Shown here piece by piece: positions 1 through 32,000 of a DNA stretch of 32,000 nt. Origin of the DNA: Mycobacterium tuberculosis H37Rv (lineage in GTDB: Bacteria; Actinomycetota; Actinomycetes; Mycobacteriales; Mycobacteriaceae). A program made the translations under genes and the position numbers. The notes under the pieces were generated by a model. That model saw only the letters and a list, made by a program, of their open reading frames with translations, made no database searches and was not told where the DNA came from. Position 1 is the first letter of the stretch; each line of letters begins with the position of its first letter. Location: the NCBI RefSeq assembly GCF_000195955.2, contig NC_000962.3:390001-422000 (forward strand), written 5' to 3'.

Positions 1-591
1 GACCCGCGGATCGGACGCCAATGCCTCAACGCGGGCTTGGGTTTCGGCGGCGGCTGCTTGCCCAAGGACATCCGCGCTTTCATGGCCCGCGCCGGCGAAC
101 TGGGAGCCGACCAGGCGTTGACGTTCCTGCGTGAAGTGGACAGCATCAACATGCGCCGGCGCACCAAGATGGTGGAACTGGCCACCACCGCATGCGGTGG
201 CTCGTTGCTGGGCGCCAATATTGCGGTGCTCGGCGCGGCGTTCAAACCCGAATCCGATGACGTGCGCGATTCGCCCGCCCTCAATGTGGCGGGCCAGCTG
301 CAGCTCAACGGCGCCACGGTCCACGTGTACGATCCAAAGGCCTTGGACAACGCCCACCGACTGTTCCCTACCTTGAACTATGCGGTTTCGGTTGCGGAGG
401 CCTGCGAGCGCGCGGACGCCGTGTTGGTGCTTACCGAATGGCGGGAGTTCATCGATCTCGAACCCGCTGATCTAGCCAACCGGGTGCGGGCCCGGGTGAT
501 CGTGGACGGCCGCAACTGCCTCGACGTGACCCGCTGGCGGCGGGCAGGCTGGCGGGTGTTCCGGCTGGGAGTGCCGCGATTAGGGCACTGA
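1..591 (+). CDS. udgA: UDP-glucose 6-dehydrogenase, 3' portion (5' end upstream of window)
   Basis: Frame 1 is open from nt 1. The translation DPRIGRQCLNAGLGFGGGCLPKDIRAF carries the catalytic-Cys motif GFGG-C-LPKD of UDP-glucose/GDP-mannose dehydrogenases, followed by the C-terminal UDP-binding domain (AVLGAAFKPESDDVRDSPA). Stop TGA at 589-591. Consistent with Rv0322 as I remember it. Confidence 0.9.
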   Translation, partial: DPRIGRQCLNAGLGFGGGCLPKDIRAFMARAGELGADQALTFLREVDSINMRRRTKMVELATTACGGSLLGANIAVLGAAFKPESDDVRDSPALNVAGQLQLNGATVHVYDPKALDNAHRLFPTLNYAVSVAEACERADAVLVLTEWREFIDLEPADLANRVRARVIVDGRNCLDVTRWRRAGWRVFRLGVPRLGH

Positions 592-1251
592 CCGGCGCAG
601 CCAGCGCAAGTACTCTCGGTCACCGAGCAGTTCCAGACGACGCCACAGCACGGGGTTGTCGGCGGACTGGGTGAAATGGCAGCCGATAGCGGCTAGCTGT
701 CGGCTGCGGTCAACCTCGATCATGATGTCGAGGTGACCGTGACCGCGCCCCCCGAAGGAGGCGCTGAACTCGGCGTTGAGCCGATCGGCGATCGGTTGGG
801 GCAGTGCCCAGGCCAATACGGGGATACTGGGTGTCGAAGCCGCCGCGAGCGCAGCTTCGGTTGCGCGACGGTGGTCGGGGTGGCCTGTTACGCCGTTGTC
901 GTCGAACACGAGTAGCAGGTCTGCTCCGGCGAGGGCATCCACCACGCGTTGCGTCAGCTCGTTGAGCGGGATCTGCGCTAGACCGTTATCCGGGTATGCG
1001 AGTAGTTGCACATGATCGACACCCAGGACCTGTGCCGCAGCGGCGAGTTCCTCCCGGCGCACCTCACCGAGGTTTCGGTCGGTCCGGCCGAGTGTGGAGG
1101 CCTCGCCGTGGGTGAAGCACAATCCTCGCAGCCGCGTTCCCTGCGCCGTGAAATCACCCAATACCGCCCCGAGCCCGAAGGACTCGTCGTCCGGATGGGC
1201 GAACACAGCAAGCACTTCGTGTGCGCAGGGGAGACGGTTGCAGCTGTTCAT
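580..1251 (-). CDS. LmbE/PIG-L family N-acetylglucosaminyl deacetylase-like protein (Rv0323c-like, 223 aa)
   Basis: ORF 580..1512(-). I place the start at the internal ATG (1249-1251) giving MNSCNRLPCAHEVLAVFAHPDDESFGLG. AHPDDE is the LmbE/PIG-L signature. The upstream 87 codons are low-complexity and overlap the Rv0324 promoter and 5' end. Confidence 0.8.
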   Translation of the reverse strand: MNSCNRLPCAHEVLAVFAHPDDESFGLGAVLGDFTAQGTRLRGLCFTHGEASTLGRTDRNLGEVRREELAAAAQVLGVDHVQLLAYPDNGLAQIPLNELTQRVVDALAGADLLLVFDDNGVTGHPDHRRATEAALAAASTPSIPVLAWALPQPIADRLNAEFSASFGGRGHGHLDIMIEVDRSRQLAAIGCHFTQSADNPVLWRRLELLGDREYLRWLRRSVP

Positions 1252-1309
1252 CGATTCACCGTCCGGAGGATCCGTGCGCGCGGGTGGACAGCCGCCGCAT
1301 ATTATGTAG

Positions 1310-1336
1310 TTCCAATGAGCAATGGAATTATATTCC
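1310..1336. promoter_or_regulatory. Imperfect dyads over a -10-like box upstream of the ArsR-rhodanese gene (candidate auto-operator)
   Basis: TTCCAATGAGCAATGGAA (1310-1327, 7 of 9 pairs) overlaps GGAAT-tat-ATTCC (1324-1336). TATATT (1329-1334) is a -10-like hexamer 18 nt before the ATG at 1352. Confidence 0.45.
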
Positions 1337-1351
1337 CAAGGATGACTGGAA

Positions 1352-2032
1352 ATGGCTGGACAGTCCGATCGTAAGGCGGCGTTGTTGGACCAGGTAGCGC
1401 GCGTGGGCAAGGCGCTGGCCAATGGGCGGCGATTGCAAATCCTGGACTTGCTCGCCCAAGGTGAGCGCGCGGTAGAAGCGATCGCGACGGCGACCGGGAT
1501 GAACCTGACCACGGCATCGGCGAATCTGCAGGCGCTGAAGAGCGGCGGGCTGGTCGAGGCTCGCCGCGAGGGGACCCGGCAGTACTACCGGATTGCTGGG
1601 GAAGACGTGGCAAGGCTGTTCGCGCTGGTGCAAGTGGTTGCCGACGAGCATCTGGCCGACGTGGCGGTCGCGGCCGCAGACGTGCTCGGTTCGCCGGAGG
1701 ATGCGATCACCCGTGCGGAGCTGCTGCGGCGGCGCGAAGCCGGCGAGGTCACCCTGGTCGACGTGCGACCGCACGAGGAATACCAGGCCGGCCATATCCC
1801 GGGCGCCATCAATATCCCGATAGCCGAACTGGCCGACCGGCTCGCCGAACTAACTGGCGACCGCGACATTGTCGCCTACTGTCGTGGTGCCTACTGCGTC
1901 ATGGCCCCCGATGCCGTCCGCATCGCGCGCGACGCGGGGCGGGAGGTGAAACGCCTCGACGACGGAATGCTCGAATGGCGATTGGCCGGACTGCCGGTCG
2001 ACGAGGGTGCACCGGTCGGGCATGGGGATTGA
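1352..2032 (+). CDS. ArsR/SmtB-family HTH regulator fused to a rhodanese domain (Rv0324-like, 226 aa)
   Basis: N-terminus ALANGRRLQILDLLAQGERAVEAIATATGMNLTTASANLQALKSGGLVEARREGTRQYY is a winged-helix ArsR fold. The C-terminus has a rhodanese pattern (VTLVDVRPHEEYQAGHIPGAINIP ... IVAYCRGAYCVMA) with an active-site-loop Cys. Confidence 0.88.
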   Translation: MAGQSDRKAALLDQVARVGKALANGRRLQILDLLAQGERAVEAIATATGMNLTTASANLQALKSGGLVEARREGTRQYYRIAGEDVARLFALVQVVADEHLADVAVAAADVLGSPEDAITRAELLRRREAGEVTLVDVRPHEEYQAGHIPGAINIPIAELADRLAELTGDRDIVAYCRGAYCVMAPDAVRIARDAGREVKRLDDGMLEWRLAGLPVDEGAPVGHGD

Positions 2033-2038
2033 TCGCCC

Positions 2039-2263
2039 GTGGGGCCGAAGGGAAGTCTACGTTTGGTGAAGCGGCAGCCAGAACTGCTCGTTGCCCAGCA
2101 TGAACACTGGCAGGACACCTACCGAGCGCATCCGGTGCTGTACGGAACCCGCCCGTCAGAGCCGGGGGTATATGCCGCCGAGGTGTTCAATGCCGACGGC
2201 GTGCAGCGGGTGCTGGAGTTGGCGGCCGGTCATGGGCGTGACACCCTGTATTTCGCTGGCTAG
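2039..2263 (+). CDS. N-terminal fragment of a class I SAM-dependent methyltransferase (Rv0325-like, 74 aa), ended by in-frame TAG
   Basis: ORF ends ...VLELAAGHGRDTLYFAG-TAG. LELAAGHG is methyltransferase motif I (E/D-x-G-x-G). It is in the same frame as the next ORF. Confidence 0.6.
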   Translation: MGPKGSLRLVKRQPELLVAQHEHWQDTYRAHPVLYGTRPSEPGVYAAEVFNADGVQRVLELAAGHGRDTLYFAG

Positions 2264-2272
2264 GGCTTCACG

Positions 2273-2728
2273 GTGGTGGCCACCGATTTCAGCGACGTTG
2301 CCGTCGCGCAACTTCGCCGAAGTGCCCAAGCGCGCGGGGTCTCCGCGCGGGTGCAACCGATTGTGCACGATCTGCGCCAGCCTCTGCCCGTCAAAACCGG
2401 TTCCATTGACGGCGCCTTTGCACACATGGCGTTGTGTATGGCGTTGTCCACCAGCGAAATTCATGCAGTCGTTGCCGAGGTCGGCCGGGTGTTGAGGCCG
2501 GGTGGAAAGTTCATCTACACCGTTCGGCATACCGGCGATGCGCACTACGGCGCCGGGCAGGCCCACGGTGACGACATCTTCGAGTGCGCAGGGTTCGCAG
2601 TGCACTTCTTCCGCCGTGAGCTGGTAGCGCGCCTGGCTACCGGTTGGGTACTCGAGGAGGTACACGATTTCGAGGAAGGTGAGCTGCCCCGGCGGCTATG
2701 GCGGGTCACTGTCACCAAGCCCGCCTAG
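2273..2728 (+). CDS. C-terminal fragment of the same SAM-dependent methyltransferase (Rv0326-like, 151 aa)
   Basis: GTG 2273 lies in the same frame (2 mod 3) as 2039..2263. VVATDFSDVAV is the post-motif-I acidic strand. AFAHMAL...LRPGGKFIYTV supplies motifs II/III of the Rossmann-type MTase fold. Confidence 0.6.
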   Translation: MVATDFSDVAVAQLRRSAQARGVSARVQPIVHDLRQPLPVKTGSIDGAFAHMALCMALSTSEIHAVVAEVGRVLRPGGKFIYTVRHTGDAHYGAGQAHGDDIFECAGFAVHFFRRELVARLATGWVLEEVHDFEEGELPRRLWRVTVTKPA

Positions 2729-4045
2729 CCGGCGCTGTGGGATCAGCCGCAGGTGTGCACCGTGTTTGGGGACGGTGGTGATGTTGCGCACCAACGGAGT
2801 CTCGCCTTTGGACGGGCCGGCGGCGGTGATGGTGAAGCGGCGGAAAATCTCTTGCAGGATGACCGCTCCCTCGGTGAGGGCGAACCCGAAGCCGAGGCAT
2901 CGGCGCACACCGCCGCCGAATGGCAGCCAGGTGTTGGGTGCCACGCTGCCGTCAAGGAACCGGCTAGGACGAAACTCTGTGGGTTTGGGGTGCGATACCT
3001 CGCTGGCGTGGGCCAACAGGATCGACGTGTTGACCACCGTCCCCGCTGGCAGTCGCCAACCACCGATCTCTGCCGGCGCGGTGACCTTGCGAGCGGTAGA
3101 AGCGATGACGGTGTGTCGGCGCATTCCTTCCTTGAGGACGGCCTCCAAGAATCCGTCGTCACCGCCGACGGCAGCCCAGACTACTTGGCTTTGGATTTCC
3201 GGAGCATGGGCAAGTTCCCACAACGTCCAGGACAGGGCGGCGGCGGTTGTCTCATGACCGGCCAGCAGCAACGTGATGAGCTGGTCGCGAAGCTCGGCAT
3301 CGGTCAGCGGCTTAGTAGGCGTGTCCTTGGTTTGCAAAAGTCTGGATAGCACGTCGGTTCGGGCGGTGAGATCGGAATCGATACGGCGGGAGGCGATCTC
3401 GCGGTAGAGGATCTCGTCTATCTTGGTTTGGTTATGGAAGAAGCGCTTCCAGGGATTCATCCGCTTGAGCGACGGGTACGGAACGCCCGCGAGAATCGCG
3501 GGATGGATGTTTATGATCTGTTGCAGCCGACTAGTCAACTCGGCCTTGACTTTTGGGTCAGTGACCCCGAAAACGACCCGCAGGATGATGTCGAGGGTGA
3601 GCGCATTCATGTGGTCAAGACTGTTGATCGTTGCGTGGGGCCGCCAGCGCGTGATGTGTTCACGCGCAACGGAGGCGATCATGTCGCGGTATCCGCGCAG
3701 CGCGGCGCGGGTGAACGCGGGCATGAGCAGCGATCGCATCCGCGCGTGTTCGGCTTCGTCGGTCATCAATACCGAGTGCTCGCCCATGACAAAACCAAGG
3801 ATGTGGTTGCCTTCGCCCGCGTGCAGCGACCTCGGGTCGGCCGCGAAGATCTCTTTGATGTGTTCGGGGCGGGTATAGACCACGAGGTTGTCGGCATATG
3901 GGGGCACCCGCAAGGAGAACACGTCGCCGTACTTGCGATGCATCGCTGGCAGGAACCATTCCCGAAACCTCAGGTACAGCACGCTCTGCAGGTAGCGGGG
4001 TAGCCGCGGCCCGGGTGGCAGGCCCGTCGTCAACGTGCTTGCCAT
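2696..4045 (-). CDS. cyp135A1: Cytochrome P450 (449 aa)
   Basis: ORF 2696..4129(-). Start taken at ATG 4043-4045 (MASTLTTGLPPGPRLP). Heme-thiolate loop FGGGVRRCLGFGFA, I-helix LLLAGHETTA and the ExxR region are all present. Confidence 0.92.
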   Translation of the reverse strand: MASTLTTGLPPGPRLPRYLQSVLYLRFREWFLPAMHRKYGDVFSLRVPPYADNLVVYTRPEHIKEIFAADPRSLHAGEGNHILGFVMGEHSVLMTDEAEHARMRSLLMPAFTRAALRGYRDMIASVAREHITRWRPHATINSLDHMNALTLDIILRVVFGVTDPKVKAELTSRLQQIINIHPAILAGVPYPSLKRMNPWKRFFHNQTKIDEILYREIASRRIDSDLTARTDVLSRLLQTKDTPTKPLTDAELRDQLITLLLAGHETTAAALSWTLWELAHAPEIQSQVVWAAVGGDDGFLEAVLKEGMRRHTVIASTARKVTAPAEIGGWRLPAGTVVNTSILLAHASEVSHPKPTEFRPSRFLDGSVAPNTWLPFGGGVRRCLGFGFALTEGAVILQEIFRRFTITAAGPSKGETPLVRNITTVPKHGAHLRLIPQRRLGGLGDSDPP

Positions 4046-4058
4046 GGCGGCTCCCTTC

Positions 4059-4095
4059 TGATAATCAAATGTTTGATGTAAACGAATGCTTATCA
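4059..4095. promoter_or_regulatory. Nested dyads in the cyp135A1 / TetR divergent spacer (candidate operator and promoters)
   Basis: TGATAATCA (4059-4067), ATCAAA-tg-TTTGAT (4064-4077), GTTT-gatgt-AAAC (4071-4083), and outer TGATAA...TTATCA arms (4059-4064 / 4090-4095). This is the only AT-rich patch in the 65-nt spacer. Confidence 0.5.
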
Positions 4096-4110
4096 CGATA
4101 GGATGCAGCT

Positions 4111-4713
4111 GTGCAACAGCAACGCACAAACCGCGACAAACTGCTCGACGGCGCTCTGGCTTGTTTACGAGAACGCGGCTACGGCAACACCAGCTCGCGC
4201 GACATCGCTCGTGCGGCAGGGGTGAACATCGCGTCGATCAACTACCACTTCGGTAGCAAGGACGCGCTGCTCGACGATGCGCTCGGCCGGTGCTTTTCGA
4301 CGTGGAACCAGCGTGTCCAGGAGGCATTCGATCACTCCCGCGCCGCCGGTCCGGCCGGGCAGATCCTGGCGGTACTCGAAGCCACCGTCGATTCGTTCGA
4401 GCAGATCCGCCCCGCCGTGTATGCGTGTGTGGAGTCATACGCTCCGGCGTTGCGCTCAGAGGCCTTGCGGGAGCGCCTGGCCGCCGGATATGCCGACGTT
4501 CGGCAGCATTCGGTCGATCTGGCTGGCGCTGCGCTTGCCGGTACCGACATAGCACCGCCGGAGAACCTGTCGACCATCGTCTCGGTGTTGATGGCGGTCA
4601 TCGATGGCCTCATGATCCAGTGGATCGCCGATCCGTCCGCCACCCCGCGATCGACCGAGGTAATCCGAGCGCTTGCCAGCATCGGCGCGGTCGTCACGTC
4701 GCAGTTGCGGTGA
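4111..4713 (+). CDS. TetR/AcrR-family transcriptional regulator (Rv0328-like, 200 aa)
   Basis: GTG start. N-terminal HTH LDGALACLRERGYGNTSSRDIARAAGVNIASINYHFGSKDALL. It is divergent from the P450 gene across an AT-rich dyad-containing spacer. Confidence 0.88.
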   Translation: MQQQRTNRDKLLDGALACLRERGYGNTSSRDIARAAGVNIASINYHFGSKDALLDDALGRCFSTWNQRVQEAFDHSRAAGPAGQILAVLEATVDSFEQIRPAVYACVESYAPALRSEALRERLAAGYADVRQHSVDLAGAALAGTDIAPPENLSTIVSVLMAVIDGLMIQWIADPSATPRSTEVIRALASIGAVVTSQLR

Positions 4714-5320
4714 ACCACACGGTCGCCGGATGGTCTGCACTGCGCTTGATGCCGACGTCGATGAAGCCGGCAGCGCCAAGCCACGCGGCGGTGTCGAGGG
4801 TGGGGGGCACGCGATAGATCGCGGGATCGAAACGGGCCGCCAGTGGTTGGTCATCGGATATCGATGTAAGGACGAGTCGACCCCCGGGCCGCAGGGCTCG
4901 AGCGATGTCGCAAAGGCTGGCGCGGGGATCGGGCCAGAAGTAAAAGTTGTGCACGCCGAGCACCTTGTCAAGGCTGTGGTCGGCAACCGGCAGGGTTACT
5001 CCATCGCCGTGATAAAGCGAGATCAGGCCGGCTGCAATGGCTTTCGCGTTGTGATGGGCCGCGATTGCGATCATGGTCGTCGACACCTCGACGCCGCTCA
5101 CTTGCGCGCCGGCGGCGGCGAGCAGCCCAAGGGTTCGGCCGGGGCCAAAGCCGATCTCGCAAACCCGCTCGCCCGGGCCGGGCGCGAGCAGCTCGACGGC
5201 GATGCGATTGACGTCGGCGGTCTCGGCTCGCCAGATCCGTCCCAGTAGGCGGCCGAACGCGCCTGTTGGCCGGGCAGCCTGACTGGATAGGTACCGTCGG
5301 GCCGGATGTGTGAGGCGCAT
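4694..5320 (-). CDS. Class I SAM-dependent methyltransferase (Rv0329c-like, 208 aa)
   Basis: Motif I VCEIGFGPGRT and post-I VSGVEVS, then LRPGGRLVLTS. The 3' end overlaps the TetR gene end by 20 nt (convergent). Confidence 0.85.
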   Translation of the reverse strand: MRLTHPARRYLSSQAARPTGAFGRLLGRIWRAETADVNRIAVELLAPGPGERVCEIGFGPGRTLGLLAAAGAQVSGVEVSTTMIAIAAHHNAKAIAAGLISLYHGDGVTLPVADHSLDKVLGVHNFYFWPDPRASLCDIARALRPGGRLVLTSISDDQPLAARFDPAIYRVPPTLDTAAWLGAAGFIDVGIKRSADHPATVWFTATAT

Positions 5321-5346
5321 GGGGACGACCTTTCGGTTGCAAGCGG

Positions 5347-6087
5347 TTAGTCCGAAGAAGCTGTGGTGGCCCGAACGACAAACTCGGCGAGGGTCGCAGC
5401 GATCGCATCGTCATCGATCACGCCAGGTTGCACGATCGACCAAGGCTCCGGTGACGGGTCGAAGTGAAGATGCACCGCCCACAACGCGCACAACTCGACG
5501 ATGGTCCGGGCCACCATCGGTGCCGGCCCGGGCAGGATCAGAAGGCCGGCGCGCTCGCGGTGCACTAGGTATGCCTGGACCGCATCGACTTGGGCGTTCC
5601 GGCCGGTGCCGAACCAAACCTCGGCGAGGTCGGGTAGCTCGGGGGCACAGCGGTCGACCAGTTTGAGCGCGATCCGGTGCCGGGCCAGGCGGCTGTAGAG
5701 GTCGGTGACGATACCGGCGAGTTCTGCTCGCGCGTCTCCAGTCGTCGCACCCGGCGGCAAAGTCGCTCGCAACGCGTGCGTGAGCCGCATGTCGGTGACC
5801 TCGCCAGCCAGTCGGGCCGACACCACAGCTGCGATCTCGCCCGCAACGGGAGCGGCCACCGGCAGTTCGGATGCCAGCGGAAGGGCTTCCTGAGCGTCGC
5901 CGTAGCGCACCGCCGCCGCGAACAGCGCAGCCTTGCCCTGGGCGTAGCCATACAGCGTGCCTTTGGCCAGGGCGAGTGCGTCGGCCACGTCCTGCACCTG
6001 GGTGCGCTGGTAACCGTGGGCGATGAACACCCGCGCCGACGCGGCGACAATCGCGGAAAACCGGTCCGCGGGAATGCTGCGGGCCAT
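5347..6087 (-). CDS. TetR-like transcriptional regulator (Rv0330c-like, 246 aa)
   Basis: N-terminus RFSAIVAASARVFIAHGYQRTQVQDVADALALAKGTLYGYAQGKAALF is a TetR-type HTH. It is divergent from the flavoprotein gene, with a perfect palindrome 16 nt upstream of its start. Confidence 0.8.
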   Translation of the reverse strand: MARSIPADRFSAIVAASARVFIAHGYQRTQVQDVADALALAKGTLYGYAQGKAALFAAAVRYGDAQEALPLASELPVAAPVAGEIAAVVSARLAGEVTDMRLTHALRATLPPGATTGDARAELAGIVTDLYSRLARHRIALKLVDRCAPELPDLAEVWFGTGRNAQVDAVQAYLVHRERAGLLILPGPAPMVARTIVELCALWAVHLHFDPSPEPWSIVQPGVIDDDAIAATLAEFVVRATTASSD

Positions 6088-6102
6088 GGGCCGATAATAG
6101 TT

Positions 6103-6121
6103 TGACTGACTCGGTCAGTCA
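6103..6121. promoter_or_regulatory. Perfect palindrome, candidate TetR (Rv0330c) operator
   Basis: TGACTGAC-tcg-GTCAGTCA has 8-bp perfect arms. It lies 16 nt from the Rv0330c start codon and 80 nt upstream of the divergent flavoprotein gene. Confidence 0.55.
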
Positions 6122-6200
6122 CCCCAAGACCTTGCGCAAGACTGCGGCGGAATCTAATATTCCAAAGATATATGGAACTCGATGCGAAGGAATCAGGCTC

Positions 6201-7367
6201 ATGAGCAAGACGGTTCTCATCCTTGGCGCGGGTGTCGGCGGCCTGACCACCGCCGACACCCTCCGTCAACTGCTACCACCTGAGGATCGAATCATATTGG
6301 TGGACAGGAGCTTTGACGGGACGCTGGGCTTGTCGTTGCTATGGGTGTTGCGGGGCTGGCGGCGGCCTGACGACGTCCGCGTCCGCCCCACCGCGGCGTC
6401 GCTGCCCGGTGTGGAAATGGTTACTGCAACCGTCGCCCACATTGACATCGCGGCCCAGGTAGTGCACACCGACAACAGCGTCATCGGCTATGACGCGTTG
6501 GTGATCGCATTAGGTGCGGCGCTGAACACCGACGCCGTTCCCGGACTGTCGGACGCGCTCGACGCCGACGTCGCGGGCCAGTTCTACACCCTGGACGGCG
6601 CGGCTGAGCTGCGTGCGAAGGTCGAGGCGCTCGAGCATGGCCGGATCGCTGTGGCTATCGCCGGGGTGCCGTTCAAATGCCCAGCCGCACCGTTCGAAGC
6701 GGCGTTTCTGATCGCCGCCCAACTCGGTGACCGCTACGCCACCGGAACCGTACAGATCGACACGTTCACGCCTGACCCGCTGCCGATGCCCGTTGCAGGT
6801 CCCGAGGTCGGCGAGGCTTTGGTCTCGATGCTCAAGGATCACGGTGTCGGCTTCCATCCTCGCAAGGCCCTAGCTCGCGTCGATGAGGCCGCAAGGACGA
6901 TGCACTTCGGTGACGGCACGTCCGAACCGTTCGATCTGCTTGCCGTGGTCCCCCCGCACGTGCCCTCCGCCGCGGCGCGGTCAGCGGGTCTCAGCGAATC
7001 CGGGTGGATACCCGTGGACCCGCGCACCCTGTCCACTAGCGCCGACAACGTGTGGGCCATCGGCGATGCGACCGTGCTGACGCTGCCGAATGGCAAACCG
7101 CTGCCCAAGGCTGCCGTGTTCGCCGAAGCCCAGGCCGCAGTTGTCGCCCACGGCGTCGCCCGCCATCTCGGTTACGACGTAGCTGAGCGCCACTTCACCG
7201 GCACGGGCGCCTGCTACGTCGAGACCGGTGATCACCAGGCAGCCAAGGGCGACGGCGATTTCTTCGCTCCGTCGGCGCCCTCGGTGACGCTGTACCCGCC
7301 GTCGCGGGAGTTTCACGAGGAGAAGGTCGCACAAGAACTGGCCTGGCTGACCCGCTGGAAGACGTGA
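6201..7367 (+). CDS. FAD-dependent pyridine nucleotide-disulfide oxidoreductase, sulfide:quinone-reductase-like (Rv0331-like, 388 aa)
   Basis: ORF 6102..7367. Start taken at ATG 6201 (MSKTVLILGAGVGGLTTA, a GxGxxG Rossmann fold). A second dinucleotide region and a FKCPAAPFE motif are typical of SQR/FCSD-type flavoproteins. Confidence 0.85.
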   Translation: MSKTVLILGAGVGGLTTADTLRQLLPPEDRIILVDRSFDGTLGLSLLWVLRGWRRPDDVRVRPTAASLPGVEMVTATVAHIDIAAQVVHTDNSVIGYDALVIALGAALNTDAVPGLSDALDADVAGQFYTLDGAAELRAKVEALEHGRIAVAIAGVPFKCPAAPFEAAFLIAAQLGDRYATGTVQIDTFTPDPLPMPVAGPEVGEALVSMLKDHGVGFHPRKALARVDEAARTMHFGDGTSEPFDLLAVVPPHVPSAAARSAGLSESGWIPVDPRTLSTSADNVWAIGDATVLTLPNGKPLPKAAVFAEAQAAVVAHGVARHLGYDVAERHFTGTGACYVETGDHQAAKGDGDFFAPSAPSVTLYPPSREFHEEKVAQELAWLTRWKT

Positions 7368-7441
7368 CACGCCGGTGGGCGCGGCCCCCTACCACGGCTC
7401 CTACCGGCGCCCCTGAAACACCAGACTGTGGATAACCGCTG

Positions 7442-8227
7442 TTGCGCAAGCCTGCTAGTAGCCTCGCCAAGGTGGACTACTCGTCGGCATACCTGGAGCA
7501 GACCCACGCCTTCGGCGAACTGATCCGCAACGTCGATCAATCCACCCCGGTGCCGACCTGCCCGGGCTGGAGCCTGGGTCAACTATTCCGCCACGTCGGG
7601 CGCGGGGACCGCTGGGCGGCGCAGATTGTCCGCGATCGACTCGACCATTTCCTCGATCCACGCAGCGTCGAGGGCGGTAAGCCACCGCCGGACCCCGACG
7701 ACGCGATCTCCTGGCTGTACGGCGGGGCGCGGCTGCTGGTCGACGCTGTGGAACAAACGGGTGTGGAAACGCCGGTGTGGACCTTCCTCGGACCGCGCCC
7801 GGCGGGCTGGTGGGTTCGGCGGCGGCTACACGAGGTCGCAGTGCACCGCGCCGACGTGGCGATCACCGTCGGGGGCGAATTCACACTGGAACCGAACGTG
7901 GCAGCCGACGGGATCAGCGAATTCCTGGAGCGCATAGCGGTCCAGGCCGGCAGCGGCGGCACGCCATTACCGCTCGAAGACGACGACACCTTACATCTGC
8001 ACGCCACCGATCCGGGGCTTCTTGAAGCCGGCGAATGGACGGTTCGTCGCGACGAGCGCGGCGTCACCTGGTCGCATCGGCACGGAAAGGGTGCCGTGGC
8101 ACTGCGTGGCGGCGCCACCGAGCTGCTGCTGGCGATGGTGCGCCGACTCTCGGTTGCCGACACCGGCATCGAGCTGTTGGGGGATGCCGGGGTATGGCAA
8201 AAATGGCTGGATCGCACGCCGCTGTAG
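7442..8227 (+). CDS. DinB/mycothiol-dependent maleylpyruvate isomerase N-terminal-domain family protein (Rv0332-like, 261 aa)
   Basis: PTCPGWSLGQLFRHVGRGDRWAA ... RRRLHEVAVHRADV fits the MDMPI_N/DinB metal-binding helix-bundle pattern. The start (TTG 7442) is uncertain; GTG 7472 is an alternative. Confidence 0.7.
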   Translation: MRKPASSLAKVDYSSAYLEQTHAFGELIRNVDQSTPVPTCPGWSLGQLFRHVGRGDRWAAQIVRDRLDHFLDPRSVEGGKPPPDPDDAISWLYGGARLLVDAVEQTGVETPVWTFLGPRPAGWWVRRRLHEVAVHRADVAITVGGEFTLEPNVAADGISEFLERIAVQAGSGGTPLPLEDDDTLHLHATDPGLLEAGEWTVRRDERGVTWSHRHGKGAVALRGGATELLLAMVRRLSVADTGIELLGDAGVWQKWLDRTPL

Positions 8228-8253
8228 CCGCCGCACACGGTAACTTTCAGACC

Positions 8254-8628
8254 ATGACCACATCGGAGATCGCTACCGTGCTGGCCTGGCACGACGCCCT
8301 CAATGCCGCCGACATTGAGACCCTCGTGGCGTTGTCTACTGACGACATCGACATCGGTGACGCGCACGGGGCTGTACAGGGCCACGATGCGCTGCGCGGG
8401 TGGGCCAGCTCGCTCACCACAACCGCAGAACTTGGCCGCATGTACGTGCACCACGGAGTCGTGGTCGTCGAACAAAAGATCACCAGCGGCGAAGATCCGG
8501 GCATCGCCAGGACCGGCGCCGCGGCGTTCCGTGTGGTCCAAGACCACGTCGCATCGGTTTTCCGGCACGAAGACTTGGCGTCGGCGCTGGCGGCCACCGA
8601 ACTCACCGAGGACGATTTGGTCGATTGA
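8254..8628 (+). CDS. Small NTF2/SnoaL-like fold protein (Rv0333-like, 124 aa)
   Basis: ORF 8035..8628. Start taken at ATG 8254 (MTTSEIATVLAWHDALNAADIETLVALSTDDIDIGD), which has the typical SnoaL_2/NTF2-like opening. The upstream part of the ORF is Arg-rich and overlaps the Rv0332 end. Confidence 0.7.
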   Translation: MTTSEIATVLAWHDALNAADIETLVALSTDDIDIGDAHGAVQGHDALRGWASSLTTTAELGRMYVHHGVVVVEQKITSGEDPGIARTGAAAFRVVQDHVASVFRHEDLASALAATELTEDDLVD

Positions 8629-8657
8629 GGTCGGCGAACGGCAGTTAGGAGCCAGTT

Positions 8658-9524
8658 ATGCGCGGGATCATCTTGGCCGGCGGTTCGGGCACCCGGCTGT
8701 ACCCGATCACCATGGGGATCAGCAAGCAGCTGCTGCCGGTCTACGACAAACCGATGATCTACTACCCGCTCACCACGCTGATGATGGCTGGGATCCGAGA
8801 CATTCAGTTGATCACCACCCCGCATGACGCGCCCGGCTTTCATCGACTCCTGGGCGACGGCGCGCACTTGGGAGTGAACATCAGCTACGCCACCCAGGAT
8901 CAGCCTGACGGTCTGGCGCAGGCGTTCGTCATTGGCGCCAACCACATCGGCGCCGATTCGGTGGCATTGGTGTTGGGGGACAACATCTTCTACGGCCCAG
9001 GTCTGGGGACCAGCCTGAAGCGCTTCCAATCCATCAGTGGTGGAGCAATTTTCGCCTATTGGGTAGCCAACCCGTCGGCCTATGGTGTCGTTGAGTTCGG
9101 CGCCGAGGGCATGGCGCTGTCTCTGGAGGAGAAGCCGGTGACCCCGAAGTCGAATTACGCGGTGCCGGGCCTGTATTTCTATGACAACGATGTGATCGAA
9201 ATCGCCAGGGGTTTAAAGAAATCAGCGCGCGGGGAGTACGAGATCACCGAGGTCAACCAGGTCTACCTCAATCAGGGTAGGTTGGCGGTCGAGGTGCTGG
9301 CCCGCGGGACAGCGTGGCTGGACACCGGGACATTCGACTCGCTGCTGGACGCCGCCGATTTCGTCCGGACCCTGGAGCGTCGGCAGGGCCTGAAGGTCAG
9401 CATCCCCGAAGAAGTGGCGTGGCGCATGGGCTGGATCGACGACGAGCAGCTGGTGCAGCGAGCCCGTGCTCTGGTCAAGTCCGGATATGGTAACTACCTG
9501 CTGGAGTTGTTGGAGCGCAACTGA
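8658..9524 (+). CDS. rmlA: Glucose-1-phosphate thymidylyltransferase (288 aa)
   Basis: [18 protein letters not shown]...[17 protein letters not shown]...PDGLAQAF...LGDNIF is the canonical RmlA sequence. AGGAG Shine-Dalgarno at about 8647. Confidence 0.95.
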
Positions 9525-9534
9525 TTTCGGCGGG

Positions 9535-10050
9535 TTATTGTCGGTGATTATGGAACCCCCTGGTAGCCCGTCCTGGATGAGCAGCCCACCGGACCAGCCA
9601 TTGCCGAACAGCCCGCCGTTGGCGCCGTTGGCGATCAGCGGGCCCCAACAGCGCCTGGGTCGGCGCATCGGCGGTGGTCTCGGCGCTGGCACACGAGCCC
9701 GCACCCACGTTCAGGTTCTGTGCAAACTGGCCATGGAACGCCGCCGCCTGATTGTTGAGGGAGTGATGCCGCCGACCGTGTGCGGAAATCAGTGCCGCGA
9801 CGGCCGCCGACACCTCGTCTTCGGCCGCCGCCAGCACGCGGGTCTTGTGGCGCTTCGGCGGGAAGTTGCTGATCCGAGATGCTGGCGGCTGGTTTCCTTG
9901 TGGTGGCCTGGGCCGGGTGGTGGCGCACAGTGGGCCCGGTGGGGTCGCGGCCGGCCGGGCAAGAACGCTGCGCCCTGGCCGGGCCATGAGCGGAGCCGGC
10001 AAGCTCGACGGCGCCCGGCATGCGCGGTGCAAGAACCCCATGGACCGCAC
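9535..10050 (-). CDS. PE6: Atypical/decayed PE-family protein (PE6-like, 171 aa)
   Basis: Only the central part is PE-like: [21 protein letters not shown]...[23 protein letters not shown]...APTQALLGP. The N-terminal MSF...PE region is unrecognisable. The expected PGRS linker continues in another frame (see findings). Confidence 0.7.
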
Positions 10051-10191
10051 CGAGTGCCGTGCTCGCCCTCGGCGGCTACCGAGCCGGTGTCTCCCTAGTC
10101 ATCCACGTTATCCACAGCGCCTTGGGTTACCGGGCGCCGGTCGGGTAGCGATGGTAGTATCGAAAGTATGTTCGATCAGGTGCGGGGGCGC

Positions 10192-11703
10192 ATGCCTTCA
10201 CCGGAGGCGATCGCTCATTTTGATGAGCGGTTTGAATGCCATGCTCCGCGGACCACGAGGGTGTCGGCGGCGTTCATCGATCGGATCTGCTCGGCGACTC
10301 GGGCCGAAAACCGGGCCGCTGCGGCGCAGTTGGTGGCGTTGGGGGAGTTGTTCGCCTATCGGTGGTCGCGTTGCGGGGGCCGCGAGGAGTGGGTGATGGA
10401 CACCATGGCGGCGGTGGCCGCCGAGGTGGCGGCGGCGTTGCGGATCAGTCAGGGTCTGGCGGCCAGCCGGTTGCGGTATGCGCGGGCGATGCGTGAGCGG
10501 CTGCCTAAGACGGCTGAGGTGTTTAGCGCCGGCGACATCGGCTATCTGATGTTTGCCACGATTGTGTATCGCACCGACTTGATCGTTGACCCTGATGTTT
10601 TGGCGGCGGTGGATGCGCAGTTGGCCGCCAATGTGGCGCGTTGGCCCTCGATGACCAAGGCCCGCCTGGCTGGGCAGGTCGATAAGATCGTGGCGCGTGC
10701 CGATGCCGATGCGGTGCGGCGGCGCAAGGAGTATCAGGCCCAGCGCCAGTTCTGGGTCGGGGAAAGCCAAGACGGTGTGTGCCAGATCGGTGGCAGCCTG
10801 TTGGCCGTCGACGCACACGCCCTCGATGCGCGGTTGAGCGCGTTGGCGGGCACCGTGTGTGAGCACGATCCGCGCAGCCGTGAGCAGCGCCGCGCGGACG
10901 CGTTGGGGGCGTTGGCGGGCGGGGCCGATCGGCTGGGCTGTGGCTGTGGGCGCGCTGATTGTGCGGCCGGGAAGCGGCCTGCGGCCCCGCCGGTGGTGAT
11001 TCACCTGATCGCCGAGGCGGCCACGATCAATGGCACGGGCTCGGCGCCGGCATCGCAGATGAACGCCGACGGGCTGATCACCGCCGAACTGGTGGCCGAG
11101 CTGGCCAAGACGGCCACGCTGGTGCCGCTGGTTCATCCCGGCGATGCGCCGCCCGAGCCGGGGTATGCGCCGTCGAAAGCGCTCGCCGATTTCGTTCGCT
11201 GCCGGGATCTGACGTGTCGCTGGCCCGGCTGTGATGAGCCCGCCACCAATTGCGACCTGGATCATACGATCCCGTATGCCGCTGGTGGGCCCACCCATGC
11301 GTCGAACCTGAAATGTTACTGCCGTACCCATCACCTGGTGAAAACGTTTTGGGGATGGCGTGATCAACAGCTACCCGACGGCACCCTGATTTTGACCTCC
11401 CCGTCCGGGCATACCTATGTCAGCACCCCGGGCAGTGCGCTGCTGTTCCCCAGCTTGTGCCACTTCAGCGGCGGCATCCCGGCACCGGAAGCCGACCCAC
11501 CCTACGACCATTGCGACCAGCGCACAGCGATGATGCCCAAACGCCGGCGCACCCGCGCCCAAGACCGGGCCTATCGCATCGCCACCGAACGTCGACAAAA
11601 CCACGCCGCCCGCCAGCGCGCCCAGGTGCTCACCCAGACCGCCGCGGCCACCGACACCCACGGCCCACCACCGGATCCCAACGACGACCCACCGCCGTTT
11701 TGA
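10192..11703 (+). CDS. REP13E12-family protein: DUF222 N-terminal region plus HNH endonuclease domain (Rv0336-like, 503 aa)
   Basis: C-terminal HNH motif CRWPGCDEPATNCDLDHTIPYAAGGPTHASNLKCYCRTHHLVKT. The ORF opens at ATG 10168 and ATG 10192 is the second Met, so start choice is uncertain. I recognise the protein as the M. tuberculosis 13E12 repeat family. Confidence 0.85.
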   Translation: MPSPEAIAHFDERFECHAPRTTRVSAAFIDRICSATRAENRAAAAQLVALGELFAYRWSRCGGREEWVMDTMAAVAAEVAAALRISQGLAASRLRYARAMRERLPKTAEVFSAGDIGYLMFATIVYRTDLIVDPDVLAAVDAQLAANVARWPSMTKARLAGQVDKIVARADADAVRRRKEYQAQRQFWVGESQDGVCQIGGSLLAVDAHALDARLSALAGTVCEHDPRSREQRRADALGALAGGADRLGCGCGRADCAAGKRPAAPPVVIHLIAEAATINGTGSAPASQMNADGLITAELVAELAKTATLVPLVHPGDAPPEPGYAPSKALADFVRCRDLTCRWPGCDEPATNCDLDHTIPYAAGGPTHASNLKCYCRTHHLVKTFWGWRDQQLPDGTLILTSPSGHTYVSTPGSALLFPSLCHFSGGIPAPEADPPYDHCDQRTAMMPKRRRTRAQDRAYRIATERRQNHAARQRAQVLTQTAAATDTHGPPPDPNDDPPPF

Positions 11704-11872
11704 TGTGGAACGGCCTGTCAAGTGGCCGATTAGTGCTTGTTGCCTCGGGGTTGTTTGGGGTTTCTGGCTTTGATCCGATGACGGGACCCTGCGGCGCTCC
11801 CTCGACGCCGCCGCGCCGGCTTAAGGGCGCCCGGCCGCGCTGCCACCCCCAGGGCATCACGTGCGTCGGCTG

Positions 11873-13162
11873 CTATTGCCGGTAACTGACCAGGAAGTTA
11901 CCCAGCCGCTCGATGGCGGCCGCCAGATCGCGGGACCATGGCAGCGTCACCAGGCGCAGATGATCCGGTGCGGGCCAGTTGAACCCGGTGCCCTGGGTGA
12001 CCAGGATCTTCTCCGACAGCAGCAGATCGAGCACGAGTTGCTCGTCGTCGTCGATGTCGTAGACCTCGGGGTCTAGCCGGGGAAACGCATACAGCGCGCC
12101 CGCCGGTTTGACGCACGACACCCCCGGGATCTCGTTGAGCTTGGTCCAGGCGATGTCGCGCTGCTCGAGCAGCCGGCCGCCGGGCAGCACCAGGTCCTCG
12201 ATGCTCTGATGGCCGCCCAGTGCAACCTGAATGGCATGCTGGGCCGGGACATTTGGGCACAACCGCATATTGGCCAGCAGGCCGATGCCCTCGATGAAGC
12301 TGCTGGCGTGCTCCTTGGGTCCGGTGATCGCCAGCCAGCCGGCCCGGTATCCGGCGACGCGGTAGGCCTTCGACAGCCCATTGAAGGTCAGGCACAACAT
12401 ATCCGGGGCGATCGATGCCAGGCTGATGTGCTTGGCGTCGTCGTAGAGGATTTTGTCGTAGATTTCGTCCGCCAACAGCAGCAGTTGATGCTTGCGGGCC
12501 AGATCGACCATCTGGGTGAGGATTTCGCAGCTGTACACCGCGCCGGTTGGGTTGTTGGGGTTGATCACGACCAGCGCCTTGGTGCGCTCGGTGATCTTGG
12601 ATTCCAGGTCGGCGATATCGGGCTGCCAGCCTTGGGTCTCATCGCACAGGTAGTGGACCGGAGTGCCGCCAGCCAGCGAGGTCGACGCCGTCCACAGCGG
12701 GTAGTCCGGTGATGGAATCAGCACCTGATCGCCGTTGTCCAGCAGGGCTTGCAGCGTCATCGTGATCAGCTCGGAGACCCCGTTACCCAGGTAGACGTCG
12801 TCCACGTCGAATCGGGGAAATCCGGGCACCAGCTCGTAGCGCGTGACCACCGCACGCCGGGCCGACAGGATGCCCTGCGAGTCGGAGTACCCCTGCGCGT
12901 AGGGCAGCGCCTGGATGATATCGCGCATGATCACGTCGGGTGCTTCGAAGCCGAACGGCGCCGGGTTGCCGATGTTGAGTTTGAGGATGCGGTGACCTTC
13001 GGCTTCGAGCCGCGCGGCGTGCTGGTGCACCGGGCCGCGGATCTCGTACAGGACGTCCTGCAGCTTGGCCGACTGAGCGAAGGCGCGCTGCCGCTGATGG
13101 CTGGCGGTGTGCCAGGGCAGCTGGTGGGTTGTCACGTCCACAATGGTGCCATCGTTGTCCAC
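11873..13162 (-). CDS. aspC: Class I/II PLP-dependent aminotransferase, AlaA-like (annotated aspC, 429 aa)
   Basis: GTG start. YEIRGPVHQHAARLEAEGHRILKLNIGNPAPFGFEAPD closely follows the E. coli AlaA-type N-terminus. PLP-lysine region FNGLSKAYRVAGYRAGW. Confidence 0.92.
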   Translation of the reverse strand: MDNDGTIVDVTTHQLPWHTASHQRQRAFAQSAKLQDVLYEIRGPVHQHAARLEAEGHRILKLNIGNPAPFGFEAPDVIMRDIIQALPYAQGYSDSQGILSARRAVVTRYELVPGFPRFDVDDVYLGNGVSELITMTLQALLDNGDQVLIPSPDYPLWTASTSLAGGTPVHYLCDETQGWQPDIADLESKITERTKALVVINPNNPTGAVYSCEILTQMVDLARKHQLLLLADEIYDKILYDDAKHISLASIAPDMLCLTFNGLSKAYRVAGYRAGWLAITGPKEHASSFIEGIGLLANMRLCPNVPAQHAIQVALGGHQSIEDLVLPGGRLLEQRDIAWTKLNEIPGVSCVKPAGALYAFPRLDPEVYDIDDDEQLVLDLLLSEKILVTQGTGFNWPAPDHLRLVTLPWSRDLAAAIERLGNFLVSYRQ

Positions 13163-13192
13163 TGGAATTTGCTGTCAGGTGCCAAATCGTGA

Positions 13193-15841
13193 TCAGCGTT
13201 TGCCCGGTGGACGGGCCCCGCGCGCAATGCCCAGCCCTTTCACCGGCGCGGCCGGTGCAGCCGGATCACCGTCGGTTTGCGGCTTTGGCGGTGCGGCGGG
13301 CTCCGGTTGCGGCTTTGCTTCGGGTTGCGGCTGGGCTGCTGGCTCGGCGAGCCCAGGAGCCGGGGGAGGTGTCTTTTTCGCCCCGGGCCGCTTGGCGCCG
13401 GCGGCAATACCCAGCCCTTTAACGGGCGCGGCGGGCGCAGCCGGGGCCGCGGGCGTTGGGGCCGCTTTCTTGGCGCCAGGCCGCTTGGCGCCGGCGGCCA
13501 TGCCGAGGCCTTTCACGGGTGCTGCGGGAGCGGCCGGCGCTGGCGCCTGTGGTGCCTCGGCGGGTGCCTCCACGGGCGTCACCGGTGCGGCAGCCTTAGG
13601 AGCGGCTTTCGGGGCGCGCTCCTGAGCCTGTTTGGCGGCCGTACCCTTGGCCGGCAGCTGCGCCTTGTCGTGGTCTAGTGATCCGAGTAGCACCTGGGCC
13701 ACGTCGAGCACCTCGACGCCGCTGCGGCCGGCTTCTTCCTGCCGATCGTTCACACCGTCGGTGACCATCACCCGGCAGAATGGGCACGCGGTGGCGATTG
13801 CGGTGGCATCGGTGGCCAGCGCCTCATCGACGCGTTCATGGTTGATCCGCTTGCCGATGTGTTCTTCCATCCACATGCGGGCGCCGCCTGCGCCGCAACA
13901 AAAGCTGCGGTCGGCATGGCGCGGCATCTCGGTCAGGCTGGCCCCCGCGGCACCGATCAGCTCCCGTGGTGCCTCGTAGGCCTTGTTGTGCCGACCCAGG
14001 TAGCACGGGTCGTGGTAGGTGATGTCCTGAGAAACCGGAGTGACAGGGACCAGCCTCTTGTCGCGCACCAACCGATTGAGCAGCTGGGTGTGGTGCAGCA
14101 CGGTGTAGTTGGCGCCCAGCTGCCGATATTCCTTGCCGATGGTGTTGAAGCAGTGCGGGCAGGTGACAACGATCTTGCGGTCGACGGTCTCCACACCCTC
14201 GAACAAACCGTCCAGGGTCTCGACGGCCTGTTGTGCCAGCTGCTGGAAGAGGAACTCGTTGCCGGAGCGGCGCGCCGAGTCGCCGTTGCAGGTTTCCCCA
14301 GCGCCCAGCACCAAGTATTTCACCCTGGCGACGGCGAGCAGCTCGGCGACGGCCTTGGTGGTCTTCTTGGCCTTGTCGTCGTAGGCGCCCGCACAACCCA
14401 CCCAGAACAGGTACTCGTAGCCGTCGAAGCTGTCGACGTCCTGGCCGTACACGGGGACGTCGAAGTCAACCTCGTCGATCCAGTTGGTGCGATCTGAGGC
14501 GTTCTGACCCCACGGGTTGCCCTTGGTCTCCAGGTTCTTGAACAGCACCGACAGCTCGGAGGGGAACTCCGACTCCATCATCACCTGGTAGCGGCGCATA
14601 TCGACGATGTGATCGACATGTTCGATATCCACCGGGCACTGCTCGACGCAGGCACCACAGGTCACACATGACCACAAGACGTCGGGATCGATAACGCCAC
14701 CCTGTTCCTCGGTGCCGACCAGCGGGCGAGTCGCCTGCTCCGGTCCATGCCCGGGCACTCGACCGAACCCCGATTCCGGCACGTGATGATGCTCTTGGTG
14801 ACCGGCCTCGCCGCCCGCGCTGGCATCCTTTTGGCCCAGGATGTAGGGCGCCTTGGCCATCCAATGGTCGCGCAGGTCCATGATGACCAGCTTGGGCGAC
14901 AACGGTTTGCCGGTGTTCCAGGCCGGGCATTGCGACTGACAGCGTCCGCACTCGGTGCAGGTAGCGAAGTCGAGCATCCCCTTCCAGGTGAAGTCTTCGA
15001 TCTTGCCGCGGCCGAATACGGCATCCTCGCTGGGATTCTCGAAGTCGATTGGTTTGCCATCGGCTTCGAGCGGCAACAGCGGGCCCAGCCCATCCGGCAG
15101 CCGTTTGAACGTGACGTTAATGGGCGCCAGGAAGATGTGCAGGTGCTTGGAATGCAAAACGAGGATCAGGAACGCAAGCATGACCCCGATGTGCAGCAAC
15201 AGCGCTGTGGTTTCGATGATTTCGTTGGCGGGCTGCCCGAGGGGGCGAAGAATCGCGCCGAATAGCTGCGATAGGAAGGCCCCGTTGCCGTAGGGCAGGG
15301 TGCCGTTGTTGACCGCTGAGCCGCGGACCAACACGTAGGTCCAGATGACGTTGAAGATCATCAACAGGACGAGCCACGCGCCGCCGTTGTGCGATCCGTA
15401 GAACCGGGAGCTCCGACCGATCTCGCGGGGGTTGCGCAGGATACGGATGATGGCGAAGGTCGTGATACCGAGAAAGACGGCGGTGGCAAAGAAGTCCTGC
15501 AGGAAGCCCAACGCGTCCCACCGGCCGATGACCGGGATGTGGAATCTCTCCTCGAACAGCAGGCCGTAAGCCTCGATATAGACGGTGAGCAGGATGAAGA
15601 AGCCCCACATGGTGAAAAAGTGCGCCAGGCCCGGGATCGACCATTTCAACAGTCGGCGCTGCCCTAGAACCTCGGAGATCTGGGTCCAGATGCGGGTGCC
15701 GAGGTTGTCGGTTCGCCCGCTGGCCGGCTGCCCGGACATGACCAGCTTGTAAAGCCACCAGACTCGCCGCAGAGCGAACACCCCCACCACCGCGGTCATG
15801 CTCATGCCCAGTATCAGCCTGATGAGCGTTTGCGTGGTCAC
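13193..15841 (-). CDS. Membrane-anchored iron-sulfur oxidoreductase: N-terminal TM domain, 2x[4Fe-4S] ferredoxin motifs, HdrD-like CCG domains and a Pro/Ala/Lys-rich repeat tail (Rv0338c-like, 882 aa)
   Basis: Hydrophobic N-terminal third. CTECGRCQSQCP and CVTCGACVEQCP cluster motifs. CCG-type Cys motifs VTCPHCFN, HDPCYLGRH, FCCGAGG and ACPFCRVM. As I recall this protein has been called IspQ in a drug-target study. It lies 30 nt upstream of aspC on the same strand. Confidence 0.92.
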   Translation of the reverse strand: MTTQTLIRLILGMSMTAVVGVFALRRVWWLYKLVMSGQPASGRTDNLGTRIWTQISEVLGQRRLLKWSIPGLAHFFTMWGFFILLTVYIEAYGLLFEERFHIPVIGRWDALGFLQDFFATAVFLGITTFAIIRILRNPREIGRSSRFYGSHNGGAWLVLLMIFNVIWTYVLVRGSAVNNGTLPYGNGAFLSQLFGAILRPLGQPANEIIETTALLLHIGVMLAFLILVLHSKHLHIFLAPINVTFKRLPDGLGPLLPLEADGKPIDFENPSEDAVFGRGKIEDFTWKGMLDFATCTECGRCQSQCPAWNTGKPLSPKLVIMDLRDHWMAKAPYILGQKDASAGGEAGHQEHHHVPESGFGRVPGHGPEQATRPLVGTEEQGGVIDPDVLWSCVTCGACVEQCPVDIEHVDHIVDMRRYQVMMESEFPSELSVLFKNLETKGNPWGQNASDRTNWIDEVDFDVPVYGQDVDSFDGYEYLFWVGCAGAYDDKAKKTTKAVAELLAVARVKYLVLGAGETCNGDSARRSGNEFLFQQLAQQAVETLDGLFEGVETVDRKIVVTCPHCFNTIGKEYRQLGANYTVLHHTQLLNRLVRDKRLVPVTPVSQDITYHDPCYLGRHNKAYEAPRELIGAAGASLTEMPRHADRSFCCGAGGARMWMEEHIGKRINHERVDEALATDATAIATACPFCRVMVTDGVNDRQEEAGRSGVEVLDVAQVLLGSLDHDKAQLPAKGTAAKQAQERAPKAAPKAAAPVTPVEAPAEAPQAPAPAAPAAPVKGLGMAAGAKRPGAKKAAPTPAAPAAPAAPVKGLGIAAGAKRPGAKKTPPPAPGLAEPAAQPQPEAKPQPEPAAPPKPQTDGDPAAPAAPVKGLGIARGARPPGKR
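13196..13540 (-). repeat. In-CDS tandem/interspersed repeat encoding 3 copies of AAPAAPVKGLG(I/M)A(A/R)GA(K/R)(R/P)PG(A)K(K/R)
   Basis: Near-identical DNA segments are seen directly at about 13196-13261, 13373-13450 and 13466-13540. Copies 1 and 2 are 93 nt (31 codons) apart. Confidence 0.8.
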
Positions 15842-15949
15842 GGAAGGTCACCCCAATTCGTAGCACTCAATGGAACCCCTGCATAACCTGCTCATCCTGA
15901 CATCTGTGCGACTTTCGCCGCGAGAAAGGCTGTCCTAACCTACCGGTCG

Positions 15950-18448
15950 TCAACGCCTCTCATCTGCGGTTAAGCTCTCCGGGGCCAGCATGGCCCGCAG
16001 CATCGACAACATCTCCGACCGGGAGCCAGCGCCCAGCCGCTGGCGTATCCGGGCGACGTGGTGCTCGACCGTCTTCGCTGAGATGAACAGCCGGGCGCCA
16101 ATGTCGCGATAGGGCATGCCCAGTAGCAGTAGCTCGGCGACTTCGCGTTCGCGATCGGATAGCGGCGAGCCCGCCGGTGGCTGGCGCGGTGCCGGCGGGG
16201 TACCGGAAGCTGGTTCCGTGTCGCCGGCCCCGCTGGGGGGCTCGCCGAAATCGTTGCCCAGCTTAAGATCCCGTGCCAACTGCAGCATGGCACCGGACAC
16301 CCGTGCGTCGGATGTTTGCAATGCGGCCTGACCTGCCAGTCGGGTCGCATCCGACGTCAGGCCGACGTGTGACAGGGACCGCGCCGCCGCGGTGACCTCG
16401 TCGGCGTCGACGTTTTCGGCCAGGACCCGCAGCCAGGTGCGACCGGCATCCGACAGGGCCTGCGCGAGCGTGCTGTGGGCGACCATTGCACCGAGGGCCT
16501 GTCCGTGCGGTGCCACCGATTCCGGCGAATTGGCGAGGATTCCAGCGTGCACTCCAGCCCAATGCAGTGAGTTCGACCACAGGGCGGGGTTGCCCAGCGA
16601 ATCCAGCAGCGTGAGCGCCTGATCCAGGGTGTGTTGTAGCTGGTCAACCTGGCGCATTCGGGCGGCCGCGACCCACAGTTCACCAAGTGGCAGCAGGGCG
16701 AACAGATCGAGCGAATACTCGGCCAGCGCTTCCATCGCCGCATACCAATGCTGTTGCAGCGCACCGATATCGCCGGTGCGACGCGAGATCGCGGTTTGCA
16801 GTGCCGCGGCCCACAACGCGTCGCGCCGGTGCAGGTGCGTGCCGGCGCTGGCCGCCGCGACGTCCGCGCTTGCCGACGGCAATTGCCCCTCTTGCATTTT
16901 GATCCAGCCGGAAAGCAGCAGGTGCCGACGCTGGAACAGCGGGTCGGCGCCGGCTCGCACGGCACGCCCGATCACACTGCGGGCGCGGACCGGATCGCCG
17001 GCGTGTATCGCGGCCAAGGTAACCAGCGCTGCCGGGCTGTCCGGAATGACTTGGCTGAGCGATTGTTCGGTGGCAATGGCTTGGCCCAGTTTTGCCATCG
17101 CGACCGGATACGGCTGATCCATGGTCAGCAGCAGCCCCTCGGCGAGGTTGCGCGCGCAACGCGCTGCCATCGTCGGTGGACCGGCATCCTTGAGTCGCAG
17201 GGTGGCACGCGCCGTCGCCAGGTCGCCGTTCGCGGCGAACACGATCGTGGCGGCCGAGCTCACCATCGTGTCCGGGTGTGGGCCCAGCCAGCCGAACAAC
17301 TCGGCTGCGTGTCCCGTGTTGCCGTCGTGGACCGCGACGCTGGCCGCAACCCGCACCGCGGCAGCGCGTTCGGTGGCATCCGGGGAGCTGAGCAGATCGT
17401 CGGCTAGTGTTGCCGCGGCCGTACAGTCGCCGGTGCGGGCCAGTGCGTCGGCCAGGCGGACCGTCAATCCTTTGGCGCCGGCATGGACCGCGGCGCGGTA
17501 CAGCCGTGCGCAACGGACCGAAGCGTCGCGGGTGTCCGCGGCGTACCGCGTGAGGATGTCCGCCAGCCGCTCGTCGCGCAGCCCGTGTTCGGCCAGTCGC
17601 AGCGCTAGCTCCGCCGACACCGGCGAGATATCGAGTTGTGAGCGTAACAGCGAGGTTTCGACCTCGTGGTGGTGTGCATTGCCGACGATCTGAGCGATCG
17701 CATCATGGACTGACTGCAGAAACGCCGCGGTGTGTGACGACTCGATCAGTCCGCTGGCGTGCGCACGATCGACCAATCCGCGGGCATCCGTTACCGAAAT
17801 CCCAAGTGCAGCAGCTACATCGCTGACCCCTAGCTCGTGGGTTAGCGACATCATGAGCAGGGTGTCCAGAGTGGGTTCGTCGAGGCGGCGCAGCCGCTCG
17901 ATGAGGGCCACCTTGGCCGCTTGCGCGGGAGCCTGTGCCCTGGCGGAAACCGCATGAATGAGGAACGGCAGTCCCGCGGTGCAATCTCGCAGGTGCTCGG
18001 CAACCGGAAGTGGACCGAGCGAGATTCGTGGCCGGTCCCGTTCGAGCGCCATCGTCAGGGCTCGTAGTGCCCGGTGGTGCTCGCGGGCTTCCGCGGCCGC
18101 CACCACCGTCAGCCGTGAATCGGCCACGCGCTCGGTGAGCCGGAGCAATTCGGTATCGGTGAGCAACTGGGCGTCGTCGATGACGAGCGCGGTCTCCGGC
18201 GGTTCGCCGTCTGGCGGCGGGCATGCCAGCACGGTGAGTCCCGAGCGGCGCAGTGTGTCGCGGGCGGCAGCCAGAACGGTGGTCTTGCCCGTTCCGATGC
18301 CCCCGGTGATCAGGACCTTGACCGGTACCGTCGGGGCATTCGCGAGTTCCAGGAGGGCACGGCGTGCTGCCGGCGGGACCTCGGTGAGGGAATCGGTCAC
18401 CGATGCGTCGTATGCTTGGCCACGGTTCTTGCACCCCCTGTGCTGCAC
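15950..18448 (-). CDS. iniR: Large ATP-binding LuxR-family (LAL/STAND-type) transcriptional regulator (Rv0339c, 832 aa)
   Basis: GTG start. Walker A VLITGGIGTGKTTVLAAA and Walker B-like ALVIDDAQLL. A long helical-repeat middle. C-terminal LuxR HTH LSDREREVAELLLLGMPYRDIGARLFISAKTVEHHVARIRQRLG. As I recall it was named IniR as the activator of iniBAC. Confidence 0.9.
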   Translation of the reverse strand: MQHRGCKNRGQAYDASVTDSLTEVPPAARRALLELANAPTVPVKVLITGGIGTGKTTVLAAARDTLRRSGLTVLACPPPDGEPPETALVIDDAQLLTDTELLRLTERVADSRLTVVAAAEAREHHRALRALTMALERDRPRISLGPLPVAEHLRDCTAGLPFLIHAVSARAQAPAQAAKVALIERLRRLDEPTLDTLLMMSLTHELGVSDVAAALGISVTDARGLVDRAHASGLIESSHTAAFLQSVHDAIAQIVGNAHHHEVETSLLRSQLDISPVSAELALRLAEHGLRDERLADILTRYAADTRDASVRCARLYRAAVHAGAKGLTVRLADALARTGDCTAAATLADDLLSSPDATERAAAVRVAASVAVHDGNTGHAAELFGWLGPHPDTMVSSAATIVFAANGDLATARATLRLKDAGPPTMAARCARNLAEGLLLTMDQPYPVAMAKLGQAIATEQSLSQVIPDSPAALVTLAAIHAGDPVRARSVIGRAVRAGADPLFQRRHLLLSGWIKMQEGQLPSASADVAAASAGTHLHRRDALWAAALQTAISRRTGDIGALQQHWYAAMEALAEYSLDLFALLPLGELWVAAARMRQVDQLQHTLDQALTLLDSLGNPALWSNSLHWAGVHAGILANSPESVAPHGQALGAMVAHSTLAQALSDAGRTWLRVLAENVDADEVTAAARSLSHVGLTSDATRLAGQAALQTSDARVSGAMLQLARDLKLGNDFGEPPSGAGDTEPASGTPPAPRQPPAGSPLSDREREVAELLLLGMPYRDIGARLFISAKTVEHHVARIRQRLGAGSRSEMLSMLRAMLAPESLTADERR

Positions 18449-18501
18449 GGCTGGTCGGCGGCGGCTCCCTCACCATAGCCCCAGCCCGTCCCGCAGCCCC
18501 G

Positions 18502-18531
18502 CATTTCCCCTAATGCGGCCATCCCCTAACG
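18502..18531 (+). promoter_or_regulatory. Shared ini-locus cis element, copy 1 (iniR / Rv0340 divergent intergenic)
   Basis: CATTTCCCCTAAT-gcggccat-CCCCTAACG. The same 13-mer and 9-mer recur upstream of iniB. Confidence 0.55.
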
Positions 18532-18633
18532 GCGCCCCGGGGCCGGCGGGTTCCGCACCGAACACGGACGCGGCCTCAACCGATAGCATCGTGCTAACAC
18601 GGGACTAACGGGGGTGGGGCAAGGAGGCGGGTA

Positions 18634-19173
18634 GTGGCAAACTCGTTGCTCGACTTTGTCATCTCGCTTGTGCGCGACCCGGAAGCGGCCGCACGTTACG
18701 CCGCGAACCCCGAGCGGTCGATCGCCGAAGCTCACCTTACCGACGTGACCAGAGCGGATGTGAACAGCCTGATCCCGGTGGTGTCGGATTCGTTGTCGAT
18801 GTCCGAACCCATCGGAGCCGCTGGCGGGGCACACGCTGGCGATCGTGGCAACGTTTGGGCGAGCGGCGCGGCCACGGCTGCGCTTGATGCGTTCGCCCCA
18901 CACGCCGATGCGGGTGTTGTCCAACAGCACGGTGCGGTCGGCAGCGTTCTCAACCAGCCGACCCCACCCGGACCGGGCGTGACACCCACCGATCCGCGCC
19001 CCTTCCGAGCCGGTCCACATGAGACGTCGGCGCTGCTCACGAGCGCTGAAATACCCGACACGACCAGCGAGGACGGGGGATTGCCGACAGACCATCCGGC
19101 TGTCTGGAACCACCCGGTCGTTGACCCACATACCGTCGAGCCCGATCATCACGGCTACGACATCCACGGATAA
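18634..19173 (+). CDS. IniB-N-terminal-domain protein (Rv0340-like, 179 aa)
   Basis: GTG start. The N-terminus MANSLLDFVISLVRDPEAAARYAANPERSIAEAHLTDVTRADVNSLIPVV aligns by eye with the IniB N-terminus. The remainder is low-complexity and Pro/His-rich. Confidence 0.8.
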   Translation: MANSLLDFVISLVRDPEAAARYAANPERSIAEAHLTDVTRADVNSLIPVVSDSLSMSEPIGAAGGAHAGDRGNVWASGAATAALDAFAPHADAGVVQQHGAVGSVLNQPTPPGPGVTPTDPRPFRAGPHETSALLTSAEIPDTTSEDGGLPTDHPAVWNHPVVDPHTVEPDHHGYDIHG

Positions 19174-19198
19174 GTTCCGGACCGGCGTAGGGGTGCCC

Positions 19199-19220
19199 CA
19201 TTTCCCCTAATCCCCTAACG
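19199..19220 (+). promoter_or_regulatory. Shared ini-locus cis element, copy 2 (upstream of iniB)
   Basis: CATTTCCCCTAAT directly abutting CCCCTAACG, about 140 nt upstream of the iniB ATG. Confidence 0.55.
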
Positions 19221-19361
19221 CGGCGGCCAGGCCGATCCCGATAGGTGTTTGGCCGGCTTGCGGATCAGACCCCGATTTCGGGGTGAGGCGGAATCCATAG
19301 CGTCGATGGCACAGCGCCGGTCACGCCGGCGAACAGCTTCTTCGATTGAAGGGAAATGAAG

Positions 19362-20801
19362 ATGACCTCGCTTATCGATTACATCCTGAGCCTGTTCCGC
19401 AGCGAAGACGCCGCCCGGTCGTTCGTTGCCGCTCCGGGACGGGCCATGACCAGTGCCGGGCTGATCGATATCGCGCCGCACCAAATCTCATCGGTGGCGG
19501 CCAATGTGGTGCCGGGTCTGAATCTGGGTGCCGGCGACCCCATGAGCGGATTGCGGCAGGCCGTCGCCGCTCGGCATGGCTTTGCGCAGGACGTCGCCAA
19601 TGTCGGCTTCGCCGGTGACGCGGGCGCGGGGGTGGCAAGCGTCATCACGACCGATGTCGGTGCGGGCCTGGCTAGCGGACTGGGTGCTGGGTTCCTGGGT
19701 CAGGGTGGCCTGGCTCTCGCCGCGTCAAGCGGTGGTTTCGGCGGTCAGGTCGGCTTGGCTGCCCAGGTCGGTCTGGGTTTTACTGCCGTGATTGAGGCCG
19801 AGGTCGGCGCTCAGGTTGGTGCTGGGTTAGGTATTGGGACGGGTCTGGGTGCTCAGGCCGGTATGGGCTTTGGCGGCGGGGTTGGCCTGGGTCTGGGTGG
19901 TCAGGCCGGCGGTGTGATCGGTGGGAGCGCGGCCGGGGCTATCGGTGCCGGCGTCGGCGGTCGCCTAGGCGGCAATGGCCAGATCGGAGTTGCCGGCCAG
20001 GGTGCCGTTGGCGCTGGTGTCGGCGCTGGTGTCGGCGGCCAGGCGGGCATCGCTAGCCAGATCGGTGTCTCAGCCGGTGGTGGGCTCGGCGGCGTCGGCA
20101 ATGTCAGCGGCCTGACCGGGGTCAGCAGCAACGCAGTGTTGGCTTCCAACGCAAGCGGCCAGGCGGGGTTGATCGCCAGTGAAGGCGCTGCCTTGAACGG
20201 CGCTGCTATGCCTCATCTGTCGGGCCCGTTAGCCGGTGTCGGTGTGGGTGGTCAGGCCGGCGCCGCTGGCGGCGCCGGGTTGGGCTTCGGAGCGGTCGGG
20301 CACCCGACTCCTCAGCCGGCGGCCCTGGGCGCGGCTGGCGTGGTGGCCAAGACCGAGGCGGCTGCTGGAGTGGTTGGCGGGGTCGGCGGGGCAACCGCGG
20401 CCGGGGTCGGCGGGGCACACGGCGACATCCTGGGCCACGAGGGAGCCGCACTGGGCAGTGTCGACACGGTCAACGCCGGTGTCACGCCCGTCGAGCATGG
20501 CTTGGTCCTGCCCAGTGGCCCCCTGATCCACGGCGGTACCGGCGGCTATGGCGGCATGAACCCGCCAGTGACCGATGCGCCGGCACCGCAAGTTCCGGCG
20601 CGGGCCCAGCCGATGACCACGGCGGCCGAGCACACGCCGGCGGTTACCCAACCGCAGCACACGCCGGTCGAGCCGCCGGTCCACGATAAGCCGCCGAGCC
20701 ATTCGGTGTTTGACGTCGGTCACGAGCCGCCGGTGACGCACACGCCGCCGGCGCCCATCGAACTGCCGTCGTACGGCCTTTTCGGACTACCCGGGTTCTG
20801 A
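19362..20801 (+). CDS. iniB: Isoniazid-inducible protein IniB: conserved N-terminal domain, long Gly/Ala-rich array and Pro-rich C-terminus (479 aa)
   Basis: ORF opens at ATG 19356. The second ATG (19362) sits 8 nt after GAAGGGA (SD-like) and is preferred. MTSLIDYILSLFRSEDAARSFVAAPGRAM..., then about 280 aa of G-x-G repeats. Confidence 0.9.
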   Translation: MTSLIDYILSLFRSEDAARSFVAAPGRAMTSAGLIDIAPHQISSVAANVVPGLNLGAGDPMSGLRQAVAARHGFAQDVANVGFAGDAGAGVASVITTDVGAGLASGLGAGFLGQGGLALAASSGGFGGQVGLAAQVGLGFTAVIEAEVGAQVGAGLGIGTGLGAQAGMGFGGGVGLGLGGQAGGVIGGSAAGAIGAGVGGRLGGNGQIGVAGQGAVGAGVGAGVGGQAGIASQIGVSAGGGLGGVGNVSGLTGVSSNAVLASNASGQAGLIASEGAALNGAAMPHLSGPLAGVGVGGQAGAAGGAGLGFGAVGHPTPQPAALGAAGVVAKTEAAAGVVGGVGGATAAGVGGAHGDILGHEGAALGSVDTVNAGVTPVEHGLVLPSGPLIHGGTGGYGGMNPPVTDAPAPQVPARAQPMTTAAEHTPAVTQPQHTPVEPPVHDKPPSHSVFDVGHEPPVTHTPPAPIELPSYGLFGLPGF

Positions 20802-20822
20802 TTCGCGAGCCGATTTCACGAA

Positions 20823-20857
20823 CCGGTGGGGACGTTCATGGTCCCCGCCGGTTTGTG
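20823..20857 (+). terminator. Terminator-like / translation-occluding hairpin at the iniB-iniA junction
   Basis: CCGGTGGGGAC-gttcatg-GTCCCCGCCGG forms an 11-bp stem (10 Watson-Crick pairs plus 1 G.U) with a 7-nt loop, followed by TTTGTG. The iniA ATG (20838-20840) is in the loop and the GGGGA SD-like sequence is in the 5' arm. Confidence 0.4.
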
Positions 20858-22760
20858 CGCATACCGTGATCTGAGGCGTAAACGAGCGAGAAAGTGGGGC
20901 GACACGGTGACCCAGCCCGATGACCCACGTCGGGTCGGTGTGATCGTCGAACTGATCGATCACACTATCGCCATCGCCAAACTGAACGAGCGTGGTGATC
21001 TAGTACAGCGGTTGACGCGGGCTCGCCAGCGGATCACCGACCCGCAGGTCCGTGTGGTGATCGCCGGGCTGCTCAAACAGGGCAAGAGTCAATTGCTCAA
21101 TTCGTTGCTCAACCTGCCCGCGGCGCGAGTAGGCGATGACGAGGCCACCGTGGTGATCACCGTCGTAAGCTACAGCGCCCAACCGTCGGCCCGGCTTGTG
21201 CTGGCCGCCGGGCCCGACGGGACAACCGCAGCGGTTGACATTCCCGTCGATGACATCAGCACCGATGTGCGTCGGGCTCCGCACGCCGGTGGCCGCGAGG
21301 TGTTGCGGGTCGAGGTCGGCGCGCCCAGCCCGCTGCTGCGGGGCGGGCTGGCGTTTATCGATACTCCGGGTGTGGGCGGCCTCGGACAGCCCCACCTGTC
21401 GGCGACGCTGGGGCTGCTACCCGAGGCCGATGCCGTCTTGGTGGTCAGCGACACCAGCCAGGAATTCACCGAACCCGAGATGTGGTTCGTGCGGCAGGCC
21501 CACCAGATCTGTCCGGTCGGGGCGGTCGTGGCCACCAAGACCGACCTGTATCCGCGCTGGCGGGAGATCGTCAATGCCAATGCAGCACATCTGCAGCGGG
21601 CCCGGGTTCCGATGCCGATCATCGCAGTCTCATCACTGTTGCGCAGCCACGCGGTCACGCTTAACGACAAAGAGCTCAACGAAGAGTCCAACTTTCCGGC
21701 GATCGTCAAGTTTCTCAGCGAGCAGGTGCTTTCCCGCGCGACGGAGCGAGTGCGTGCTGGGGTACTCGGCGAAATACGTTCGGCAACAGAGCAATTGGCG
21801 GTGTCTCTAGGTTCCGAACTATCGGTGGTCAACGACCCGAACCTCCGTGACCGACTTGCTTCGGATTTGGAGCGGCGCAAACGGGAAGCCCAGCAGGCGG
21901 TGCAACAGACAGCGCTGTGGCAGCAGGTGCTGGGCGACGGGTTCAACGACCTGACTGCTGACGTGGACCACGACCTACGAACCCGCTTCCGCACCGTCAC
22001 CGAAGACGCCGAGCGCCAGATCGACTCCTGTGACCCGACTGCGCATTGGGCCGAGATTGGCAACGACGTCGAGAATGCGATCGCCACAGCGGTCGGCGAC
22101 AACTTCGTGTGGGCATACCAGCGTTCCGAAGCGTTGGCCGACGACGTCGCTCGCTCCTTTGCCGACGCGGGGTTGGACTCGGTCCTGTCAGCAGAGCTGA
22201 GCCCCCACGTCATGGGCACCGACTTCGGCCGGCTCAAAGCGCTGGGCCGGATGGAATCGAAACCGCTGCGCCGGGGCCATAAAATGATTATCGGCATGCG
22301 GGGTTCCTATGGCGGCGTGGTCATGATTGGCATGCTGTCGTCGGTGGTCGGACTTGGGTTGTTCAACCCGCTATCGGTGGGGGCCGGGTTGATCCTCGGC
22401 CGGATGGCATATAAAGAGGACAAACAAAACCGGTTGCTGCGGGTGCGCAGCGAGGCCAAGGCCAATGTGCGGCGCTTCGTCGACGACATTTCGTTCGTCG
22501 TCAGCAAACAATCACGGGATCGGCTCAAGATGATCCAGCGTCTGCTGCGCGACCACTACCGCGAGATCGCCGAAGAGATCACCCGGTCGCTCACCGAGTC
22601 CCTGCAGGCGACCATCGCGGCGGCGCAGGTGGCGGAAACCGAGCGGGACAATCGAATTCGGGAACTTCAGCGGCAATTGGGTATCCTGAGCCAGGTCAAC
22701 GACAACCTTGCCGGCTTGGAGCCAACCTTGACGCCCCGGGCGAGCTTGGGACGAGCGTGA
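20838..22760 (+). CDS. iniA: Bacterial dynamin-like GTPase IniA (640 aa)
   Basis: G1 P-loop GLLKQGKSQLLNSLL, G3 FIDTPGVGGL and G4-like ATKTDL. Hydrophobic paddle/membrane segment GGVVMIGMLSSVVGLGLFNPLSVGAGLILG. Coiled-coil stalk. ORF opens at GTG 20826; ATG 20838 is used here. Confidence 0.92.
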   Translation: MVPAGLCAYRDLRRKRARKWGDTVTQPDDPRRVGVIVELIDHTIAIAKLNERGDLVQRLTRARQRITDPQVRVVIAGLLKQGKSQLLNSLLNLPAARVGDDEATVVITVVSYSAQPSARLVLAAGPDGTTAAVDIPVDDISTDVRRAPHAGGREVLRVEVGAPSPLLRGGLAFIDTPGVGGLGQPHLSATLGLLPEADAVLVVSDTSQEFTEPEMWFVRQAHQICPVGAVVATKTDLYPRWREIVNANAAHLQRARVPMPIIAVSSLLRSHAVTLNDKELNEESNFPAIVKFLSEQVLSRATERVRAGVLGEIRSATEQLAVSLGSELSVVNDPNLRDRLASDLERRKREAQQAVQQTALWQQVLGDGFNDLTADVDHDLRTRFRTVTEDAERQIDSCDPTAHWAEIGNDVENAIATAVGDNFVWAYQRSEALADDVARSFADAGLDSVLSAELSPHVMGTDFGRLKALGRMESKPLRRGHKMIIGMRGSYGGVVMIGMLSSVVGLGLFNPLSVGAGLILGRMAYKEDKQNRLLRVRSEAKANVRRFVDDISFVVSKQSRDRLKMIQRLLRDHYREIAEEITRSLTESLQATIAAAQVAETERDNRIRELQRQLGILSQVNDNLAGLEPTLTPRASLGRA

Positions 22761-24238
22761 GCACCAGCGACCGGGTCCGCGCGATTCTGCACGCAACCAT
22801 CCAGGCCTACCGGGGTGCGCCGGCCTATCGTCAGCGTGGCGACGTTTTTTGCCAGCTGGACCGCATCGGTGCGCGCCTAGCCGAACCGCTGCGCATCGCG
22901 TTGGCTGGCACACTCAAGGCCGGAAAATCCACTCTCGTCAACGCCCTTGTCGGCGACGACATCGCTCCGACCGATGCCACCGAGGCCACCCGGATTGTGA
23001 CCTGGTTCCGGCACGGTCCGACACCGCGGGTCACCGCCAACCATCGCGGCGGTCGACGCGCCAACGTGCCGATCACCCGTCGGGGCGGGCTGAGTTTCGA
23101 CCTGCGCAGGATCAACCCGGCCGAGCTGATCGACCTGGAAGTCGAGTGGCCAGCCGAGGAACTCATCGACGCCACCATTGTTGACACCCCGGGAACGTCG
23201 TCGTTGGCATGCGATGCCTCCGAGCGCACGTTGCGGCTGCTGGTCCCCGCCGACGGGGTGCCTCGGGTGGATGCGGTGGTGTTCCTGTTGCGCACCCTGA
23301 ACGCCGCTGACGTCGCGCTGCTCAAACAGATCGGTGGGCTGGTCGGCGGGTCGGTGGGAGCCCTGGGCATCATCGGGGTGGCGTCTCGCGCGGATGAGAT
23401 CGGCGCGGGCCGCATCGACGCGATGCTCTCGGCCAACGACGTGGCCAAGCGGTTCACCCGCGAACTGAACCAGATGGGCATTTGCCAGGCGGTGGTGCCG
23501 GTATCCGGACTTCTTGCGCTGACCGCGCGCACACTGCGCCAGACCGAGTTCATCGCGCTGCGCAAGCTGGCCGGTGCCGAGCGCACCGAGCTCAATAGGG
23601 CCCTGCTGAGCGTGGACCGTTTTGTGCGCCGGGACAGTCCGCTACCGGTGGACGCGGGCATCCGTGCGCAATTGCTCGAGCGGTTCGGCATGTTCGGCAT
23701 CCGGATGTCGATTGCCGTGCTGGCGGCCGGCGTGACCGATTCGACCGGGCTGGCCGCCGAACTGCTGGAGCGCAGCGGGCTGGTGGCGCTGCGCAATGTG
23801 ATAGACCAGCAGTTCGCGCAGCGCTCCGACATGCTTAAGGCGCATACCGCCTTGGTCTCCTTGCGCCGATTCGTGCAGACGCATCCGGTGCCGGCGACCC
23901 CGTACGTCATTGCCGACATCGACCCGTTGCTAGCCGACACCCACGCCTTCGAAGAACTCCGAATGCTAAGCCTTTTGCCTTCGCGGGCAACGACATTGAA
24001 CGACGACGAAATCGCGTCGCTGCGCCGCATCATCGGCGGGTCGGGCACCAGTGCCGCCGCTCGGCTGGGCCTGGATCCCGCGAATTCTCGCGAGGCCCCG
24101 CGCGCCGCGCTGGCCGCAGCGCAACACTGGCGTCGCCGTGCGGCGCATCCACTCAACGATCCGTTCACTACCAGGGCCTGTCGCGCGGCGGTGCGCAGCG
24201 CCGAGGCGATGGTGGCGGAGTTCTCTGCTCGCCGCTGA
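22757..24238 (+). CDS. iniC: Bacterial dynamin-like GTPase IniC (493 aa)
   Basis: GTG 22757 overlaps the iniA stop (GTGA). P-loop GTLKAGKSTLVNALVG, G3 IVDTPGTSSL and G4-like ASRADE. Confidence 0.92.
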   Translation: MSTSDRVRAILHATIQAYRGAPAYRQRGDVFCQLDRIGARLAEPLRIALAGTLKAGKSTLVNALVGDDIAPTDATEATRIVTWFRHGPTPRVTANHRGGRRANVPITRRGGLSFDLRRINPAELIDLEVEWPAEELIDATIVDTPGTSSLACDASERTLRLLVPADGVPRVDAVVFLLRTLNAADVALLKQIGGLVGGSVGALGIIGVASRADEIGAGRIDAMLSANDVAKRFTRELNQMGICQAVVPVSGLLALTARTLRQTEFIALRKLAGAERTELNRALLSVDRFVRRDSPLPVDAGIRAQLLERFGMFGIRMSIAVLAAGVTDSTGLAAELLERSGLVALRNVIDQQFAQRSDMLKAHTALVSLRRFVQTHPVPATPYVIADIDPLLADTHAFEELRMLSLLPSRATTLNDDEIASLRRIIGGSGTSAAARLGLDPANSREAPRAALAAAQHWRRRAAHPLNDPFTTRACRAAVRSAEAMVAEFSARR

Positions 24239-24380
24239 CGCGTCAGGCCCTCGGGTGTCACAGTGGTGGGCGTGACTGGTGGCGCCAACGCAACGGTGAT
24301 CAGCCACCGGGTGGAACATGTTTTCGAGCCCAAGGGGCAGCGACGGCAGCTCGGGGCACAAGGGTCATAAGGGCATGCGC

Positions 24381-24941
24381 TCAGAATGTGTCGACCTTCT
24401 CGATGCTGACGAACATGCCATGGCCCGTGCGGTTGTTCGTGAAGCGGGTGCCATCGGTGGTGGCGTCGATGGTCCAGCCCTGCGCCTCATAGGTTCGGTA
24501 GTCGATGCTGACGGTGGGGATGGCGCCCAGATTGCCCAACACCCACTGCACGGAGCCGCCGGCGGTGATGTGGATGCCGTTGGCGTGCTCACCATCTCGC
24601 AAGGGGGAGTTGGTGAACGGTGCCTCGCAGCCAACGCTGTCCCTATTGATCTGGCAACGCGTCATTCCGGACTTGGTTTCGATGAAGACGTAACCGTTGG
24701 AGTCAGGCGGGAGCGGAATGGCGCCGGCCGGCGCGGTCGGGCTGACCGGTGTCGTCGGTAGCGTCGGGGCGGTGGTCCCCGGCGGCGCGGTAGTTGGCCT
24801 AGGCGTCGGAAAAGTCGGCTCGGTAGGTCCCGACCCTGGCGAAGCGACCGGCCTGCCGTCGATGGTGGTGTTGCAGCCGGCAACTAGCGCGGTAGCCGCC
24901 AGCAGGGCCGCCATACCCCGTGCAATGAGCGATAGCCGCAC
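24381..24941 (-). CDS. lpqJ: Lipoprotein LpqJ (186 aa)
   Basis: GTG start. Signal peptide with lipobox MRLSLIARGMAALLAATALVAG-C-NTT, followed by a Pro/Thr-rich linker. Confidence 0.9.
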   Translation of the reverse strand: MRLSLIARGMAALLAATALVAGCNTTIDGRPVASPGSGPTEPTFPTPRPTTAPPGTTAPTLPTTPVSPTAPAGAIPLPPDSNGYVFIETKSGMTRCQINRDSVGCEAPFTNSPLRDGEHANGIHITAGGSVQWVLGNLGAIPTVSIDYRTYEAQGWTIDATTDGTRFTNNRTGHGMFVSIEKVDTF

Positions 24942-25043
24942 GCGCTACTCCCCGGAAATCTGAGATATCGGGAGTAGGTTACGCGCGAGGTCCCGCAATT
25001 TACTGCAGTGACGCGCTTCTGCAACGGCCCGCATAATCGGAGA

Positions 25044-25460
25044 ATGGCGTTGTTGCCGTCGACGGTCGTGGGAGTCTTGCTGGCCGCGGGTGCGGGCCGG
25101 TGGTATGGCAAGCCGAAAGTGCTGGTTGACGGGTGGCTGGACACCGCGGTCGGGGCGTTGCGCGACGGTGGTTGTAACGACGTTATTTTGGTGCTGGGTG
25201 CTGTCGAGGTGTCGGCACCGGCCGGTGTCACCGCGATTACCGCGCCGGACTGGCAGCAGGGGCTGAGCGCGTCAGTGCGTGCGGGTCTGGCCCAGGCCGA
25301 CCGCGAGCACGCCGACTACGCCGTCCTGCATGTGATCGACACGCCCGATGTCAATGCCAAGGTGGTGGCTCGAGTCCTTGGCCGTGCCTTGGTATCCCGC
25401 AGCGGTCTGGCAGGGCGCGGCCGCATACCTGCGCACAGTGCCCGACGTCGAGGCTGTTGA
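25044..25460 (+). CDS. Truncated/decayed MobA-like NTP-transferase (Rv0345-like, about 136-138 aa); probable pseudogene
   Basis: GVLLAAGAGRWYGKPKVLVDGWL...GGCNDVILVLGA...PDWQQGLSASVRAGL...LHVIDTPDV is the N-terminal two-thirds of the MobA-like/MocA-like nucleotidyltransferase fold. The reading frame then degenerates (see findings). Start is uncertain among GTG 25008, ATG 25044 and TTG 25050. Confidence 0.65.
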   Translation: MALLPSTVVGVLLAAGAGRWYGKPKVLVDGWLDTAVGALRDGGCNDVILVLGAVEVSAPAGVTAITAPDWQQGLSASVRAGLAQADREHADYAVLHVIDTPDVNAKVVARVLGRALVSRSGLAGRGRIPAHSARRRGC

Positions 25461-25501
25461 GTGCGGCGACTTGGCTAGTGGTCGCGATGTCGACGTGGAC
25501 C

Positions 25502-26965
25502 TCAGATTGGATCCGCCGAATGGACGACCGCGACACTCTTGGTGTGGTCGATGGCGTGGTGCGCGACGGCCGTCACACGATTGCGGACCAAATACCAGCC
25601 ACCGATGAGGGCCGGTACACCGATCACCGTTGCGGCGATCATCCAGGGACCGTGTTGTTCGTCGAAGTACATCAGGATCAGCACGCCGGCCAGGAAAGCC
25701 AGCGTCAGATAGCCGCTGAACGGTGAAAGCGGCATCCGGAATTTCGGCCGCTGCAGCTGCCCGGCGTTCGCCATCCGGTGGAGCCGCAGCTGGCAAGCCA
25801 CGATCGTCGCCCAGGCCGCGATGACTCCCGTCGCGGCGATGTGGAGCACGATCTCGAAGGCTTGGCTCGGTTTGATGGCGTTGAGAATGATGCCCAACAG
25901 GCCGATACCGGCGGTGAGCAGGATCCCGCCGTACGGCACGCCGGTCTTCGACATTGGTGCGGTGAACCTCGGGCCGCTGCCGTTGATCGCCATTGATCGC
26001 AGGATCCGTCCGGTGGAATACAGTCCGGCGTTGAGGCTCGACAGCGCGGCGGTGAGCACGACGAGGTTCATCACGCTGCCCGCCGCGTCGATACCGATCT
26101 TGGAAAAGAAGGTCACGAACGGGCTGACATGTTCTTTGTAGGCGGTATAGGGCAGCAGCAGGGCCAGCAGGACAGTCGACCCGACGTAGAAGCACGCGAT
26201 GCGCAACACCACAGAGTTGATCGCGCGCGGCATGATCTTTGCCGGTTCGGCTGTTTCCCCGGCCGCGATGCCCACCAGTTCGATTGCGGCGTAGGCGAAT
26301 ACCACCCCCGAGGTGACCAGCACTATGGGCAGCAGACCGGTTGGCACGATGCCTCCATGGCTGCTCCACAGGGAGACCCCGGTCTCCTGGCCGTCGATCT
26401 TGTAGCGCCCAGCGAGAAAGACCGTACCGACGATCAGAAACGTAACCAGCGCGATCACCTTGATCAATGAGGCCCAGAACTCCAGCTCGCCGAAGAGCCT
26501 GACCGAGATCAGGTTCATCGACAACACGACCAGCAGCGCGATCAACGCCAGCGTCCACTGGGGGATGGGTTGAAACGCCCGCCAGTAATGGCAATAGTGC
26601 GCGATCGCGGTGGTATCGACGATCCCCGTCATCGCCCAGTTCAGGAAGTACATCCACCCGGCGACGAAGGCCACCTTTTCCCCGTAGAACTCGCGGGCGT
26701 AGGACACGAATGACCCCGAGGACGGACGGTGCAGCACCAGTTCGCCGAGCGCGCGCAGGATCAGGAACACGAAGATGCCGCAGATCCCATAGACCAGGAA
26801 CAAACCGGGCCCCGCCGATGCAAGGCGGCCGCCGGCGCCGAGAAAAAGGCCGGTACCGATGGCACCACCGAGAGCGATCATTTGCAGTTGCCGGCTATGG
26901 AGGCCTTTGTGATAGCCCGTGTCTTCGCGCGTGAGCCGCTCGTCGGTGATGTCTAGCGGTGGCAT
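25502..26965 (-). CDS. ansP2: APC-family amino-acid permease, L-asparagine permease (487 aa)
   Basis: ORF 25502..27016(-). Start taken at ATG 26963-26965 ([11 protein letters not shown]...[27 protein letters not shown]). There are 12 predicted TM-type hydrophobic stretches typical of AnsP/AroP permeases. Confidence 0.92.
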
Positions 26966-27155
26966 TGAGCTCCCTGGGATGGTGGCTTCTTGGGACGCGC
27001 GTGAGATGGGGCACACCCAACGGACTGGCTGTCAGGCTATCCCACGCGGCTGCGAGGTGCCGCTTGGCAACCAATCGGAAACAATCGATCGGTCAACGGT
27101 GCTTTGTTGTCGTGCCGACCGTCGCGGGTGGCCGCGTTGACAGTCGATATTGCGG

Positions 27156-27454
27156 TCACAGGCTGACGCGCCTGGCCAGCCAGACGCTCGCGAAGTGCGG
27201 GTCCGTCCTGGCCGCGAGGGTGTCGTAGCCGCGGTCGTAGTGTGAGACTCCGACACCTGATCCGCCAGCGCAGAGATGTGAGATCAACGGACGGAAGGCG
27301 ACGGTGCCCGGCGCGCGCGAGTTGACGCTGCGCGTCGAGCGCGGGGCTCTATTTCGGCGTCGATGGGCAGCATCGGCAGCGTCATCAGCTCGCGCAGCAA
27401 TTCGTCGTGATCCGCGGCGCTGCGCGCTGGGTACCCGGCCTCGATGGGTATCAT
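27156..27454 (-). pseudogene. Unannotated relic of a VapC-type PIN-domain toxin gene (C-terminal about 2/3, frameshifted, 5'-truncated)
   Basis: Minus strand, frame a (27454->27284): MIPIEAGYPARSAADHDELLRELMTLPMLPIDAEIEPRARRAASTRARRAPSPSVR*. Frame b (ends TGA at 27156-27158): ...SRAPGTVAFRPLISHLCAGGSGVGVSHYDRGYDTLAARTDPHFASVWLARRVSL*. Joined at the CGCGCGCG run (about 27305-27320), these follow the VapC pattern ...LP.L.(I/V)D..I..RA....RAARRAG.TV......LIAA.A...G..(I/V).H.D.D(F/Y)D.(I/L)AR.T. Third-codon positions on this strand are strongly G/C. Confidence 0.5.
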
Positions 27455-27477
27455 TTTTGGTTATCGTTCTGGTTATC

Positions 27478-28290
27478 ATGAATGTTGTGACGGCCCATCC
27501 CAAGTACCCGAATGACCCTCTTGCGCTGGTATTGATTGAACTGCGCCATCCGCGGACCGAGCCGCCGGTGCCATCTGCTATCTCCATCCTGAAGGAGGAG
27601 CTGGCGCGATGGACTCCCATACTCGAACAGGAGGAGGTGCGGCAGGTCAACCTAGAAACGGGCGAACATACCGCACACTCACAGAAGAAGCTCGTTGCCC
27701 GTGATCGCCGCACCGCGATCACGTTTCGACCCGACGCCATGACCCTCGAAGTCACCGACTACCCGGGCTGGGAGGAGTTTCGGTCCATCGTTCACGCGAT
27801 GGTCACAGCCCGCCAGGACGTGGCCCCAGTCGATGGCTGCATCCGGATCGGTCTGCGCTACATCAACGAGATTCGGGCATCGCTGGCGGAGCCATCCGGC
27901 TGGGCGTACTGGGTGGCGGAAAGTCTCCTCGGGCCTGGGACACAGCTTGCCGATCTCAAACTCACCACCACCGCGCAACGGCACGTCATTCAGTGCGAAG
28001 GCCCGGAGCCAGGCGACTCCTTGACACTGAGGTACGCCGGTGCGCGCGGCGCGGTCATCCAGTCAACCCCGTTTCTCCAGCGGTTGAAAGAACCTCCGGC
28101 AGAAGGAGATTTCTTCCTCATCGATATCGACAGCGCGTGGAGCGACCCCTGCAAGGGCATCCCAGCGCTCGACGCCCACCTGGTGGACGAGGTCGCCGAA
28201 AGGCTCCACACACCCATCGGCCCACTGTTCGAATCGCTGATAACTTCCGAACTCCGTACAAAGGTGCTGCAACAACCTGGGCAGGAGTGA
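27478..28290 (+). CDS. TIGR04255-like uncharacterised protein (Rv0347; I prefer the 270-aa form; the maximal ORF and, as I recall, the database annotation start at GTG 27304 for 328 aa)
   Basis: MNVVTAHPKYPNDPLALVLIELRHP..., a central IRIGLRYINEIR and a C-terminal FFLIDIDSAW...LHTPIGPLFESLITSELR match my memory of the TIGR04255 family, whose members begin a few residues before the Y-P-N-x-P-L motif. The 58 upstream codons are Arg-rich and antisense to the VapC relic. Confidence 0.8.
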   Translation: MNVVTAHPKYPNDPLALVLIELRHPRTEPPVPSAISILKEELARWTPILEQEEVRQVNLETGEHTAHSQKKLVARDRRTAITFRPDAMTLEVTDYPGWEEFRSIVHAMVTARQDVAPVDGCIRIGLRYINEIRASLAEPSGWAYWVAESLLGPGTQLADLKLTTTAQRHVIQCEGPEPGDSLTLRYAGARGAVIQSTPFLQRLKEPPAEGDFFLIDIDSAWSDPCKGIPALDAHLVDEVAERLHTPIGPLFESLITSELRTKVLQQPGQE

Positions 28291-28292
28291 CC

Positions 28293-28946
28293 ATGACCAT
28301 TTCGTTCTCTAGCTCGAATCTCCGAGACGACGCCACCTCTGGCAACGGCGATTACCGCCTCGACAAGCTGCCCGAAACCACCCCATCGACCTCGGTGTTC
28401 GACCGCGCCGATGTCACCTACCGCCAATTCACGGAACTCCACGGGCAAGCCCGCGACACACGGCGGGAGGCGCACGTGGTTGAGCTGGAGTCCAAGACCG
28501 GCGAGCGGGCTCGGTGCGCACCCATGCATGCGCTTGAGCAGCTCGCGGACTACGGCTTTGCCTGGCGGGACATCGCACGCGTTGTCGGAGTGAGCGTGCC
28601 CGCAATCACCAAATGGCGCAAGGGCGCTGGAGTTACCGGCGAGAACCGGCTAAAAATCGCCCGTCTACTCGCCCTCATCGACATGCTCTCGGACCGATTC
28701 ATCGGCGAGCCCGCCTCCTGGCTGGAAATGCCGATCCAAGCCGGAGTGGGAATCACCCGAATGGACCTCCTGGAGCGAGGTCGATATGACCTCGTATTGG
28801 CGCTGGCTAGTACCCACACTGGGGACGGTACGGTCGAATACGTACTGAACGAGACTGATAAGGACTGGCGAGAGACCGTTGTAGACAACGCTTTCGAATC
28901 CTACACAGCCGAGGACGGCGTGATCTCGATAAGACCCAAGCGGTAA
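28293..28946 (+). CDS. mosR: HTH (Xre-like) regulator with DUF2384-like antitoxin-type C-terminal region (Rv0348, 217 aa; reported as MosR)
   Basis: ATG lies 2 nt after the Rv0347 stop, with AGGAG inside the Rv0347 3' end. HTH GFAWRDIARVVGVSVPAITKWRKGAGVTGENRLKIARL, then PASWLEMPIQAGVGITRMDLLERGRYDLVLALA, which resembles the W-L..P...L.G..P.DLL motif of Xre/MbcA/ParS-type antitoxins. Confidence 0.85.
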   Translation: MTISFSSSNLRDDATSGNGDYRLDKLPETTPSTSVFDRADVTYRQFTELHGQARDTRREAHVVELESKTGERARCAPMHALEQLADYGFAWRDIARVVGVSVPAITKWRKGAGVTGENRLKIARLLALIDMLSDRFIGEPASWLEMPIQAGVGITRMDLLERGRYDLVLALASTHTGDGTVEYVLNETDKDWRETVVDNAFESYTAEDGVISIRPKR

Positions 28947-28948
28947 CC

Positions 28949-29608
28949 GTGCCAGAGCTGGAGACGCCCGACGACCCAGAGTCGATATACCTTGCCCGCC
29001 TCGAGGATGTCGGAGAACACAGACCGACGTTCACGGGCGACATCTACCGACTCGGCGATGGTCGCATGGTGATGATCCTCCAGCACCCATGCGCGCTGCG
29101 GCACGGCGTTGACCTCCATCCGCGACTGCTGGTCGCTCCCGTAAGACCCGACTCGCTTCGTTCCAACTGGGCTAGAGCCCCGTTCGGCACGATGCCGCTT
29201 CCGAAGCTCATCGACGGTCAGGATCACTCGGCGGACTTCATCAATCTTGAACTCATCGATTCACCAACGCTTCCGACCTGTGAGCGGATCGCGGTGCTCA
29301 GCCAGTCAGGCGTCAACTTGGTCATGCAACGGTGGGTGTACCACAGCACCCGGCTCGCCGTGCCCACGCACACCTACTCCGACAGCACCGTTGGCCCGTT
29401 CGATGAGGCAGACCTGATCGAGGAGTGGGTGACGGATCGCGTCGACGATGGGGCCGACCCGCAGGCGGCCGAACACGAATGCGCCTCCTGGCTCGATGAA
29501 AGAATCAGCGGCCGCACTCGGCGAGCGCTGCTCAGCGACCGTCAGCACGCCAGTTCAATACGGCGAGAAGCGCGTTCTCATCGAAAGTCGGTCAAGCTGG
29601 CGGACTGA
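28949..29608 (+). CDS. Hypothetical protein, no recognisable domain (Rv0349-like, 219 aa)
   Basis: GTG lies 2 nt after the Rv0348 stop, suggesting translational coupling. The ORF is uninterrupted and has non-random composition. I could identify no motif with confidence. Confidence 0.7.
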   Translation: MPELETPDDPESIYLARLEDVGEHRPTFTGDIYRLGDGRMVMILQHPCALRHGVDLHPRLLVAPVRPDSLRSNWARAPFGTMPLPKLIDGQDHSADFINLELIDSPTLPTCERIAVLSQSGVNLVMQRWVYHSTRLAVPTHTYSDSTVGPFDEADLIEEWVTDRVDDGADPQAAEHECASWLDERISGRTRRALLSDRQHASSIRREARSHRKSVKLAD

Positions 29609-29717
29609 GCACTGCTCTCCGGGCTTGACCGGGGCCTCTCCCAGCTACGCCCCGAGCGTGTGCCCTGCCGACACGCGGGAACAAGACCCGCACGACCAGC
29701 GTTAGCATGCTCAGTAA

Positions 29718-29738
29718 GTTGAGTGCATCAGGCTCAGC
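29718..29738 (+). promoter_or_regulatory. Weaker HAIR-like site (HspR-associated inverted repeat) upstream of dnaK
   Basis: gTTGAGT-gcatcag-gCTCAgc compared with the consensus CTTGAGT-N7-ACTCAAG: 6/7 match on the left arm and 4/7 on the right. Confidence 0.4.
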
Positions 29739-29771
29739 TCTGAATTGACAGCACACCGCCGTCGAGGCAAG

Positions 29772-29792
29772 CTTGAGCGGGGTGCACTCATC
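29772..29792 (+). promoter_or_regulatory. HAIR element (HspR operator) in the dnaK promoter
   Basis: CTTGAGc-ggggtgc-ACTCAtc compared with the consensus CTTGAGT-N7-ACTCAAG. It lies 43 nt upstream of the dnaK ATG and abuts a -10-like CATAGT (29792-29797). Confidence 0.7.
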
Positions 29793-29834
29793 ATAGTGCA
29801 GGAAAGAAGCTCTACATATTCAGGAGGATTCACC

Positions 29835-31712
29835 ATGGCTCGTGCGGTCGGGATCGACCTCGGGACCACCAACTCCGTCGTCTCGGTTCTGGAAGGTGGC
29901 GACCCGGTCGTCGTCGCCAACTCCGAGGGCTCCAGGACCACCCCGTCAATTGTCGCGTTCGCCCGCAACGGTGAGGTGCTGGTCGGCCAGCCCGCCAAGA
30001 ACCAGGCAGTGACCAACGTCGATCGCACCGTGCGCTCGGTCAAGCGACACATGGGCAGCGACTGGTCCATAGAGATTGACGGCAAGAAATACACCGCGCC
30101 GGAGATCAGCGCCCGCATTCTGATGAAGCTGAAGCGCGACGCCGAGGCCTACCTCGGTGAGGACATTACCGACGCGGTTATCACGACGCCCGCCTACTTC
30201 AATGACGCCCAGCGTCAGGCCACCAAGGACGCCGGCCAGATCGCCGGCCTCAACGTGCTGCGGATCGTCAACGAGCCGACCGCGGCCGCGCTGGCCTACG
30301 GCCTCGACAAGGGCGAGAAGGAGCAGCGAATCCTGGTCTTCGACTTGGGTGGTGGCACTTTCGACGTTTCCCTGCTGGAGATCGGCGAGGGTGTGGTTGA
30401 GGTCCGTGCCACTTCGGGTGACAACCACCTCGGCGGCGACGACTGGGACCAGCGGGTCGTCGATTGGCTGGTGGACAAGTTCAAGGGCACCAGCGGCATC
30501 GATCTGACCAAGGACAAGATGGCGATGCAGCGGCTGCGGGAAGCCGCCGAGAAGGCAAAGATCGAGCTGAGTTCGAGTCAGTCCACCTCGATCAACCTGC
30601 CCTACATCACCGTCGACGCCGACAAGAACCCGTTGTTCTTAGACGAGCAGCTGACCCGCGCGGAGTTCCAACGGATCACTCAGGACCTGCTGGACCGCAC
30701 TCGCAAGCCGTTCCAGTCGGTGATCGCTGACACCGGCATTTCGGTGTCGGAGATCGATCACGTTGTGCTCGTGGGTGGTTCGACCCGGATGCCCGCGGTG
30801 ACCGATCTGGTCAAGGAACTCACCGGCGGCAAGGAACCCAACAAGGGCGTCAACCCCGATGAGGTTGTCGCGGTGGGAGCCGCTCTGCAGGCCGGCGTCC
30901 TCAAGGGCGAGGTGAAAGACGTTCTGCTGCTTGATGTTACCCCGCTGAGCCTGGGTATCGAGACCAAGGGCGGGGTGATGACCAGGCTCATCGAGCGCAA
31001 CACCACGATCCCCACCAAGCGGTCGGAGACTTTCACCACCGCCGACGACAACCAACCGTCGGTGCAGATCCAGGTCTATCAGGGGGAGCGTGAGATCGCC
31101 GCGCACAACAAGTTGCTCGGGTCCTTCGAGCTGACCGGCATCCCGCCGGCGCCGCGGGGGATTCCGCAGATCGAGGTCACTTTCGACATCGACGCCAACG
31201 GCATTGTGCACGTCACCGCCAAGGACAAGGGCACCGGCAAGGAGAACACGATCCGAATCCAGGAAGGCTCGGGCCTGTCCAAGGAAGACATTGACCGCAT
31301 GATCAAGGACGCCGAAGCGCACGCCGAGGAGGATCGCAAGCGTCGCGAGGAGGCCGATGTTCGTAATCAAGCCGAGACATTGGTCTACCAGACGGAGAAG
31401 TTCGTCAAAGAACAGCGTGAGGCCGAGGGTGGTTCGAAGGTACCTGAAGACACGCTGAACAAGGTTGATGCCGCGGTGGCGGAAGCGAAGGCGGCACTTG
31501 GCGGATCGGATATTTCGGCCATCAAGTCGGCGATGGAGAAGCTGGGCCAGGAGTCGCAGGCTCTGGGGCAAGCGATCTACGAAGCAGCTCAGGCTGCGTC
31601 ACAGGCCACTGGCGCTGCCCACCCCGGCGGCGAGCCGGGCGGTGCCCACCCCGGCTCGGCTGATGACGTTGTGGACGCGGAGGTGGTCGACGACGGCCGG
31701 GAGGCCAAGTGA
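29835..31712 (+). CDS. dnaK: Hsp70 chaperone DnaK (625 aa)
   Basis: AGGAGGA SD at 29822-29828. [22 protein letters not shown]..., [10 protein letters not shown] and the EEVD-less actinobacterial C-terminus. The ORF opens at 29745 but the conserved N-terminus begins at ATG 29835. Confidence 0.98.
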
Positions 31713-32000
31713 CGGACGGAAATCAAAAGCCGGATGGCAATTCGGGCGAACAGGTAACCGTCACTGACAAGCGGCGGATCGATCCCGAGACGGGTGAAGT
31801 GCGGCACGTCCCTCCCGGCGACATGCCGGGAGGGACGGCTGCGGCCGATGCGGCGCACACCGAAGACAAGGTCGCCGAGCTGACCGCCGATCTGCAACGC
31901 GTGCAGGCCGACTTCGCCAACTACCGTAAGCGGGCGTTGCGCGATCAGCAGGCGGCCGCTGACCGAGCCAAGGCCAGCGTTGTCAGCCAATTGCTGGGTG
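31709..32000 (+). CDS. grpE: Nucleotide-exchange factor GrpE, 5' portion (continues beyond window)
   Basis: GTG 31709 overlaps the dnaK stop (GTGA). My hand translation is [38 protein letters not shown]...[43 protein letters not shown], open to the window end. The DFxNYRKR motif is GrpE-typical. Confidence 0.93.

Follow-up and report, generated by a model that had tools for sequence, protein, structure and literature searches.

The interval 27447-29608 of the window (the whole 32,000-nucleotide stretch of Mycobacterium tuberculosis H37Rv DNA that was analysed) is probably a horizontally acquired three-gene cassette of toxin-antitoxin (TA)-like character, of the addiction or the defence type. 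Its genes, Rv0347 (TIGR04255 family), Rv0348 (mosR) and Rv0349, likely form a new tripartite TA or defence-type module. The cassette is common in Actinomycetota, with copies on plasmids, in prophage-like elements and in defence islands. The features of the locus are as follows.

27156-27451, minus strand: vapC (PIN) pseudogene relic (tblastn with a M. shinjukuense PIN protein; six-frame reading)
27444-27446, no strand: junction of a 567-bp deletion relative to M. shinjukuense (blastn)
27447-27482, plus strand: operator/promoter with three tandem 12-nt direct repeats (conservation, repeat search, published ChIP-seq)
27487-28290, plus strand: Rv0347, 267 aa, leaderless GTG start, TIGR04255 (NCBIfam, transcription start site (TSS), AF2, Tn-seq)
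28254, plus strand: internal TSS, 39 nt upstream of Rv0348 (Shell 2015 supplement; DeJesus 2017 5'UTR table)
28293-28946, plus strand: Rv0348/MosR, 217 aa, predicted antitoxin/autorepressor (profile search against PDB, hhalign, HTH matches, ChIP-seq)
28842, plus strand: TSS of Rv0349, within the 3' end of Rv0348 (DeJesus 5'UTR table; Minch supplement)
28949-29608, plus strand: Rv0349, 219 aa, predicted toxin (AF2, Foldseek, Tn-seq, cross-species decay)

Three genes inherited as a unit

The initial annotation reported three open reading frames separated by 2-nt gaps, and both junctions were located exactly: Rv0347 stops with TGA at 28288-28290, followed by cc and the ATG of Rv0348 at 28293, and Rv0348 stops with TAA at 28944-28946, followed by cc and the GTG of Rv0349 at 28949. 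The reading frames 28293-28946 (217 aa) and 28949-29608 (219 aa) were confirmed. Across the loci collected, nearly all from a genome scan seeded with TIGR04255, 61 of 84 carry the full trio with gene order and strand preserved; these 61 comprise species genomes, prophage-like contigs and plasmids. Searching from the other end, all 65 metagenome loci found via Rv0349 with enough upstream DNA carry both partners, and Rv0349 was never found there without a TIGR04255 gene. Junctions overlap or lie no more than ~11 nt apart in nearly all loci, and the three proteins have correlated pairwise distances (r = 0.85-0.87, Mantel p <= 0.001). Co-conservation outside the M. tuberculosis complex (MTBC), a check that the initial annotation had called for, is very strong in both directions. 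The genes are adjacent, co-oriented, coupled and co-inherited, as in type II TA systems.

Trios reside on Pseudarthrobacter plasmids and on two mobilizable Rhodococcus plasmids, in an Arthrobacter plasmid-like context with ParA, resolvases, GmrSD and MmeI, and in a M. gilvum island with SNF2, a methyltransferase, a restriction endonuclease and a transposase. One trio position adjoins Phd/ParE, and six IMG/VR viral contigs carry the full trio. Many TA-like modules in such contexts (plasmids, prophages, the vicinity of restriction-modification genes) are defence systems. It is conceivable, at a probability well short of even, that the trio acts primarily in anti-phage abortive infection, with Rv0347 or MosR sensing infection and freeing Rv0349, and with plasmid or prophage stabilisation secondary. 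Its recurrence beside restriction-modification genes, GmrSD and MmeI, on plasmids and in prophage-like contigs speaks for such a role. Weighing on the other side, none of the three proteins matched PADLOC-DB v2 at E <= 1 or a PHROG model, the trio occurs in no GenBank phage, and in M. tuberculosis it sits between ansP2 and dnaK with no defence genes adjacent. An abortive-infection role would in any case be compatible with a TA-like cassette, which we favour, and not exclusive of it.

Composition and left boundary

The trio has a G+C content of 61.9% against 65.2% for the window (1.7th percentile among equal-size windows) and a GC3 of 72-74% against 82% in ansP2 and dnaK. Our recount reproduced the 54% G+C noted earlier for 28801-28900. 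The accompanying claim of an AT shift holds in that G+C and GC3 are both lower, but the overall shift is modest and mainly one of GC3; the supposedly very GC-rich flanks are not so, with total G+C of 62.6% in ansP2 and 63.5% in dnaK. Composition and codon usage equal to the background had been named as grounds for rejecting the reading; G+C and GC3 lie below the surroundings, and the refutation checks that were run left the reading standing. Published work places both Rv0347 and mosR on lists of horizontal gene transfer candidates.

The truncated vapC relic noticed at the left edge is real. By tblastn, 27159-27451 (minus strand) corresponds to residues 47-146 of an intact 146-aa M. shinjukuense PIN protein, in three frames and at 72-82% identity (E 1e-25); codons 1-46 are missing (5' truncation) and there are two frameshifts. 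The breakpoint had been taken as a sign of insertion or replacement. As an insertion scar of the trio it is ruled out, because M. shinjukuense carries an intact vapC plus the trio. In blastn alignments to that M. shinjukuense locus (L085), window 27154-27444 matches 5290-5587 and 27446-31996 matches 6155-10681, which means that the M. tuberculosis lineage has lost 567 bp, comprising the 5' end of vapC and the intergenic region, up to the exact left edge of the repeat element. The relic lies outside the cassette and marks its left boundary in M. tuberculosis.

A conserved operator over a leaderless promoter

Three repeats precede the first gene, in the order GGTATCATTTTT, GGTTATCGTTCT and GGTTATCATGAA, the third of which contains a -10-like TATCAT at 27474-27479. 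Repeat finding confirmed the 12-nt spacing. The element scores perfectly in 56 of 62 genome loci, compared with 0.16% of shuffles, and its distance to the start codon is fixed across these loci; it was replicated in 48 of 54 metagenome loci (null 0), for conservation in ~90% of loci. It occurs once in the window, and 100 shuffles gave 0 matches. The centre of a published MosR ChIP-seq peak, 417462 or window position 27462, falls on the repeats, and the published ChIP-seq motif of MosR is their reverse complement. In published overexpression data, MosR induction lowers Rv0347 by log2 0.86 (p 0.04). The three-repeat operator over the trio promoter is a new cis element, and the combination of an HTH, a conserved operator, a ChIP-seq peak and lowered Rv0347 is that of a type II system whose DNA-binding antitoxin autoregulates the operon.

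The published TSS at H37Rv 417487 (window 27487) is flagged 'shortens annotated ORF' (Shell 2015 supplement). Because the promoter spacing is conserved and transcription starts there, we place the start of Rv0347 at the GTG at 27487 (267 aa); the annotated reading frame, 27304-28290 (328 aa), is over-extended. In the Minch supplement, the primary TSS of Rv0349 is given as 418842.

MosR as a predicted antitoxin

MosR consists of a variable N-terminal region (residues 1-75), an Xre-type HTH followed by an MbcA-like C-terminal domain (~80-174, nt 28530-28814) and a conserved C-terminal extension (175-217). A diverse profile of the MosR family (A6), searched against all PDB sequences, found MbcA as its top match (6fkg_C, E 4.3e-5), covering MbcA residues 12-107 of 115 and thus both the HTH and the C-terminal toxin-binding domain. 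Aligned by hhalign, the MosR family matches MbcA with a probability of 89.4%, and the PF09722 segment of MbcA falls on Rv0348 residues ~134-172. HTH_23 and HTH_3 match 52 and 38 of 52 family members, respectively. The DUF2384-like C-terminus proposed in the initial annotation is therefore borne out in part: homology to MbcA is detected, but the Pfam model PF09722 (formerly DUF2384) itself is not reached, with no match at E <= 10 in Rv0348 or the 52 family members. At the level of sequence profiles, the core of MosR and MbcA, an antitoxin of the Xre/MbcA/ParS type, are homologous, and MosR is a predicted antitoxin and autorepressor.

Rv0349 as a predicted toxin

The AF2 model of Rv0349 (pLDDT 93.2, pTM 0.89) comprises a predicted N-terminal MazF/CcdB-type beta-barrel (residues ~10-117, nt 28976-29299) with the motif VLQHPCALR, and a C-terminal helical domain (119-214, nt 29303-29590) that contains all six invariant residues. 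In a Foldseek search against PDB, the best 50 matches are all MazF or CcdB structures (E from 4.8e-4, probability 1.00, target TM 0.56-0.74), so that the model displays the SH3-like barrel fold of the PemK/MazF-CcdB superfamily. The vague PemK/MazF likeness remarked on earlier is thus upheld at the level of fold. So is the earlier failure to recognise an R-E-S motif or other domain: Rv0349 has no RES domain and no other Pfam, NCBIfam, PADLOC or PHROG match. Its family of 766 clusters has no Pfam entry, and among 81 members there was no Pfam match, nor any to PF02452 or PF01845 at E <= 10.

Alignment of the Rv0349 family with B. subtilis MazF by hhalign yielded a probability of 2.3%. In this weak alignment, MazF Arg25 and Thr48 fall in non-conserved columns, and the conserved motif is instead QHPCALR. 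As the catalytic Arg and Thr are not conserved, the chemistry probably differs from that of MazF. With no sequence link to PemK/MazF or CcdB, the toxin call rests on the fold and on indirect genetics, and we designate Rv0349 a predicted toxin, whose family would be a previously unrecognised one.

Rv0347 and the TIGR04255 family

Membership of the leading gene in TIGR04255, suggested at the outset, is secure: the NCBIfam model is matched over positions 1-250 of 252 at E 7.4e-48, with 163.5 bits where the cutoff is 30. In the Williamsia, Streptacidiphilus and Arthrobacter loci, too, the leading gene matches TIGR04255. The AF2 model of Rv0347 (pLDDT 91.8, pTM 0.88) has a TBP-like two-repeat fold; its PDB matches, AdoMetDC and TBP, are weak, with a target TM of at most 0.39. 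A cluster of conserved Arg/Glu/Asp-x-Asp residues is retained in solitary TIGR04255 paralogues, which suggests an intrinsic catalytic or ligand-binding site. Rv0347 is not a membrane protein, and its annotation is corrected to a leaderless 267-aa product. We infer that it is a protective or accessory component.

Transposon tolerance and gene decay

Published saturating Tn-seq classed Rv0349 as non-essential (8 of 8 TA sites hit, mean count 285). Rv0347 showed a growth defect (17 of 18 TA sites in that state, saturation 0.17) and had also been scored as required in two earlier screens; for Rv0348, 8 of 19 sites were in the growth-defect state, with a mean count of 35 and 79% of sites hit. In the cross-species comparison of 61 loci, frameshift, truncation or loss affects the third gene in 15, against 1 for the first gene (p = 2e-4) and 2 for the second (p = 1e-3). 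Both M. shinjukuense genomes have the third gene frameshifted, and where the first gene is broken (L052 and L086) the third is broken too. Some pseudogene calls come from metagenome-assembled genomes, in which assembly errors are possible yet should strike all three genes equally. Both asymmetries fit, as indirect evidence, a toxin role for Rv0349.

For a simple pair the insertion pattern is odd, since insertions are tolerated least well in the first gene rather than in the HTH gene. Polarity, together with the internal promoters at 28254 and 28842, offers several ways to explain this.

Rv0347 could itself be the antidote and neutralise Rv0349 directly, for example enzymatically or by binding, in a type IV/VII-like manner, leaving MosR as a dedicated repressor like omega or PaaR2. 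The low insertion tolerance of Rv0347 beside the readily hit Rv0348 would follow, since Rv0348 and Rv0349 would still be expressed from the start sites at 28254 and 28842 after an insertion into Rv0347; the residue cluster shared with solitary paralogues, the constant company of TIGR04255 and Rv0349, and the joint decay in L052 and L086 point the same way. We nevertheless consider this redistribution rather unlikely: a toxin-binding domain of MbcA type would be superfluous in a pure regulator, polarity and translational coupling can yield the Tn-seq asymmetry, and no fold match makes TIGR04255 an enzyme. M. tuberculosis survives disruption of mosR; were MosR the sole antidote, this would require polarity on Rv0349 or protection by Rv0347.

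Proposed mechanism

The operon mRNA is leaderless and begins at the GTG of the first gene, from a promoter that the three repeats overlap. In the TA-like cassette that we favour, MosR would be an MbcA-type antitoxin, its Xre HTH and Xre/MbcA/ParS-like toxin-binding domain flanked by N- and C-terminal extensions. It binds the repeats and represses its own operon, with binding and mild repression seen in the published ChIP-seq and overexpression data, and it may also bind and neutralise Rv0349. The toxic effector would be Rv0349, in which a helical domain under strict conservation is joined to the MazF/CcdB-type barrel; its target is most naturally guessed to be nucleic acid or a nucleic-acid enzyme. 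Rv0347, with its TBP-like double repeat and conserved Arg/Glu/Asp pocket, would be an obligatory third partner on the protective side, which might stabilise or assist the antitoxin as the SecB-like chaperone of toxin-antitoxin-chaperone (TAC) systems does, or counteract the toxin enzymatically.

More tentatively, and with the balance of probability against it, TIGR04255-MosR-Rv0349 may found a new tripartite TA/defence class. Here the TBP-like TIGR04255 protein, with a nucleotide- or phosphate-binding pocket, would be an enzymatic antidote or sensor that gates an MbcA-type antitoxin and a new MazF-fold-plus-helical toxin of non-MazF chemistry, and the mosR 'global regulator' and chronic-infection phenotypes would reflect toxin deregulation.

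The published view, in which MosR is a true global regulator of hypoxia, starvation and virulence genes and Rv0347 and Rv0349 are co-transcribed accessory proteins whose functions are unrelated and non-toxic, draws on the 163 differentially expressed genes and chronic-infection attenuation of the mosR mutant, the hub position of Rv0348 in network analyses and its interaction with DevR in vitro, but we judge it improbable: MosR has only two ChIP-seq peaks in the summary table (three peak-gene assignments overall), one at its own promoter; the devR promoter is not bound directly and a review terms the regulation indirect; toxin derepression would be expected to cause large indirect transcriptome changes; and the view leaves unexplained the strict three-gene linkage across phyla-level distances, plasmid and prophage carriage, MbcA homology, the MazF/CcdB fold, third-gene decay and the Tn-seq asymmetry.

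Relation to known systems

MbcT-MbcA (Rv1989c-Rv1990c; Xre-RES/ParST), also of M. tuberculosis, resembles the trio in two respects: nearly all of MbcA can be aligned to MosR ~80-174, and the gene of the putative toxin follows directly on the antitoxin gene, to which it is translationally coupled. Unlike in MbcT-MbcA, Rv0349 lacks the RES domain of toxins cognate to Xre/MbcA/ParS-type antitoxins; its model combines a MazF/CcdB fold with a helical domain and is not a RES NAD+ phosphorylase or ADP-ribosyltransferase. MosR differs from MbcA in its 75-aa N-terminal and 45-aa C-terminal extensions and in lying below the PF09722 threshold, and the trio is led by a third obligatory gene.

The toxins of MazEF, Kid-Kis and CcdAB offer a second comparison. 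Over its N-terminal 110 residues the Rv0349 model can be superposed on structures of MazF and CcdB (target TM 0.56-0.74), and the weak hhalign alignment pairs 'GD(I/V)' and 'xP' strand motifs with MazF. Rv0349 departs from MazF and CcdB in having no sequence-profile membership and no conserved MazF catalytic Arg/Thr, in being twice their size and in holding its invariant residues in the added helical domain; its partner is of Xre/MbcA type and not MazE, Kis or CcdA.

The TAC system HigB1-HigA1-SecB-like chaperone (Rv1955-Rv1957) comprises three co-transcribed M. tuberculosis genes, the third protein being protective and neither toxin nor DNA-binding, and its antitoxin carries an extension beyond the minimal fold. 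The trio shares three co-transcribed genes, a predicted protective non-DNA-binding third protein, an extended putative antitoxin and a putative toxin gene freely disruptable in Tn-seq (HigB scored 'growth advantage'). It differs in its order, accessory-antitoxin-toxin instead of toxin-antitoxin-chaperone, and in a third protein that is TBP-like TIGR04255 and not SecB. Omega-epsilon-zeta and paaR2-paaA2-parE2 are likewise tripartite, with a dedicated HTH or RHH autorepressor; unlike in these, the MosR HTH protein also has a toxin-binding-type domain, and the additional protein is not a small antitoxin but a large, enzyme-like one of 267 aa.

Judged by title and abstract, none of the papers retrieved that name Rv0348 and 'antitoxin' together appears to treat the locus as a TA system; our literature search found Rv0349 in only two omics papers and TIGR04255 in none.

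Significance

M. tuberculosis is a model organism for TA abundance, and the trio offers a sharply defined operator and leaderless promoter architecture for direct experiments. If our reading is true, the Xre/MbcA antitoxin scaffold would be shown paired with a non-RES, MazF-fold partner, and TIGR04255 and the ~770-cluster Rv0349 family would gain a testable functional context. The 'required' Tn-seq status of Rv0347 would be conditional on a linked toxin, which bears on drug-target lists. MosR, named as a virulence and hypoxia regulator, would be primarily the autorepressor and antidote of a mobile cassette, and its mutant phenotypes and 'regulon' would need rereading.

Conservation and genomic context of the trio

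Rv0347 (TIGR04255 family), Rv0348 (MosR, with a helix-turn-helix, HTH) and Rv0349, which the initial annotation had taken for a candidate module, are co-conserved outside the MTBC. Using HMMs of the three families, we found TIGR04255, HTH and Rv0349-like genes in this order on one strand in 61 species-genome loci. A converse scan of metagenome contigs with an Rv0349 alignment recovered both partners in 65/65 loci with at least 1.5 kb upstream. Williamsia, Streptacidiphilus and Arthrobacter carry their Rv0349 homologues in unrelated neighbourhoods, each downstream of a TIGR04255 gene and a MosR-like gene. In nearly all loci, adjacent genes overlap or are separated by about 11 nt at most, distances for which start-codon choice favours small gaps, and the three proteins have correlated pairwise distances (r 0.85-0.87, Mantel p <= 0.001). 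An alignment scan with one genome per species returned 346 TIGR04255 relatives; the best 80 of these 346 were all from Actinomycetota and included two on Pseudarthrobacter plasmids.

At 21 further loci there is only a solitary TIGR04255 paralogue, belonging to a separate clade in slow-growing mycobacteria and found without a MosR-like or Rv0349-like partner. These paralogues (L055, L056, L061-L065, L067, L072-L075, L077-L084) are ~33% identical to Rv0347, and in the two loci examined (L061, L072) the gene sits between PE-PPE and leucine carboxyl methyltransferase genes.

The contexts of the trio are typical of mobile or defence DNA. They include ParA, resolvase, GmrSD and MmeI genes in Arthrobacter, an island with SNF2, methyltransferase, restriction endonuclease and transposase genes in M. 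gilvum, an adjoining Phd/ParE pair, and prophage tail genes in Rhodococcus. The whole trio is also carried on six IMG/VR viral contigs and two mobilizable Rhodococcus plasmids.

Locus layout, composition and the vapC relic

The M. tuberculosis region runs ansP2 (Rv0346c), a non-coding stretch, Rv0347, Rv0348 (mosR), Rv0349 and dnaK. The window spans H37Rv 390001-422000, which puts the annotated Rv0347 start (H37Rv 417304) at window 27304; published coordinates agree throughout. The 2-nt gaps described between the open reading frames were found as described.

Features of the cassette (window coordinates)
27159-27451, minus strand: vapC relic, matching PIN residues 47-146 in three frames
27304-27486, plus strand: annotated first 61 codons of Rv0347, almost certainly not translated
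27447-27482, plus strand: repeat element upstream of Rv0347
27487, plus strand: GTG start codon of Rv0347
28288-28290, plus strand: TGA stop of Rv0347, followed by cc
28293-28295, plus strand: ATG start of Rv0348
28944-28946, plus strand: TAA stop of Rv0348, followed by cc
28949-28951, plus strand: GTG start of Rv0349

A hand count of 54% G+C for 28801-28900 was exact on recount. The AT shift that it signalled is real but modest. At 61.9% G+C, compared with 65.2% across the window, the trio ranks at the 1.7th percentile among stretches of its length, and the genes on either side do not have a much higher total G+C. The shift shows best in GC3, which is 72-74% in the trio and 82% in ansP2 and dnaK. 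Rv0347 and mosR are already on lists of horizontally acquired genes in published phylogenomic studies, in which mosR is common, among close relatives, to M. shinjukuense only.

The left edge of the cassette had been taken for the breakpoint of a truncated vapC, and hence for an insertion or replacement scar. The relic itself is genuine, matching the M. shinjukuense PIN protein at 72-82% identity (E 1e-25). We dropped the scar in favour of a deletion on DNA alignment with L085, one of two M. shinjukuense genomes. There, ansP2 is followed by an intact 146-aa PIN gene, a ~460 bp spacer, the trio and dnaK, and exactly 567 bp are absent from M. tuberculosis (window 27444 / 27446 = L085 5587 / 6155). 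Since M. shinjukuense keeps both an intact vapC and the trio, insertion of the trio was not what truncated vapC; a deletion that came later, on the way to M. tuberculosis, removed the 5' end of vapC together with the spacer. This deletion ends precisely at the edge of the cassette promoter element. A plasmid origin for the relic region was searched for and not found.

At 27430-27452 on the plus strand, across the deletion junction and close before the repeats, a hairpin and T-run (GGTACCCGGCCTCGATGGGTATC ATTTTTGG) resemble a terminator. This structure could shield the cassette promoter from an upstream TSS at 27252, and it may be due to chance, the scan having returned 3 terminator-like sites with 1.6 expected. 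No Rfam families were found in 26500-30000. Upstream of dnaK, at 29772-29792 (plus strand), CTTGAGCGGGGTGCACTCATC is an approximate match (3 mismatches) to the HspR-associated inverted repeat (CTTGAGT-N7-ACTCAAG); its position is the expected one, and the match is not significant alone (0.63 expected by chance).

A repeat operator on a leaderless promoter

Nearly every locus carries three tandem 12-nt repeats immediately upstream of the TIGR04255 gene, roughly GGTTGYCGTTTY, then GGTTKCYG plus four variable bases, then RGTAnCAT. The first repeat starts 38-40 nt before the start codon, and the third contains a -10-like TAnnnT 6-8 nt before it. Periodic repeat scores were perfect in 56/62 genome loci versus 0.16% of shuffles, and in 48 of the 54 loci of an independent metagenome set (null 0). 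Within the window the M. tuberculosis element is unique, and a repeat search confirmed its 12-nt spacing. A palindromic operator was sought and not found, the element consisting of direct repeats. A generic sigma-70 scan found no promoter, as expected for mycobacterial promoters with a -10 element only. Two metagenome loci (L172, L150) seemingly have four repeats rather than three, which suggests that the operator can expand by whole repeat units.

The spacing from repeats to start predicts a leaderless mRNA from the GTG at 27487, and a TSS has been mapped at H37Rv 417487 (G), inside Rv0347 and flagged 'shortens annotated ORF' (Shell et al.). Rv0347 is therefore a 267-aa protein, matching M. 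shinjukuense. Its annotated first 61 codons can be discounted because they overlap the vapC relic on the opposite strand and lie upstream of both the TIGR04255 match and this TSS. The label 'probable conserved membrane protein' stems from this spurious N-terminal extension, which contains the hydrophobic segment behind it.

Published data place MosR on the element: its ChIP-seq peak is centred at 417462, mid-repeats and 25 nt upstream of the TSS, and MosR induction lowers Rv0347 expression by log2 0.86 (p 0.04) (Minch et al.). The motif reported for MosR, ACtaGAACGanaaCtAaa (Minch et al.), nearly equals the reverse complement of TTTGGTTATCGTTCTGGT; the two differ at two positions, both of low weight. 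Only two MosR peaks appear in the ChIP-seq summary table (Minch et al.), the devR promoter is not directly bound by MosR, and its 163-gene effect has been called indirect in a review. Thus, MosR autoregulation at the conserved operator is experimentally supported, and direct global regulation is not.

The Minch et al. ChIP-seq supplement also places Rv0081 peaks at 28246, 28876 and 29261 (H37Rv 418246, 418876, 419261), in two internal TSS regions and inside Rv0349, and Rv0678 peaks at H37Rv 417496, 418260 and 418864. Host regulators may act on internal cassette promoters.

Predicted functions of the three proteins

Rv0348 had been described as an Xre-type HTH protein with a DUF2384-type C-terminus. 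PF09722, the Pfam model of that domain, matched neither MosR nor 52 relatives, in which Pfam recognised HTH models only. The sole PDB sequence match of MosR is the antitoxin MbcA, and this link required a more diverse, N-terminally trimmed profile: the single protein (E 0.41) and the first profile, A3 (E 0.17), were too weak, and profile A6, trimmed to the conserved part, reached E 4.3e-5 over MbcA residues 12-107 of 115 (hhalign, 89%). As the alignment spans the HTH and the Xre/MbcA/ParS toxin-binding domain, MosR contains an MbcA-type antitoxin core at about residues 80-174, preceded by some 75 variable residues and followed by a conserved C-terminal extension of 45 residues. The DUF2384 assignment stands as homology to MbcA, not as a match to the Pfam model. 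A JGI metagenome contig, P0146 (1710 bp), encodes a 241-aa protein whose first ~120 residues are 89% identical to MosR 78-198 and whose second half is part of a RES domain (PF08808); the protein results from either a chimeric assembly or a natural fusion of a MosR-type antitoxin with a RES toxin.

Rv0349, said to lack a RES motif or other recognisable domain, was indeed unrecognised by every domain, defence and phage library searched (including Pfam, PADLOC and PHROGs). Single-protein searches of the trio against the PDB gave nothing significant by sequence, and the Rv0349 family profile gave no PDB match at E <= 10. An exhaustive profile search with a cutoff of E <= 1e-3 collected 766 clusters, 598 of them at E <= 1e-10, with sizes mostly of 200-260 aa among the matches listed. 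The AF2 model (pLDDT 93.2, pTM 0.89) pairs a beta-rich N-terminal domain, ending at residue 117, with a helical C-terminal domain, and its 50 best PDB matches are all MazF, MoxT/YdcE or CcdB toxins (50/50; E from 4.8e-4, target TM 0.56-0.74). The suspected PemK/MazF likeness thus holds for the fold of the model but not as detectable sequence homology. The weak alignment with MazF (hhalign 2.3%) is co-linear, pairing TGDIY with RGDVY and VMILQHP with VLVIQND, and puts the MazF catalytic Arg and Thr in non-conserved Rv0349-family columns. The family's conserved motif is VLQHPCALR, and its six invariant residues (G121, Q127, R128, R135, E153, W160) are all in the helical domain. Given the modelled fold, the catalytic positions and these invariants, we read Rv0349 as a putative MazF/CcdB-fold effector with chemistry unlike that of MazF.

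Rv0347 is a clear TIGR04255 member, as first proposed; the match covers the annotated 328-aa ORF from residue 67 onwards, and homologues have 263-268 aa. Its AF2 model (pLDDT 91.8, pTM 0.88) consists of two S1-H1-S2-S3-S4-S5-H2 repeats, a predicted TBP-like pseudo-dimer. Foldseek against the PDB gave weak matches to AdoMetDC, TBP and the phosphoglucomutase C-terminal domain (TM at most 0.39), and the TIGR04255 profile had no PDB match at E <= 10. Foldseek found a single clear structural relative beyond the family: A0A515MGR4, an unnamed 202-aa viral protein in BFVD that has this fold (E 1.4e-9, target TM 0.62, 18% identity). We found no mention of TIGR04255 in the searchable literature. An invariant charged cluster (E21, R23, H24, R75, E91, R123, R127, E131, R133, D216, D218, where R123, R127, E131, D216 and D218 follow 270-aa numbering, minus 3 for the 267-aa protein) is kept just as well by the solitary paralogues, which argues for an intrinsic ligand-binding or catalytic site. 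Specific to trio-linked copies are a few positions towards the C-terminus (D119, H244, E252, R260).

Fitness effects and gene decay

Tn-seq results for the trio (DeJesus 2017, saturating; GD, growth defect)
Rv0347: 18 TA sites, 17 in growth-defect state, saturation 0.17, mean count 36, call GD
Rv0348: 19 TA sites, 8 in growth-defect state, saturation 0.79, mean count 35, call NE
Rv0349: 8 TA sites, 0 in growth-defect state, saturation 1.0, mean count 285, call NE

Earlier screens had also found Rv0347 to be required. Because the gene is recently acquired and absent from most mycobacteria, the most economical explanation is a conditional requirement due to a linked toxic gene.

In the 61 informative species-level loci, the third gene carries a frameshift in 12, and in another 3 (L009, L024, L040) it is truncated or missing. 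The first gene is broken in 1/61 and the second in 2/61 (Fisher p = 2e-4 and 1e-3). Many of the affected contigs look like short-read assemblies, judged by their names. The two loci with a broken first gene (L052, L086) also have a broken third gene. Both M. shinjukuense genomes (L085, L086) share the same frameshift in the Rv0349 homologue. This species, the closest non-MTBC trio carrier, also has a frameshifted TIGR04255 gene in one genome. The two species show opposite patterns: in M. tuberculosis the trio is intact and vapC lost, in M. shinjukuense vapC is intact and the trio damaged.

A probable tripartite toxin-antitoxin-like cassette

Best supported is a tripartite toxin-antitoxin-like cassette. 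Rv0349 would be the toxin, MosR would serve as autorepressor and MbcA-type antidote, and Rv0347 would be an obligatory protective partner that either assists the antitoxin, like the chaperone of TAC, or neutralises enzymatically. The direct antidote may be Rv0347 or MosR. Rv0347 is favoured by the order of the genes in Tn-seq, an order that polarity, coupled translation and the internal TSSs (28254, 28842) can also produce.

Among known systems, the antitoxin MbcA resembles the MosR core, MazF and CcdB share the modelled fold of Rv0349 but not its helical domain carrying the invariant residues, and TAC and omega-epsilon-zeta have a similar tripartite logic. The combination is not described in the searchable literature, nor in Pfam, PADLOC or PHROGs. 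The cassette is set apart from all of these systems by its putatively obligatory TIGR04255 partner and by a direct-repeat operator on a leaderless promoter. Together, its parts resemble known ones and their combination differs, and its genomic contexts are compatible with a role in defence by abortive infection.
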